Counted from the first letter of the stretch, positions 1-64,000 are shown. The stretch: 64,000 nucleotides of DNA from Solirubrobacteraceae bacterium (GCA_024711025.1 JANJTP010000019.1:10005-74004), one strand, 5' to 3'. Made by a program: numbers and translations. Notes: generated by a model not told the origin, from the letters alone.

Positions 1-282
1 CGGCAGGTAGCCGACGCGCATCCGGCGCGCGGCCGCCGAGCCGTCGGACGAGGAGATGGCGGTGCTCGCGCCCGCGTCGGCGCCGGCGGAGGCGCCGTCG
101 GCGCCGCTGTTGCCGCAGGCGGCGAGCAGTCCGGCACCGGCTGCTCCGAGGCCCAGCGCGGTGGCGTGCCGCAGGAAGGCCGCGCGTGTCAGCGTCGTGT
201 CGCGAGCGCCTCGGGTGCTCGCGGGGTGGTTGTGGAGGGGGTGGGAGCAGGAGGCTCCGGGGGTCTTCGGCGGGTTTGTCAT
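1..282 (-). CDS. ABC transporter substrate-binding lipoprotein (SsuA/NMT1-like), 5' part only; gene continues past the left edge
   Basis: Own minus-strand translation from ATG 282-280: MTNPPKTPGASCSHPLHNHPASTRGARDTTLTRAAFLRHATALGLGAAGAGLLAACGNSGADG...RMRVGYLP. It shows a Tat-like TRAAFL motif, a hydrophobic core and a Cys lipobox. It lies directly downstream of an SsuB/TauB-like ATPase. Not in the ORF track because it is truncated by the window edge. Confidence 0.55.
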   Translation of the reverse strand, partial: MTNPPKTPGASCSHPLHNHPASTRGARDTTLTRAAFLRHATALGLGAAGAGLLAACGNSGADGASAGADAGASTAISSSDGSAAARRMRVGYLP

Positions 283-423
283 CGAGATGCGGCTCTAGGT
301 CGGGGAGGTCATGGTGGTCTTCGGATGGCTGAGGGTCCGGGGTCGTAGGGGGTCGTGGAACGGTCACCGGCGCCTTCCGGGCGCCTCACGGATCGGATGG
401 TCGAGAGCGCAGACGGCGAGCGG

Positions 424-1167
424 TCAGATGGCGAGGGCGAGCTCGCGCCCGGCTCGCACGGTCGTCTCGTAGAGCGACAGCAGCTCGGCGCGCTCGGGCA
501 GCGTCGGCAGCTCGCCGCGCGAGACGCGGCGCGGCTCCCAGATCGGCCCGATCCCCGGCACGCCGTGGCGCAGCAGCCCGACGCGATGGCCGAGGTAGAG
601 CGCTTCGTCGGGATCGTGGGTGACGATCACGATCGCCGGGCCGAGTTCGACCGCAAGTCCGCGCAGCCAGTCCTGCATCGCCCAGCGAGCGGCCGGATCG
701 AGCGCCGCGAACGGCTCGTCGAGCAGCAGCACGTCGGGGTCGATCGCCATCGCGCGCGCGATCGCGACGAGCTGCTGCTGCCCGCCGGACAGCTCGCGCG
801 GGAGCCGCTCGGCGACGTGGGCGATGCCGAAGTCGGCGAGCAGCGCGTCGACGTCGATCCGGCCGGCCGCGTCGCGGTTGGCGGCGAGGCGCTGGCCGAA
901 GCGGACGTTCGCGCGCACGTCGAGCCAGGGGAGCAGCGCCGGGCGCTGGATCACGAGCGACGGGCGACGGCCCTCCTCGGCATGCTCGATCGTGCCCTCG
1001 GTCAGCGGCTCGACGCCGGCCAGCGCGCGCAGGAGCGTCGACTTGCCGCAGCCGCTGGGGCCGACGAGCGCAAACGTCTCGCCGGCTCGCAGCTCGAGGT
1101 CGACGGCCGCGAAGACGTCGGCGGTCGCTCCCTCGTAGCGGTATCGCGCTTCGCGGACCGCGACCAC
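424..1167 (-). CDS. ABC transporter ATP-binding protein, nitrate/sulfonate/taurine (SsuB/TauB) type
   Basis: C-terminal ~247 aa of ORF 424..2049(-): Walker A GPSGCGKST, signature LSGGQQQ, Walker B LLLDEPF, H-loop THD. The upstream ~290 aa of that ORF are Arg/Pro-rich and overlap the acyl-CoA-DH-like gene in another frame. Start set at in-frame GTG 1167 and could be slightly further upstream. Confidence 0.85.
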   Translation of the reverse strand: MVAVREARYRYEGATADVFAAVDLELRAGETFALVGPSGCGKSTLLRALAGVEPLTEGTIEHAEEGRRPSLVIQRPALLPWLDVRANVRFGQRLAANRDAAGRIDVDALLADFGIAHVAERLPRELSGGQQQLVAIARAMAIDPDVLLLDEPFAALDPAARWAMQDWLRGLAVELGPAIVIVTHDPDEALYLGHRVGLLRHGVPGIGPIWEPRRVSRGELPTLPERAELLSLYETTVRAGRELALAI

Positions 1168-1229
1168 CGCGGACGCCGTCGCGTCGGCGGCTGCCGCAGC
1201 TCCGGCCGCGGCCGTCGTCGGATCGGCGG

Positions 1230-2261
1230 TTACCGGAGCTCCCACCGCAGCTGCCCTTCGGTCGGCGACTGGACGGGGAGGAAGGCGGCCTCGCGCAGAC
1301 GGCGCGCCGTCGGGCTGGCGGCGATGTAGCCGCGCCCGCCGGTGAGGGTCGCCTCCACCCGCACCGCTTCGCGTGCCACGACGGCAACATCCAGCCGCAG
1401 CCGCACGAGCTCGCGGATCGGGACGTCCTCGTCGTCCGCGAGCGCGGCGAGTCGCTGCGCGGTGCGCTCGTGCTCGCGGGAGAGCCGGGCGTGCTCGTCG
1501 GCGAGCTCCGCCCCCAGGCCGGTGAGCCGCCCGGCCCCGGCCGAGAGCGCGGCACGCGCGAGCCCCAGGCAGAAGCCGCTCTGCAGGGCGAGGAACGGTC
1601 TGCGCACGCGGGCCACGAAGGCGTGGAAGGGCTCGATGTGCCGGGCATCCGCTTCGACGCGCGCCGCCTCGAAGACCAGCCGGCCGGACGCGGTCGCCTC
1701 CAGGGCGAGCAGCCCGCGCGCAGGCGAGATCGTCAGTCCGTCCGTTCCGACAGGCACGGCGAGGATCGCGGGGCCCGCCTCGTCGACGTCGACGGCCAGG
1801 ACGACAAGCGCGTCGTCGTGCAGGTTGGAGGCCCAGGCGATGCTGCCGTCCAGCACGAGCGCATGGCCGTGGCGGCGAGCGCGGACCGAGAGCCGCTCGA
1901 GGCCGACGTAGGCCTTGAACGCGCCCGCCATAGCCGAGCTGCCGATGCGCCGCAGGTCGGCCAGATCGGCCACCCGCTCGCCGCCGCCCGGGGCGAGGTA
2001 CTCGAGCGCCATGCGGTGCCCCCAGGCGCAGAAGGCGCTCGACAGGCACTCGCCGGCGACCGCGCCGAGGACCGCCGCCATGTCGGCGATCGTGCCGGGG
2101 TGGCCGGGTGCGCCGAGCGTCAGCAGGCCCGCCTGCGCCAGCTCGACAAGGGCCTGTCGCGGATCGTCGGTCGCCGCGTCGACGGCAGTGGCGCGCTCGG
2201 CGATCCGCTCGAGCAGCGCCTGCGGCACGGCCGCTGCGGCGAGCGCCTGATCAGCGGGCAT
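1230..2261 (-). CDS. acyl-CoA dehydrogenase family protein (possibly SfnB/DszC-like sulfur-scavenging flavoenzyme)
   Basis: ORF 1230..2261(-), 343 aa, non-biased composition, acyl-CoA dehydrogenase-like middle and C-terminal helical regions. The sulfur-scavenging role is inferred only from the adjacent sulfonate-type ABC genes. Confidence 0.65.
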   Translation of the reverse strand: MPADQALAAAAVPQALLERIAERATAVDAATDDPRQALVELAQAGLLTLGAPGHPGTIADMAAVLGAVAGECLSSAFCAWGHRMALEYLAPGGGERVADLADLRRIGSSAMAGAFKAYVGLERLSVRARRHGHALVLDGSIAWASNLHDDALVVLAVDVDEAGPAILAVPVGTDGLTISPARGLLALEATASGRLVFEAARVEADARHIEPFHAFVARVRRPFLALQSGFCLGLARAALSAGAGRLTGLGAELADEHARLSREHERTAQRLAALADDEDVPIRELVRLRLDVAVVAREAVRVEATLTGGRGYIAASPTARRLREAAFLPVQSPTEGQLRWELR

Positions 2262-2799
2262 TGCTCGGGGCGGGGGCTCCGCCGAGGTCGTGGAGGCGCG
2301 AGATCGGTGTCTGGACGACGTCGCGGGCGCGGCGCACGTCCGCCTCGCAGCCGGCGTCGTAGAGGCAGAGGCACTTCGACATGTCCTCGCGTACGTATGT
2401 GCGCAGGAACGTCACCTCGGGCACCTCGGCGTAGAGCGGCGACTTCTCCCGCTTGCGCTCGAGGTACGTCTCCATAGTCAGCTCGGCGGGGAAGTCCCAC
2501 TCGACGAGGTAGCGGGCACTCGTACCGCGCGCGGCACGGACGTCGCTCTCGCTCGCGCCGACGAGCCGTACCTGGTCTGGGCCCGTGAAGGGCAGCCCGG
2601 AGACCCTGCCGGCGGCGTGGGCCACCGCCCGCTCCGGTGCGCTGATGACGACGAAGGCACGCGTGTGGTCGCCGGTGACGGCGGCCTCGAGCACCTCGCC
2701 GCCCGCACCCTCGGCGGCGTCGGCTACGCGCTCGAGCAGCTCCTGCGCCTCGTCGCGTCCGGCCGTGCCCAGCGGCAGCTCGAGAAGAAAAAGACTCAT
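2251..2799 (-). CDS. tandem DUF4242-like (SCO4226-type) small alpha/beta protein
   Basis: ORF 2251..2799(-), 182 aa. Both halves fit my recollection of the DUF4242 pattern, e.g. second half ARYLVEWDFPAELT...TFLRTYVREDMSKCLCLYDAGCEADVRRARDVVQTPISRLHDL. Its stop overlaps the next gene's start by 11 nt. Confidence 0.55.
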   Translation of the reverse strand: MSLFLLELPLGTAGRDEAQELLERVADAAEGAGGEVLEAAVTGDHTRAFVVISAPERAVAHAAGRVSGLPFTGPDQVRLVGASESDVRAARGTSARYLVEWDFPAELTMETYLERKREKSPLYAEVPEVTFLRTYVREDMSKCLCLYDAGCEADVRRARDVVQTPISRLHDLGGAPAPSNAR

Positions 2800-2884
2800 T
2801 TCCGATCCCCTTTAATGGATTTCGGCGGCGAACCTAGCACGGGGACCGGCGGCGTCGGACGGCGCCGAGCCCGGTCCCGGGTGG

Positions 2885-3320
2885 GCGCGCTCGGGGCGGG
2901 GTGCGGCTCGGGGGCGGTGCGGCTTGGGGGGCGGGAGGCGCTCGGGGGCGGGAGGCGCTCGGGGCGGTGCCGCTTGGGGGGTGAGAGGCGCTCGGGGCGG
3001 TGCGTACCCGGTCGCAACGGGGTGCTCCGGGCACGGGGTGCTCCGGGGTGACGGGGTGCTCCGGGGCGACGGGGTGCTCCGGGGCGACGGGGTGCTCCGG
3101 GGCGACGGGTGTTCCGGGCAACGGGGTGCTCCCGGGACGACGCGTGCGACGGCGTCGTGGCGCGGTCGGGTTTGGGGCGCGGTCGGGTTTGGGGCGAGCG
3201 CGGGTCGGGCGCGGGGCGGGCGCGAGGCGAGCGCGGTCGGGTTGGGGCGAGCGTGGGGCGGGCGCGGGACGGTCGCGATCAGGCACCCGATCTGACCGCG
3301 ATCGGGCACCCGATCGGGCC
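2885..3320. repeat. G-rich minisatellite field (several tandem-repeat families, units 11-18 nt)
   Basis: Read directly. GGCGCTCGGGG(G)CGG and GGTGC(C)GCTTGGGGGG units at 2885-3005. Seven head-to-tail copies of ACGGGGTGCTCCGGGGCG at 3017-3136 (3051-3104 are three identical 18-mers). GCGGTCGGGTTTGGGG x2 plus degenerate copies at 3160-3260. GGCACCCGATC x2 at 3271-3320. No credible ORF. Confidence 0.9.
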
Positions 3321-3442
3321 GCGCGGGGGACCAGCCTGACCGGGTGCGGAGGTCGCCTTGGGGAGATGGTCGGCGGCAGTTGCCCCGCGAAACGTGACGG
3401 CCCCCACGCCGCGTGGGCATGGGGGCCGTCAGGTCAGGCTCT

Positions 3443-3529
<87 letters not shown>

Positions 3530-3601
3530 GCAGCAGGCCGGGACGATAGCAACGGCGCCCCGGCCACGGGCATCGCCCTTGCTATCCTGCCGGGTCCCCG
3601 A

Positions 3602-3674
3602 GCCGCCATCGTCTAGGGGACTAGGACGCCGCCCTCTCACGGCGGAAACCGGGGTTCGAATCCCCGTGGCGGTA
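3602..3674 (+). tRNA. tRNA-Glu (anticodon CUC)
   Basis: GCCGCCA-TC-GTCTAGGGGACTAGGAC-G-CCGCC-CTCTCAC-GGCGG-AAAC-CGGGG-TTCGAAT-CCCCG-TGGCGGT-A. The cloverleaf folds with a G1:U72 wobble and is very close to canonical bacterial tRNA-Glu (GTCTAG..GGAC D-arm, CACGGCGG anticodon arm). Confidence 0.9.
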
Positions 3675-3730
3675 CTCCCGCAAGCCCTGCATATCGTGGT
3701 TTCTGTAGGCGTTCAGTGACCCCGGTGCAG

Positions 3731-4740
3731 TCAATGCCAGGAGCGGGACGGGATCGCCGCGGGTGTGGGCGCGAAGCGCGTCGATGACGTAGGCATGGAG
3801 GCTGCGGCGTTGCAGCCGGCAGGTGGGGTGCGCCGACAGCGGCCGGGCGATGCGGCGCTCGACGTCCTCGGACTGGCTGCCGAGGCTGAGCTTGCGGTAG
3901 ATGACGGCGCCGCGCAGGGCTCGTTCGGCATGGTTGTTGGTCGGCTGGACACCGTCGTGGCCGGCGAACGTCCACAGCGCCGGCCAGAGCTTGAGCACGT
4001 TGCGCGCCAGCCCGCGGGTGCGCTTGTAGCGCGGTGCCTTGCCGGACTAGGTGCGCAGGATCGGCTTCCGTTCGCGTTGTAGCTGGCGGACCTGGCGCTT
4101 GAGCTGGTCGGGGCTGCTCGCAGATCCGTAGGCCATGCTCGCCGAAGTCCTTCTCGGCGGCCAGCCCGTCGGCCTGGGCTTGGAAGTCGCGCTTCAGGTA
4201 TCGGATGTGACGATCGCCGTCGTGTCGCCCAGCAGCGCCTTCGCCTGGTCCTCGTGGCGGTCAAGCACGATCCGCAGCACGACGTGGCGGTCGGTGAACG
4301 CGCCCCACAGCGCGCGCCGCTCACCCGCGGTGCGCCAGCCGGTCTCATCCATGTTTAACGCGCCGGCGGCGCGCACGCGCTCGAGCAGATCGTTATGAGG
4401 CTCCTCGAGCGCGTCGGTGACGCGCGTGACGATCACGTCGAACTTGCCGCTGCCCGGGCTGACCGCTTGCGCTCCGACCGCTCCTTGCCGCGCCGGGGTG
4501 GCGCGTTCGGGGGATCGGCGCTCGGCGGCTGTGACGATTTGCGAGACGAGCGCTTGACCTGGCACTCGAGCTGCACGATCCGCTCGTCCTGCTGGGCGAC
4601 GTGCTTCGCCTAACCGGTGGATCTGCTCGTCCACCCGCAGCAGCACCGCGACGACGGCCTCCTTGCCCTGCAGGTAGACCGCCTCCGCCGCAGCCCGCTC
4701 TACGCCACCGGATTCGCCACCGGCCGGTTATGTCCCCTTC
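3731..4740 (-). pseudogene. IS66-family transposase remnant (frameshifted, internal stop, internally deleted)
   Basis: Minus-strand fragments in at least two frames. ALNMDETGWRTAGERRALWGAFTDRHVVLRIVLDRHEDQAKALLGDTTAIVTSD is the DDE core. RYKRTRGLARNVLKLWPALWTFAGHDGVQPTNNHAERALRGAVIYRKLSLGSQSEDVERRIARPLSAHPTCRLQRRSLHAYVIDAL carries the IS66 C-terminal TNNxAER motif. There is an in-frame TAG near 4048. Total length is ~1 kb versus ~1.5 kb for an intact gene. No terminal inverted repeats were recognised. Confidence 0.75.
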
Positions 4741-4853
4741 AACCGACTGAACGCTTAGGGTTTCGCGCGTCTGGGCAGGTCGTTGTCCCGCTGCGACCGT
4801 GGTATGACCGTGAAATCCTTGACCCCGGCACGCTGGTGGCCGATGTTGTCGTC

Positions 4854-5669
4854 ATGGATTGGGCAAGTCACTGGTGGACAACGCAGCGCGCCCGCGCGCG
4901 AACTGGTCGCGGTCGGATCGCGTTGGGCATGTTGGGTCTGCTTGGCCTTCTCGTCATTTCTGACAACCCAGTCGCCGCGCAAGTCGTTGTCGTCGTGGTG
5001 CTGGCACCGCTGCTCTGGCTCTTCAGCTGGTGGCTCGCTGGGGGCATTCACCGCACGTGGGAGGGCCTAGTAGCCGGGAAGCCTCCGGAGGTAGCGATCG
5101 GGCGCGCGTGGCGGCGAAGCGGCGCCCGGCAGCAGCTACGTGAGGACCAGCATGCACACTTCTTCCACGACCGCGGAGGCATTCTGATGCGCCGCCGGGA
5201 TTGGTTCATCGCGACCGGAACCCCGCCGCTGCGGGTCGATCCGGAGACGGTCGCCGCGGCGGCGAGCGCTCAGCAGGACCACCCGCGGTACGTGACGACG
5301 TACAGCGACCGGAGCTATTGGTGGCACCAGGACGCCTTCTACTGGACCAATTGCCCGGAACTGACCGGCGAGGACATAAAGGCGCTGCTCTTCGCTCGTG
5401 AGCGTCGTCAAAAGCGGGAGCTAGAGCACGCACACGCAGTGCTCGCCGCGGCATCCGCTCTGCTGCCCGAACGCAAGCGGCAGCCGATCCCGCGTGATGT
5501 GAAGCTCGCCGTCTTCCAGCGCGACGAGGGTGCCTGCGTCGAGTGCGCTAGCAACTTCGACATCCAGTACGACCACATCATCCCATTCTCAATGGGCGGG
5601 TCCAACACCGCCGACAACCTCCAGTTGCTCTGCGGGCGCTGCAACCAGAAGAAGGGCGGGCGGCTCTAG
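4854..5669 (+). CDS. membrane-anchored HNH endonuclease domain protein
   Basis: 3' 271 codons of ORF 4617..5669(+) from ATG 4854. Two N-terminal hydrophobic helices (IALGMLGLLGLLVI, VVVVVVLAPLLWLFSWWLAGG). A W/Y-rich middle region (YSDRSYWWHQDAFYW). C-terminal HNH/zinc-ribbon: PRDVKLAVFQRDEGACVECASNFDIQYDHIIPFSMGGSNTADNLQLLCGRCNQKKG. Visibly lower GC than the surroundings. Confidence 0.75.
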   Translation: MDWASHWWTTQRARARTGRGRIALGMLGLLGLLVISDNPVAAQVVVVVVLAPLLWLFSWWLAGGIHRTWEGLVAGKPPEVAIGRAWRRSGARQQLREDQHAHFFHDRGGILMRRRDWFIATGTPPLRVDPETVAAAASAQQDHPRYVTTYSDRSYWWHQDAFYWTNCPELTGEDIKALLFARERRQKRELEHAHAVLAAASALLPERKRQPIPRDVKLAVFQRDEGACVECASNFDIQYDHIIPFSMGGSNTADNLQLLCGRCNQKKGGRL

Positions 5670-5778
5670 CCCACCGCGCGGGTTCAGCCCCAGGGGTAGA
5701 TCCAGGTGTCCACGAAAAAAGAGTGGGCGGGACCGGCGCTTCAGCTCCCGTTGAGGTCCGGCAATAGCCTGGGTTCGG

Positions 5779-6618
5779 ATGCTCAGCCGCCCTCGTGTCT
5801 CGCTTCTCGCCGCGCTCGGCTGCCTGATCGGCCTGGCGCTGACCGGGGTGCTCGCCTACCTCGTGCCGGTCGTCCAGGTGCGTGACTCGGCGACCCTCGA
5901 GGGCTTCGCGGCGCTCAACGGGCCGCGGTTGACGCCCCTGGTCGATCGCATCGCGCATCTCGCCGACCCGCTGCCCTACGCCGTGATCGGCCTCGCGCTG
6001 GCTGCGCTGGCCCTCGTACGGGGGCGCGCGCGGGTCGCGGTGGCGATCGTCGGGCTGCTGCTTCTCACCGGTGCGACGACGCAGGTCCTCAAGCAGCTGC
6101 TGGCGCACCCGCGATCGTCGGACTGGCTTTCCGGCTGGTCGATCAGCGCCCACTCGTGGCCGAGCGGCCACGCGACCGCAGCGATGACGCTCGCGCTCTG
6201 CGCCGTGCTGGCGGTGCCGGCGATGCTGCGGCCCACGGCCGCCGTGCTGGGTGCGGCCTTCGCGATCGCGGTCTCCTACGCGATCCTCGTGCTCGGCTGG
6301 CACTTCCCCAGCGACGTCCTCGGCGGCTTCCTCGTCGCTGCGTTCTGGGCGCTGCTGGCCGTCGCGGCGCTCGTGGCACTCGAGCGCCGCCATCCTCGCC
6401 GCGTGCCGCGCGAGCCGTCGCCATCAGCGGTGGTCGCGGCCGGCCCGATCGCGCTTGGCGTCGCGGCGGCGGTCGCCGGTCTGCTGATCGTCGTCCAGCG
6501 TCCGCATGCCCTCGCCGAGCTCGCGCTGGAGCGTCCGACGTTCCTCGGCGGCGCGCTGGCGATCGCCGTCCTCGCGGCGTCGCTCGCGGTGGGGCTGGCG
6601 AGGATCGTTCGCCGGTGA
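5779..6618 (+). CDS. PAP2-family (phosphatidic acid/undecaprenyl-PP-type) membrane phosphatase
   Basis: ORF 5779..6618(+), polytopic, with the three PAP2 motifs KQLLAHPR, WPSGHAT and GWHFPSDVLGG. Confidence 0.85.
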   Translation: MLSRPRVSLLAALGCLIGLALTGVLAYLVPVVQVRDSATLEGFAALNGPRLTPLVDRIAHLADPLPYAVIGLALAALALVRGRARVAVAIVGLLLLTGATTQVLKQLLAHPRSSDWLSGWSISAHSWPSGHATAAMTLALCAVLAVPAMLRPTAAVLGAAFAIAVSYAILVLGWHFPSDVLGGFLVAAFWALLAVAALVALERRHPRRVPREPSPSAVVAAGPIALGVAAAVAGLLIVVQRPHALAELALERPTFLGGALAIAVLAASLAVGLARIVRR

Positions 6619-6743
6619 GAGGCGCCCGCCGTACGCGTGCGCACCGCATCGAAGTGAGGCTTCGTCTCTCGTGGCGACCGGCGATGGCGTCTCGCGGGGG
6701 CTGACCGCCCGATGTCACGGACGGTGGGACGCCGTCACGGTCG

Positions 6744-6872
6744 GACGCCGGCCGCGAACCCGCCCGAGCCGGCCGCGAACCAGACGCCAGCGAGCCGTCG
6801 ACCCGCCGGGAGCCGGCCGCGAACCAGCCGCTCAGCGAGCCGTCGATCCGTCGGGAACTGGCCGTCGATTCG
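6744..6872. repeat. imperfect ~45-nt tandem repeat (x2 plus partial copies)
   Basis: GAGCCGGCCGCGAACCAGACGCCAGCGAGCCGTCGACCCGCCGGG (6766-6810) is followed by AGCCGGCCGCGAACCAGCCGCTCAGCGAGCCGTCGATCCGTCGGGA (6811-6856), with partial copies on both sides. Confidence 0.85.
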
Positions 6873-7070
6873 CCACCCGAGAGATGGGAGCCCCGACCGT
6901 GGCTGCATAAACCCAGCGCATACCGATGTTTCTGCAGCCACGTTCGGGACTGTCCGTCGGTCGGATGCGGCGGCAAGCGAAACGGAAGGCCGAGAACCTA
7001 ATAACCTTCGATCCGATCGCAGGTGCCATCGAAAACCGAGGTATGCATCGGCGTATGAGTCGACGCGCGC

Positions 7071-7209
7071 CGCGGATCCCGGATGCGCGCGGGTCCCGCA
7101 CACGCCGCGGATCCCGGATGCGTGCGGCAAGGGATCCCGGATGCGTGCGGCAAGGGATCCCGCACACGCCACGGATTCCGCACACGCAGCGGATCCCGGA
7201 CACGCAGCC
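7071..7209. repeat. array of ~7 units (18-23 nt), most opening with GGATCC(C) (the 5th reads GGATTCC), directly upstream of the aminotransferase gene
   Basis: CGCGGATCCCGGATGCGCGCGG / GTCCCGCACACGCCGC / GGATCCCGGATGCGTGCGGCAAG x2 (identical) / GGATCCCGCACACGCCAC / GGATTCCGCACACGCAGC / GGATCCCGGACACGCAGCC. The array ends 36 nt before GTG 7245. Confidence 0.85.
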
Positions 7210-7244
7210 GAGCAGCGTCCTTCCACAAGCGAGGTCAACCCGTC

Positions 7245-8600
7245 GTGATCACCGCCAGCCGCCTCCAAGAGCTCCTCGAACGCGAGCGAGCTGCGTTCCG
7301 CGTGAGCCATCCGAAGTCGGGCGCCGCCTACGAGGCGGCCGACCACCTCTTCGGCCACGTCCCGATGACCTGGATGAACAAGACGGCCGCCGGCCATCCG
7401 CTCTACCTGGACCGCGCCCGCGGCGCGCACGTCTGGGACATCGACGGCCACGAGTACGTCGACCTGTGCCTTGGTGACACCGGAGCGATGGCCGGCCACT
7501 CGCCGCCCCCGACCGTACGTGCGGTCGCCGATCGCTTCGGCGAGCTCGGCGGTGCGACGGCGATGATGCCCACGGAGGACGCCGAGTGGGTGGGGGCCGA
7601 GCTGGCGCGCCGCTTCGGCATGCCGCTCTGGAGCTTCTCGCTGACCGCGACCGACGCCAATCGCTGGGCGATCCGCCTCGCCCGCGCGATGACCGGCCGC
7701 CCCAAGATCCTCTTCAACAGCTACTGCTACCACGGTAGCGTCGACGAGTCGCTGATCGTCGTCGGACCTGACGGCGAGGCCGCGAGCCGCGCCGGCAACG
7801 TCGGCGCCCCCTGCGACGTGACGCTCACCAGCCGCGTCGCCGAGTTCAACGACCTCGAGCGGCTCGAGCGGGAGCTCGCCCACGGCGACGTCGCGGCCGT
7901 CCTCATGGAGCCGGCGCTGACCAACATCGGCATCGTGCTGCCGGAGCCTGGCTATTTGGAGGGCGTGCGCGAGCTCTCGCGGCGCCACGGAGCGCTGCTG
8001 ATCAACGACGAGACCCACACCTTCTCGGCGGGCCCCGGCGGCGCGACCGCCGCATGGGGCCTGGAGCCCGACGTGCTCACCGTCGGCAAGGCGCTCGGCG
8101 GCGGCATCCCCTGCGGCGCGTACGGGCTGTCGGGCCAGCTCGGGGAGCGGATCTCGGCTCGTGCCGACCTCGACTTGGTCGACATGGGCGGCGTCGGCGG
8201 CACGCTCGCCGGCAACCCGGTGTCGATGGCCGCGATGCGGGCCACGCTCGAGCACGTCCTCACGGACGAGGCGTTCGCCGGTATGACCGCGCTCGCGACG
8301 CGCTTCGTCGAGGGGGTCCGGGGCGTGATCGACAGCTTCGAGGTCCCCTGGTCGATCGTCCAGCTCGGCGCCCGCGCCGAGTACCGCTTCACGAGCCCCG
8401 CGCCGCGCAACGGCGGTCTGTCGGCGGCCGCGCATGCGCCGGACCTGGACGACTACCTGCACGTCTATCTCGCCAACCGCGGGATCCTGCTGACGCCGTT
8501 CCACGCGATGGCGCTGATGTGCCCCGACACGACGGAGGCCGACGTCGACCGCCACCACGAGGTCTTCGCCGAGGCGGTCCGCGAGCTGGTGGGCAAGTGA
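7245..8600 (+). CDS. class III (PLP-dependent) aminotransferase, glutamate-1-semialdehyde aminomutase-like
   Basis: In-frame part of ORF 7083..8600(+). GTG 7245 is preceded by GAGG at 7231. The family pattern runs throughout (DLCLGDTGAMAGHSPP, LMEPALTNIGIVLPEPGYL, LINDETHT, PLP-lysine context DVLTVGKALGGGIP). Upstream codons lie inside the GGATCC repeat array and read as junk. Confidence 0.85.
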   Translation: MITASRLQELLERERAAFRVSHPKSGAAYEAADHLFGHVPMTWMNKTAAGHPLYLDRARGAHVWDIDGHEYVDLCLGDTGAMAGHSPPPTVRAVADRFGELGGATAMMPTEDAEWVGAELARRFGMPLWSFSLTATDANRWAIRLARAMTGRPKILFNSYCYHGSVDESLIVVGPDGEAASRAGNVGAPCDVTLTSRVAEFNDLERLERELAHGDVAAVLMEPALTNIGIVLPEPGYLEGVRELSRRHGALLINDETHTFSAGPGGATAAWGLEPDVLTVGKALGGGIPCGAYGLSGQLGERISARADLDLVDMGGVGGTLAGNPVSMAAMRATLEHVLTDEAFAGMTALATRFVEGVRGVIDSFEVPWSIVQLGARAEYRFTSPAPRNGGLSAAAHAPDLDDYLHVYLANRGILLTPFHAMALMCPDTTEADVDRHHEVFAEAVRELVGK

Positions 8601-9463
8601 GCGGGCCGGCGTCGGCGAGCCTCGCCGGTCGACACGCCGCCGCGCTCGCGCCGCTCGACCCTGCCGGTCGACACGCCGCCGCGCTCGCGCCGCTCGACCT
8701 CGCCGGCCGCGTCGCCGTCGTCACCGGGGCGGGCAGCGCCGGCGGCATCGGCTTCGCGTGCGCGCGCCGGCTCGGCGCGCTGGGAGCCTCCGTGCTCGTC
8801 ACGTCGACGACCGAGCGGGTCCACGAGCGCGCGGTCGAGCTCGTCGCGGACGGCGTGGACGCCGCGGGCTTCGTCGCCGACCTGCGCGACCCCGCCCGGG
8901 CAGAGGCCTTGCTGAGCGAGGCCGATCGGCGCTTCGGGGGCATCGACGTGCTCGTCAACAACGCCGGCATGACGTCGGTGTCCGACCCGCAGGACCCGGC
9001 CGGGCTCGCGGAGACGACCGGCGCCCAGTGGCGCGCGGCGCTCGAGCGCAACCTCTCGACCGCGTTCCACGTCACCCGCGCCGCGCTCCCCTCGATGCTC
9101 GCCGCCGGCTATGGACGGATCGTCAACGTCGCCTCAACGTCGGGGGCGGTCGGGGCGTACCCGGGGGACGCCGGCTACCACGCCGCGAAGGCGGGGATGG
9201 TCGGGCTCACCCGCGCGCTCGCGATCGAGACGGCGGCGCAGGGGATCACCGTCAACGCCGTCGCCCCCGGCTGGATCGCGACGCCGTCGTCGACGCCCCG
9301 CGAGCTGGCGATGGGTGAGGCGACGCCCGTCGGGCGGCCGGGCACGCCGGACGAGGTCGCCGCGGTCGTCGCGCTCCTCAGCGTGCCCGCGGCCTCGTAC
9401 CTGACCGGCCAGCTGCTCGTCGTCGACGGCGGCAACTCGATCGCGGAGGAGAGGCATGTCTGA
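8597..9463 (+). CDS. short-chain dehydrogenase/reductase (FabG-like)
   Basis: In-frame part of ORF 8054..9463(+), with a GTGA start-stop overlap to the aminotransferase. TGxxxGxG (VVTGAGSAGGIG), NNAG and YxxxK (YHAAKAG) are present. The N-terminus contains an in-frame 39-nt duplication. Confidence 0.85.
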   Translation: MSGPASASLAGRHAAALAPLDPAGRHAAALAPLDLAGRVAVVTGAGSAGGIGFACARRLGALGASVLVTSTTERVHERAVELVADGVDAAGFVADLRDPARAEALLSEADRRFGGIDVLVNNAGMTSVSDPQDPAGLAETTGAQWRAALERNLSTAFHVTRAALPSMLAAGYGRIVNVASTSGAVGAYPGDAGYHAAKAGMVGLTRALAIETAAQGITVNAVAPGWIATPSSTPRELAMGEATPVGRPGTPDEVAAVVALLSVPAASYLTGQLLVVDGGNSIAEERHV

Positions 9464-9938
9464 CCGCGCGCCGCGCGCGCGGCGCAGCCAGGTCGCCCTC
9501 GACGAGACCGACAAGGCGATCCTCCGCGAGCTGCAGCACGACGGGCGCATGTCGTACGCGGCGCTCGGGCCGAAGGTCGGCCTCTCGGCGCCGGCCGTTC
9601 GCCAGCGCATCCAGCGGCTGACGGACAGCGGCGTGCTGCACGTGGTCGGCGTCACCGATCCGCTCGCGCTGGGACTGCCGGTCATGGCGATGCTCGGCGT
9701 ACGCGCCGACGGCGATGTGCGCGAGATCGCCGACCGGATCGGGGAGGTCGACGCCGTGATCTACCTGGTCCTGACCTCCGGCGCCTACGACCTGCTCGTC
9801 GAGGTCGTCTGCCGCGAGCCGCACGAGCTGCTCGACGTCGTCAACGACGACATCAAGGCGATCCCGGGCGTGCGGTCGGTGGAGTCGCTGGTCTATCTCG
9901 ACATCCACACGCACCGCTTCACCTGGGGCGTGCCGTGA
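9456..9938 (+). CDS. Lrp/AsnC family transcriptional regulator
   Basis: ORF 9456..9938(+). N-terminal HTH (LDETDKAILRELQHDGRMSYAALGPKVGLSAPAVRQRIQRL) plus a C-terminal RAM/AsnC_trans_reg domain. It overlaps the SDR stop by 8 nt. Confidence 0.9.
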   Translation: MSDRAPRARRSQVALDETDKAILRELQHDGRMSYAALGPKVGLSAPAVRQRIQRLTDSGVLHVVGVTDPLALGLPVMAMLGVRADGDVREIADRIGEVDAVIYLVLTSGAYDLLVEVVCREPHELLDVVNDDIKAIPGVRSVESLVYLDIHTHRFTWGVP

Positions 9939-10191
9939 TCCTGACGGGGGCGCCAGCCGGGGGGAGTCACCGGCGCGCCCGCCTTCGGTTCAGGTGTCGC
10001 GATATTCGCCAGCCGCTCCCGCGCGACATCTAGCCGGGCCGCCGGCGCGCTCCCTTCGATCCAGGCGCCGCGATCCACCGGGCGCCCCGCCGGGCGCGCA
10101 TGACCCGCCGCCTGCCGTCTTGAGCGGCACCGCGGCGCCGTGGTAGCCTCGCACGGGTCCGATCCCAACGCCGTGGTCTGAAGGGGGCCTC

Positions 10192-10887
10192 ATGACGCGG
10201 CGCAGCGAGCGGCAGGGGAAAGGGGGGACCATTTCCCGCGAGACCCGCAGCCGCCTGCGCGTCGCCGTCGGTGAGCGTCCGCTTCTGCTGCTCGCCGGAC
10301 TCGTTCGGCTGCTCGACGACGCCGGCCTGGACGTCTGCTGCGCCGCGAGCGAGCCCCAGGCGCTCGCCAGGGGGCTGCCGGCCGCCGCTCCCGAGGTCTC
10401 GCTGCTCGACGCGCGGCTCGCCAACGGCGACGGCCCGCTGGACTTCCTGGCAGTCGTCAGGGAGGCGTGTCCCGAGCTGCGGATCGTCGTGCTGCTCGAC
10501 GGGCTTACCGCCGAGCTCGCGCACGCCGCGATGCTCTACGAGGTCGACGGGGTGGTCCTCGGCAGCGAGTCTCCCGAAGCGATCGTCGAGGCGCTCTCGC
10601 AGGTCGCGGCCGGGCGCGCCGTCTTCCCTGCCGGCTGGCTCGGAATGCTCCACCGGGCGGAGACCCAGAGCGTCTTCGCCCGGCTCTCAGGCCGGCAGCT
10701 CGAGGTGCTCGAGCTGCTGGCGACCGGGCTCGACAACCAGCGCATCGCGGAGCTGCTGCAGATATCCCGCAACACCGTGAAGTTCCACGTGCGGGTGATC
10801 TACGAGCGCCTCGGCGTCACGAACCGGGTCCAGGCGGCCGCGGTCCTCGGCGACGCCATCGCCTCCACCGGATCCGCCCGCGCCTGA
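10192..10887 (+). CDS. LuxR/NarL-family regulator with atypical receiver domain
   Basis: ORF 10192..10887(+). C-terminal GerE/LuxR HTH (LSGRQLEVLELLATGLDNQRIAELLQISRNTVKFHVRVIYERLGV). The receiver-like N-terminus keeps the acceptor Asp (VSLLDARL) but lacks the acidic pair (RVAVGERP) and the conserved Lys (VVLGSE). Confidence 0.8.
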   Translation: MTRRSERQGKGGTISRETRSRLRVAVGERPLLLLAGLVRLLDDAGLDVCCAASEPQALARGLPAAAPEVSLLDARLANGDGPLDFLAVVREACPELRIVVLLDGLTAELAHAAMLYEVDGVVLGSESPEAIVEALSQVAAGRAVFPAGWLGMLHRAETQSVFARLSGRQLEVLELLATGLDNQRIAELLQISRNTVKFHVRVIYERLGVTNRVQAAAVLGDAIASTGSARA

Positions 10888-10905
10888 GTCGCCGCGAGGC
10901 CCGGC

Positions 10906-11592
10906 TCAGGCTGCCGCCGGCCTGCGCGGCGTCGCCTTCGCCAGGCGGCCGAAGACGACGATCCGCTCACGGGCGCTGAACAGCGGGTGGCAGGCGGTCA
11001 GCACGATCCGCTCGGCGCCGCTGCGGCTGTTCAGGACGCTCACGGTCTGCGGCGCGACGATCCGCCGGCCCGTGACGACGTAGTCGAAGCGCCCGTAGGG
11101 CATCGTCAGGCTGATCCGCTGGCCGGGGCGGAGCTCGTCGATCTTGCGGAACGGCTGCAGGTAGGTGGTGCGGTGGCCCGCCAGCCCGACGGTCCCGCGC
11201 TCGCCGGGGAGCCGCGTCTGCGTGTAGTGACCGGGACCGATCTTGAGGTCGTCGGTGTCGGCGCCCTGGACGACCATCATCCGAAGGCCGATCGAGGGGA
11301 TCTCCAGGCGCCCGATCGGATCGCCGTTCTCGACCTTGCGCTCGAGCTGCCTCGCCGCCTGGCGCATCCTGGCCTCGGACCGCGCCGTGTCCTCGCCGGA
11401 GCCGGCCGGCTGCACCGGCGTGATGTCGGCGAGGCTGCGGTCGAGCTGCGCGAAGCGCTTCTCGAGCTCGCTCTGGTCGTTTCGCGTGAGGAACCAGGTG
11501 ACCGGCTCCTTCCACGTGAGCGTCAGCGCGACGTCCACCAGGAGCAGCACTCCCACGACGGCGAGGACGGCGCCGACGTAGCGGCGGATCAT
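10906..11592 (-). CDS. class E sortase (transpeptidase)
   Basis: ORF 10906..11592(-). N-terminal TM anchor, catalytic His (GLAGHRTTY), Cys (IVLTACHP) and Arg (RIVVFGR). The length and architecture match actinobacterial SrtE. Confidence 0.85.
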   Translation of the reverse strand: MIRRYVGAVLAVVGVLLLVDVALTLTWKEPVTWFLTRNDQSELEKRFAQLDRSLADITPVQPAGSGEDTARSEARMRQAARQLERKVENGDPIGRLEIPSIGLRMMVVQGADTDDLKIGPGHYTQTRLPGERGTVGLAGHRTTYLQPFRKIDELRPGQRISLTMPYGRFDYVVTGRRIVAPQTVSVLNSRSGAERIVLTACHPLFSARERIVVFGRLAKATPRRPAAA

Positions 11593-11630
11593 GGGCCCGA
11601 GTATATGTCTGCGTGTCTGGGCAGAGCCGC

Positions 11631-13535
11631 TCAGAGCGGTCGGCTGCGCCGGATGCGCTCGTGCGCGAGGCGCACCGCGCTCCGCGGGTCGCGAAAGGCC
11701 CTGTCCAGCGAGTACGGCAGGCCGCTCACCCCGTAGGGAACGTAGACCCGCACCGGGACGTCGGCATCGAGCGCCTGGCGGATCGCCCGCCGCGCGCGCA
11801 TCCCGTGCAGGACCTGAAGCTCGCAGGGGACCCCCGCGGCCCGCAGCGCGGCGAGGCTGCGCCCGGCGAGCGGCGCGTCGTGCGTCGCGACCGCGACGTA
11901 CGCGGCGCGCGCGGCCACAAGCGCGTCGACGACCTCGAGGTAGCCGGCTCGGGGATCGCGATCGGGGTCATCCTCGCTCGGCCACTCGCTCTTGACGACG
12001 CGCACCCGCAGGCCATGGGCGGCGACGCGCTCGGCGTCGGCGACGCTCCTCGGCCAGCGCCCTGTGAGCGTGCAGCCGAGATCGACGCCGTCGGTGCCGG
12101 CCAGGGCGCAGGCGATGTCGAGGGCGGCGGGCTGGGTCTCCTCGGCGTGGGCGTCCAGATGAACGCCGACGCGAGCCTCGGCGGCGCCTCGCAACAGCGC
12201 CTCGACGATCTTCAGGTCGTCGCCGATCGCCGGGGCCTTGATCGATATCTGCGCGTCCGGCACACCGGCCAGCGCCGAGATCTGCGCCTCGTACCGGGCG
12301 CGCACCGACGCGACCGAGTCATCGCTGCGGTTCCAGTAGCCGATCGTCGTCGCCAGGCCGCGCGAACGGCGATCGGCCGCGATCCGCAACGCGTCGACGA
12401 GCTCGGGACCCGCGAGGTGGCGCTGCTCCACGACGCGCGACGTGGCTCGCGCCGCGGTCCGCGCCGCGCCCCGAGCCGTGTTCCTGGCCAGCCGCCGGGC
12501 GCCGCGGTGGGCGATGTGCGCGGCGTCCCGTGCGGTCGCCGGGGCGGCCAGCGGGTGCAGCGGATAGGCGAGGACCGTCACGGCGTCGCGCACGTCGCTC
12601 GACCAGGGCTCGAGCCACTCCTCCGTCGCGCCGAGCAGCTCGAGCGTGTCGAGTCCCCGCCGGGCGGCGTCCCGGACGACGTGCGCGAGCAGCAGCAGGC
12701 CGGGCGAGCAGCGCGAGAAGGCCTCGTCGTAGCCGATCTTCAGCAGCCACAGGCTGCGCCGCCACTCGGCCGCCACCTGCATCGCGGCCGTTCGATCCCC
12801 GACGTCCAGGAAGGAGACGCACAGCTCGCCCCGGGCCGCTGCGCTCTCGGCGAACGCACGGAGAAACGCCGCGCGCTCGGGCTGGTCGACGAGCGCCGTT
12901 CCCTCGCGCCCCTTCCAGCTGCGCGCCTCGACCGCGAAGGCCTCGTCGAGCAGCGCCGGCACGTCGCGCGGACCGGGGCGGAGCAGACGGGTCCTCACGT
13001 CGCCCTCGGCCTGTGCCCTGCGCATCGCTCGACGCAGGTCGCTTCGCCTACGGGCGCCGAGCCCCCCGCCGAGCTCGGTCCACCGCTCGCCGAGCGTGAG
13101 CGCCGGCCACGGCTCGGCCGCGCGGACGATCGTCCGCCCACGGGGACCGAGGGCGGCGCGCAGCGCGGCCGGGGTCGCCGAGCCGGCGGGCAGGCGCTCG
13201 AGTCGCAACGGCCTGTGCAGGCCCGCGAGCCCCTCGCAGAGGCACGCGAGCGCGGCCGGCGAGGCCGCCAGCAGATCGGTCGGCTCGAAGAGCTCGGTGT
13301 AGCCGAGCAGCTCGAGTCGGCCGCTTCGCAGGAGCAGCGGGGCGACGGCGACGAGCCGCGCGCCGTCCTCGACGACGACGACCCGCAGGCGCTCGCCGGC
13401 GGCGACGCCGCGTGCGGCGCCGAGAGCCCAGGCGGGGTCCTGGGTCGCGATCGTCCCGTGCTCCGCGGCCAGGAGAGCCCAAGCGGTCTCCAGAGCGCCG
13501 AGCTCTCCGGGGTCTTCGATCGTGCGCACGGCCAT
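11631..13535 (-). CDS. fusion protein: CelD/BioF2-like (Fem-fold) GNAT acyltransferase + proline-dehydrogenase-like TIM barrel
   Basis: In-frame part of ORF 11631..13727(-) from ATG 13535 (MAVRTIEDPGEL...). The N-terminal ~340 aa are like the neighbouring CelD-type GNAT. The C-terminal ~260 aa align motif-by-motif with my recollection of monofunctional ProDH (ISIKAPAIG, VHLDAHAEE, VRVVKSEW, VAVATHDA, ELQVLHGM, VRVYVPYG). There is no stop between the domains. Confidence 0.75.
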   Translation of the reverse strand: MAVRTIEDPGELGALETAWALLAAEHGTIATQDPAWALGAARGVAAGERLRVVVVEDGARLVAVAPLLLRSGRLELLGYTELFEPTDLLAASPAALACLCEGLAGLHRPLRLERLPAGSATPAALRAALGPRGRTIVRAAEPWPALTLGERWTELGGGLGARRRSDLRRAMRRAQAEGDVRTRLLRPGPRDVPALLDEAFAVEARSWKGREGTALVDQPERAAFLRAFAESAAARGELCVSFLDVGDRTAAMQVAAEWRRSLWLLKIGYDEAFSRCSPGLLLLAHVVRDAARRGLDTLELLGATEEWLEPWSSDVRDAVTVLAYPLHPLAAPATARDAAHIAHRGARRLARNTARGAARTAARATSRVVEQRHLAGPELVDALRIAADRRSRGLATTIGYWNRSDDSVASVRARYEAQISALAGVPDAQISIKAPAIGDDLKIVEALLRGAAEARVGVHLDAHAEETQPAALDIACALAGTDGVDLGCTLTGRWPRSVADAERVAAHGLRVRVVKSEWPSEDDPDRDPRAGYLEVVDALVAARAAYVAVATHDAPLAGRSLAALRAAGVPCELQVLHGMRARRAIRQALDADVPVRVYVPYGVSGLPYSLDRAFRDPRSAVRLAHERIRRSRPL

Positions 13536-13546
13536 CGCCAAGCCGA

Positions 13547-14722
13547 TCAGCGCTCCCTTCCGCCGTCGGTTGCCATGGCCGGCCCTGCCGCCGAGCCGCC
13601 GTCCGCCGCGGGGGGCGGCGCCTGATTCCTCGGCGCCGTGTCCGCTCCCGCACGCGCGAGACGGCGCAGCGCCCGTGCCGTGTCGAAAGCGTGCCAGCGC
13701 GCCCATCCGCGACGGCCGGTGCACCACTGCAGGTCATACGAGCCGGTCGACAGCCTGCGCTTGTGCCGTTGCGGGCCGGCCAGGTGGTCCCAGATGCGCA
13801 GCCCGCGGCGCTGTGCCGCGTCCATGCACGCGAGGTCGAGGACCACGCCCACCGACACGCCCTCGTCGGGACCGGGCAGCCAGCCGCACTGATACGAGAT
13901 GAGTCGCTCCCCGTCGACGAGGTCGTAGCGACAGCCGAGCAGGCCGTGCGGCGCGCTGACGCGAGTCAGCGCCACCCCGCCGTCCGCGGCGAGCCGTCGC
14001 ACCACGTCGCGATGGAAGGCGCGAACGCGCGTCGACTCGAACGCGCCCGGTCTGCCGGCCGCCTCCCAGCGCTCCTGGTGCAGCACGATCAGCTCGTCGA
14101 GGATCTCGACGGCGCGAGCCGGCTCCTCCGCCCACTCGACGTCGAAGGGCCCGAGGCGACGCTCGGCGCGGCGCCATTCGCGGCGCACTCCGGCGCTGAA
14201 CGGGGCCGCGGGACCGCCATCGGCGATCGACGACAGGTCGGCGATGAGCGCCGTCTGCGGCGAGATTTCCCAGCGCCCGCCGAGCTGGCCGGCGAAGGCG
14301 TCCGCGTGGTCGGCCAGGAACCCGTCGAGCACGAGGCCATCCCAGCGGCGAGCTCGACCCAGCGCACGGGTCAGCGCGTCCGCGAAGTCACCAACGCGGT
14401 CGGGGAGGGCGAGCAGGCCGTTGCGCTCGACGTAGACGCTCTCCCCGGCCGGCTCGCCGGCGGTCCCCAGATGGGCGCGGCGCAGGCGGAGCGGCCCGCG
14501 TCGCCAGGCGTCGAACGTCACGAGCGCGACGCCCACCGGGCCGGCGCCGTCGCGGCCCACCGCGAACAGATGCGGGACGACGTCCCCGAAGTGCTCGAGC
14601 CAGGCCTCCGTCCAGTCCCAGCCGTAGGTCGGCCCGCACCCCGCGCGCGGCTCCAGCTCGCGCCAGATCGCACCGGCGGCCGAACGCCCCCCGTGGTCGA
14701 GGATCTCCACGTCGACCGCCAT
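13547..14722 (-). CDS. CelD/BioF2-like GNAT family acyltransferase (Acetyltransf_6 type)
   Basis: ORF 13547..14740(-). ATG 14722 is preferred over GTG 14740. It is paralogous in pattern to the N-terminal half of the downstream fusion gene (..WR.LE...., ..ERW......F......FHRDVV, ...Y.L..G..L..YQ.G). Confidence 0.75.
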   Translation of the reverse strand: MAVDVEILDHGGRSAAGAIWRELEPRAGCGPTYGWDWTEAWLEHFGDVVPHLFAVGRDGAGPVGVALVTFDAWRRGPLRLRRAHLGTAGEPAGESVYVERNGLLALPDRVGDFADALTRALGRARRWDGLVLDGFLADHADAFAGQLGGRWEISPQTALIADLSSIADGGPAAPFSAGVRREWRRAERRLGPFDVEWAEEPARAVEILDELIVLHQERWEAAGRPGAFESTRVRAFHRDVVRRLAADGGVALTRVSAPHGLLGCRYDLVDGERLISYQCGWLPGPDEGVSVGVVLDLACMDAAQRRGLRIWDHLAGPQRHKRRLSTGSYDLQWCTGRRGWARWHAFDTARALRRLARAGADTAPRNQAPPPAADGGSAAGPAMATDGGRER

Positions 14723-14834
14723 CCCTCCGTCGCCCCGCACGCGCCGAAGCCTAGGCCAGCGGCGCGGGTCGTCGCCGACAGGTGGACAGCCGTCCAGCGC
14801 GCGCCTGCAACCGATCGCCCGGCGTCGACGACCG

Positions 14835-14864
14835 TTCGATTTTTCCTTTGGCGATCTCTACTAT
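14835..14864 (+). promoter_or_regulatory. candidate sigma70-type promoter for the 14950 operon
   Basis: TTCGAT (14835-14840), 18 nt spacer, TACTAT (14859-14864), in a locally AT-richer divergent intergenic region. A GACGTAC-N4-GACGTAC direct repeat follows at about 14918-14935. Sequence resemblance only. Confidence 0.35.
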
Positions 14865-14949
14865 CCTCAGCGAGGCGGTCGCGGTGAGTCGGAATCGGAT
14901 CGGCTCGTCTCGATCGTGACGTACCAAGGACGTACAACTCAATCTGCTC

Positions 14950-15705
14950 GTGGCCCGCTTGACGGTCGCGGCGCAATTCGGGGGGAACCGAAGTTTGAGG
15001 CTGGAAGGACCCACGCCAACTAGCGCACGGCTGCCGCTACTCGTCATCGTCCTGCTGTCATGGTCCGTGACGGCGGGGGTCGCCGCGATCGCATCGCTCG
15101 CCTCGCCCTGGCTCGCGGCGGCTGCTGCCGGAATCTCGGCGCTCGTCGTGCTCAGCACGATCCCCGGGGCATGGGCGTACCGCCTGGGCGCGGCGTCCCT
15201 GATGCTGACCGCCGGCTTGGCGCCCGTCGTGCCGATCGCCGCGCTCGCGCTCGGCGGGGCTCTGGCTGCCGGCGCCCTGCTGCGGCCGGTGCCTACCGCG
15301 CACGACCAGACGATGGCCGATCTGCAGCGCCATGTCGCGCGCAGCCGCCGCCTGGGGGAGCCGACCTGGGTGATGGCGCTGCGACTCGACGACTGCGACG
15401 CCGACCGGCTCGACAGGCTGCGCGGCCTCTTTCGCGTGACCGACGGCGTGCTGACCGTCTCGCGTGAGCGCAGCGTCGAGGCGCTTGCCGTCCTGCACGG
15501 GGAGGACTTCTCGCCGGAGGGCCTCGAGTGCCGGATAGTCGCCGAGGTCGGGCGCGCCGCACGCATCGGCTGGGCGCAGTTCGGGCCCGACGGCATGGCG
15601 CTCGACGTGCTCGCCGAGCATGCCCGCGCGGCACTCGACAAGCCGCCCGCAGCCGTCGGCCACGGCGCGCGCAGGTTGGTTCCCTCCACCGGGAGCGCGG
15701 TCTGA
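14950..15705 (+). CDS. membrane protein with degenerate GGDEF-like cytoplasmic domain (RxxD I-site retained)
   Basis: ORF 14950..15705(+) with a GTG start. An in-frame TTG near 14995 with a GGGGGG upstream is an alternative start. There are 3-4 N-terminal TM helices. The C-terminal domain follows the GGDEF-domain pattern (WVMALRLDD.., RVTDGVLTVSRERSVEALAVL, IGWAQFGPDGMALDVLAEHARAAL), with SRERS where GG(D/E)EF would sit. Confidence 0.55.
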   Translation: MARLTVAAQFGGNRSLRLEGPTPTSARLPLLVIVLLSWSVTAGVAAIASLASPWLAAAAAGISALVVLSTIPGAWAYRLGAASLMLTAGLAPVVPIAALALGGALAAGALLRPVPTAHDQTMADLQRHVARSRRLGEPTWVMALRLDDCDADRLDRLRGLFRVTDGVLTVSRERSVEALAVLHGEDFSPEGLECRIVAEVGRAARIGWAQFGPDGMALDVLAEHARAALDKPPAAVGHGARRLVPSTGSAV

Positions 15706-16715
15706 TGGTCGTCCGCTCGCTTCCGGGCTCCACGCTCGCCGGCCAGCGCATCCTCGTCACAGGCGCCGCCGGGTTCATCGGCTCGCACCTCTCCGAGCGG
15801 CTGCTCGCCGAGGGCGCCGAGGTCGTCGGCGTCGACGGGTTCACCGACTTCTACCCGGCGGCGATCAAGCGGGCGAACCTCGCGCTCGCCCGCGAGCACG
15901 ACGCGTTCGCCCTGCATCGGATCGATCTCGCCGACGGCGATCTCGACGGGCTGCTCGACGACGTCGACGCCGTCGTGCACCTCGCGGCCCAGGCCGGCGT
16001 GCGCGGCAGCTTCGGCGAGGGCTTCGCCATGTACGTGCGCAACACCGTCCTGGCGACCCAGCGCCTGCTCGAGGCCGCCGCCGGGCGCGGCCTCGAGCGG
16101 TTCGTGTACGCCTCGTCGTCGTCGGTCTACGGCACCGCCGATCGCTTCCCGACCGCCGAGGGCACCGACCGCCGCCCGGTGTCGCCCTACGGGATCACCA
16201 AGGCGACGACCGAGGACCTCGCTTCGGTCTACCACCAGACGCGTGCCGTGCCGACGGTGGGGCTGCGCTACTTCACCGTCTACGGCCCGCGCCAGCGTCC
16301 CGACATGGCCTTCTCGCGCTTCTTCGCGCGGATCGCCGCCGGGGAGAAGGTGCCCGTCTACGGCACCGGCCGGCAGATTCGCGACTTCACTTACGTCGAG
16401 GACATCGTCGCGGGCACGGTTGCCGCGATCGAGCACGGCGTTCCCGGCCGCGTCTACAACCTCGGCGGCGGCACGCCGGTGGCGCTCTCGGATGCGATCG
16501 AGATGATCGGCGAGGTCGTCGGTCGCCCCGTGCTGATCGAGCGTCGCGACCCGCCGATGGGCGAGGCGGCGCGCACCGGCTCGGATTGCACGCTCGCCGC
16601 ACGCGAGCTCGGCTGGCGGCCGACGTTCACGCTGCGCGAAGGGCTCGAGGCCCAGCACGCGTGGCTGAGCGAGCAGGCGGGCGCAGCGCGCTCCCAGGTC
16701 GGCCTGGCCGCCTGA
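15705..16715 (+). CDS. NAD-dependent nucleotide-sugar epimerase/dehydratase (UDP-glucuronate/UDP-glucose 4-epimerase-like)
   Basis: In-frame part of ORF 15528..16715(+) from ATG 15705 (TGATG overlap). Rossmann GAAGFIGSH, catalytic SSS...YGITK (YxxxK), and FTYVEDIV. Confidence 0.9.
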   Translation: MVVRSLPGSTLAGQRILVTGAAGFIGSHLSERLLAEGAEVVGVDGFTDFYPAAIKRANLALAREHDAFALHRIDLADGDLDGLLDDVDAVVHLAAQAGVRGSFGEGFAMYVRNTVLATQRLLEAAAGRGLERFVYASSSSVYGTADRFPTAEGTDRRPVSPYGITKATTEDLASVYHQTRAVPTVGLRYFTVYGPRQRPDMAFSRFFARIAAGEKVPVYGTGRQIRDFTYVEDIVAGTVAAIEHGVPGRVYNLGGGTPVALSDAIEMIGEVVGRPVLIERRDPPMGEAARTGSDCTLAARELGWRPTFTLREGLEAQHAWLSEQAGAARSQVGLAA

Positions 16716-16772
16716 GGCGGCGGGTCGTGGGCCGGCGGCCGGGGCGGTCTCGGCCGGCCCGGTCTCGATCGG

Positions 16773-16875
16773 CCCGACAGAGGGCTCGCCGGGGGTCGCG
16801 GAGCGTCGTCTGCGACCCGGTGTCGGTCGCCCGACAGAGGGCGCCGGGGGTCGCGGAGCGTCGTCTGCGACCCGG
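16773..16875. repeat. ~57-nt tandem repeat x2
   Basis: CCCGACAGAGGGC(TC)GCCGGGGGTCGCGGAGCGTCGTCTGCGACCCGG occurs at 16773-16820 and 16830-16875. Each copy holds an internal GGTCGC...GCGACC inverted repeat. Confidence 0.85.
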
Positions 16876-16920
16876 GTACCGGCTCGCAGACGACGAGCGC
16901 CCGGCCGGGGCCGGGCGCTC
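16859..16920. terminator. two adjacent GC-rich hairpins between convergent genes (candidate bidirectional terminator)
   Basis: Hairpin 1: CGTCGTCTGCGA (16859-16870), 13-nt loop, TCGCAGACGACG (16884-16895). Hairpin 2: palindrome GAGCGCCCGGCC-GG-GGCCGGGCGCTC (16895-16920). They lie between the epimerase stop (16715) and the LASTG-protein stop (16948). There is no U-tract. Confidence 0.5.
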
Positions 16921-16947
16921 GGGAAGAGCCGGGGCTGTCGGAGTCGA

Positions 16948-25451: not shown

Positions 25452-27436
25452 GCGACGCGCTCGTCCTCTGCTATCACACGATCAGCCGCACCCTGCCGGC
25501 CGACTTCAACGTGAAGCCGCAGGACCTGGAGCGCCAGCTCTCCGGCCTGGTCCGCCGCGGATACCGCGGGGCCACCTTCCGCGAGGCGGTGCTCGAGGCG
25601 CCCCGCGGCCGGGTGCTGGCGGTGACGTTCGACGACGCCTGCCGCAGCGTGCTCGACGAGGCGCTGCCGATCATGCGCCGACTCGGCCTGCCGGGAACGG
25701 TCTTCCCGGTCGTCGACCTCGTCGGACGGGAGGAGCCGCTCTGCTGGCCGGGGATCGAAGAGTGGCGCGGCGGGCCGCACGAGCGGGAGCTGTGCGGGCT
25801 CGGCTGGGACGGGCTGGGGGAGCTCGTCGAGGCCGGATGGGAGGTCGGCTCGCACACCTGCAGCCACCCCTGGCTACCGGACTGCGACGAGCGGCGCCTG
25901 GACGACGAGCTGCGCCGCTCGCGCGAGGTCCTCGAGTGGCGACTCGGCCGCGCGTGCGAGTCGATCGCGTACCCGTACGGAGGCGTCGACGCGCGCGTGC
26001 TGTCGGCGGCGCGCGCCGCCGGCTACCGCGCCGGCGGGGCGCTCGGCTCGCTGCGCGCCGGCGACTCGCTCGACCATCCGCGGGTCGGCGTGTACTCGAA
26101 GGACACCGGCCTCCGTCTGCGCGTCAAGGCCGCACCCACGGTGCGGCTGCTGCGCGCGGCGGCGGCGCGCGGCCACGGCTGGCCGCAGCCGCTGCCGGGC
26201 TGGCGTCGCGAGCGCGAGCCGGCGAGCGTGGCCGCGCGCGACGGCTTCGCGAGGGACCCGCAGCGCCCGGTGCGCGTGCTGGCCTACACCGACCAGCGCT
26301 ACTGGAGGCGCGGCGAGGACGTCTACGCGCAGCGCTCGTTCGTCACGTTCATGGGCGCGGTCGGCGAGCGCGTGGCGGCGCTGACCGTGCTTGGACGGGC
26401 CTCGGACGGCCCCGGCGAGGCCCACTACCTACTCCCCAGGGCCGCGGCCTTCCGAGCGCTGCCCTGGTACGACAGTGCGGCCGACCCGCTCGCCCTGGCG
26501 CGCGCGGCCACGGGCACGCTGCGGACGTTCTGGCGGGCGCTCGACGAGGCCGACGTCTGCTGGCTGCTCGGACCGAGCCCGTTCGCGATCGCGTTCGCGG
26601 CGCTCGCCGCGCTGCGCCGGCGCCGCGTCGTGCTGGGCGTGCGGCAGGACCTGCGCGCCTACGCGCGCTCGCGCCACCCCGGCAGGCGCCCGCACCGCTG
26701 GGCCGCCGACGTGCAGGAGCTCGCGTTTCGCGGCCTCGCGCGCCGCATGGCGGTCGTCACGGTGGGGGAGGAGCTCGCCGAGGGCTACCGCCGCTCGCCG
26801 GCGCTGCTCGCGCTGCCGGTCTCGCTCGTGCGGGCGAGCAGCGTCGTCGAGCGCTCGGCGGCGCTCGCCCGCGACTTCGACGGCGACGAGCTGCGCCTGC
26901 TGACCGTAAGCCGCCTGGACGAGGAGAAGAACCCGCTGCTGCTCGCCGACGTGCTGGCCGAGCTGCTGCGCGCCGACGGTCGCTGGCGGCTGCTGATCGC
27001 CGGCGAGGGGCCGTGCGAGGGCGACCTGCGCGCGCGGCTCGCCGAGCTCGGCGTCTCGGATCGCGCCGTGCTGCTCGGCCACGTCGATCTCGAGCCCGGC
27101 CTGCTCGAGCTCTACCGCAGCTCGCACGCCTTCCTGCACGTCTCCTGGACCGAGGGCCTGCCGCAGGTGCTGTTCGAGGCGTTCGCCGCCGGGCTGCCGG
27201 TCGTCGCGACCGCGGTCGGCGGTGTGGCGGCCGCGGCGCGCGACGCCGCGCTGCTCGTGCGACCCGGCGACGCCGCGGCCGCGGCCCGCGAGCTCGAGCG
27301 CATCGCCGGCGACCGCCGGCTGCGCGAGCGGCTGGCCGAGCGCGCCCTCGCGCGGGCGAGCGAGACGACGCTCGAGGCGACGAGCGAGCGCCTCGCCGCC
27401 TTCCTGGCCGACCCCTACGCGGACAGCTCGCGGTAG
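25448..27436 (+). CDS. fusion protein: CE4 polysaccharide deacetylase (N) + GT4 glycosyltransferase (C)
   Basis: ORF 25448..27436(+) with a GTGA overlap to the upstream GT4. NodB motifs VTFDDACRS and HTCSHP lie in the first ~230 aa. The GT4 EX7E motif TEGLPQVLFEAFAAGLPVV lies near the C-terminus. Confidence 0.85.
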   Translation: MSDALVLCYHTISRTLPADFNVKPQDLERQLSGLVRRGYRGATFREAVLEAPRGRVLAVTFDDACRSVLDEALPIMRRLGLPGTVFPVVDLVGREEPLCWPGIEEWRGGPHERELCGLGWDGLGELVEAGWEVGSHTCSHPWLPDCDERRLDDELRRSREVLEWRLGRACESIAYPYGGVDARVLSAARAAGYRAGGALGSLRAGDSLDHPRVGVYSKDTGLRLRVKAAPTVRLLRAAAARGHGWPQPLPGWRREREPASVAARDGFARDPQRPVRVLAYTDQRYWRRGEDVYAQRSFVTFMGAVGERVAALTVLGRASDGPGEAHYLLPRAAAFRALPWYDSAADPLALARAATGTLRTFWRALDEADVCWLLGPSPFAIAFAALAALRRRRVVLGVRQDLRAYARSRHPGRRPHRWAADVQELAFRGLARRMAVVTVGEELAEGYRRSPALLALPVSLVRASSVVERSAALARDFDGDELRLLTVSRLDEEKNPLLLADVLAELLRADGRWRLLIAGEGPCEGDLRARLAELGVSDRAVLLGHVDLEPGLLELYRSSHAFLHVSWTEGLPQVLFEAFAAGLPVVATAVGGVAAAARDAALLVRPGDAAAAARELERIAGDRRLRERLAERALARASETTLEATSERLAAFLADPYADSSR

Positions 27437-28563
27437 AGGGCCGCGTAGCGAGCGGCCACCGAGCCGCGCGAGCAGCGAGCCTCGACCAGCTCGCGACCGG
27501 CTGCGCCCAGACTTGCGGCGAGCGGCGCGTCGGTCAGGACGCGGCGCAGCGCACCGGCCAGCGCCGGCGCGTCGCGCGGCTCGACGAGCAGCGCCGTGCC
27601 CCCGCCCACGAGGTCGGGGATGCCGCCCACGCGCGTCACGACGCACGGCAGCCCGGCCTCCATCGCCTCCAGCATGCTCAGCGGCACGCCCTCGTGACGG
27701 GAGGGCAGGCAGAACGCGTCGGACGCCGCGAGCAGCTCGCCGATGTCGTCGCGACGCCCGAGCAGCCGCACGACGTCGCCCGCGGCGCGCGCCTCCGCGC
27801 GTAGGCGGCCGGCCTCCGGGCCGTCGCCCGCGACGACGATGCGCAGGCTTGGCAGGTCCCCCTCGAGCACGCGCGTCGCGGCGATCAGATCGTCGATGCC
27901 CTTCTCCGCCTGGAGGCGCGCGACGCAGACGACGAGCGGCCCCGCGGCTCCGTCGAGCAGCGCGCGGCGCACGCGCCCGCGGTCGAAGTCCGGGCCCGGC
28001 GGCCGGGCCGGAGCGAAGTTGGGGATCACGACAAGCCGACGGCGCGGCACGCGATAGGCGCGCACCACGGCATCGGCGATCTCCGTCGACGGGCACGCCA
28101 GGCGAGCGGACAGGTGCGACGACCAGCCGTCGAGCGCGGCGTGGATCGGTGTGTCCTCCGCCGTCGGACCCGGCAGCGTGTGGATCGTCGTCACGTGCGG
28201 GCGGCGGGCAAGGCGCGCGGCGGCGCGCGAGGCGACGTTCGCGTTGGAGAGATGGGAGTGCACGACGTCGACGCGATGGGCACGGATCGAACGCAGCAGC
28301 GCCGCCGGCAGCGACACCCCGTAGATCCGCCGCAACGGGACCAGCCGGACCGCCTCCGCGTCCCTGCGCAGCGCGCCGAGCAGACCGGGGTCGGCGTCGC
28401 CCTCTCCGGCGACGACGACGTTGCGCGTCGCGCCGCTGCGCGCCAGCTCGCCGACCAGCGCCGTGAGCATCACCTCGGCGCCGCCGGTGCGCAGCGAGTC
28501 GATCACGTGCAGTACGCACGGCCGACCGTCGTCCCCCGCCTGTTCGTATCCGGCCCCTCGCAT
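27415..28563 (-). CDS. GT4-family glycosyltransferase
   Basis: In-frame part of ORF 27415..28656(-) from ATG 28563. HVIDSLRTGGAE N-terminus and EX7E motif HEGVPLSMLEAMEAGLPCV. Its 3' end overlaps the convergent fusion gene by 22 nt. Confidence 0.9.
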   Translation of the reverse strand: MRGAGYEQAGDDGRPCVLHVIDSLRTGGAEVMLTALVGELARSGATRNVVVAGEGDADPGLLGALRRDAEAVRLVPLRRIYGVSLPAALLRSIRAHRVDVVHSHLSNANVASRAAARLARRPHVTTIHTLPGPTAEDTPIHAALDGWSSHLSARLACPSTEIADAVVRAYRVPRRRLVVIPNFAPARPPGPDFDRGRVRRALLDGAAGPLVVCVARLQAEKGIDDLIAATRVLEGDLPSLRIVVAGDGPEAGRLRAEARAAGDVVRLLGRRDDIGELLAASDAFCLPSRHEGVPLSMLEAMEAGLPCVVTRVGGIPDLVGGGTALLVEPRDAPALAGALRRVLTDAPLAASLGAAGRELVEARCSRGSVAARYAALYRELSA

Positions 28564-28842
28564 CTGCGGCCGTAGCGATAGCAGGTGGCCGGCCGCGGCG
28601 ACGCGCGCGGCCCCGGAGGCGCGTCGGCGCGAGGCCTGGCGACCAGCTCCGTGCACGGTCGCCGCGCGGCCCCCGACGCACGGATGGCCGGAGGCCCGGG
28701 GATCGGCTCGCAGGGTGGGCGATCGGGGGATGGGCGCCCGGACCGACCATCCGACGTTCGTCCATGGAGCCGCGTCTTGTTGCCGGGGCCGGGCCTCGCG
28801 GCCGATCCCCAGGTAGTGAGCTTACGTTCGGTCCTTCGCACG

Positions 28843-29934
28843 ATGTCTGCGGCGCCCCGGGGCGCCGCTCTCATGACGGCGCTCCTGCTACCGGTGCTGG
28901 CCGCCTGGTCCGCGCCGGCCTCCGCCTCCGTCACCGCGCGCTTCGCGGGCGCCGAGGCAGGCGTGGCGGCCGATTTCGATCAGGTCAACGAGGTCGGCGG
29001 CACGGTGCGGGCGGATGCGAGCCGCGCGTTCTCGGGCGCCTTCGGCATGCGCGTGCAGTACGACGGCGGAACGCAGAACTCCTACCAGCGTGGGATCTGG
29101 CACACCGACCTGCGAGACGGCGACGATCTCTGGTACTCGGCGGCCTTCTACTTCCCGGTCGGCTTCAAGGCGCAGATGCAGGGCGAGGTCGACGTGCTGC
29201 GCTGGGACAACTGGGTCTCGCATCCGTCGGACACGGATTGGGGCGGCCTGGTGATCTACGGCTCCGACAAGCGCATGCGCCTGATGCGCTTCAACGCGGC
29301 CGGAACCGGGACCACGACGCTGGTCGGTCCGTTCGACGTGCCGGAGGGTCGCTGGGTCAGGCTCGAGGTCCATCAGCGCCTGGGCACCGGCAATGCGCTC
29401 AGCGAGGTCTTCATGGACGGCGCACTCGTCGGCCGCTCGACGGCCGCGAACACGTATGGCCGCACGATCGAGCGCCTGCGGGTTGGGATCGTGGCGATCG
29501 ACGCGGGCCGCCAGACGAACCCGCTGGCGCTGTGGGTCGATGACGCGCGCATCAGCACGGCGTCGGTCTGGGGCGCCTCGGGCGCCGAGCCGACCGCGCC
29601 GACCGAGCCGACCGCAACAGCGCCGGCGACCGACACGCAGACCACCTCGGAGTCGACGTCGACGACCACAACGTCGACGACCACGACGTCGACGACCACG
29701 ACGTCGACGACGACCAAGAAGAAGGGCAAGCGGTCCGCGCGACGGGCAAGCGCCGGCGACGCGCGCTTCGCGCGCGCCGCGAGGCGCATGAGCCCCGCGC
29801 ACTACCGGCGGCACATGGCGCACCACCGTCGCGTGCTGCGCAAGCTCAAGCGTCACCCGGTCGCGAATCGACGCGCGCTCGCCGACCTGCGCGCGCACCT
29901 GGCAGCGCATCGCGCGGCCCAGCGCGGCAGCTGA
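28843..29934 (+). CDS. secreted ConA-like (polysaccharide-lyase-family-like) protein, paralog 2, with Thr/Ser repeat linker and highly basic C-terminal tail
   Basis: In-frame part of ORF 28585..29934(+) from ATG 28843. Signal peptide ...LLLPVLAAWSAPASA. The domain is collinear with the 19544 gene. The linker PTEPTAPTEPTATAPATDTQTTSESTSTTTTSTTTTSTTTTSTTT is encoded by a 15-nt x4 tandem repeat (29656-29715). The tail reads KKKGKRSARRASAGDARFARAARRMSPAHYRRHMAHHRRVLRKLKRH... Confidence 0.7.
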   Translation: MSAAPRGAALMTALLLPVLAAWSAPASASVTARFAGAEAGVAADFDQVNEVGGTVRADASRAFSGAFGMRVQYDGGTQNSYQRGIWHTDLRDGDDLWYSAAFYFPVGFKAQMQGEVDVLRWDNWVSHPSDTDWGGLVIYGSDKRMRLMRFNAAGTGTTTLVGPFDVPEGRWVRLEVHQRLGTGNALSEVFMDGALVGRSTAANTYGRTIERLRVGIVAIDAGRQTNPLALWVDDARISTASVWGASGAEPTAPTEPTATAPATDTQTTSESTSTTTTSTTTTSTTTTSTTTKKKGKRSARRASAGDARFARAARRMSPAHYRRHMAHHRRVLRKLKRHPVANRRALADLRAHLAAHRAAQRGS

Positions 29935-29943
29935 GCCTGCCGC

Positions 29944-31857
29944 CTACGTCAGCGCCGGCAGCTCGGCCGGCGTCGCGCTGACCTGGTCCACGCAGGTGCG
30001 AAACCACAGCTCGAGGTTCACGAGCGCCCATATCTGCGCGCTGCGGTCGAGGCCCGCGTCGTGCTCGGCGACGAGCGCGCGCACGGCCTGGGGTCGCAGC
30101 AGGCCGCGATCGACCGAGCGCGGGTCGAGCAGGACGTCCTCGGGGAGCCCGCGCAGCTCGTGGCGCAGCCAGTGCGCCAGCGGGACGGCAAACCCCTGCT
30201 TGGGCCGGTCGAGGAAGCCGGGCGGGAGCCAGGGCTCGGCGGAGGCGCGCAGCACGATCTTGCCGCGCGTGCCGTGCATCTTGAGCTCGGCCGGGAGGCG
30301 CGCCGCGTGCTCGACGAGCACATGGTCGAGCAGCGGCGCGCGCACCTCGAGCGAGCGCGCCATGCTCGCGACGTCGACCTTCGCCAGCAAATCGTCGGGC
30401 AGGTAGGTCTCGCGGTCGACGGCCATCACGCGGTCGATCGGGTCCAGGCCGGCGCTCGACGCCCAGGCCCGCTCGACATGCTCGAGCGGGTCGCGCCCGG
30501 CGAGCGCGGATTGCAGCTCGTCGCTGTAGAGCGACCGGCGGTCGCTCTCGCGCAGATAGCGGAAGAGGTCGGCGTAGCGCGCGGCAGGGCTGAGCGTCAG
30601 CCGCTGGGCGAGGCGTGCGGCCCGCTGCAGCGGGGAGCGGCCCTCGGTGCCGCGGGCGGCGGCGAGGGCCCGCGCCAGCCCGCGGCGCAGCGGGAGCGGC
30701 ACGCGGTCGGCCGGGAGCGTGCGTGCGAGCTGCCAGTAGCGCCGGTAGCCGGCGTACGCCTCGTCGCCACCGTCGCCGCTCAGCGCGACGGTGACGCGCT
30801 CGCGCGCCAGCTCGGCGAGCTGGTAGGTCGGCAGCGCGGCCGGGTCGGCGAACGGCTCGCCGAAGTGCCAGGCCAGCCGCGGCAGCAGCGCCGCATGCAC
30901 CGGCTCCACCTCGAGAACCTCGTGCTCGGTGCCGCAGTGGCGCGCAACCTCCAGCGCGTACGGGGTCTCGTCCACCGTGGAGCCGGGGAAGGCGACCGAG
31001 AACGTGCGGATCGTGCCGGAGTGGGTGCGCGCCATCGCCGCGACGACCGCCGCCGAGTCCATCCCGCCCGACAGGAAGGCACCGAGCGGGACGTCGCTCA
31101 TCAGGCGGATCCGCGTGCTCTCGAGCAGCAGCTCGCGCACCTGCTCGGCCGCCTCAGGCAGCCCGATCGCCAGCTTCGGCTCGTGCTCCGGATGCCAGTA
31201 GCGCTCGACGTGCGGCTCGCCCGCGCCCGGCCGCCAGAGGAGCCGCGAGGCGGGAGCGAGCTTGCGCAGGGCGCTGAACGCGCACAGGCCGTGCGGCACG
31301 TACTGGTTGACCAGGAACGCGTCAAGCGCCGCCGGGTCGACGTCGCGGGGCACCGCGGGGTCCTGCAGCAGCACGCGCGGCTCCGAGCCGAAGCGCATCA
31401 CGCCGCCGGCCAGCGTCCAGTAGAGGGGCTTCTTGCCCAGCCGGTCGCGGGCGAGCAGCAGCTCCCGGCGGACCGAGTCCCAGACGGCGATCGCGAACAT
31501 GCCGCGAAGGCGCTCGACGAACGACGGGCCGTGGTCCTCCCACAGGTGGGCGATCACCTCGGTGTCCGAGCGCGTCGCGAACGAGTGCCCTCGCCTGCGA
31601 AGGTCTGCGCGCAGCTCGTCGTGGTTGTAGATCTCGCCGTTGAAGACGACCGCGACGGAGCGGTCCTCGTTGAACATCGGCTGCTCGCCGCCGGCGAGGT
31701 CGATGACGGCCAGCCGGCGCATCCCGAGCATGACGCCGCCGTCGACGAGGTAGCCGGCGGAATCGGGGCCGCGATGCTCGATCGCGTCGCACATCCGTCG
31801 CAGCAGCGCCTCGTCGTGGTGGCCACCGGGATCGATCCGCCCGGCGATGCCGCACAT
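29944..31857 (-). CDS. asnB: asparagine synthase (glutamine-hydrolysing) family amidotransferase
   Basis: ORF 29944..31857(-), 637 aa. N-terminal nucleophile MCGIAG, Ntn-amidotransferase domain, PP-loop FLSGGMDSAAV. In this cluster it may amidate a sugar acid rather than make Asn (inference). Confidence 0.92.
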   Translation of the reverse strand: MCGIAGRIDPGGHHDEALLRRMCDAIEHRGPDSAGYLVDGGVMLGMRRLAVIDLAGGEQPMFNEDRSVAVVFNGEIYNHDELRADLRRRGHSFATRSDTEVIAHLWEDHGPSFVERLRGMFAIAVWDSVRRELLLARDRLGKKPLYWTLAGGVMRFGSEPRVLLQDPAVPRDVDPAALDAFLVNQYVPHGLCAFSALRKLAPASRLLWRPGAGEPHVERYWHPEHEPKLAIGLPEAAEQVRELLLESTRIRLMSDVPLGAFLSGGMDSAAVVAAMARTHSGTIRTFSVAFPGSTVDETPYALEVARHCGTEHEVLEVEPVHAALLPRLAWHFGEPFADPAALPTYQLAELARERVTVALSGDGGDEAYAGYRRYWQLARTLPADRVPLPLRRGLARALAAARGTEGRSPLQRAARLAQRLTLSPAARYADLFRYLRESDRRSLYSDELQSALAGRDPLEHVERAWASSAGLDPIDRVMAVDRETYLPDDLLAKVDVASMARSLEVRAPLLDHVLVEHAARLPAELKMHGTRGKIVLRASAEPWLPPGFLDRPKQGFAVPLAHWLRHELRGLPEDVLLDPRSVDRGLLRPQAVRALVAEHDAGLDRSAQIWALVNLELWFRTCVDQVSATPAELPALT

Positions 31858-32948
31858 CAGCGCACCGCCTCCCAGCGCACGTCCTGTCGGCCGCGGGCCG
31901 CGCGCACGACGCCGACGCCGATCGCCGCGTTGCCGAGCGTGAACTGCCAGGCGGCGCGGCCGATGCGGGCCAGCGGGCCCGGCAGCCGGGCTCCGAGCCC
32001 GGAGGCGACGCCGAGGCCGTAGCCGGCGAGCTGCGCCGCGGCCGCCACCCGCAGCCCGCGGCCGGAACGTGAGCCGGCGAGCGACGCGAGCAGCGCGAGC
32101 ACGAGCAGGAACGGAAGCGCCAGGCGCCCGTGCTTGTGCGACAGGACGCGCAGCACGAAGCCCTTCGGCATCCCGCGCAGCTCGCCGAGCAGCATCGCCC
32201 GCCCGGCGCCGATCCGCGAGCGCCTCGCCATCTCGGCGCGCGTCCCGACCGGCTCCTCGACGGACCCGGCCTCCGGCTCGTAGACGACCCGCCCGCCCGC
32301 GCGCACCAGCTCGCCGAGCAGCCAGAGGTCGTCGTTGACGACGTGCGCCGGGAAGGCCGGCAGGCGCTCGCGGCGCACGGCCATGAACTCGCCCGACATC
32401 GCCGCGACGCTGCCCGAGCGGCTCTCCAGGCGCCGGATCAGGTCCTCGTAGCGGTCGTAGGGGCTGTCCTGCTCGCCGCGGCGACCGGCCACCGCCCAGA
32501 TCCGCGGGTCGGCGAAGTGGCGCACGGCGGCGGCGACGCTGCCCGGCTCGAGGACGTTGTTGGCGTCGGTGAGCAGGACGATCTCACCGGTCGCATCGGC
32601 GAGCGCCCGCGTGAGCGCCGCAGCCTTGCCGGCGCGCACGCGGCCGAAGCTGACGAGGGCGCCGGGTCGCACGCGCGCGACGAGCGCCGCGAGCTCCTCG
32701 TCCTCGTCGACGGCGACGATCACCTGCAGGCGATCGGACGGGTAATCCAGGAGCTCGAGCGCCACGAGCTTGCGTCGCAGCGCCTCGTGCTCGCGGAAGG
32801 CGGGGATCAGGATCGTCACCGGCGGCCGCTCGGAGCCGGTCGCCCAGGGGCGCCGGGGAAGGAGACCGAGCGCCGCGGGGTAGCCGGCGAGCACCCATCC
32901 GGCGCCGCCGGCACCGGCCGCGAAGGCGGCTCGGGCGAGGGCGCTCAC
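31857..32948 (-). CDS. GT2-family glycosyltransferase
   Basis: In-frame 3' part of ORF 31857..34580(-) from GTG 32948 (GTGA overlap with the Wzy stop). VTILIPAFRE, DxD-like LLTDANN, and C-terminal TM helices. The rest of the 907-aa ORF is out-of-frame overlap with the Wzy and Wzz genes. Confidence 0.85.
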   Translation of the reverse strand: MSALARAAFAAGAGGAGWVLAGYPAALGLLPRRPWATGSERPPVTILIPAFREHEALRRKLVALELLDYPSDRLQVIVAVDEDEELAALVARVRPGALVSFGRVRAGKAAALTRALADATGEIVLLTDANNVLEPGSVAAAVRHFADPRIWAVAGRRGEQDSPYDRYEDLIRRLESRSGSVAAMSGEFMAVRRERLPAFPAHVVNDDLWLLGELVRAGGRVVYEPEAGSVEEPVGTRAEMARRSRIGAGRAMLLGELRGMPKGFVLRVLSHKHGRLALPFLLVLALLASLAGSRSGRGLRVAAAAQLAGYGLGVASGLGARLPGPLARIGRAAWQFTLGNAAIGVGVVRAARGRQDVRWEAVR

Positions 32949-34321
32949 CTCGCCGGTCTCCCCGCGCGTTGCCCTGGGGAGCGCTGCGCCAGCAGCGCGC
33001 AGCTCATCGCGATCGTCAGGCCGATGAGCACGTAGAGCAGCCGCAGCAGGCTGTCGTGGAGGAAGACGCTGCCCACCCCGAACGTCGCGAGCGCGAGCAG
33101 CAGCGCTCGACCGACGGGATCTCGGTGGGCTCCGGAGCGTGCCACGAGGCTCCCGACGACCAGCAGCGCTCCCAGCCAGCCGAGGGCACCGGCGAGGCCC
33201 TGCTCGGCGAGCACCTCCAGGTACAGGTTGTGGGGCTCGCGCGCGGGTCGCGGGTCGTTGCCGATCTCGCGGCTGTAGCGGCGGTAGAGCACGGGGTACT
33301 GGTCGGGGCCGACGCCCGTGACCGGGTGGTCGAGGAACATCGCCATCGCGATACGGTTCTCCGTCGCCCGTCCGCTGACGGTTCGCTCGGTCGAGCTCGT
33401 GATCTGCGATTGCAGCGTCGGGAGCAGCAGCGCGGTCGCGGCAAGCGCCGCGAGCGCCGCCGCTCGCACCGTCCACGAGGGGCGCGCCGACGGCTTCATC
33501 AGCGCCGCGCTCAGCGCGAGTCCGGCGAGCGCCGCCAGCAGGCTGCCGCGCGAGCCGGCGGCGACGATCCCGCCGAGCACGGCGACGATCCCGGCGATGC
33601 CGACGAGCTGCCACCAGCCGCGGCGCGTGACGAGCAGGTACTGGAGGGGGATCGTCGTCGCGAGCGAGAGCGCGAAGAAGTTCGACTCGCCGAACGGCCC
33701 GGCCGCGCGCGGAGCCTCCACGCCCGAGGGGTCGAGCTCGAGCGGGAACAGCGACGTCGACGTGACGTAGACCGAGAACAGGGCACCGACGCCGAGGATC
33801 AGGCCGGTGATGGCGATCGCCGTCAGGGCACGCGAGACGTCCTGCACGCCGAGCACGCACAGCGCGGCGATCGCGAGGAACAGGAGATCCTCGAACCGGC
33901 CGCCCGGCAGCCCACCCGCGGTGCCGCTGACCAGGGAGCTGATCGCGAGCGGCATGGCGAGGAAGAGCGCGACGACGAGCACCGCCCGCCCGGTGTCGGG
34001 CGCCATCGCGGCCCTCCAGAGGGCGAAGGCGGTCAGGGCCAGTCCGCCGAGCTCGACCGGAGAGGGCAGCCCGCCGAACAGCCAGCCTGGGAAGTACGCC
34101 CACACGAATCCCAGGTACAGCGGGACGATCCACAGCGGGCGGCGAGCCAGGGCCAACGCCGTCGCGAGGATCACCGCGAGCAGCGCGATCGCGCTCGGGC
34201 GGGTCGCCAGGACCGGGATCGTGGCCGCGGCGGCCGCGAGCGCGAGGAAGGCCGCCCCGGCGGCGACGAGCGGTCCGCCGAGGAGGTCGGACGCCGGCTG
34301 GGGCCCGCGCCGCGTGGCCAC
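32945..34321 (-). CDS. O-antigen polymerase/ligase family (Wzy-like) membrane protein
   Basis: ORF 32945..34321(-), 458 aa, ~11 TM helices. Wzy_C-type loop region (GSRGSLLAALAGLAL... GVGPDQYPVLY... EPHNLYLEVLAEQGLAG). Confidence 0.8.
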   Translation of the reverse strand: MATRRGPQPASDLLGGPLVAAGAAFLALAAAAATIPVLATRPSAIALLAVILATALALARRPLWIVPLYLGFVWAYFPGWLFGGLPSPVELGGLALTAFALWRAAMAPDTGRAVLVVALFLAMPLAISSLVSGTAGGLPGGRFEDLLFLAIAALCVLGVQDVSRALTAIAITGLILGVGALFSVYVTSTSLFPLELDPSGVEAPRAAGPFGESNFFALSLATTIPLQYLLVTRRGWWQLVGIAGIVAVLGGIVAAGSRGSLLAALAGLALSAALMKPSARPSWTVRAAALAALAATALLLPTLQSQITSSTERTVSGRATENRIAMAMFLDHPVTGVGPDQYPVLYRRYSREIGNDPRPAREPHNLYLEVLAEQGLAGALGWLGALLVVGSLVARSGAHRDPVGRALLLALATFGVGSVFLHDSLLRLLYVLIGLTIAMSCALLAQRSPGQRAGRPAR

Positions 34322-34326
34322 CGCGA

Positions 34327-34899
34327 TCAGCGCCTGCTCGTCGAGGTCGTCGTTCCGACGCCGCGCCGCAGGAGGACGTACGTGAAGCCCGAGGCGAGCA
34401 CCGCGAGCAGCAGCGTTGCGAGCAGCACCGCGCCACGGCTCGGACGGCCCTGCTCGGCTGCGCTGGGCCGCTCGAGGACCTGGGTCGTCCAGAGGTCGCG
34501 CAGGGTGCTCTCGCGCTGGCGGCCGGCGGCGAGCACGCGCGACAGCGAGTCGCGGACCGCGTCTCGCGCGCCGCTCGCACCGATTCGCATCACGCGGCTG
34601 TCGGGCACGGCGCGCACGGTGATCGTGACCGGCGGGTCGCCGGCGACGCGCAGCGTGTCGGCGGAGGCGTAGAGCTCGACGAACGTGCCGATCGTGCCCG
34701 AGCGCTGAAAGGACTCGAGCAGGCTGCTGGCCTCTGCGGGGTCGCTGGTGTCAGGTGTGAGCACGAGCTGCGCGTTGCTGACGTACGGCGGCGAGGAGAC
34801 GGCGGCGTACGCGATTCCCGCGAGCAGCACGGCGAGCGCGACGATGAGCGCGAGCCGTGCCGGAGTGGTGACGCGGGGGAGGCGGATGGCGGTCGTCAT
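34327..34899 (-). CDS. Wzz-like polysaccharide chain-length determinant (no kinase domain)
   Basis: In-frame part of ORF 34327..35721(-) from ATG 34899 (ATGA overlap with the upstream gene). N-terminal TM, an extracytoplasmic segment starting YVSNAQLVLTP, and a C-terminal TM (AVLLATLLLAVLASGFTYVLL). Confidence 0.55.
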   Translation of the reverse strand: MTTAIRLPRVTTPARLALIVALAVLLAGIAYAAVSSPPYVSNAQLVLTPDTSDPAEASSLLESFQRSGTIGTFVELYASADTLRVAGDPPVTITVRAVPDSRVMRIGASGARDAVRDSLSRVLAAGRQRESTLRDLWTTQVLERPSAAEQGRPSRGAVLLATLLLAVLASGFTYVLLRRGVGTTTSTSRR

Positions 34900-35516
34900 G
34901 CGACGCCCGTTCGGCGGAGCACGACGGGGATGGTGGCGAGCAGGATGCGAAGCTCCTTCCAGAGCGAGGGGTGGCGGAAGAACGCGATCTCCAGCCGCGA
35001 GCGCTCCTCGAAGTCGAGGGTGTCGCGGCCGTGGACCTGCCAGGGGCCGGTGATGCCGGGACGGAAGTCGAGTCGGCCGGTCTGCCAGAGCTCGTACGTC
35101 TCGCCGCCGAAGCTCGTCGGCCGCGGCCCGACGAGCGACATGTCGCCGCGCAGGACGTTGACGAGCTGGGGCAGCTCGTCGAGGCTGGTCTTGCGCAGCA
35201 CCCGTCCGATACGCGTGACGCGCGGGTCGTGCGGGAGGCGGAAGTCCGGCCAGGCGACGACGCTCTCGCCCCGAAGCTGCTCCTTCAGCGCCTCGGCGTT
35301 CCGCACCATCGTGCGGAATTTCAGGAGCTCGAATCGCCGCCCGCCCATGCCGGTGCGCTCCTGCCGGAAGAGGACCGGGGCGCGCGGGTCGCTGAGCAGC
35401 GTCAGCAGGGCGATCAGCAGCATCAGCGGCGACAGGACGAGCAGCGCGACGAGCGACACGACGAGGTCGAGCGCACGCTTGAAGAGCCAGTAGCCCGGGG
35501 GAGCAAGGTCCGACAT
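34896..35516 (-). CDS. undecaprenyl-phosphate sugar phosphotransferase (small PglC/WcaJ-C-terminal type priming enzyme)
   Basis: In-frame part of ORF 34896..36719(-) from ATG 35516. Bacterial sugar transferase hallmarks: WLFKRALDLVVSLVALLVLSPLML, KFRTM, DELPQLVNVLRGDMSLVGPRP. Confidence 0.9.
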   Translation of the reverse strand: MSDLAPPGYWLFKRALDLVVSLVALLVLSPLMLLIALLTLLSDPRAPVLFRQERTGMGGRRFELLKFRTMVRNAEALKEQLRGESVVAWPDFRLPHDPRVTRIGRVLRKTSLDELPQLVNVLRGDMSLVGPRPTSFGGETYELWQTGRLDFRPGITGPWQVHGRDTLDFEERSRLEIAFFRHPSLWKELRILLATIPVVLRRTGVA

Positions 35517-35936
35517 CGAAGTGAGCTGCGACTGCGTGTCGCGGTCGCTCGGGGCCGGACGACGGGTTGGTGCCCCTGAGCGCCGGGGATCGTAACAAGC
35601 GCCCCGGAGCCCATCGCCGGATGCCGAGGCCTGCCGCGGCCTGCCGAGCGGCCGACTGCGGAACCATGCACGCGGCGGCTCGTCCGAGCGGGCGGCGCTG
35701 GGAATCCCATCCGACTCCCACCCGTGGAGGTGGGGAGCTCTTCCGGCAACAGGGTGGTCACCGACAGCCCGGCCGGCGCCCACCCGGGTGCAAGCGGGGT
35801 TGGCGGGCGCTACCCGCGCGGCGCCCCAAGACCGTCCCGCGGGCCGTTTCACGCCAGGAGCCGCGCCCTTAGCTTGCCGTCGTCCGCCGGGCGCTCGGGG
35901 GGAGCCGGCGTCCGGAATCGCCGAAAGGAGGAGCGA

Positions 35937-38297
35937 ATGCTCGCTCACAGACACGGCACGCCACGGAAGCGGCGATGGTTGGTGACGGCGCCGCTCGCCG
36001 CTCTGGCGGCGGTCGCGATCGCACCGACCGCCCAGGCGGGCGTGCCCGGCTACCAGGAGCGTGTGATCGGCGGTCATCCGCCCGACATGTTCACGACGAA
36101 CGTCCCGTACGTCGCCTGGCGCGGCGAGCAGGTGCGCGCCGTCAAGTGCGACGACAGCCTGCGCGACGGCGACGGGAACCTGCGCGACAGCGCGAGCGTC
36201 GACGTGCTCGTCGAGTCGTGGTCCGGCCCCGGCCGTGACCCGCAGGTCGAGGCGGGGACGGTCGACTCGCTGTTCTGGTCCTCGGACCGCAAGCCGTGCG
36301 TGCGATTCGACATGGTCTCTTCCGACGCGGGCCTCGCGCGCGTGAAGCTCGTCGTCAGCGACGAGGGCAAGGTGCCGATCGTCAAGCACCAGTTCCTGTT
36401 CATCTGGCTGTCGCTCGGCAACGTGGCGATCGACGAGGTCGGCGCGAACGACCCGACCGGCGCGCAGCCGGCCGGCTCGTATGCCGAGGTCGGCGACCCC
36501 GCCGGCGACGGCAACTTCAACGCCGGCTCCAAGCCGGGGCGCGTGCAGGTGCAGGTGACGGGCACGTTCCCGCATCCGCTTGCGCCGGGCGGCACGTTCA
36601 CGCTGCCCAGGGACTGGCCGGCGCTGGCGAACGCGCTGGCGACCGACAACAACCCCTACAACGACCCCGACGCCGATCGCTGGGACATCCACGACGACCA
36701 GGCGGCGGGCGACCGGCACGTCATCGGTGGGTTCTGCCCAAGCGGGAGCTCGTCCACCAACGACGACGTCGACAACTGCCGAGTCGACCTCGGCTCGAGC
36801 GAGCTCGGCCCGTTCTCGAACGTCTTCGGCTCCGGCGTACAGGCCGGCGGTCCGTTCGACCCGGCGCGTCCCGCAACGCTGCTGAGCAACGGGACCCTCG
36901 ACTCAGGCGATGCGCCGATGCCGGCGACGCGCGTCGACGTGGAGATCGCGCCGAACTCCGGCGCGGCCGGCGACATCAGCGGCGTCGGAACGCTGACGAA
37001 GGTCGACAAGGGCGACGTGTACAGCCGTGACGGCAACGGAACCATCGCGCCGCACAACCTGTTCGCGCCGTACTACGACCAGTGGATCCCGGCGACCGCC
37101 GTCACGGATGCCGGCTATCTGGAGGGATCCGGGATCGACGGGCCGCAGAAGGGGAACAACTTCGAGGGGTTCCTCGTCGGCGGTCTCTACGACAACTGGT
37201 CCACCAAGGAGCTGCGCCGAGCGCTGGACGGCCCGACGAGCTGCAACAAGTACGTGGACTTCCGCTACTCGCTGATCGACGGGCGCGGCCCGTACGACGT
37301 GCCGCGGCTCAAGCCGTACGGCCCGCAGCGCGTGGCGGTCTACACCGACGAGCACGGCGAGGCCCAGGTGGCCTTCAACCCGAACCGGGGGTTCTACTGG
37401 GACAGCCTGCCGGGAGCGATCCGCAACGACAACCGCGGTTGCGACCTGCAGGACGTGGACGTGCTCGGCACCGCCGCGATCACCGCGACGGCGCGCTACC
37501 CGTACCAGCCGGTCGACGACGGCCCGAGGGTCTCGGCGACGATCCACAAGACGGTCCACAACGAGTTCGACAAGTCGCTCAGCTACTGGCCGAAGGGCCC
37601 GGGCGCGGCGAACGAGAACGCGCGGATCGTCGTGGTCCACGCCAACGACGTCGACGGCAGGCCGTTCTCGCACGAGACGGTTTGCTTCTACATCGACGAC
37701 GAGGCGGACGGCTATCGCGGGTTCGCCGGTGAGACCGGCCCGGCCGGCCACAGGGTCCGGATCGACGACGGGTACTCGCCCGTGCCGGTCGGGGACATCT
37801 GCCGCACTCTCGACCAGAACGGGAACGCGGCGATCGAGGTGTTCAACAGCGATCCCCAGAACGTGAACGTCATCGCGGAGTTCGCGGACGAGGGGCTGCT
37901 GCGGGACATCGACGTGCAGTTCGGCAGGCCGGGCTCGAGCGGCGGGACGCCGCCGAGCGGTGACAACCCGTGCCCCGTCAGCCTGAACGGCTGCGGGACG
38001 CCGACGCCGGAGCAGATCGTCGCGACGGCCGGTGCCAAGAGCGGCGCGGCGCTGATCGGCGCGACGACGAAGGCGAAGCCGAGGGCGCGGCATCTCGCCG
38101 TGGCACGGCTGTCGCGGACGCGCGGCGGCAAGCGCGTGCTCGTCGTTCGCGTGACCTCGCCGAGGCGGACCGAGCGCATCTCGGTGCGTGCTCGCAAGCT
38201 CCGGGCGACGCGTACGGTTCGCACGAACCGGCTCGTGCGCGTCAAGCACCTGAAGCTCCCCGCGAAGGGGAAGGTGACGGTCAGGCTCGCGCGCTGA
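35937..38297 (+). CDS. large secreted protein of unknown function (786 aa) with basic beta-strand-like C-terminal tail
   Basis: In-frame part of ORF 35724..38297(+). ATG 35937 is preceded by AAAGGAGGAG. Signal peptide ...APLAALAAVAIAPTAQA. Composition is non-biased (many W/Y/F/N/D) with no motif I recognise. The tail reads KAKPRARHLAVARLSRTRGGKRVLVVRVTSPRRTERISVRARKLRATRTVRTNRLVRVKHLKLPAKGKVTVRLAR. Confidence 0.8.
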   Translation: MLAHRHGTPRKRRWLVTAPLAALAAVAIAPTAQAGVPGYQERVIGGHPPDMFTTNVPYVAWRGEQVRAVKCDDSLRDGDGNLRDSASVDVLVESWSGPGRDPQVEAGTVDSLFWSSDRKPCVRFDMVSSDAGLARVKLVVSDEGKVPIVKHQFLFIWLSLGNVAIDEVGANDPTGAQPAGSYAEVGDPAGDGNFNAGSKPGRVQVQVTGTFPHPLAPGGTFTLPRDWPALANALATDNNPYNDPDADRWDIHDDQAAGDRHVIGGFCPSGSSSTNDDVDNCRVDLGSSELGPFSNVFGSGVQAGGPFDPARPATLLSNGTLDSGDAPMPATRVDVEIAPNSGAAGDISGVGTLTKVDKGDVYSRDGNGTIAPHNLFAPYYDQWIPATAVTDAGYLEGSGIDGPQKGNNFEGFLVGGLYDNWSTKELRRALDGPTSCNKYVDFRYSLIDGRGPYDVPRLKPYGPQRVAVYTDEHGEAQVAFNPNRGFYWDSLPGAIRNDNRGCDLQDVDVLGTAAITATARYPYQPVDDGPRVSATIHKTVHNEFDKSLSYWPKGPGAANENARIVVVHANDVDGRPFSHETVCFYIDDEADGYRGFAGETGPAGHRVRIDDGYSPVPVGDICRTLDQNGNAAIEVFNSDPQNVNVIAEFADEGLLRDIDVQFGRPGSSGGTPPSGDNPCPVSLNGCGTPTPEQIVATAGAKSGAALIGATTKAKPRARHLAVARLSRTRGGKRVLVVRVTSPRRTERISVRARKLRATRTVRTNRLVRVKHLKLPAKGKVTVRLAR

Positions 38298-38308
38298 CGA
38301 CGATGGCG

Positions 38309-38375
38309 GGCGCGGGCTCTGCCCGCGCCGGCCGTGCCCCACGATCCGTGGGCCCCGCCCTCCGGCGGGGCCCAC
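38309..38375 (+). terminator. two GC hairpins downstream of the secreted-protein gene (candidate terminator)
   Basis: GGCGCGGGC-TCT-GCCCGCGCC (38309-38329) and GTGGGCCCCGCC-CTCC-GGCGGGGCCCAC (38348-38375, perfect 12-bp stem). They start 12 nt after the stop at 38297. There is no U-tract. Confidence 0.55.
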
Positions 38376-38418
38376 GCACGTCCACAGCCGGGCGCGGCGA
38401 CCGGGGACGGCGGCCATC

Positions 38419-38550
38419 GGCCGGGCGCGACGACGGGGCGCCACGTGCCCGGGCCGGGCGCGACGACGGGGCGCTACGTCGCTGGGCCGGGCGAGACGAC
38501 CGGGCGCTACGTCGCTGGGCGGGGCGAGACGACCGGGCGCTACCCGAGCC
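38419..38550. repeat. 33-nt tandem repeat x4
   Basis: GGCCGGGCGCGACGACGGGGCGCCACGTGCCCG / GGCCGGGCGCGACGACGGGGCGCTACGTCGCTG / GGCCGGGCGAGACGACCGGGCGCTACGTCGCTG / GGCGGGGCGAGACGACCGGGCGCTACCCGAGCC. The last unit contains the stop and last codons of the minus-strand oxidoreductase gene. Confidence 0.9.
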
Positions 38551-39937
38551 GGTTGACGGCGCGCAGCAGCCAGGGGTCCATCTCGCCGGAGCCCCGCCCG
38601 CGCGCGAAGCCCGCGTCCTGGCGGAGCATCACACGGCGCGTGAGCTCGGCGCCGGCGCTGCGCAGCGGCTCGGGCGGGAAGCGCGGCTCGCGCGCGTCGA
38701 CGAAGCACAGGCTCGTGTGCTCGGTGACGCCCAGGCCCAGCGCCTTGTCGCGCAGCACCTTGCCGCCGGTGTGCGTCGGCGCGACGCCGTGCCCGTTGTA
38801 GGCGAGCCCGTAGTGCACGCGCGGGTCGCTCGGCGACGTTCCGAAGATCGGCAGGAACGTCGCGGTGATCCCGACCGGCCCGCCCCAGTGGTGTGTGAAG
38901 CGCACGCGCTCGAGCTGGGGGAAGGTCTCACGGAACGTCGCCGCGAGGCGTCGCAGGACGCTTGCGCTGCGGTCGTGCCGGGGCCGGATCCGGGCGCCCG
39001 GGTACACGACGCCGTCGGAGCCGCCCCACAGGATCCGCCCGTCGTCGGTCCGCCGGTAGTAGTGGACGAAGTTGCGCTTGTCCTCGATCCCCTGGCGACG
39101 CTCCCAGCCGACGCTCGCCCACTGCTCGTCGGTGAGCGGCTCGGTCAGCGCGACGTACGTGTAGAGCGGGGTGATCCGCCGCCTGAACTCGGGCGCCTGG
39201 GCGGCCCAGGCGCTGGTCGCGAGCACGACCTGCTGCGCCGCGAGCTCCCCGCCGGGGGTGCGCACGCGAACCGCGTCGCCACCCGGCTCGAGCGCGGTCA
39301 TCGGCGTGCCCTCGAAGATCTGTGCGCCGCGCTGCTCGACGATCCGCGCGAGCCCGCGGGCGAGCTTCGCCGGGTGCAGCACGCCGCAGTGCTCCTCGTG
39401 GAGCGCTCCCACGTACGTGGGGGAGTGGACCTCGGCCTGCGCCTCCTGCGCGCTCAGCCGACGGAAGCCCCCGAGTCCCAGCGCCTCGGCCGCCGCCAGG
39501 TCGGCATCGACGCGCTCGAGCTGAGGGCGGTTCGCGGCGACGACCATCAGCCCGCCGCGGACCCACTCGCAGTCGATGCCGTGGCGCTCGATCGTCGCGC
39601 CGATCTCCTCGACGCTGCGCGTGACCGCGAGGTGCGCCGCGCGAGCCCGTTCGTCGCCGTGGTTGCGCCTCAGGTGGGCGAGGCTCATGTCGAGCAGCGT
39701 CATCGCGAAGCCGCCGTTGCGCCCGCTCGCGCCGAAGCCGATCTCCTGCCCCTCGACGATCGCGATCCGCAGGCGCGGCTCCGCGTCCTGGAGGTGGTAG
39801 GCGGTCCAGAGCCCGGTGTAGCCGCCGCCGACGATCGCGACGTCGACGTCGAGTCGCTCGGCGAGCGCCGGCCGAGGGTCGTGGGGGGCGGTCTCGTGCC
39901 AGTAGATCGACGAGCCGTAAGCGCCGAGGAGGGGCAT
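38540..39937 (-). CDS. FAD-dependent oxidoreductase (DAO family, glycine/D-amino-acid-oxidase-like)
   Basis: In-frame part of ORF 38540..39997(-) from ATG 39937. Dinucleotide fold DVAIVGGGYTGLWTAYHL and GASGRNGG. Full-length DAO-type pattern. Confidence 0.85.
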   Translation of the reverse strand: MPLLGAYGSSIYWHETAPHDPRPALAERLDVDVAIVGGGYTGLWTAYHLQDAEPRLRIAIVEGQEIGFGASGRNGGFAMTLLDMSLAHLRRNHGDERARAAHLAVTRSVEEIGATIERHGIDCEWVRGGLMVVAANRPQLERVDADLAAAEALGLGGFRRLSAQEAQAEVHSPTYVGALHEEHCGVLHPAKLARGLARIVEQRGAQIFEGTPMTALEPGGDAVRVRTPGGELAAQQVVLATSAWAAQAPEFRRRITPLYTYVALTEPLTDEQWASVGWERRQGIEDKRNFVHYYRRTDDGRILWGGSDGVVYPGARIRPRHDRSASVLRRLAATFRETFPQLERVRFTHHWGGPVGITATFLPIFGTSPSDPRVHYGLAYNGHGVAPTHTGGKVLRDKALGLGVTEHTSLCFVDAREPRFPPEPLRSAGAELTRRVMLRQDAGFARGRGSGEMDPWLLRAVNRLG

Positions 39938-40208
39938 GGCGTCCGATGCTATGCGCGGACGTCGTCGGTCCGCCAGCCGTCGGTCGGGCTGCGACACGAG
40001 TCACCGGCGCCGCCTCGCCCTCGATCCCGGCCCCGCACGGCGCTACCGTCGGCGCATGCGACGGCTCGCGACGATCGCCCTGGGCTTCGCGCTCGGCTGG
40101 GCGCTCGCGCTGGCGCATGCGCGACGCGAGCCGTTCGAAGACAGCCGCCGCCGTGGCTGAGCGGGGGCGCGAGGCCGCGTTCGGGGGGGCGCCGGGTGCG
40201 CCGTCAGG

Positions 40209-40781
40209 TCAGGCGTCCGGCGCTTCGTCGCGCGAAGCCCCGGGCCGCCAGAGCGGCTCCTCGCCGCTGTTCGCCCCGCGGCTGAGGATGAACAGCAGGT
40301 CCGAGAGGCGGTTGAGGTAGCGCACGATCTCGGGGTTGGCGCCCTCGACGAGCAGCGCGCGGCGCTCGGCGCGGCGGCAGATCGTGCGGCAGACGTGCAG
40401 GTGGGCCGCGGCGCGCGTGCCGCCGGGCAGCACGAACGAGCGCAGCGGCTCGAGGCCCGCGTTCACCTCGTCGCAGCGCTGCTCGAGCCAGGCGACTTGC
40501 TCGGGCTGCGCTCGCAGCCGCTCGCGACCGCCGGCGCCCTCCGGCACCGACAGGTCGGCGCCGAGGTCGAACAGGTCGTTCTGGATGCGCCGCAGCCAGC
40601 CCGAGTAGTGCTCCGGCATGCCGTCGGCCGTCAACGCGAGGCCGATCTGCGCGTTGAGCTCGTCGACCGTGCCGTAGGCCTCGATGCGCGGGTCGGTCTT
40701 CGGCACGCGGCTCATGTCGCCGAGGTGCGTCTCGCCCGCGTCGCCCAGCCGGGTGTAGATCCGCGTCAGGTTCACCCTCAT
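40209..40781 (-). CDS. PduO-type ATP:cob(I)alamin adenosyltransferase
   Basis: In-frame part of ORF 40209..40991(-) from ATG 40781 (190 aa). IYTRLGDAGETHL, YGTVDELNAQIG, IQNDLFDLGADL, FVLPGG. Confidence 0.9.
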   Translation of the reverse strand: MRVNLTRIYTRLGDAGETHLGDMSRVPKTDPRIEAYGTVDELNAQIGLALTADGMPEHYSGWLRRIQNDLFDLGADLSVPEGAGGRERLRAQPEQVAWLEQRCDEVNAGLEPLRSFVLPGGTRAAAHLHVCRTICRRAERRALLVEGANPEIVRYLNRLSDLLFILSRGANSGEEPLWRPGASRDEAPDA

Positions 40782-40811
40782 GGCGCCGAGCGTAGCGGCC
40801 GGGTATCGTGC

Positions 40812-40985
40812 GCGCTTCGAGGGTCGGTGGTCAAGGGAAGTCCGGTGCGAATCCGGCGCGGACCCGCCACTGTGACCGGGGTCAAGCCCACCGCATGCCG
40901 AGAGGCGGCCACTGGGACGCGACAGCGTTCCGGGAAGGCGCGGGAGGACGGCCCGGGAGCCAGGAGACCTGCCTCCGGCCCGCCA
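40812..40985 (+). promoter_or_regulatory. cobalamin (AdoCbl) riboswitch
   Basis: Plus strand: ...GGTCGGTGGTCAAGGGAAGTCCGGTGCGAATCCGGCGCGGACCCGCCACTGTGACCGGGG...GCCACTGGGA...GGGAAGGCG...AGCCAGGAGACCTGCC. This holds the conserved GGTGnnnAAGGGAA, CCGGTGnGAAnCCGG, B12-box-like GCCACTG and AGCCAGGAGACCTGCC blocks in canonical order. It ends ~35 nt before ATG 41018. Confidence 0.9.
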
Positions 40986-41017
40986 ACGCATACGCCCTCG
41001 TGGAAAGGGGTGGCTTC

Positions 41018-42199
41018 ATGGCCCGCAGTCTCTCTCGCCTCCTCGCAGGAGGTCTCCTGCTCCTCCTCGCGCTCGCCGCGCCCGCCGGCGCGCAGGCACC
41101 GTCGCTGACCGTCCGCGTCGAGGGCGACGCGGACACGCTGCTCGCGCAGACGACGGTGCCGGTGACGGGCGATCCCGTGGTCCGCGGCGGCAACGCCTGC
41201 GACGGGGACAGCGCCCTCGCCGCGCTCGACCGCGCGACCGCCGGCGCCTGGGCGGGTACCTGGAACGCCGGCTTCGGCGACTGGGAGCTGACGGAGATTC
41301 GCGGCGAGGTCCACTCGTTCAGCGCGCCGAGCTACTGGTCGTTCTTCCGCAACGAGCGCCCCGCCGACCTCGGCGTCTGCGGCCAGAAGGTGCAGTCGGG
41401 CGACCGCCTGCTGCTCGCGCCCGCGCCGAGCGACTTCAGCGCAGTCGGCGTGCTGTCGCTCGAGGGCGTGCCCGGCCGGGCACGGCCGAATATGCCCTTC
41501 ACCGTCACCGTGACCCGCACGACGACGACCTTCGATCCGCCGGACTACACGGCGACGACGGTCAGCGCGCCCGCCGCCGGCGCCGCGATCTCGCTGCCGG
41601 GCGGGACCACCGTCACGACCGGCGCCGACGGCAAGGCGCAGGTCACGCTGACGGCCGGCGGGCCGGTCGCGCTGCGCGCCTCGCGCACCGGCGACGTCCG
41701 CTCCGCCACCGTCGCCACGTGCGTCAGCGACGGCGCCGACGGGCTCTGCGGCAGCGTGCGACCGGCGCCGCCGGTCGACCGCGAGGCGCCGGTGGGGCGG
41801 ATCTCGGCCTCGCTGGCCGAGAAGCGCGTCTTCCGGCGCGGCCGGGGTCCCCGCCGTCTCGCCGGCGCCGTCGCCGCCGACCCCTCCGGCATTCGCGACG
41901 TCCGCCTGCGGCTGACGCGCCGGGTGCCCCCGGTCAAGTCCGGCAAGCGGCGCTGCACGCACTACCACGAGGTTCGCGAGCGCTGGGTCCGCAGCGGCAC
42001 CTGCGGCGTCGAGGGTGGGCGCTGGTTCTCGGTCGGCGACCGCGCATCCTGGTCGTACCTGCTGCCCGGGCGCCTCGGCCCCGGTCGCTACGTGCTCGAC
42101 GTGCGCGTCGTGGACGGCGCCGGCAACGTCACGGCGATCGGCCGGCGCTCGAGCGATGGCGGCGCGCCCCGCGATCGCGTCATCTTCTACGTGCGATGA
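41018..42199 (+). CDS. secreted DUF4430 (transcobalamin C-terminal-like) domain protein with Ig-like C-terminal region
   Basis: In-frame part of ORF 40808..42199(+) from ATG 41018. Signal peptide ...LLLLLALAAPAGAQA. DUF4430-type pattern (VRVEG..TLL.., CDGDSALAALDRAT, FGDWELTEIRGE...YWSFFRNERPADLGVCGQKVQSGDRLLL). First gene after the riboswitch. Confidence 0.7.
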   Translation: MARSLSRLLAGGLLLLLALAAPAGAQAPSLTVRVEGDADTLLAQTTVPVTGDPVVRGGNACDGDSALAALDRATAGAWAGTWNAGFGDWELTEIRGEVHSFSAPSYWSFFRNERPADLGVCGQKVQSGDRLLLAPAPSDFSAVGVLSLEGVPGRARPNMPFTVTVTRTTTTFDPPDYTATTVSAPAAGAAISLPGGTTVTTGADGKAQVTLTAGGPVALRASRTGDVRSATVATCVSDGADGLCGSVRPAPPVDREAPVGRISASLAEKRVFRRGRGPRRLAGAVAADPSGIRDVRLRLTRRVPPVKSGKRRCTHYHEVRERWVRSGTCGVEGGRWFSVGDRASWSYLLPGRLGPGRYVLDVRVVDGAGNVTAIGRRSSDGGAPRDRVIFYVR

Positions 42200-42250
42200 G
42201 CCGCGCGAGACCGCACGTGAGGGCCCGATGAGACGCCCCGCGAGGACCCG

Positions 42251-43210
42251 ATGAGACACCCCCGCCGCATCGGCGCTCTTCTCTGCGCCCTGCTCGCCAC
42301 CGCACTCGCCGCGTTGGCGTCCGGCTGCGGCGTCGGGCCGGGGACCACGACCGAGGGCGCCGGCGTCGAGCTGCTCGTAACGCGCGACTTCGGCCGCCAG
42401 GTGATCCTCGACCGCCGGTTCGACGAGCTGCCCGCCTCGGAGACGGTGATGCGCCTGCTGCAGCGCAGCGCCGCGGTGGAGACACGCTACGGAGGCGGCT
42501 TCGTCCAGTGCGTCGACGGCCGCTGCGGTGGCGGCTCGGACGGCCGACGCGACTGGTTCTACTTCGTCAACGGCGTCGAGGCGCCCGCGGGGGCGGCCGC
42601 GACGAAGGTCCGCGCGGGCGATCGGATCTGGTGGGACCTGCGCGACTGGCGCGCGGCGCAGCGTGCCCCCGCCGTCGTCGGCTCTTTCCCCGAGCCCTTC
42701 CTACGCGGGCCGCACGCCGAGCGGCTGGCGGTGCGCGTCGAGTGCGCCGACGTGAAGGCCCCGGCCTGCCGGCGCGTGCGCGCCGAGCTCGTCGCGGCAG
42801 GCGTCGTCGCCGGCACGACCGCGCTGCGCAGCCAGGTGACCGCGGGCGAGACGCTGCGCGTGCTCGTCGGCCCATGGGACGCGCTGCGCGAGGACGAGGC
42901 GCTTCGCCTGCTCGAGGAGGGCCCCCAGGCGAGCGGGGTGTTCGCCGAGCCGCGCGCCGACGGCACCACGATCGCGCTGCTCGACGCGCGCGGGCGCACC
43001 GTGCGCACGCTGGGCGCCGGCAGTGGGCTCGTCGCGGCCGCGCGCCTGGGCCAGGATCCGCCGGTCTGGGCCGTGAGCGGCGTCGGCGCCGCGGGCGTCG
43101 AGGCGGCCGCGCGAGCGTTCGACTCGCGCACGCTGCGGCGGCGCTTCGCGGTGGCGGTCGACGCCTCGGGGCCGCTTGCGCTTCCGCTCGTCCCGGCGAA
43201 GGACGGTTGA
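42251..43210 (+). CDS. DUF4430-domain lipoprotein
   Basis: ORF 42251..43210(+). Signal plus Cys (LAALASGCGVG). DUF4430-type block ETVMRLLQRSAAVETRYGGGFVQCVDGR...DWFYFVNGVEAPAGAAATKVRAGDRIWWDL. Confidence 0.7.
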   Translation: MRHPRRIGALLCALLATALAALASGCGVGPGTTTEGAGVELLVTRDFGRQVILDRRFDELPASETVMRLLQRSAAVETRYGGGFVQCVDGRCGGGSDGRRDWFYFVNGVEAPAGAAATKVRAGDRIWWDLRDWRAAQRAPAVVGSFPEPFLRGPHAERLAVRVECADVKAPACRRVRAELVAAGVVAGTTALRSQVTAGETLRVLVGPWDALREDEALRLLEEGPQASGVFAEPRADGTTIALLDARGRTVRTLGAGSGLVAAARLGQDPPVWAVSGVGAAGVEAAARAFDSRTLRRRFAVAVDASGPLALPLVPAKDG

Positions 43211-44088
43211 TGGGCGCCCCGCGCGCGAGCCCGCTGCACGCGGCGCGCGCCGGCGCGACGATCGCCTACGGGCTGTCGCTCGTCGCGGTCGCGCTCGCGG
43301 GCACGCATCCGCTCGTGCTGGGGACGCTGGCCGTTGCGATCGCGCTCGCCGCGCTGCGCTGTGGCGTCGGCCGCGAGGTCGCACGCGCCGCGCGGCTTGC
43401 GCTGGTGCTCGCCGCGCTGATCGCGCTCGTGAACGCGCTCGTCGTGCGCGAGGGTCTGACCGTCGTGCTGCGACTCGGCGGCGCCGGGCCGCTCGGCGAG
43501 GTCGACGTGACGGCCGAGGCGCTCGTCAGCGGGCTGCTGCTCGGCGGGCGGGTGGTCGTCGTCGTGCTCGCGTTCGCGCTGCTGGCGGCCGTCGTCGATG
43601 CCGATGCCCTGCTGCGCCTGGCGCGCCGGGCATCCTTCCGCTCGGCGCTGACGGCGGTGCTCGCGCTGCGCATCGTGCCGGTCCTCGCGCGCGACGCGCG
43701 GCGGATGGACGAGGCCTGTCGCTGCCGGTCCGACGCGGCGGCGACCGGGACCGCGCGCGGGCGGCTGGCGGTGGTGCGGGCGCTCGCCGCGGGCGCGCTC
43801 GACCGCGCCGTCGACGTGGCCGCGACGCTCGAGCTGCGCGGCTACGCGGCGCGCCGCCCGGCGCCGCGCGAGCGAGGGGAGCCGTGGTCGCGCCACGACC
43901 TGTCCGTCGCCGGCGCCGCCGCCGGGCTGGCCGCGCTCGCGCTCTGGGTCGCGCTCGGCGACGCGGCGGCGATGCGCTCCTACCCGCGGCTCGAGATCGC
44001 GGGCGGCGCGGCTCCCGCGGTGCTCTGCGCCGCGATCGCGCTCGTCGCGCTGGCGCCGCTTGCCGCCCGTCGGGGGATCGCGCGGTGA
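43210..44088 (+). CDS. ECF transporter transmembrane (T) component, CbiQ/EcfT family
   Basis: In-frame part of ORF 42508..44088(+) from ATG 43210 (TGATG overlap), 292 aa, ~5-6 TM. Arg-rich coupling helices (..RIVPVLARDARRMDEA.., ATLELRGY). Confidence 0.75.
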   Translation: MGAPRASPLHAARAGATIAYGLSLVAVALAGTHPLVLGTLAVAIALAALRCGVGREVARAARLALVLAALIALVNALVVREGLTVVLRLGGAGPLGEVDVTAEALVSGLLLGGRVVVVVLAFALLAAVVDADALLRLARRASFRSALTAVLALRIVPVLARDARRMDEACRCRSDAAATGTARGRLAVVRALAAGALDRAVDVAATLELRGYAARRPAPRERGEPWSRHDLSVAGAAAGLAALALWVALGDAAAMRSYPRLEIAGGAAPAVLCAAIALVALAPLAARRGIAR

Positions 44089-45752
44089 GCGCGCTCAGGC
44101 TCGAGCGCTTCTCGTACACCTACCCGGGTGCCGAGACGCCGGCGCTGCGCGACGTGAGCCTCGTAGTCGAGCCCGGGGAGTTCGTCGTCCTCGCGGGGCT
44201 GTCGGCCTCGGGCAAGTCGACGCTGATCCGTGCCGGCTGCGGACTCGTCCCGCACTTCCACGGCGGCACGGCCTCGGGGCGAGTGACGTGCGTCGGCCTC
44301 GACACGCGTGAGCACGGCCCCGGCGATCTGGCGAGAGCCTGCGGCACGCTGCTGCAGGATCCCGAGACGCAGGTCGTCATGGGGACCGTCCGCGCGGAGA
44401 TCGCGTTCCCGCTCGAGAACGCCGGCCTGCGCGCGGCGGCGGTCGCGCGCGGGGTCGAGGAGGCGGCGCTCGCCCTCGGAGTGGCCGACCTGCTCGACCG
44501 CTCGACGCGCGAGCTGTCGGGCGGCGAGCTTCAGCGGGTCGCGCTCGCGGCCGCGCTCGCCGCGCGACCGGCGCTCGTGCTGCTCGACGAGCCGACGTCG
44601 CAGCTCGACCCGGTCGCGGGCGACGAGCTGATCTGGCTGCTGAGGCGGCTCAACGAGGAGTGGGGCACCGCCGTCGTGCTCGCCGAGCACCGCCTGGAGC
44701 GCTGCCTGGCGCATGCCGACCGGGCGATCGTGCTCGAGGACGGCGCCCTCGTCTGCGACGGCCCGCCGCGGGCGATGCTCGAGTGGGCCGCCGACCGGGC
44801 TCCGGCGCTGCAGACGCCGGCGGCCAGGCTGTTCGCCCACGCCGGGCTGCGCCCCGCGCCGGCGGGCGTCAAGGAGGCCCGCGCGACGCTCCGCGCTCAC
44901 GGCCTGCTGGACGGCGCGGCCGGCCCGGACGGCGCCGGCTCCGCCGGCGACCCGGAGGCCGGGGACGCCGGCGCGCCGCGCGCGACCGGCGCCTGGCGCC
45001 GGCTGACGGGTCGAGGCGATCGGATTCCCACGGCGCTGCGTGCCCGCGGGCTGTGGCACGAGCTGACCGCCGGACGCGCGATCCTGCGCGGCGTCGACCT
45101 GCGCCTGCGGCCCGGCGAGCGGGTCGCGCTGATGGGCCGCAACGGCGCCGGCAAGTCGACGCTGCTGCGCCACCTGGCGGGTCTGCAGGAGCCGACCCGC
45201 GGACGCGTCGAGTCCGCGGGGCGCGTCGCGCTGCTGCTCCAGCACCCGGGCGACTACCTGCTGCACGAGCGGGTCGCCGACGAGGCCTCGTCCGCGGCGC
45301 TTGCCGCGGTCGGGCTCACCGGGCTCGACGAGCGCCACCCACGCGACCTGTCGGGCGGTCAGCGCCAGCGGCTCGCCCTGGCCGTCGTCCTCGGCGACGG
45401 TGACGAGCGGCCCGCGGCGCTGCTGCTCGACGAGCCGACCCGCGGGATGGACCGCGCGGCCAAGGGCGACCTTGCGCGGCGACTGCGGGCGATCGGCGCG
45501 CAGGGGACGGCGGTGCTCGTCGCCACGCACGACGCCGAGTTCGCCGCGGCGCTCGCCGAGCGCGTCGTGCTGCTCGCCGACGGGCGGCCGATCGCCGACG
45601 CCCCGGCGCGCGAGGTCCTGGCCGGCGGCTGGCACTTCGCCACCGAGACGGCGCGGATCCTCGGCGGCCGGCCCGCCGCCCGCCCCGCCCTTGTCGCAGA
45701 GGAGGGCGGGGACCTGCTCCGCGCCCGGATGACCGTGGAGGCAACGCCATGA
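44085..45752 (+). CDS. fused duplicated ECF/ABC ATPase (EcfA-EcfA', CbiO-like)
   Basis: In-frame part of ORF 43176..45752(+) from GTG 44085 (GTGA overlap). There are two complete cassettes. Cassette 1: Walker A GLSASGKST, signature LSGGELQ, Walker B LLDEPTS. Cassette 2: Walker A GRNGAGKST, signature LSGGQRQ, Walker B LLLDEPTRG. Confidence 0.9.
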   Translation: MSALRLERFSYTYPGAETPALRDVSLVVEPGEFVVLAGLSASGKSTLIRAGCGLVPHFHGGTASGRVTCVGLDTREHGPGDLARACGTLLQDPETQVVMGTVRAEIAFPLENAGLRAAAVARGVEEAALALGVADLLDRSTRELSGGELQRVALAAALAARPALVLLDEPTSQLDPVAGDELIWLLRRLNEEWGTAVVLAEHRLERCLAHADRAIVLEDGALVCDGPPRAMLEWAADRAPALQTPAARLFAHAGLRPAPAGVKEARATLRAHGLLDGAAGPDGAGSAGDPEAGDAGAPRATGAWRRLTGRGDRIPTALRARGLWHELTAGRAILRGVDLRLRPGERVALMGRNGAGKSTLLRHLAGLQEPTRGRVESAGRVALLLQHPGDYLLHERVADEASSAALAAVGLTGLDERHPRDLSGGQRQRLALAVVLGDGDERPAALLLDEPTRGMDRAAKGDLARRLRAIGAQGTAVLVATHDAEFAAALAERVVLLADGRPIADAPAREVLAGGWHFATETARILGGRPAARPALVAEEGGDLLRARMTVEATP

Positions 45753-47335
45753 GCTGGGAGCTCGCTTCGCTGATCGTCCTGGCGACCGCGCTCGTCGCCG
45801 GCTTCGGCTGGTACGAGCGAGCCCACCCCGGCTCGCGGATGCTGGCGCTGGTGGCGACGCTCGCCGCGCTCGCGGCGCTCGGGCGGATCGCGTTCGCGCC
45901 GCTGCCGAACGTCAAGCCGACGACGGACATCGTCGTCATCGCGGGCGTCGCGCTCGGCGGCGCTCCCGGCTTCGTCGTCGGCGCGGTCGCGGCGCTCGCC
46001 TCGAACGTGCTGTTCGGACAGGGGCCGTGGACCCCGTGGCAGATGGTCGCCTGGGGCCTGTGCGGGCTGCTCGGTGCGGTGGTCGGACGGATCGCCGGCC
46101 GCTCGCTCGGGCGCCTGCCGCTCGCGGTGCTGTGCGGCGCGGCCGGCCTGGCGTTCGGGGCGATCATGGACGCCTCGATGTGGGCGACGTACAGCGGCGA
46201 GCAGACGCTCGGCCAGTACCTGGCGATCAGCGGCACGTCGTTGCCGTTCAACCTCGCGCACGCCGTCGGGAACGTCGTCTTCGCGCTTGCGTTCGGGCCG
46301 GTGCTGCTGCGCGCGCTCTTGCGCTACCGCGTACGCCTGACACACACCTGGCTCGACGCCCCGGCGCCGGTGAGCGGCCCCGTCGCGACCGGCGGCGTCG
46401 GGACGGCGGCGCTGGCGGCGCTCTTGGCGCTGGCGCTGGCCGGCGGCGCCCTGCTCGCGACGGCGCCGCCGGCGAGCGCGGCCGCGAGCCCCGCGCAGCG
46501 CGCGGCGACGTACCTGGCGCGTGCGCAGAACGCCGACGGTGGCTGGGGCGCCGTCCCGCGGGCGCGCACGAGCGCGGCGCAGACCTCGTGGACCGTCGTC
46601 GGCCTCGCCGCCGCCGGCTACGACCCGTTGCGCGTGCGAACGCGGGGCCGCACGCCGCTCGCGCTGCTGCGCTCGTACGCGTCGCGCTCGCGCGCCACCG
46701 CCGACCTTCAGCGCACCGCGATCGCGCTGGCCGCGGTCGGCCTGACCGTGCCTCGGGACCTGCGGGCGCGGCTGCGCGCCGACCAGCGGCGCGACGGCTC
46801 GTGGGACGGGCTCGTGAACCTGACCTCGTTCGGGATCATCGCCCTGCGCGCAAGCGGCAGCTCGACGAGCGACGGCGCGGTGCGCCGCGCTCGCTCGTGG
46901 CTGGCGCGCCGACAGAGCCGCGACGGGGGCTTCAACTTCGCCGGCGCCGGGCGCAGCGGAATCGACGACACCGCCGCCGCCGTGCAGGCGCTCGTCGCGT
47001 CGGGGCTGCGGCGCTCGCGCGCGGTACGTCGTGCGGCTGCCTGGATCGCCGCACGGCAGAACCCCGACGGGGGCTTCGCGCTGACGCCCCCGGGCTCGTC
47101 CAACGCCCAGTCGACGGCCTATGCGGTCCAGGCGCTCGTCGCCGCCGGGCGCGACCCCGACCGCGTGCGCCGGCCGGGGTCGCGGACGCCGCTCGCTTAC
47201 CTGCGCTCGCTGCAGCAGTCGAGCGGGCTGGTGCGCTACAGCCGCACCAGCGCGCAGACGCCGATCTGGGTGACCTCGCAGGCGCTCGCGGCGTTCGCGC
47301 GGCGGCCGCTGCCGTTCCGGCTGAGGCGGCGCTGA
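45749..47335 (+). CDS. fusion protein: ECF S-component-like membrane domain + prenyltransferase/squalene-oxidase-repeat (alpha/alpha toroid) domain
   Basis: ORF 45749..47335(+) (ATGA overlap). The first ~200 aa are polytopic with an S-component-like pattern (PNVKPTTDIVVIAGVALGGAPGFVVGAVAALASNVLFGQGPWTPWQMVAWGLCG). Then comes a TM/linker and four Q..DGG(W/F) repeats (AQNADGGWG, DQRRDGSWD, RQSRDGGFN, RQNPDGGFA). Confidence 0.7.
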   Translation: MSWELASLIVLATALVAGFGWYERAHPGSRMLALVATLAALAALGRIAFAPLPNVKPTTDIVVIAGVALGGAPGFVVGAVAALASNVLFGQGPWTPWQMVAWGLCGLLGAVVGRIAGRSLGRLPLAVLCGAAGLAFGAIMDASMWATYSGEQTLGQYLAISGTSLPFNLAHAVGNVVFALAFGPVLLRALLRYRVRLTHTWLDAPAPVSGPVATGGVGTAALAALLALALAGGALLATAPPASAAASPAQRAATYLARAQNADGGWGAVPRARTSAAQTSWTVVGLAAAGYDPLRVRTRGRTPLALLRSYASRSRATADLQRTAIALAAVGLTVPRDLRARLRADQRRDGSWDGLVNLTSFGIIALRASGSSTSDGAVRRARSWLARRQSRDGGFNFAGAGRSGIDDTAAAVQALVASGLRRSRAVRRAAAWIAARQNPDGGFALTPPGSSNAQSTAYAVQALVAAGRDPDRVRRPGSRTPLAYLRSLQQSSGLVRYSRTSAQTPIWVTSQALAAFARRPLPFRLRRR

Positions 47336-47483
47336 CCCCGTCGCGAGCCGTCGCCGCAGCACGCCGCCGGGACCTGCGACAGCGCTCCTGCGGGCCTCCG
47401 GGGAGCTCCCGCGGCGGCTCGCCCGACGTGATGGTGGGGCAGGCGACGTGACATGTGTCACTTGGGCTAGCCTCCCGCGCCGG

Positions 47484-48635
47484 ATGCGACTCGCCGTTGT
47501 GAATCAAGCCGCCGGGAGCGAGCGTCGTGTGGCGCTCGTCCCCGATGCCGTGCGCAAGCTGACCGATCGTGGGATCGAGGTTCTCGTGGAGCAGGGAGCC
47601 GGTGCCGGCGCCCTGATCGACGACGCCGCCTTCGAGGAGGCCGGAGCCCTGATCTCGGGTGATCCCGCCGCCATCTGGGGCGCCGACGCGGTCGTCGTGA
47701 TCGGGCCGCCCGAGCCCGAGCAGATCGCGCGGATGCGCGCCGACGCGCTGCTCGTCGGCTTCCTCGCGCCGCTCTCCAGCGCGGCGACCGCGGCCGCGGC
47801 GCGCGACGCGCGGATCACCGCGCTCGCGATGGAGGCGGTTCCCCGGATCTCGCGCGCCCAGTCGATGGACGCACTCTCCAGCCAGGCGAACATCGCCGGC
47901 TACGAGGCCGTCCTGATCGCCGCGGAGCACCTGCCGCGCTACTTCCCGATGCTGACGACGGCGGCCGGCACGATCCCGCCGGCGCTCGTCCTGGTGCTCG
48001 GCGCGGGCGTCGCCGGGCTGCAGGCGCTGGCGACGGCCAAGCGCCTCGGTGCGAAGGCCACCGGCTACGACGTGCGACCCGAGGTCGCCGACCAGGTCAA
48101 GTCGCTCGGCGCGCAGTTCCTCGACCTCGGCGTCGAGGCCGTCGGCGAGGGCGGCTACGCGCGCGAGCTGACCGAAGAGGAGCGCGCCCGTCAGCAGCAG
48201 GCGCTCACGGACGCGATCAAGCGCTTCGACGTCGTCATCACGACGGCGCTCGTGCCTGGGCGTCCCGCTCCCAAGCTCGTCACCGCCGAGGCGGTCGAGG
48301 GCATGAAGCCGGGCTCGGTGATCGTCGACCTCGCCGGCGAGACCGGCGGCAACTGCGAGCTGACCGAGCCGGGCGAGGTCGCGGTCAAGCACGGCGTGAC
48401 GATCGTCTCGCCGCTCGACCTTCCCTCGCGCGTCGCTCAGAACGCCAGCCAGCTCTACGCGCGCAACGTCCAAGAGCTGCTCGCGCTCGTCATCCGTGAC
48501 GGCGAGGAGGGCGCTGCGCCGGTGCTCCAGCCCGATTTCGAGGACGAGGTCGTCGCCGGCGCCTGCATCGCGCGCGGCGGGGAGATCGTCCACCCAGGTG
48601 CGAAGGCCGCGGTCGAGGCGGCCGCGCAGGTCTAG
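47484..48635 (+). CDS. pntAA: NAD(P) transhydrogenase subunit alpha part 1 (dI)
   Basis: In-frame part of ORF 47448..48635(+) from ATG 47484. AlaDH/PNT N-terminal domain, NAD-binding VLGAGVAGLQALATAKRLGA, and MDALSSQANIAGY. Confidence 0.9.
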   Translation: MRLAVVNQAAGSERRVALVPDAVRKLTDRGIEVLVEQGAGAGALIDDAAFEEAGALISGDPAAIWGADAVVVIGPPEPEQIARMRADALLVGFLAPLSSAATAAAARDARITALAMEAVPRISRAQSMDALSSQANIAGYEAVLIAAEHLPRYFPMLTTAAGTIPPALVLVLGAGVAGLQALATAKRLGAKATGYDVRPEVADQVKSLGAQFLDLGVEAVGEGGYARELTEEERARQQQALTDAIKRFDVVITTALVPGRPAPKLVTAEAVEGMKPGSVIVDLAGETGGNCELTEPGEVAVKHGVTIVSPLDLPSRVAQNASQLYARNVQELLALVIRDGEEGAAPVLQPDFEDEVVAGACIARGGEIVHPGAKAAVEAAAQV

Positions 48636-48647
48636 GAGGTATTGCTC

Positions 48648-48995
48648 GTGCCGCTCGCCGTGCTCGACTTCGGGGTGTCCCCGTTCGTCGCCAACCTGAC
48701 GCTGCTCGTCGTGGCCGCGTTCCTCGGCTATGTCGTCATCTCGAAGGTCCCGAACACGCTGCACACGCCGCTGATGTCGGGCACCAACGCGATCCACGGG
48801 ATCGTCCTGCTCGGCGGGCTGATCGTGCTCGGCCTCGGTGAGGACCTCGGCGCGCTCGCGACGGTGATCCTGCTGATCGCCGTGGTGTTCGGCACGATCA
48901 ACGTGATCGGCGGCTTCCTGGTGACAGACCGGATGCTGGAGATGTTCAAGAGCCGGCCCAAGCCCGCCGGCGACAACACGGAGGACGCCCGGTGA
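48648..48995 (+). CDS. pntAB: NAD(P) transhydrogenase subunit alpha part 2 (membrane)
   Basis: ORF 48642..48995(+). GTG 48648 is preferred because AGGAGG at 48634-48639 is 8 nt upstream. Conserved TPLMSGTNAIHGIVLLGG and NVIGGFLVTDRML. Confidence 0.85.
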   Translation: MPLAVLDFGVSPFVANLTLLVVAAFLGYVVISKVPNTLHTPLMSGTNAIHGIVLLGGLIVLGLGEDLGALATVILLIAVVFGTINVIGGFLVTDRMLEMFKSRPKPAGDNTEDAR

Positions 48996-50419
48996 GCACG
49001 CCGCTCGCAGCATCCTGGGTCCAGGACCCGGACACGATCTCGATCCTCTACCTGATCGCGGTCTCCATGTTCGTCTACGGCCTGATGGGGCTGCGCGGAC
49101 CGCGGACCGCGGTGCGTGGCAACCGCGTCGCCGCCGTCGGCATGGCGATCGCGGTCGTCGCGACGTTCCTGCTGGAGGGCATGGGCAACTGGGCGCTGAT
49201 CGCCGCCGGCCTCGTCGTCGGCACGGTGATCGGCGTCCCGGCCGCGCGCCAGGTGAAGATGACCGCGATGCCGCAGATGGTGGCGCTGTTCAACGGCGTC
49301 GGCGGCGGCGCGGTGGCGCTGATCGCCTGGGCCGAGTTCATCGAGACGAGCGGCTACGAGGGTCTCGAGCTGACGTTCGTCATCCCGTCGCTGCTCGCCG
49401 CCATCATCGGCTCGATCTCCTTCTGGGGGTCCCTGATCGCATTCGGCAAGCTTCAGGAGGTGCTGCCCGGCCGGCCGATCGGCGCGGGCACGATGCAGCA
49501 GCCGCTCAACCTGCTGCTGCTGCTGGTGGCCGCCGGCGCCGCGGTCTGGATCGCCGCCGGCGGGGACGCCTGGTGGCTGATGGTGCTGGTGCTGGTCGCA
49601 GCGGCGCTGCTCGGGCTGTTCGTCGTGCTGCCGATCGGTGGCGCCGACATGCCGGTCGTGATCTCGCTGCTCAACGCCTTCACCGGCCTCTCGGCCGCCG
49701 CGATGGGCCTTGCGCTCTCGAACAGCGCGCTGATCGTCGCCGGCATGCTCGTCGGCGCATCCGGCACGATCCTCACTCGGCTGATGGCGGACGCGATGAA
49801 CCGCTCGATCCCGTCGATCGTCGCCGGGGGCTTCGGCGGCGGCGGCGGCGCGGTCGCCGGGGCGGTCGGTGCGGGCGAGCACGCCGGAACGGTGCGCTCG
49901 ACGAGCGCGGCGGACGCGGCGATCCAGATGGCCTACGCGCAGCAGGTCGTCGTCGTGCCCGGCTACGGCATGGCCGTCGCGCAGGCGCAGCACGCCGTGC
50001 GCGAGATGGCCGACGAGCTCGAACGCCGCGGCATCGACGTCAAGTACGCGATCCATCCCGTCGCCGGTCGCATGCCCGGCCACATGAACGTGCTGCTCGC
50101 CGAGGCCGACGTGCCATACGAGCAGCTCAAGGAGATGGACGAGATCAACGGCGAGTTCCCGCGTACCGACGTCGCGATCGTCATCGGCGCGAACGACGTC
50201 ACCAACCCGGCCGCGAACACCAACCCGCAGTCGCCGATCTACGGGATGCCGATCCTCAACGTGAACGAGGCTCGCGCCGTCATCGTCCTCAAGCGCTCGA
50301 TGAACACCGGCTTCGCCGGCATCGACAACGAGCTCTACTACGACCCGAAGACGGCGATGCTGTTCGGCGACGCGAAGGGATCGGTCGCCGAGATCACGAG
50401 CGAGCTGGCAGCGTTGTAG
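48992..50419 (+). CDS. pntB: NAD(P) transhydrogenase subunit beta
   Basis: ORF 48992..50419(+) with GTGA overlap. Membrane dII plus NADP(H)-binding dIII (VVVPGYGMAVAQAQH, AIHPVAGRMPGHMNVLLAEA, VIGANDVTNPAA). Confidence 0.95.
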   Translation: MSTPLAASWVQDPDTISILYLIAVSMFVYGLMGLRGPRTAVRGNRVAAVGMAIAVVATFLLEGMGNWALIAAGLVVGTVIGVPAARQVKMTAMPQMVALFNGVGGGAVALIAWAEFIETSGYEGLELTFVIPSLLAAIIGSISFWGSLIAFGKLQEVLPGRPIGAGTMQQPLNLLLLLVAAGAAVWIAAGGDAWWLMVLVLVAAALLGLFVVLPIGGADMPVVISLLNAFTGLSAAAMGLALSNSALIVAGMLVGASGTILTRLMADAMNRSIPSIVAGGFGGGGGAVAGAVGAGEHAGTVRSTSAADAAIQMAYAQQVVVVPGYGMAVAQAQHAVREMADELERRGIDVKYAIHPVAGRMPGHMNVLLAEADVPYEQLKEMDEINGEFPRTDVAIVIGANDVTNPAANTNPQSPIYGMPILNVNEARAVIVLKRSMNTGFAGIDNELYYDPKTAMLFGDAKGSVAEITSELAAL

Positions 50420-50451
50420 CGTTGGCCGGCGTTCCCTGGGAGATCGGCTGG

Positions 50452-50922
50452 GTGGGCGAGGGCCTTGCTCGGGGGGTCTTCTGCACGGGAACGCTGCCGG
50501 CGCTGCCGCCGGGCGTGATCCTGGCGCTGTTCGTCGTGATGGTGCCGGCGCTTCTCTTCGGTCTGGCCGGCCCCCCGGCGCGCCGGCCCCACCCGCTGGC
50601 CGGCCCCTTCCTCGTGGCCTCCGGCATCGCGATCGACTCCCTGGGGGCGGTGACGTTCGCGGTCGGGCTGCCGCGCCCCTCGCTGATGGCGCTCGGCCTC
50701 ATCGTGATCGCCGTCGCCGCCTGGATGCTGCGCGCGTCGCAGCCGGATGGCGGCGACGAGGAGGATGCCGGCGGTGGGCGATACCGCGGCCCCGATGCGC
50801 CGTGGAGCGGCCCGGGAGCCGGGGGGATCGCCTGGGACTGGGACGAGTTCGACCGGCTGCGCGAGGGCTGGCGGGCCGTCGGCGAGCAGCTGGACGTCAC
50901 CGTCGGCGGACCCCGCCTGTAG
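50452..50922 (+). CDS. hypothetical small membrane protein (weak call)
   Basis: 3' part of ORF 49573..50922(+) that lies beyond pntB. GTG 50452 was chosen arbitrarily among in-frame starts. Three hydrophobic helices and an acidic/Trp-rich tail (GIAWDWDEFDRLREGW). No homology recognised. Confidence 0.35.
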   Translation: MGEGLARGVFCTGTLPALPPGVILALFVVMVPALLFGLAGPPARRPHPLAGPFLVASGIAIDSLGAVTFAVGLPRPSLMALGLIVIAVAAWMLRASQPDGGDEEDAGGGRYRGPDAPWSGPGAGGIAWDWDEFDRLREGWRAVGEQLDVTVGGPRL

Positions 50923-50935
50923 CCTCCGCGGGGCG

Positions 50936-52624
50936 ATGATGCCCCGCTCCCAGGCCCTCGCGGCGCTCGCCCACGAGCAGTTCGACGTCGTCGTGGTGGG
51001 CGGCGGGATCACCGGGGCCGGTGTCGCGCTCGACGCGGCCGCGCGCGGGTTCTCGGTCGCGCTCGTCGAGCGCGGCGACTACGCCTCGGGCACGTCGAGT
51101 CGCTCGTCGAAGCTCGTCCACGGCGGCCTGCGCTACCTGCAGAGCTTCGACCTCGGCCTGGTGCGCGAGGCCCTGCTCGAGCGCCGGCTGATGGTGGAGC
51201 TCGCGCCGCACCTCGTCCGCCCGCTGGCGCTGCTCGTCCCCGCGTTCGACGGGCAGCGGCCGGATCGGATGATGGGCGCGGGGCTCAGCCTGTACGACGT
51301 CATGTCGGTGGACCGGCGCCGGGGCCGCAGGCGCCGGCACGACGAGGACGACGGCGACGGGGCGCTGCGCGACTGGTCGCCCGAGCGTCACCGGATCGTC
51401 GACGGCGAGGAGGTCGTGCGCCGCCTGCCCGCGCTCGCCGCGCGCCGTCCGACGGCGGGCTATCTCTTCTACGACTGCCAGACCGACGACGCGCGGCTCG
51501 TGCTGACGGTGCTCGGCGAAGCCGAGCGGTTCGGCGCGGTCTGCGCCAATCGCCTCGAGGTGACCGAGCTCGTCGAGCGCGGAGGGCGGGCGAGCGGCGT
51601 GCGCGTGCGCGACGGGGAGAGCGGCGAGCGGCTCGACGTGCGGGCGGCGAGCGTCGTCAACGCGACCGGCGTGTGGGCCGACCGGCTGCGCCCGGAGGAG
51701 CTGCACGACGAGGCCGAGCTGCCGCGGATCCGCCCGAGCCGCGGCACCCACATCACCCTGCCGCGCGAGCTGCTGGAGCTGAACGACGGCGCCGTCGTGC
51801 CGGCGGGGGAGGGGCGCTCGATCTTCGCGCTCCCGTGGCTCGGCGCGACGCTGATCGGCACGACCGACGACGACCACGACGGCGCGCTGGATCACGTCAG
51901 GCCGCAGGCGAGCGACATCGCCTATCTGCTGGCGGCGACCAACGCGTATTTCGCCACGGACCTCGGTCCCTCCGACCTCAGCGGCGCCTTCGCCGGCGTG
52001 CGACCGCTGATCTCGACCGGCGACGCGCGCAGGTCGGTCGACATCTCGCGCAAGGCCGAGCTCTACGAGACGAGCAGCGGCATGATCACGATCACGGGCG
52101 GAAAGCTCACGACGTGGCGGCGGATGGCGAAGCTGGTCGTCGACCGGCTCGTCGAGCGGGAGGCCCGCGACGCGCCGTGCCGCACCCACGAGATCCCGCT
52201 CGGCCAGCCGGTCCCGCCGGAGGAGCTCCCGCGTGTCTCGGGCGTCGCCGAAGCCGCATACGGGCATCTCGCCGGGCGCTACGGCCACGTGGCCCGCGAC
52301 GTCGTCGCGCTCGCGGCGCAGGCGCCGGCGCTGGCGGCGCCGATCGTCGCGGGACCGCAGCCGGACCTGCTCGCCGAGGCGGTTCAGGCAGCCCGTCGCG
52401 AGCAGGCGCGCAGCGTCGGCGACGTGCTGCTGCGGCGTACGCGCCTCGGGCTGCTCGCCGCACCGGCGCTGACGCGCGACGACGCCGTCGCGCTGCGCGT
52501 CGCTCGTGCGATGGCGCCGGAGCTGGGCTGGGACGCCGCGCGCACCCGGCGAGCCGCAGCCGACTTCCTCGACGAGGCGGCGGCCGAGGGGATCGCGCCG
52601 CAGGCCGCGAGCGTGGCGGCGTGA
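50936..52624 (+). CDS. glpD: FAD-dependent glycerol-3-phosphate dehydrogenase
   Basis: In-frame part of ORF 50747..52624(+) from ATG 50936. DVVVVGGGITGAGVALDAAARG, ASGTSSRSSKLVHGGLRY, GGKLTTWR, and the C-terminal alpha-helical GlpD domain. Confidence 0.9.
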   Translation: MMPRSQALAALAHEQFDVVVVGGGITGAGVALDAAARGFSVALVERGDYASGTSSRSSKLVHGGLRYLQSFDLGLVREALLERRLMVELAPHLVRPLALLVPAFDGQRPDRMMGAGLSLYDVMSVDRRRGRRRRHDEDDGDGALRDWSPERHRIVDGEEVVRRLPALAARRPTAGYLFYDCQTDDARLVLTVLGEAERFGAVCANRLEVTELVERGGRASGVRVRDGESGERLDVRAASVVNATGVWADRLRPEELHDEAELPRIRPSRGTHITLPRELLELNDGAVVPAGEGRSIFALPWLGATLIGTTDDDHDGALDHVRPQASDIAYLLAATNAYFATDLGPSDLSGAFAGVRPLISTGDARRSVDISRKAELYETSSGMITITGGKLTTWRRMAKLVVDRLVEREARDAPCRTHEIPLGQPVPPEELPRVSGVAEAAYGHLAGRYGHVARDVVALAAQAPALAAPIVAGPQPDLLAEAVQAARREQARSVGDVLLRRTRLGLLAAPALTRDDAVALRVARAMAPELGWDAARTRRAAADFLDEAAAEGIAPQAASVAA

Positions 52625-54558
52625 TGGCGGGCGGGACCGGGCTTCGGGTGCCGGGGCGCCGCCGCGCCGGCCTCGCGCTCTCGTTGCTGGGGCTGCTTGC
52701 GCTCGCGTCCGCCGGCGCGCCGGCGTCCGCGCTCGGGGGGTTCTTCGCCGGCCGGCCGGTCGACGGGCCCGCACCGGAGGTCGTCGCGGTCGGCGACGTC
52801 GATCTGGGCCGCGACGGAGGCGGCGGCGTGGCATACGTGCGCCGCGACGGTGGGGAGAGCCATGCGTTCCTGTCGCTGCTGCGCGAAGGGCTGCCGCAGC
52901 CGGGCGCGCGCGTCGACGCCGGTCACGGGCCGATCGTCGGACGTCCCGCGCTCGCGGTCGGCGAGGGCGGGCGGCTCGCGGTGCTGTGGGCCGACGCGCA
53001 GGGCGTCTGGGCGAGGGTGCGCTCGACCGGGAGCGGGCCGCTCGGTGCGCCACAGCGCCTCGGGGGGCCGGGCGCGGCAGGTCCCGTCGCGGACATGACC
53101 GTGAGCGGCGTCGCGTACGCGGCTTGGAGCGAGAACGGCGACGTGCGTGCCGCCTACCTGCCGCGCCTGGCGCAGGCCTTCACCGCATACCCGGCTCCGC
53201 TCGACGCCGACCCGGCGAGGCTCGCGGGCACAGGCGCCGGCGCCTCGCTGCGCCCGCGCCTGGCGACCGCGGCCGACGGCGTGGGTCTTGCGGTGTGGGG
53301 CGAGCTCGACGGCTCGGGGGTCTCGCGGATCCGGGTCAGGCGCCTGGTCAAGGAGAGGCTGTCGGCGGTCGCTGCGGACGCGACGCCCGCCGGGCTGGGC
53401 GGCCGGAACGTCGGCTTCGCCGACCTCCCGGACGTCGCGCTCGAGGACGACTCGAGCTTCGCCTGGGTGGTCTTCCGGCAGGCGATGGCGGATGGCTCGG
53501 GGCGCGTGCGCGCGGTCGTCCGGCGCCTGCGCGGCTCGGCGTTCGACGAGGCGGCGACGTTCGACGGCGCGCCGTCGGCCGGCGCGGTGGAGACGCCGCG
53601 CGTCGCGGCCAACGGCCGTGGCTGGGGCATCGCGACCGTCGAGGTGCCGGGAGGGACGGTGCTCGCGGCGGCGATCCGCGATGAGGGGCCGGCGGCGCCG
53701 CAGGCGATCGGCCCTGGTGCGGGCGTCGTGCCCTCGCCGGTGGCCGCCTACGCGCAGAGCTACGACGGCGTCGTCGCCTGGCTGCAGGCGAGCGGGCCGG
53801 GCACACCGGCGGCGCTCCGCGCGCGAGCGCTCGAGGACGCGGTGGCGGCGACCGCCGCGCCCATCTTCGGCGCCGCGGTCACGCTGTCGGACCCGGCGGG
53901 CGGCGGAGTCGATCCGCAGGCCGGTCACGACGCGGGCTCCAGTCGCGCCGGCGACGTCCTGATCGCCTACGTGGAGGGAGCCCCGGGCGCCCGGCGCCTC
54001 TCGGTGGCGGCCTACGACCAGCCGCCGCGCGCGCCCGATCCGCGCGCTACGCGCGGCTGGCGGCGCACGCCTCGCCCGGCGCTGGGATGGGCGTCGCCGC
54101 CGGACGTCTGGGGCGGGCTCGTCTACCGCGTGCTCGTCGACCGGCGGCCGGTCGGGGACACGGGCCGCGAGACGCTGAGGCCCGCAGCGCCGCTCGCCGA
54201 CGGGACGCACCGCTGGCAGGTCGTCGCCATCGACCGCCGCGGACAGCAGGCGGCCTCTGAGGTGCAGACGCTGCGCGTCGACACGACCCGGCCGACGCTC
54301 GGCCTGCGAGTGCTCGGCACGCGGCGCGTCGGAGCGCGACTGCGTCTGGCGGTGCGAGCGGGCGACGGACGCGGCTCGGGCGTGCGTGAGGCTCGCCTGA
54401 GCCTCGGTGACCGCTCGGCTTCGCGAGTCGTCGCCCCGGGCCGTGTCGTGCAGCACGCCTACCGGCGGGCCGGGCGCTACCGCCTCGTCGTCACCGCGCA
54501 CGACCGCGCCGGCAATGCGGCCACGCTGACGCGTACGATCGTGGTGAGGGGCTCGTGA
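52624..54558 (+). CDS. secreted protein of unknown function with Ig/PKD-like C-terminal modules
   Basis: In-frame part of ORF 51673..54558(+) from ATG 52624 (TGATG overlap with glpD). Signal peptide ...ALSLLGLLALASAGAPASA. The C-terminus shows beta-sandwich-like repeats (THRWQVVAIDRRGQQAASEVQTLRVDTTRP; YRLVVTAHDRAGNAATLTRTIVV). Confidence 0.65.
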   Translation: MAGGTGLRVPGRRRAGLALSLLGLLALASAGAPASALGGFFAGRPVDGPAPEVVAVGDVDLGRDGGGGVAYVRRDGGESHAFLSLLREGLPQPGARVDAGHGPIVGRPALAVGEGGRLAVLWADAQGVWARVRSTGSGPLGAPQRLGGPGAAGPVADMTVSGVAYAAWSENGDVRAAYLPRLAQAFTAYPAPLDADPARLAGTGAGASLRPRLATAADGVGLAVWGELDGSGVSRIRVRRLVKERLSAVAADATPAGLGGRNVGFADLPDVALEDDSSFAWVVFRQAMADGSGRVRAVVRRLRGSAFDEAATFDGAPSAGAVETPRVAANGRGWGIATVEVPGGTVLAAAIRDEGPAAPQAIGPGAGVVPSPVAAYAQSYDGVVAWLQASGPGTPAALRARALEDAVAATAAPIFGAAVTLSDPAGGGVDPQAGHDAGSSRAGDVLIAYVEGAPGARRLSVAAYDQPPRAPDPRATRGWRRTPRPALGWASPPDVWGGLVYRVLVDRRPVGDTGRETLRPAAPLADGTHRWQVVAIDRRGQQAASEVQTLRVDTTRPTLGLRVLGTRRVGARLRLAVRAGDGRGSGVREARLSLGDRSASRVVAPGRVVQHAYRRAGRYRLVVTAHDRAGNAATLTRTIVVRGS

Positions 54559-55307
54559 GCGAGCTGCTCGACGTCCTCGGGCCGCAGGCGACGCAAGCGG
54601 CGCAGACGTTCGTCGCGGGCCTCGGGCTGCACGAGGGCGAGGCCCGCGAGGGCAGGCCGCGGGTCGTCGTCGCGATGATCGGCTCGGCCGACGGCCGAGC
54701 CACCGTCCAGGGCCGCGCGGGCGGGCTCGGCAGTCCCGCCGACCGAGCGGTGCTGCGCGAGCTGCGCGCGGCGTCGGACGCCGTGCTCGTCGGTGCGGGC
54801 ACGCTGCTCGCCGAGCGGTACGCGACGGTTCTCGACCCTCACCAGCGCGCGCGGCGCGCCGCTCGCGGGCTTCCGGCGGACCCGCTCGTCGCGACGATCT
54901 CGCGGGCGCTCGACCGCGATCTGGCGGGCGTGCCGCTGTTCGGCGAGCCGCAGGCGCGCCTCCAGGTGTACACGGAGGCGGAGGGCGCGGCGCCGTCGCG
55001 GGGGGCCCAGGTCGCGGTCCACCGCTTCGAGGCCGGCGCGCTGACGGCCCGGGCCTGCCTCGAGCACCTGCGGGCCGAGCGCGGCGTGCGCGTCGTCGCG
55101 TGCGAGGGCGGCCCGACCCTGCTCCGAGAGCTGGTCGCGGAGCGGCTCGTCGACGACCTGGTCCTGACCGTGGCGCCGATGCTCGTCGCCGGCACGGGGC
55201 GCAGCGTGCTGCACGGCCCTGTGCTCGACCCCCCGGTCCGGATGCGCCTGCTCGACGTGCTGCGCGGCGGCGATCACCTGTTCCTGCGTTACGTTCCCGA
55301 GCGATGA
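54555..55307 (+). CDS. RibD C-terminal-domain / DHFR-like reductase family protein
   Basis: ORF 54555..55307(+) with GTGA overlap. Pattern VVVAMIGSADGRATVQG...ADRAVLRELRAASDAVLVGAGTL...ACEGGPTLLRELVAERLVDDLVLTVAPMLVAG. Confidence 0.75.
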   Translation: MSELLDVLGPQATQAAQTFVAGLGLHEGEAREGRPRVVVAMIGSADGRATVQGRAGGLGSPADRAVLRELRAASDAVLVGAGTLLAERYATVLDPHQRARRAARGLPADPLVATISRALDRDLAGVPLFGEPQARLQVYTEAEGAAPSRGAQVAVHRFEAGALTARACLEHLRAERGVRVVACEGGPTLLRELVAERLVDDLVLTVAPMLVAGTGRSVLHGPVLDPPVRMRLLDVLRGGDHLFLRYVPER

Positions 55308-56209
55308 CCGGTGCCGGACCGCTGACACTGCGCATTCCCGGGCGCGAGCTGTCGCTCCTGCCCGGCAGACCGCTCGTCATGGGGATCGTCAACGCCGGGA
55401 GCGACTCCTTCTCCGACGCGGTGCGCCACGCGAGCCTGGGGCAGCGCTTCGACCACGCGATGGGGCTGGTCGCCGACGGCGCCGACCTGATCGACGTCGG
55501 CGGCGAGTCCGGCGTGACGTACACCGCGCCGACCGTGCCCGACGTCGAGATCGAGCTCGTCGCCCCGCTCGTGGCGCGGCTCGTCGCCGAGGGCGTGACC
55601 GTCTCCGTGGACACCTGGAAGCCGGAGGTCGCGGGCGCGGCGGTCGAGGCCGGCGCGGCGATCCTCAACGACGTCAGCGGCCTGGCGGACGTCGGCCTGG
55701 CGGACGTCGCGGCGCGCAGCGGGTGCGCCCTGGTGCTGATGCATACGCGGGCGCGGCCCAAGCAGGTGAGCTTCCCCGACTACGGCGGGCGCGTCGTCGA
55801 GGACGTCGAGTCCTTCCTGGCCGATCGGATCGAGCTCGCGCGCTCGCGCGGCGTCGACTTCGGGCAGCTGATCGTCGACCCCGGACCCGACTTCGCCAAG
55901 ACCCCGAGCGAGAGCGCCGACGTGCTGCGCTCGCTGGCGCGGCTGCGCCGCCTCGGTCGCCCCGTGCTGCTGCCGGTCTCGCGCAAGTACGTGATCGGGG
56001 CGATCACCGGCCGCCCGCCGCACGAGCGCCTGGCGGGCACGCTCGCGGCGCTCGGGCACGGCGTCGCGGCCGGCGCCTCGATAGTGCGCGTTCACGATGT
56101 CGCGGCCGCCGTCGACTACCTCGCGGTGCGCCGCGTGCTCGACGGGCTCGACCCGTTCCCCGACTTCGACGGTGACGACGAGCGCCTGAAGTGGATCCGC
56201 GCGCAGTGA
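55304..56209 (+). CDS. folP: dihydropteroate synthase family protein
   Basis: In-frame part of ORF 55100..56209(+) from ATG 55304 (ATGA overlap). Pterin-binding barrel motifs VMGIVNAGSDSFSD, DVGGES, SVDTWKP, LNDVSG, VDPGPDFAKT, VRVHDV. Confidence 0.88.
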   Translation: MTGAGPLTLRIPGRELSLLPGRPLVMGIVNAGSDSFSDAVRHASLGQRFDHAMGLVADGADLIDVGGESGVTYTAPTVPDVEIELVAPLVARLVAEGVTVSVDTWKPEVAGAAVEAGAAILNDVSGLADVGLADVAARSGCALVLMHTRARPKQVSFPDYGGRVVEDVESFLADRIELARSRGVDFGQLIVDPGPDFAKTPSESADVLRSLARLRRLGRPVLLPVSRKYVIGAITGRPPHERLAGTLAALGHGVAAGASIVRVHDVAAAVDYLAVRRVLDGLDPFPDFDGDDERLKWIRAQ

Positions 56210-56245
56210 GATCGCAGTGAGATCGCAGTGAGCTCGCGGTGGGGT
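56202..56245. repeat. 11-nt tandem repeat x4 (CGCAGTGAGAT)
   Basis: CGCAGTGAGAT CGCAGTGAGAT CGCAGTGAGCT CGCGGTGGGGT. The first unit carries the folP stop. TGA triplets at 56207, 56218 and 56229 fall in all three frames. Confidence 0.9.
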
Positions 56246-56348
56246 CGCCGCGGAGCGCGCTAGCCTGCGCGGCTCAACGGGTCGCCGGCCGCTGTCGCAA
56301 CGCGGCCGGACGCCGACCGGCTCACCCACACCAGCACAAGGAGACTCC

Positions 56349-57599
56349 ATGTCCATCCTCACCAGCGAGGCGCTCGAGGGCAGCCCGCTCGCCGACCTCC
56401 ACGCGATCGCCTCGGAGATCGGGATCGACGGCTTCCGCCGGCTGCGCAAGGCCGACCTCGTCGCCGCGATCCTCGATCGCCAGGGCGGCGAGGCAGCGGA
56501 CGGCGGCAAGCCCGCCGCCGAGGAGCCGGCGCGCCCGCCGCGTCAGCGGCGCGAGCGACGCCAGCCGAGCGCCGCAGCCGAGACGGAGGCGGAGCCGGAG
56601 GTCGCCGCCGATGAGGAGCCGGCGCGCCCGCCGCGTCAGCGGCGCGAGCGGCGCCAGCCGAGCGCGGCAGCCGAGGCGGAGGCGCAGGCCGCCGCTCCCG
56701 AGTCGGTCGAAGGCGTCGTCGAGGTGCTCGGCAACGGCTCGGCGTTCATCCGCCTGAGCCCGCCGGATGCAAGCGAGGGCGACGTCTACGTCTCGGCCGC
56801 GCAGGTGAGGCGCTGCGAGCTGGTCTCGGGAGACCGGGTCGGTGGCCCGGTCCGCCGCCCGCGCCGCTCCGAGCGCCATCCCTCGCTCGTGCGGGTCGAG
56901 ACGATCAACGGCGCCGGCGCCGACGAGGTCGCCGCCGGAACGCCGTACGACGAGCTGCCGGCTGCGTTCCCCACGACCCCGGTGACCTTCGCCTCCAAGC
57001 ACGCGACGCTCCTCGAGATCGCGAGGATCGCGCCGATCGGCCGTGGCTCGCGCGTCAGCGTCACCGGCGCCCCGGGCTCCGGCCGCACGACGACGCTGCG
57101 CGCGCTGGCGGTCGAGCTCGCGGCACAGGAGGGCGTCGAGCTGCGCCTCGTGCTCGCCGGCACGAGGCCCGAGGAGCGTGCGGAGTGGGCCGCCGCCGAG
57201 CTCGAGCCGGTCGCGACGACAGGGCTCGGCGCGGCGCCCGACACGCAGTCCCAGGCGCTCGAGCGGGTCGTCGAGGAGGCGCGCCGCAGCGTCGCCCGCG
57301 GTGGCCACGTGGCGATCGTCGTCGACTCGCTCGACGCCGTCTCGGCGCCGGTGGCGCGCCGGGCGCTCGCCGCGGCGCGCAACGTGCCCGACGGCGGCTC
57401 GCTGACCGTCGTGGCGGCCGCGCGTGAGCCGCTCGGCGGCGAGACGACGGTGATCGCGCTCGACGCCCGCGCGGGCGCCGTCGAGCGCCGCCCGGTGCTC
57501 GATCCGGTCGCGAGCTTCACGTTGCGCCTCGACGTGCTGGTGGGCGCGCGCAAGGCGACGACGATCGCCAAGGCCCGCGCCAAGGCGATCACCGGCTGA
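56349..57599 (+). CDS. Rho-like transcription termination factor homolog with degenerate ATPase motifs
   Basis: ORF 56349..57599(+) with AAGGAG 5 nt upstream. Rho_N (LADLHAIASEIGIDGFRRLRKADLVAAIL). An Arg-rich insertion with an internal 31-aa repeat. A cold-shock-like RNA-binding domain (GVVEVLGNGSAFIRL...DVYVSAAQVRRCELVSGDRVGGPVR). A RecA-type domain with P-loop GAPGSGRT (Arg in place of Lys) and LAGTRPEE where E. coli Rho has LIDERPEE. Confidence 0.8.
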   Translation: MSILTSEALEGSPLADLHAIASEIGIDGFRRLRKADLVAAILDRQGGEAADGGKPAAEEPARPPRQRRERRQPSAAAETEAEPEVAADEEPARPPRQRRERRQPSAAAEAEAQAAAPESVEGVVEVLGNGSAFIRLSPPDASEGDVYVSAAQVRRCELVSGDRVGGPVRRPRRSERHPSLVRVETINGAGADEVAAGTPYDELPAAFPTTPVTFASKHATLLEIARIAPIGRGSRVSVTGAPGSGRTTTLRALAVELAAQEGVELRLVLAGTRPEERAEWAAAELEPVATTGLGAAPDTQSQALERVVEEARRSVARGGHVAIVVDSLDAVSAPVARRALAAARNVPDGGSLTVVAAAREPLGGETTVIALDARAGAVERRPVLDPVASFTLRLDVLVGARKATTIAKARAKAITG

Positions 57600-57757
57600 C
57601 GGGGCCTCGAGCGGACGGCGCGCGGAGGGCGCGCGCCGGCTGAGGCTGCCCGTCGCGGGTCGGGCCATCGTGCGCGATGGCTCGACCGCGAGGGCCGGTG
57701 AAGCGAGTCCCTCGTCGCGGTCCGCGGTCTGCGCGGTCCGCGGCGGCGGGTCGTCGT

Positions 57758-58234
57758 CTAGGAGGCCGCCGACCGGGGGATGTAGGCGACCCGGCCCCAC
57801 GAGGGCTCGGGCGCCAGCTCGACCGGCTCGTCGCCGCGGTCGGGCTGGACGTAGTCGAACGTCCCGCTCTCCGCGTCGAAGCGCACGTCCAGCTCGCCCT
57901 CCTTGACGCGCTGGTCGAGCCATGCGGAGCGGAAGACGAGTCGCCGCAGCCAGTGCACCAGCGAGCGGTCGGCGGGACCGACGAGGTCCGGCCAGCAGTC
58001 GTTCACGTGCTCGCCGAGCGCCGAGGCGGGCTCGTGGATCTCGCCGTTGACGGCGAGGTTGACGAGGTCCTCGAGCTCGGGCTCGTCGAGCGTCCCGCCG
58101 ACGAAGCCGAGCCGTCGCGCGGCCTGCTCGCAGCGCTCGGCGAAGTCGCGCTCGTTGAACGTGAAGCGAAGCTCGCCGTATTCGAGGACGAAGTCCTCGC
58201 CGGAGTTGTAGTTGCCGCGAACGTGTGCGTCCAT
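57758..58234 (-). CDS. hypothetical acidic cytoplasmic protein
   Basis: In-frame part of ORF 57758..59062(-) from ATG 58234, 158 aa. Non-biased composition (MDAHVRGNYNSGEDFVLEYGELRFTFNERDFAERCEQAARRLGF...). No family recognised. Confidence 0.5.
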   Translation of the reverse strand: MDAHVRGNYNSGEDFVLEYGELRFTFNERDFAERCEQAARRLGFVGGTLDEPELEDLVNLAVNGEIHEPASALGEHVNDCWPDLVGPADRSLVHWLRRLVFRSAWLDQRVKEGELDVRFDAESGTFDYVQPDRGDEPVELAPEPSWGRVAYIPRSAAS

Positions 58235-58440
58235 GAGGGTCTCAGAAGCAGAGCGCCCGACGAATCTGTCGGGCGCTGCGAAGCTCGTCGGGATCCTATG
58301 TCCGATCCCTGCTCGGTCGGCAGGGCTGAACGGGAAGTTGCACCTTCTCCCGCATGTTGCGGGAATCCGGGGCATCGCCGGCGCTCGGGGCGCCCGCGTC
58401 CCGCTCGCGGCCGCCTTCGGCGGGTCGCCGCCACGGCACT

Positions 58441-58516
58441 CGGTGGCGACGGTCCCGGCCGGTGTGCGATGGTCCCGGCCGGTGTGCGACGGTCCCGGCC
58501 GGTGGCGGCGGTCCCC
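58441..58516. repeat. 20-nt tandem repeat x3-4 (GGTCCCGGCCGGTGTGCGAY)
   Basis: Units at 58451-58470, 58471-58490 and 58491-58510, with partial flanks. They lie in the divergent intergenic region between the 58234(-) and 58586(+) starts. Confidence 0.9.
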
Positions 58517-58585
58517 ATCCGCTTTCGCTGCGCGCCGGCTGGGAGTAGGCTGCATGCGGTCGAGAGGAGAGGAGAGGATCGTGCG

Positions 58586-58963
58586 ATGAGCGATCTTCAG
58601 AGCAGGCGCTTCGACACGCCGGACGAAGTTCGTGCGTTCCAGGCTCACGGTCACATCGATCTCGTGAACCTGGACAGCGGCCCCGTCGGCAAGGGGACCT
58701 TCGAGCCGGGCTGGCGATGGTCGAGCGACGTCAAGCCCCTCGCGGGAACCGACAGCTGTCAGGTCGACCACATCGGCTACGTCGTCTCCGGGCGCATGAA
58801 GGTCGTCATGGACGATGGCGAGGAGGTCGAGGTGGGGCCCGGGGACGCGTTCCACCTGCCGCCCGGGCACGACGCGTGGACCGTCGGCGACGAGCCGTGC
58901 GTGATGGTCGACTTCGGCGGGCTGAGGGGCTACGCCCAGCCCGGCGACAAGCGTCCCGGGTGA
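58586..58963 (+). CDS. cupin domain protein
   Basis: In-frame part of ORF 57677..58963(+) from ATG 58586. A purine-rich GAGAGGAGAGGAGAGGA lies upstream. Cupin barrel motifs HIGYVVSGRMKVVMDDGEEVEVGPGDAFHLPPGHDAW. Confidence 0.8.
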   Translation: MSDLQSRRFDTPDEVRAFQAHGHIDLVNLDSGPVGKGTFEPGWRWSSDVKPLAGTDSCQVDHIGYVVSGRMKVVMDDGEEVEVGPGDAFHLPPGHDAWTVGDEPCVMVDFGGLRGYAQPGDKRPG

Positions 58964-58977
58964 AGCGCTGAGCCGTC

Positions 58978-59454
58978 TCAGCGGTCGCCGGTGTGCTGGG
59001 CGCGGTCCCACCAGAGGGCCGCGCCGGCGAGCATCGCGAGCGTTGCGGGCAGCGCGAGCCACGCGGGCGCGCGGGTGCTGACGAGTTCACCGGGCTGCGG
59101 CCCGTCGAGCAGGCGCAGCCCGACGAGCACGACGCCGACGGCGCCGACCACCAGCGCCGCGAGAGCCGGCGCGACCAGAGCCGCGCCGGTGGCCAGTCCG
59201 GTCAGAGCGAGCGCGGCGCCGCCGACGACGACCGTCAGCAGCAGCGCGTCGGAGAGCAGGCCGTAGGGCTCCCAGCCGTTCGCGCTGGTGGCGAAGCCGG
59301 CCTCGCGTGCGAGCTGCGCCGCGAAGCGCTCGCCGCCGGGGAGTCTCCCGAGGCGCACCTCGTACCAGGTCATCAGCGAGAGGACGAGCAGTGCCAGCGC
59401 CCCCGCCAGGACGAGCAGCGGGCCGCTGAGGGGGCGTACGCGCACGGCGGGCAT
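58978..59454 (-). CDS. hypothetical membrane protein (4 TM)
   Basis: ORF 58978..59487(-). ATG 59454 is preferred (MPAVRVRPLSGPLLVLAGALALLVLSLMTWY...). Four hydrophobic helices. No family recognised. Confidence 0.55.
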   Translation of the reverse strand: MPAVRVRPLSGPLLVLAGALALLVLSLMTWYEVRLGRLPGGERFAAQLAREAGFATSANGWEPYGLLSDALLLTVVVGGAALALTGLATGAALVAPALAALVVGAVGVVLVGLRLLDGPQPGELVSTRAPAWLALPATLAMLAGAALWWDRAQHTGDR

Positions 59455-59533
59455 CGTACGGGCCCGTGCGCGAGGGACGGAGAACACGCGGGGAGGATGG
59501 GTCGTCGTGCGTCCGCGGGCTCGTCCCGAGAAC

Positions 59534-59650
59534 GTGGTGCCGGCCCGGGCACGTGGCTCAAGGCGGCGCTTGGCCTGTGTGGCCGGCGGCGGTGTGGTGC
59601 CGGCCCGGGCACGTGGCCGGCGACGGTGTGACCTGTGTGTGACTGGATGG
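59534..59650. repeat. ~60-nt imperfect tandem repeat x2 upstream of the OmpR-family gene
   Basis: A 24-mer, GTGGTGCCGGCCCGGGCACGTGGC, occurs identically at 59534-59557 and 59594-59617. Each copy is followed ~16 nt later by CCTGTGTG. The 24-mer contains a GTGCC...GGCAC inverted repeat. Confidence 0.85.
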
Positions 59651-59685
59651 GGGGAGAGACGCTGCCGTCGTCCTCTACGGAGGGC

Positions 59686-60420
59686 ATGACGAATCGCGAC
59701 CGCTCAACGCTCCTGCTGATCGAGGCCGACGACGCCACGCGCACGTTCCTCGCCGACAACCTGGCCGCCGACGGCCACGAGATGCTCGTCGCGGGCGGCG
59801 CGCGCGACGGGCTGGCGCTGCTGGAAGCGAAGTACCCGGATCTCGTCGTGCTGGACGTCGCCCTCCCCGACGCATCCGGCCTCGACCTGCTCGAGCACGT
59901 GCGCTCGGCGGACGGGATCGCCAGCCGGATCGATCCTCAGCTTCCGGTGATCGTGCTGATCGCGCGGGACGGGGAGCTCGACCGCGTTCGCGCCTTCGAA
60001 CGCGGCGCCGACGACGTGCTCGCCAAGCCCTGCTCGTACCGCGAGCTGCGCTGCCGTGTCGAGGCGCTGCTGCGCCGCAGCGGACGTCGGCCGGGTGCCG
60101 GGCGGCTGAGGGTCGGCGAGCTCGAGATCGACACCAGCTCGCGGACCGTGCATCGTGGCGGCGAGAGGCTCGAGCTGAGCGCCAAGGAGTTCGCGCTCGC
60201 CCGGATGCTGGCGAGCGATCCCACGCGCGTCTTCTCCAAGAGCGAGCTCCTGCGCTCGATCTGGGGACACGCGACCGTCGGGACGACGAGGACGTTGGAC
60301 TCGCACGCATGCCGCCTGCGGCGCAAGCTCGGCCCGGGCTACGTCGTGAACGTCTGGGGCGTGGGCTATCGACTCGTCGACGTCCCGGCGCACAGGGCGC
60401 CGCTTGCGCTCGCCGCATGA
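59686..60420 (+). CDS. OmpR/PhoB-family response regulator
   Basis: In-frame part of ORF 59635..60420(+) from ATG 59686. The receiver has the acceptor Asp (LVVLDVALPD) and Lys (DVLAKP). Winged-helix output domain (LELSAKEFALARMLASDP...VWGVGYRL). No kinase gene is adjacent. Confidence 0.9.
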   Translation: MTNRDRSTLLLIEADDATRTFLADNLAADGHEMLVAGGARDGLALLEAKYPDLVVLDVALPDASGLDLLEHVRSADGIASRIDPQLPVIVLIARDGELDRVRAFERGADDVLAKPCSYRELRCRVEALLRRSGRRPGAGRLRVGELEIDTSSRTVHRGGERLELSAKEFALARMLASDPTRVFSKSELLRSIWGHATVGTTRTLDSHACRLRRKLGPGYVVNVWGVGYRLVDVPAHRAPLALAA

Positions 60421-61076
60421 GCTCGCGCCGGCGCGCGGCGATCCTCGGCGGGCTGGCCGTCGTGCTCGGCTCGCTCGCGGCGTCCGAGGTCGCGGGACGC
60501 GAGACGGCGGTACGTCGGATGCTCGGGCCCGTCGTGCCGGTCGTCGTCGCCGACCGAGAGATCGAGCGAGGCGCGGCGATCGGCCTGCGCGACCTTGCCA
60601 TTCGTCACCTCCCGGCGCGCTACGCGCCGGGAGCGACGTTCGGCTCCCCGGTCCAGGTCGTCGGCGCCCGGGCCGCGGTCGCGATCCCGGCCGGCGCCGA
60701 TCTGCACCCTGCGCTGCTGGCGACAGGGGCGGAGCCCGCTGAGCAGGCGCTCGCCGGCGCACGACGCGGCGAGCGGATCGCCCGGATCGTCGCGGTCGGC
60801 GCGGCCGACGAGCTTCCGCCGGGCTCCCTGGCGGACGTGCTGATCACGCGCGAGGACGCCTCGGGCGCGGCGCGCACGCGGCTGGCCCTGCGCGCGGCCC
60901 GGGTCGTCTCCTCCGAGCGTGCACCCGCTCCGCCGGAGGGCGAGGGAGCCGCGCTGCCGCGTGTCGTCCTCGGGCTGCGTGTCAGCCTCGCCCAGGCGGT
61001 CGAGCTGACGCAGGCGCAGGCCGGCGCGCGTGAGCTGCGCGTGTTGCCCCTGCCGCCCGGGCCCATGCCCGACTGA
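60417..61076 (+). CDS. cpaB: Flp/Tad pilus assembly protein CpaB (RcpC) family
   Basis: In-frame part of ORF 60309..61076(+) from ATG 60417 (ATGA overlap with the regulator). N-terminal TM, a SAF-like segment VVVADREIERGAAIGLRDLAIRHLP, and a C-terminal RcpC-like region. The Tad context (CpaF downstream) supports the call. Confidence 0.7.
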   Translation: MSSRRRAAILGGLAVVLGSLAASEVAGRETAVRRMLGPVVPVVVADREIERGAAIGLRDLAIRHLPARYAPGATFGSPVQVVGARAAVAIPAGADLHPALLATGAEPAEQALAGARRGERIARIVAVGAADELPPGSLADVLITREDASGAARTRLALRAARVVSSERAPAPPEGEGAALPRVVLGLRVSLAQAVELTQAQAGARELRVLPLPPGPMPD

Positions 61077-61164
61077 ACCGCGTTCGGCTCGGGTCCTTCC
61101 ACATCGGCTGAGCGCCCGCCCTGCGCCGCTCAAGGTTCGCGCCGCAGAGCCGATACGGGTCGCG

Positions 61165-62448
61165 ATGCGCACGACGACCGCCGGCCGACACCGCCGCACG
61201 CCGATCACGGCGCTCTCCGTGCTCGCGCTGGCCGGCGCCGCCCTGCTCTCCGGCGGCCAGCCGGCTGCGGCGAAGACCACGAGCCCCGTGATCACGAAGG
61301 TCGCGCCGCTCAAGATCGAGGTCGGCCAGGAGCTGCGGATCCGCGGACGCGGCTTCGTCGCCGGCAAGCGCCGCAACATCGTCGTCTTCAAGCGCGACGG
61401 CCAACAGGCCGTGTTCGTCAAGGCGGATACGGCGACGCGCACGCTGATCCGCCTGCGCGTCCCCACGAAGCTGCTGCCGTTCCTGACCGCGAAGGATGGC
61501 AAGCCGACGATCCGCCGCTTCCGCCTGCGGGTGCTGGCGAAGCGGTTCGGCAAGGCGTACACGACCGTCAAGCGCTCGCCGCAGGTCGGTCCCGCCGGGG
61601 CCTTCGGCGGATCCACCGGCCCGTCGCCCGACGGCGACTGCGACGCGGACGGGATCCCCAACGCCTCCGACACGGACGACGACAACGACCTGCTCAGCGA
61701 CGTGCAGGAGAAGGCCTACAAGACCGATCCCTGCGAGCGTGACACCGACGGCGACGGCATCAGCGACACGTTCGAGATCGAGTCGGCACTAGACCTCAAC
61801 TCGCGTGCGCTGCCCTACCCGGGCAAGCGGCCGTACCCGAACCCGCTCGACGGCACCGACGCCGGCTACGACTTCGACCAGGACGGCCTGACGCTCGGCG
61901 ACGAGTACGCCATCTGGATGTACACCGGTGGAAAGCTCCCGCTGAGCTACTCCGACGGCGACCAGGACACGAATCCGTCAGCGGCCGACACCCCGGTGGT
62001 CCCGTCGACGGCACATCTCGATATCAACGGCGACGGGCTGTTGACCGACGACGAGAAGGACGTCGACAACGACGGGCTCTCGAACTGGGACGAGGTTCAC
62101 GGGCGGATGGTGGTCGGCTGGTGGCCGGCCGTCTACCAGAGCGAGAAGCAGTACGTCGGCAGTCCCGGTGCCTCCGCGCTCTACGGGACGATCGTCACAG
62201 ATCCCGACAGCGACGGCGACGGGATCCTCGACGGCCAGGACGACCAGGACCACGACGGCTGGTCGAACTACGACGAGCTCTCGCGCTCGCGTGACTTCGG
62301 CGGCGGGACGCGCTACTGGGTCCATCCCTACAACCCCTGCCTGCCGGACTACCTCTCCCGCACCTGCACGCTGCACCCGCCGGCACAGGACCCGTGGGCG
62401 CCGTTCCCGCTCGGCCCGAGCGCGAGCAGCCCGCTGGTCCTGCCCTGA
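61165..62448 (+). CDS. secreted protein with IPT/TIG-like domain and thrombospondin-type-3-like Ca-binding Asp repeats
   Basis: In-frame part of ORF 61030..62448(+) from ATG 61165. Signal peptide ...ALSVLALAGAALLSGGQPAAA. IPT-like PVITKVAPLKIEVGQELRIRGRGF. Multiple DxDxDGxxDxxE-type repeats (DGDCDADGIPNASDTDDDND, DTDGDGISDTFE, DINGDGLLTDDEKDVDNDGLSNWDE, DPDSDGDGILDGQDDQDHDGWSNYDE). Confidence 0.8.
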   Translation: MRTTTAGRHRRTPITALSVLALAGAALLSGGQPAAAKTTSPVITKVAPLKIEVGQELRIRGRGFVAGKRRNIVVFKRDGQQAVFVKADTATRTLIRLRVPTKLLPFLTAKDGKPTIRRFRLRVLAKRFGKAYTTVKRSPQVGPAGAFGGSTGPSPDGDCDADGIPNASDTDDDNDLLSDVQEKAYKTDPCERDTDGDGISDTFEIESALDLNSRALPYPGKRPYPNPLDGTDAGYDFDQDGLTLGDEYAIWMYTGGKLPLSYSDGDQDTNPSAADTPVVPSTAHLDINGDGLLTDDEKDVDNDGLSNWDEVHGRMVVGWWPAVYQSEKQYVGSPGASALYGTIVTDPDSDGDGILDGQDDQDHDGWSNYDELSRSRDFGGGTRYWVHPYNPCLPDYLSRTCTLHPPAQDPWAPFPLGPSASSPLVLP

Positions 62449-62513
62449 GCGTGGGTGACGGCCGGTCCGGCCGCCGCCGACCGGGGTGAGTGGTGTCGTC
62501 TCGGCTCGCGGCG

Positions 62514-62593
62514 GCCTTCGGGTCGTGGCTGCAGCGGCTGCCTTCGGGTCGTGGCTGCAGTTCCTCCGGTATGGACCGGGTTTCTGCAGCCAC
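62514..62593. repeat. direct repeat x2 plus inverted copy of GTGGCTGCAG (hairpin-forming element)
   Basis: GCCTTCGGGTCGTGGCTGCAG occurs at 62514-62534 and 62540-62560. CTGCAGCCAC at 62584-62593 pairs with 62551-62560 (10-bp stem, 23-nt loop). A related hairpin lies at 6899-6941. Confidence 0.85.
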
Positions 62594-62684
62594 ATCGTGA
62601 GGCGCTCCGCGATCGGCCCCGATGAGCGCCGACGGGAGCGGGCGGCCGGGGGTGACGCCGGGCGCTACGGGGACTAGGAGCTGC

Positions 62685-63974
62685 ATGGAACCGCCCGCGC
62701 CGCCCCTCTCGCCCCTCGCGCCAGGCGCGCCCTCCACGCCGCCCACGCCCTCCACGCCGTCCACGGTTTCCGCGCCACCCACGGGCTCCACGCCGCCCGC
62801 GCCGTCCACGCTCGACGCTCTCGTCGAGCGTCTGCACTCTCAGGTGCTCGCGGACGCCTGGGCGGGCCATGGCGAGGGCGATGCCGCGCGGCGGATCGCG
62901 GTCGTCGTCGAGCGGGAGGCCGGCGTGCTGGACGCCGCGGCACGCTCGCAGCTGACCGGCCTCATCGCTCGTCGTGCCATGGGCCTGGGGCCGCTCGAGC
63001 CGTTGCTGCGCGATCCCGAGGTCGACGAGATCCTCGTCAGCGGGACGCGGCCGGTGTGGGTCGAGCGCGCGGGTCGGCTGGAGCGAACCGATGCCCGGTT
63101 CGGCGGCGAGCAAGAGCTGCGCGACACGATCGAGCGTCTGCTCGCGCCCGCCGGGCGCCGTGTCGACGACGCCGAGCCGCTCTGCGATGCCAGGCTGTCG
63201 GACGGCTCGCGCATCAACGTCGTGCTGCCGCCGCTGGCCGTCGACGGGCCGCTCGTCACGATCCGGCGCTTTCGCCCGCGTGGCATGGGCGCCGGCGAGC
63301 TGGTCGCCGCCGGATCCTGGAGCGAGCCGCTGCGCGATCTCCTCGCGGCGGCCGTGCGCGCGCGGCTGAACATCCTCGTCAGCGGCGGTACAGGCGCGGG
63401 GAAGACCACGACGCTCGGCGCGCTGGCGGGGTTCCTGGGCCACGAGGAGCGCGTCGTGACGATCGAGGACACCGCCGAGCTGAGGCTGGCGACGCAGCAT
63501 GTCGTGCGCCTCGAGGCCCGCCCCGCCGGCGTCGACGGGCGCGGCGAGGTGACGATCCGCCGGCTCGTGCGCAACGCGCTGCGGATGCGCCCGGATCGCA
63601 TCGTCGTCGGCGAGGTCCGCGGACCCGAGGCGCTCGACATGCTCCAGGCGATGGCGACCGGGCATGACGGGTCGCTATGCACGATCCACGCGGGCTCGCC
63701 GGCAGAGGCGCTGCGGCGCCTGGAGACGCTTGCGATGCTGGCGGGAGTCGGGCTTCCGCACGAGGCCGTGCGCGCGCAGGTCGCCGACGCGATCGACCTC
63801 GTCGTGCACCAGGCGCGGATTTCCGGCGGCGGGCGGCGCGTCGTCGCGGTCGCCGAGGTGAAGTGCGTCGCGGGCGGCGCGGCGGCGCGCGAGGTCTACG
63901 CATGGCGCGGCGGGCGCCCGCTGATGCGGCCCGCTCCGCAGCTCGCCGCGCGGCTCGCGCGGGACGCGACGTGA
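62685..63974 (+). CDS. cpaF: Tad/Flp pilus secretion ATPase CpaF/TadA (type II/IV secretion NTPase)
   Basis: In-frame part of ORF 62622..63974(+). ATG 62685 has AGGAG 6 nt upstream. Pro/Ser/Thr-rich N-terminus. Walker A SGGTGAGKTT, Asp box, Walker B RPDRIVVGEVRG, His box ATGHDGSLCTIHA. Confidence 0.9.
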   Translation: MEPPAPPLSPLAPGAPSTPPTPSTPSTVSAPPTGSTPPAPSTLDALVERLHSQVLADAWAGHGEGDAARRIAVVVEREAGVLDAAARSQLTGLIARRAMGLGPLEPLLRDPEVDEILVSGTRPVWVERAGRLERTDARFGGEQELRDTIERLLAPAGRRVDDAEPLCDARLSDGSRINVVLPPLAVDGPLVTIRRFRPRGMGAGELVAAGSWSEPLRDLLAAAVRARLNILVSGGTGAGKTTTLGALAGFLGHEERVVTIEDTAELRLATQHVVRLEARPAGVDGRGEVTIRRLVRNALRMRPDRIVVGEVRGPEALDMLQAMATGHDGSLCTIHAGSPAEALRRLETLAMLAGVGLPHEAVRAQVADAIDLVVHQARISGGGRRVVAVAEVKCVAGGAAAREVYAWRGGRPLMRPAPQLAARLARDAT

Positions 63975-64000
63975 TCGCGGCCACCGCGGCGCTCGCCGCC
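63971..64000 (+). CDS. start of next Tad gene (probably TadB-like membrane protein), truncated by window end
   Basis: GTG 63971 overlaps the cpaF stop (GTGA) and is followed by hydrophobic VIAATAALAA. Only 10 codons are visible, so the call rests on context. Confidence 0.3.
   Translation, partial: MIAATAALAA

What the first reader, a model, noticed from the sequence alone, without database searches (positions are those of the whole stretch)
45749..47335. Possible split bacterial transcobalamin: alpha/alpha-toroid fused to the ECF S-component, beta-domain (DUF4430) supplied in trans
Established: mammalian transcobalamin, intrinsic factor and haptocorrin sandwich B12 between an N-terminal alpha6-alpha6 barrel and a C-terminal beta domain. 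The bacterial DUF4430 family is annotated as transcobalamin-like C-terminal domain. Seen: this operon encodes two DUF4430 proteins, plus an S-component whose extracytoplasmic C-terminus is a prenyltransferase/squalene-oxidase-repeat toroid (four Q..DGG(W/F) repeats). That toroid has the same fold class as the transcobalamin alpha domain. Inference: the two halves of a transcobalamin-like clamp are encoded separately and may assemble around B12 at the transporter mouth, handing the vitamin to the S-component.
Basis: partly seen in the sequence, partly recalled or inferred. Interest (0 to 1): 0.65.

Follow-up and report, generated by a model that had tools for sequence, protein, structure and literature searches.

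The report
B12 importer with tethered capture domain
This is a vitamin-B12-regulated ECF-type import operon whose membrane B12-binding subunit carries an extra outward-facing barrel domain and is always encoded with two transcobalamin-beta-like surface proteins; such a capture apparatus was predicted for bacteria in 2007 but has never been tested, and this fused form has not been described.

Summary
ORF 45749-47335 is a CbrT-type (vitamin B12) ECF S-component, followed by one extra transmembrane helix and a 12-helix alpha/alpha toroid with four Q..DG(G/S)(W/F) repeats, predicted to face outward. It ends a translationally coupled operon: cobalamin riboswitch, DUF4430 protein A, DUF4430 lipoprotein B, EcfT, fused EcfA-A', S::toroid. 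This layout is kept in 72/72 informative Thermoleophilia loci. The riboswitch was present in 15/15 loci tested.

B's N-domain matches the haptocorrin, transcobalamin and intrinsic-factor beta domains best. The toroid matches terpene cyclases and prenyltransferase beta subunits best. No transcobalamin alpha domain is in its Foldseek top 50, and none appears by sequence.

The strongest new evidence for toroid-DUF4430 cooperation comes from a syntenic sister operon. There the toroid is fused to the A-type DUF4430 protein instead of to S (at least 21 protein clusters).

The idea of bacterial toroid plus beta-domain B12 scavengers in CbiO/CbiQ operons dates from Burroughs et al. 2007. A split alpha/beta pair in an ECF operon was proposed for L. 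sakei in 2019. The S-component fusion is therefore a new variant. Assembly around B12 and hand-off to S remain untested.

The parts
40804..40990 (+). Cobalamin (AdoCbl) riboswitch aptamer, 27 nt upstream of the ORF-A start codon
   Evidence: Rfam RF00174, 81.6 bits, E 1.5e-18, full-length match 1-189. The same element precedes the operon in 15/15 related loci tested, and in L081, L082 and L085.
41018..42199 (+). ORF-A: secreted protein (393 aa) with a signal peptide, an A-type DUF4430/SLBB domain (about aa 25-140) and Ig-like domains
   Evidence: N-terminal hydrophobic segment. Pfam DUF4430 E 0.0025, below threshold, and weak Big_13. A-only profile against the B DUF4430 profile by hhalign: 96.5%, E 7.7e-10. 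33% identical (E 4e-22) to the N-terminal half of the A::toroid fusion P0325, whose DUF4430 passes the Pfam threshold. An A-type domain is present upstream of B in 70-71 of 72 loci.
42251..43210 (+). ORF-B: probable lipoprotein (319 aa) with a transcobalamin-beta-like DUF4430 domain (about aa 38-135) and a conserved alpha/beta C-terminal domain
   Evidence: Pfam DUF4430 1.1e-11. Conserved Gly25-Cys26 after the signal h-region. AlphaFold2 pLDDT 89.9, with a hairpin after the helix. Foldseek top hits are 3U7Z, 4KKI, 2BB6, 5NO0 and 2PMV. Present in 72/72 informative loci.
43210..44088 (+). EcfT (CbiQ-family) transmembrane coupling subunit; its start ATG overlaps the ORF-B stop (TGATG)
   Evidence: Pfam CbiQ 3.5e-13. 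NCBIfam ECF_T_CbiQ 7e-9, below cut-off. Junction read.
44085..45752 (+). Fused EcfA-EcfA' double ATPase; GTGA overlap with ecfT
   Evidence: Pfam ABC_tran, two stretches, 1.8e-45. NCBIfam ECF_ATPase_1/2, 1e-81 and 4e-78. Junction read.
45749..46336 (+). S::toroid protein, residues 1-196: extra N-terminal TM0 plus the six-helix CbrT-type S-component core; ATGA overlap with the ATPase gene
   Evidence: The only PDB hit is 6FNP (ECF-CbrT), E 7.8e-14 / 1.5e-18. The motifs PNV.P.TDI and F(N/D)L.HA.GN are shared with CbrT. Helices 3-25, 29-48, 58-69, 71-89, 95-116, 122-148 and 154-196.
46337..46486 (+). Residues 197-246: flexible cytoplasmic linker, extra TM7 (aa 217-237), short outer linker
   Evidence: Hydrophobic segment 217-237. 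Helix 217-237 flanked by pLDDT<50 segments at 205-218 and 233-243. The toroid-less orthologue S285 in L082 lacks this helix.
46487..47335 (+). Residues 247-528 plus stop: extracytoplasmic 12-helix alpha/alpha toroid with four Q..DG(G/S)(W/F) repeats and an invariant S-G-I-D-D-T-A motif (aa 403-409)
   Evidence: Pfam SQHop_cyclase_C 4.8e-17, Prenyltrans 3e-11, TED 6.5e-5. Motifs located. 12 helices, pLDDT 96-98. Foldseek top hits are terpene cyclases and prenyltransferase beta. DDTA aligns to the DVDDTA of squalene-hopene cyclase. D406 is invariant.
40209..40781 (-). Divergently transcribed PduO-type cob(I)alamin adenosyltransferase (context, not part of the operon)
   Evidence: Pfam Cob_adeno_trans 1.7e-61. 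Start codon read. Found next to the operon in 34 of 80 related loci by tblastn, and in L082.

Best explanation
This is a riboswitch-repressed, dedicated ECF-type corrinoid (vitamin B12) importer of Thermoleophilia. It has an EcfT, a fused EcfA-A' ATPase and a CbrT-family S-component.

The S-component has gained one extra transmembrane helix (TM7). That helix carries a 12-helix alpha/alpha toroid to the outer face of the membrane.

Two co-transcribed envelope proteins carry transcobalamin-beta-type (DUF4430/SLBB) domains. A is secreted. B is probably lipid-anchored.

Proposed mechanism:
1. When AdoCbl is low, the riboswitch allows expression.
2. A and/or B capture corrinoid in the cell envelope.
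3. The loaded beta-domain docks on the conserved polar mouth of the tethered toroid. This either completes a transcobalamin-like two-part site or lets the toroid strip the ligand.
4. The corrinoid is thereby released right next to the CbrT-type pocket.
5. The S-domain topples against EcfT, ATP hydrolysis resets the cycle, and the neighbouring PduO enzyme adenosylates the vitamin.
6. The disordered linkers on both sides of TM7 would give the slack needed for toppling.

Shown here: the identity of every part, the predicted topology, operon conservation, riboswitch linkage, the TC-beta fold of B, and the alternative fusion of the toroid to A. Inferred: corrinoid binding by A, B and the toroid, their contact, and the hand-off.

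The confidence of 0.6 refers to the claim that the toroid and the DUF4430 proteins cooperate physically in corrinoid capture for a CbrT-type ECF importer. That it is a B12 ECF importer I put at about 0.9. A true transcobalamin-like sandwich I put at about 0.4.
For: B12 link:
- Riboswitch in the window, in 15/15 related S::toroid loci tested, and in three operons of other architecture.
- The S-domain's only solved relative is CbrT of 6FNP, which transports cobalamin and cobinamide (PMC5997447).
- A PduO adenosyltransferase is adjacent.

Operon:
- Stop and start codons overlap at B/T, T/AA' and AA'/S.
- The order A-B-T-AA'-S::toroid is kept in 72/72 loci with enough upstream DNA.

Outside location of the toroid:
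- One extra TM lies after a core that is known to end in the cytoplasm.
- The loop charges follow the positive-inside rule.

Beta half:
- Protein B's best structural matches are the beta domains of haptocorrin, transcobalamin and intrinsic factor, and bacterial DUF4430 3U7Z.
- B has the post-helix hairpin that contacts B12 in transcobalamin (PMC1796856, PMC13385337).

Partnership of toroid and DUF4430:
- In the syntenic locus L082 (same pntAB/PduO flanks) the toroid sits on the A-type protein, S lacks both toroid and TM7, and B is still present.
- This A::toroid fusion forms at least 21 protein clusters on contigs up to 533 kb.
- A third architecture, three tandem toroids, is again behind a cobalamin riboswitch with CbiQ, AA', a CbrT-like S and CobA.
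- Among the 150 closest toroid cluster representatives, about 54 are S fusions.
Against: - The toroid is not specifically transcobalamin-alpha-like. The Foldseek top 50 are terpene cyclases and prenyltransferase beta subunits. There is no Pfam Cobalamin_bind hit at E<=10 and no TC/IF/HC hit with a family profile at E<=10.
- No invariant His or Cys that could ligate cobalt is present in the toroid.
- L. delbrueckii CbrT binds cobalamin at nanomolar Kd on its own (PMC5997447), so an accessory clamp is not required for affinity.
- The relative position of toroid and S-core in the model is undefined (pTM 0.62, disordered linkers).
- No complex prediction, ligand docking or binding data could be obtained.
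- In the A::toroid fusion an Ig-like spacer separates the two domains, unlike transcobalamin's direct linker.
Confidence: 0.6

Rival explanations
1. The DUF4430 proteins alone are the corrinoid binders. The toroid is only a docking or scaffolding platform, or a cell-wall or isoprenoid-lipid anchor. It positions the complex and never touches B12.
For: The toroid's nearest structural and sequence relatives bind isoprenoids, not corrinoids. It has no transcobalamin-alpha signal. The isolated human TC beta domain has been crystallised with cyanocobalamin bound (5NP4, listed). The toroid can sit on S, on A, or occur alone or in tandem, as a movable adaptor might.
Against: This toroid clade is tied to cobalamin-riboswitch ECF operons in every architecture examined. 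The residues at the N-termini of its inner helices are invariant or nearly so (W281, N357/T359, D406/D407/T408, Q454/S455/T456), which suggests a conserved ligand site rather than a passive scaffold. Bacterial and animal toroid+SLBB fusions recur (PMC1796856).
Confidence: 0.25
2. The system imports a different tetrapyrrole or corrinoid precursor, for example heme as proposed for the L. sakei Lsa1836-1840 ECF system, or only cobinamide or other cobamides. On this view the transcobalamin analogy is misleading as to the substrate.
For: Verplaetse et al. (bioRxiv 10.1101/864751) linked an ECF operon with alpha-like and beta-like proteins to heme uptake. CbrT is promiscuous, taking Cbl and Cbi (PMC5997447).
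Against: A cobalamin riboswitch precedes every operon tested. Cobalamin adenosyltransferases (PduO or CobA) are adjacent. The S-domain shares CbrT's two most conserved motifs.
Confidence: 0.08
3. The toroid is an extracytoplasmic enzyme descended from class II terpene cyclases. It retains the acidic DxDD-type motif and acts on an envelope lipid or on the corrinoid itself, rather than serving as a binding half.
For: The invariant D406-D407-T-A aligns with the catalytic DVDDTA of squalene-hopene cyclase. The A::toroid relatives carry a full DVDDTA or DIDDTG. The top Foldseek and PDB hits are cyclases.
Against: The domain is a single toroid, not the two-domain cyclase body. The first Asp of the motif is replaced by Gly in this family (S-G-I-D-D-T-A). 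The equivalent position in the other repeats holds ordinary polar helix-capping residues. The genomic context is purely transport.
Confidence: 0.05

Closest known systems
ECF-CbrT, the vitamin B12 ECF transporter of Lactobacillus delbrueckii (Santos et al. 2018, PMC5997447; PDB 6FNP)
   Same: The S-domain is homologous over all six helices (E 7.8e-14) and shares the PNV.P.TDI and F(N/D)L.HA.GN motifs. It also has an EcfT plus two ATPase domains, and sits next to a PduO adenosyltransferase.
   Different: CbrT is a bare 182-aa S-component that uses a shared ECF module and has no accessory proteins. Here the S-component has an extra N-terminal TM, an extra TM7 and a 284-aa outer toroid. The T and AA' subunits are dedicated and the ATPases are fused. 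Two DUF4430 envelope proteins and a riboswitch are part of the operon.
Bacterial transcobalamin-like SLBB proteins with alpha/alpha toroids in CbiO/CbiQ operons (prediction of Burroughs, Balaji, Iyer, Aravind 2007, PMC1796856)
   Same: Secreted SLBB/DUF4430 domains of the transcobalamin clade, association with an alpha/alpha toroid, a second paralogous SLBB protein in the operon, CbiO- and CbiQ-like genes, and inferred B12 scavenging.
   Different: That paper describes the toroid fused N- or C-terminally to the SLBB protein. A toroid fused to the ECF S-component through an added TM helix is not described there, nor in any paper found here.
Lactobacillus sakei Lsa1836-1840 ECF-like system (Verplaetse et al. 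2019, bioRxiv 10.1101/864751)
   Same: An ECF operon (S, AA', T) with separately encoded secreted proteins modelled as the beta and alpha halves of transcobalamin, proposed to capture the ligand and pass it to the S-component.
   Different: There the alpha-like protein is a free secreted protein and the proposed substrate is heme. Here the toroid is covalently tethered to S, and the operon is under a cobalamin riboswitch.
Mammalian transcobalamin, intrinsic factor and haptocorrin
   Same: The beta-domain fold of protein B matches them best. The toroid has the same 12-helix alpha/alpha barrel class. Both are two-part architectures.
   Different: In the mammalian proteins both halves lie on one soluble polypeptide, and the alpha domain belongs to Pfam Cobalamin_bind. 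The window's toroid does not match that family. The mammalian proteins also have no link to a transporter subunit.
Class II terpene cyclases and protein prenyltransferase beta subunits
   Same: They are the closest structural and sequence relatives of the toroid. They share QW-like repeats and a DDTA remnant.
   Different: They are cytoplasmic or membrane-associated enzymes. The cyclases have two toroid domains. They have no transport context. Here the domain is a single extracytoplasmic toroid in a B12 uptake operon.
BtuCD-BtuF (type II ABC B12 importer with a periplasmic binding protein)
   Same: Functional analogy only: an extracytoplasmic binding protein delivers B12 to an ATP-driven importer.
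   Different: The folds of the binding protein and the membrane subunits are unrelated. ECF transporters are generally described as lacking extracytoplasmic binding proteins (stated in 10.1101/864751).

Membership tests
ECF transporter, CbrT (vitamin B12) S-component family | S-component homologous to CbrT over the six-helix core | tested here: met
   The only PDB hit is 6FNP, the 182-aa chain unique to that entry. E 7.8e-14 with the single sequence, aa 31-194 against 11-173. E 1.5e-18 with a profile.
ECF transporter, CbrT (vitamin B12) S-component family | EcfT and two EcfA-type ATPase domains | tested here: met
   CbiQ 3.5e-13 and two ABC_tran domains at 1.8e-45. ECF_ATPase_1/2 at 1e-81 and 4e-78. 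The genes are translationally coupled.
ECF transporter, CbrT (vitamin B12) S-component family | Transport of cobalamin/cobinamide | not testable with these tools
   Only indirect evidence is available: the cobalamin riboswitch and the neighbouring PduO gene.
Transcobalamin / intrinsic factor / haptocorrin | N-terminal alpha6-alpha6 domain of the Cobalamin_bind family (PF01122) | tested here: not met
   No PF01122 hit at E<=10. No TC/IF/HC chain at E<=10 with a family profile. None in the Foldseek top 50. Only the fold class is shared (12 helices).
Transcobalamin / intrinsic factor / haptocorrin | Beta domain (DUF4430, CATH 2.170.130.30) with the post-helix hairpin | tested here: met
   For protein B: Pfam 1.1e-11; Foldseek hits 4KKI, 2BB6, 5NO0 and 2PMV at rmsd 2.4-2.9 A over about 105 columns; hairpin E76-79/E84-88 after helix 66-73. 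Protein A is supported by profile comparison only.
Transcobalamin / intrinsic factor / haptocorrin | Both domains on one polypeptide, with B12 sandwiched at their interface | tested here: not met
   The domains lie on separate polypeptides in the window. They are fused in relatives (P0325 family), but with an Ig-like spacer between them. Ligand sandwiching is not testable here.
Bacterial transcobalamin-like SLBB/toroid B12-scavenging operons (Burroughs et al. 2007) | Secreted SLBB of the transcobalamin clade, an associated alpha/alpha toroid, a paralogous second SLBB, and CbiO/CbiQ-like genes in one operon | tested here: met
   Signal peptides on A and B. DUF4430 domains. Toroid. CbiQ and ABC ATPases. 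The toroid's fusion partner (S) differs from those described in the paper.
Class II terpene cyclase | Catalytic DxDD motif within a two-domain (beta-gamma) body | tested here: not met
   The motif is G-I-D-D-T-A, so the first Asp is missing. There is a single toroid of 284 aa. All NCBIfam cyclase models score far below their cut-offs (55 bits against 323).
SCO2321 family membrane protein (NCBIfam NF053823) | Score above the curated cut-off (300 bits) | tested here: not met
   108.7 bits, E 3e-31. The toroid is related, but the window protein is not a member.

The most novel reading that the evidence does not exclude
ECF transporters are defined as working without extracytoplasmic binding proteins. 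Here, and in a large set of actinobacterial relatives, one would use an obligate multi-part surface capture apparatus. Free and lipid-anchored transcobalamin-beta-type domains would load corrinoid onto a toroid tethered to the toppling S-component, forming a transient split 'bacterial transcobalamin' at the transporter mouth. The three interchangeable fusion states of the toroid (on S, on the beta-domain protein, or free/tandem) would then record how the two-domain animal B12 carriers arose.
Probability: 0.4. Interest if true: 0.7.

Novelty: new variant of a known kind. Interest (0 to 1): 0.52.

Why it matters
If the toroid and the DUF4430 proteins really capture corrinoids and feed the S-component, this would be a binding-protein-assisted ECF transporter, and that would change how the ECF mechanism is pictured. 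An S-component that must topple while tethered to a 30-kDa ectodomain and two extra helices is an immediate structural question.

It would also give an experimentally tractable bacterial model for the origin of the transcobalamin, intrinsic factor and haptocorrin architecture. Natural 'split', 'fused to the beta domain' and 'fused to the transporter' versions occur in closely related soil Thermoleophilia.

It would further identify how abundant but poorly studied soil Actinomycetota compete for B12.

If instead the toroid is only a scaffold, the finding remains a well-conserved but ordinary accessory module of a B12 importer.

Tried and rejected
- Sequence routes from the toroid to transcobalamin all failed. 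These were Pfam at E<=10, single-sequence and profile searches of PDB sequences, and NCBIfam.
- Sequence routes from proteins A and B to solved transcobalamin chains also failed. Only the predicted structure of B made the link.
- Direct BLASTP of A against B gave only a 25-residue match (E 0.007). My first iterated A-type HMM had absorbed B-type domains, which made its hhalign result circular. I rebuilt an A-only alignment and repeated the comparison.
- A linker-joined toroid+DUF4430 chimera as a stand-in for a multimer prediction was considered and not attempted. Chimeric rows are not admissible to the structure tool, and a single-sequence model would have been uninformative.
- The rank of transcobalamin among the toroid's Foldseek matches beyond the 50 listed could not be obtained. 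No model coordinates are returned, so conserved residues could not be mapped in 3D.
- Rodionov et al. 2009 (PMC2612444) is not held in the library.
- Literature searches for DUF4430, SLBB+ECF, 3U7Z and SCO2321-2325 found no experimental work on these proteins.
- Two toroid-only relatives (P0253, P0270) lie on contigs too short to give context.

Full report
**1. What is in the sequence**

The region is a single + strand operon in a very GC-rich genome. The nearest relatives are Solirubrobacterales, Conexibacter and Thermoleophilaceae, class Thermoleophilia.

The parts, in order, are:
- A cobalamin riboswitch at 40804-40990 (Rfam RF00174, 81.6 bits, full length).
- ORF-A, 41018-42199.
- ORF-B, 42251-43210.
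- A CbiQ-family EcfT, 43210-44088.
- A fused double ABC ATPase (EcfA-A'), 44085-45752.
- The flagged ORF, 45749-47335.

The last four genes are linked by overlapping stop and start codons: TGATG, GTGA and ATGA. A PduO-type cob(I)alamin adenosyltransferase is transcribed divergently, starting 23 nt from the riboswitch. The downstream genes are pntAA/AB/B, and the other neighbours are unrelated.

**2. The flagged protein**

*S-component half.* Residues 31-194 match only one solved structure. This is the 182-residue membrane chain unique to 6FNP, the ECF-CbrT vitamin B12 transporter. The E-value is 7.8e-14 with the single sequence and 1.5e-18 with a family profile (PMC5997447). The alignment spans the whole S-component core. 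The two most conserved motifs of the window's family, PNVKPTTDI and FNLAHAVGN, are shared with CbrT.

*Extra helices.* The model shows eight membrane helices: an added N-terminal helix (3-25), the six-helix core, and an added helix at 217-237. The added helix is flanked by low-confidence linkers at 205-218 and 233-243. S-component cores end in the cytoplasm; this is established from ECF complex structures and is my own knowledge. The K/R-rich loops at 24-30, 113-123 and 186-215 agree with that. The single added helix therefore puts the C-terminal domain outside.

*Toroid half.* The C-terminal domain (about 247-528) has 12 helices at pLDDT 96-98. It matches the squalene-hopene-cyclase, prenyltransferase and TED Pfam models.

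**3. The two DUF4430 proteins**

*ORF-B* is a probable lipoprotein, with Gly-Cys conserved after the signal sequence. It has a solid Pfam DUF4430 hit (1.1e-11). Its AlphaFold2 model (pLDDT 89.9) has as best PDB matches:
- the bacterial DUF4430 structure 3U7Z;
- haptocorrin 4KKI;
- bovine and human transcobalamin (2BB6, 5NO0, 5NP4, 4ZRP);
- intrinsic factor (2PMV, 3KQ4).

These matches cover about 105 aligned columns at rmsd 2.4-2.9 A. B also has the beta-hairpin after the helix (strands 76-79 and 84-88). This hairpin defines the transcobalamin clade and contacts B12 (PMC1796856; PMC13385337). B's conserved C-terminal domain has only weak BcsB-like matches.

*ORF-A* is secreted. Its N-terminal domain is below the Pfam threshold (18.7 bits against 23.8). 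Two results nevertheless place it in the family:
- A profile built only from A-type domains of 70 related loci matches the B-type DUF4430 profile at 96.5% probability, E 7.7e-10.
- A's homologue in P0325 passes the Pfam threshold.

**4. Is the arrangement conserved?**

A scan of one genome per species found at least 596 relatives, of which the best 80 were kept. All 80 are Thermoleophilia or unclassified Actinomycetota, and all carry the S::toroid fusion.

- In all 72 loci with enough upstream DNA, B-T-AA'-S::toroid is present in the same order. The other eight contigs are cut short.
- An A-type domain gene lies upstream of B in 70-71 of the 72. Sixteen loci have two.
- The cobalamin riboswitch was found at the head of the operon in all 15 loci examined.
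- In the clustered protein universe, about 54 of the 150 closest toroid cluster representatives are S fusions. Most of the rest are signal-peptide or TM-anchored toroids.

**5. New evidence that toroid and DUF4430 work together**

One of the closest toroid relatives, P0325 (45% identity in the toroid), has a different N-terminal half. That half is homologous to ORF-A residues 28-229 (33% identity, E 4e-22). It consists of DUF4430 plus a CarboxypepD_reg Ig-like domain.

This A::toroid fusion is not an assembly artefact. At least 21 protein clusters share it at 72-79% identity over the full length. They come from several sources, including Solirubrobacteraceae MAG contigs of up to 533 kb.

Its locus L082 is syntenic with the window, with PduO and pntAA/AB/B flanking. 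It reads:
- cobalamin riboswitch;
- A::toroid;
- a SCO2322-like protein;
- CbiQ;
- AA';
- a CbrT-like S-component without toroid and without TM7;
- PduO, on the opposite strand;
- a clear B orthologue.

So within one orthologous operon the toroid has moved between the S-component and the A-type beta-domain protein.

A third layout (L085) has three tandem toroids, two Cys-rich SCO2322-like proteins, CobA/BtuR, CbiQ, AA' and a CbrT-like S. It too sits behind a cobalamin riboswitch.

This toroid clade is thus a dedicated part of riboswitch-controlled corrinoid ECF systems. The alternating fusions are the standard argument for a physical partnership.

**6. Where the interpretation falls short**

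The toroid is not specifically like the transcobalamin alpha domain.
- The 50 best Foldseek matches are all class II terpene cyclases (8ZGV, 8PAK, 1SQC, MstE) or prenyltransferase beta subunits.
- Pfam Cobalamin_bind gives nothing at E<=10.
- A family profile finds cyclases, prenyltransferases and alpha-2-macroglobulin TED domains among PDB sequences, but no TC, IF or HC.

Only the fold class is shared: a 12-helix alpha/alpha barrel.

The toroid keeps an invariant S-G-I-D-D-T-A. This aligns with the catalytic DVDDTA of squalene-hopene cyclase, and the A::toroid relatives even have DVDDTA. The same position in the other repeats holds conserved polar residues: T279/W281, N357/T359 and Q454/S455/T456. 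I read these as a conserved polar ring at the barrel mouth.

CbrT alone binds cobalamin with nanomolar affinity (PMC5997447), so the accessory module is not needed for affinity as such. Binding, assembly and hand-off could not be tested with the tools available.

**7. Comparison with what is known**

Burroughs et al. 2007 (PMC1796856) already described the following:
- bacterial transcobalamin-clade SLBB domains fused to alpha/alpha toroids in either order;
- a second paralogous SLBB protein in the same operon;
- linkage to CbiO- and CbiQ-like genes;
- a predicted B12-scavenging role;
- a suggested bacterial origin of animal transcobalamin.

Verplaetse et al. 2019 (bioRxiv 10.1101/864751) proposed separately encoded alpha-like and beta-like halves that feed the S-component of an ECF system in L. 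sakei, although for heme.

I found no paper describing a toroid fused to the S-component, and no experimental study of any bacterial DUF4430 or toroid protein of this kind. Public annotations call these proteins 'ECF substrate-specific component', 'prenyltransferase beta subunit' or 'hypothetical'.

**8. Verdict**

I rate the claims separately:
- A genuine, strongly conserved, B12-regulated ECF-CbrT-type importer with a tethered extracytoplasmic toroid and two transcobalamin-beta-type envelope proteins: about 0.9.
- The toroid and the DUF4430 proteins cooperate physically in corrinoid capture: about 0.6. This rests on the fusion evidence.
- They form a true transcobalamin-like sandwich around B12: about 0.4. 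This is untested.

It is a new variant of a predicted kind, not a new kind.

Noticed in passing
window 46955-46975 (aa 403-409 of the S::toroid protein); also P0325 and L082:8001-9593: The toroid keeps an invariant S-G-I-D-D-T-A that aligns with the catalytic DVDDTA motif of squalene-hopene cyclase. The A::toroid relatives carry a full DVDDTA or DIDDTG. It is unclear whether this is a ligand-contacting remnant or only a helix cap.
   Followed up: partly
window 45749-45823 (aa 1-25): There is an extra, highly conserved N-terminal transmembrane helix (invariant L11, G18, F19, W21, E23) in front of the CbrT-like core. CbrT of 6FNP lacks it, but the toroid-less S-components of L082 and L085 have it. 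Its role is unknown.
   Followed up: partly
window 46133-46135 (Cys129) and 46259-46261 (His171): Cys129, in TM5 of the S-domain, is invariant and has no counterpart in CbrT. His171 is conserved and shared with CbrT's FDLYHAAGN motif. Both are candidate cobalt ligands, by analogy with the Cys ligand of BtuM.
   Followed up: no
window 42671-43210 (ORF-B aa 140-319): The C-terminal alpha/beta domain of the DUF4430 lipoprotein is conserved in all 72 loci. It has no Pfam family and only weak Foldseek matches, to BcsB and to glucuronidase N-domains.
   Followed up: partly
L081:3135-4070, L082:9662-10525, L085:3767-5865: Cys-rich secreted or anchored proteins occur in the operons where the toroid is not on S; one carries the precomputed Pfam label SCO2322. 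By eye their N-terminal region resembles a beta-grasp/DUF4430-like pattern (VxLVVDFGGG...CKI...YWxY...DGDxxGWxWG). This was not tested by profile comparison.
   Followed up: no
P0243, P0249, P0265, P0269, P0289, P0301, P0316, P0349 and similar: There is a longer S::toroid variant of about 590-660 aa with about 100 extra C-terminal residues ending in another hydrophobic segment, so the toroid would be anchored at both ends.
   Followed up: no
L006, L010, L011, L012, L014, L015, L021, L022, L024-L026, L039, L047, L049, L058, L073: Sixteen related operons carry two A-type DUF4430 genes upstream of B, so each has three DUF4430 proteins.
   Followed up: partly
window 3446-3529 (-) and 3602-3674 (+): Two tRNA genes are found on opposite strands. 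Similar tRNA pairs lie upstream of the operon in several related loci (L001, L039).
   Followed up: no
L029:13256-13376; L082:1386-1495: Other riboswitches occur in the neighbourhood of related loci: a c-di-AMP (ydaO) riboswitch in L029, and a SAM riboswitch upstream of a PALP/ThiS gene pair in L082.
   Followed up: no
window 36000-38297 (+) and 52615-54558 (+): Two large, probably secreted proteins flank the region. The first has no Pfam family. The second has Big_13 and PKD Ig-like domains, and ORF-A's C-terminal part also has a weak Big_13 match.
   Followed up: no
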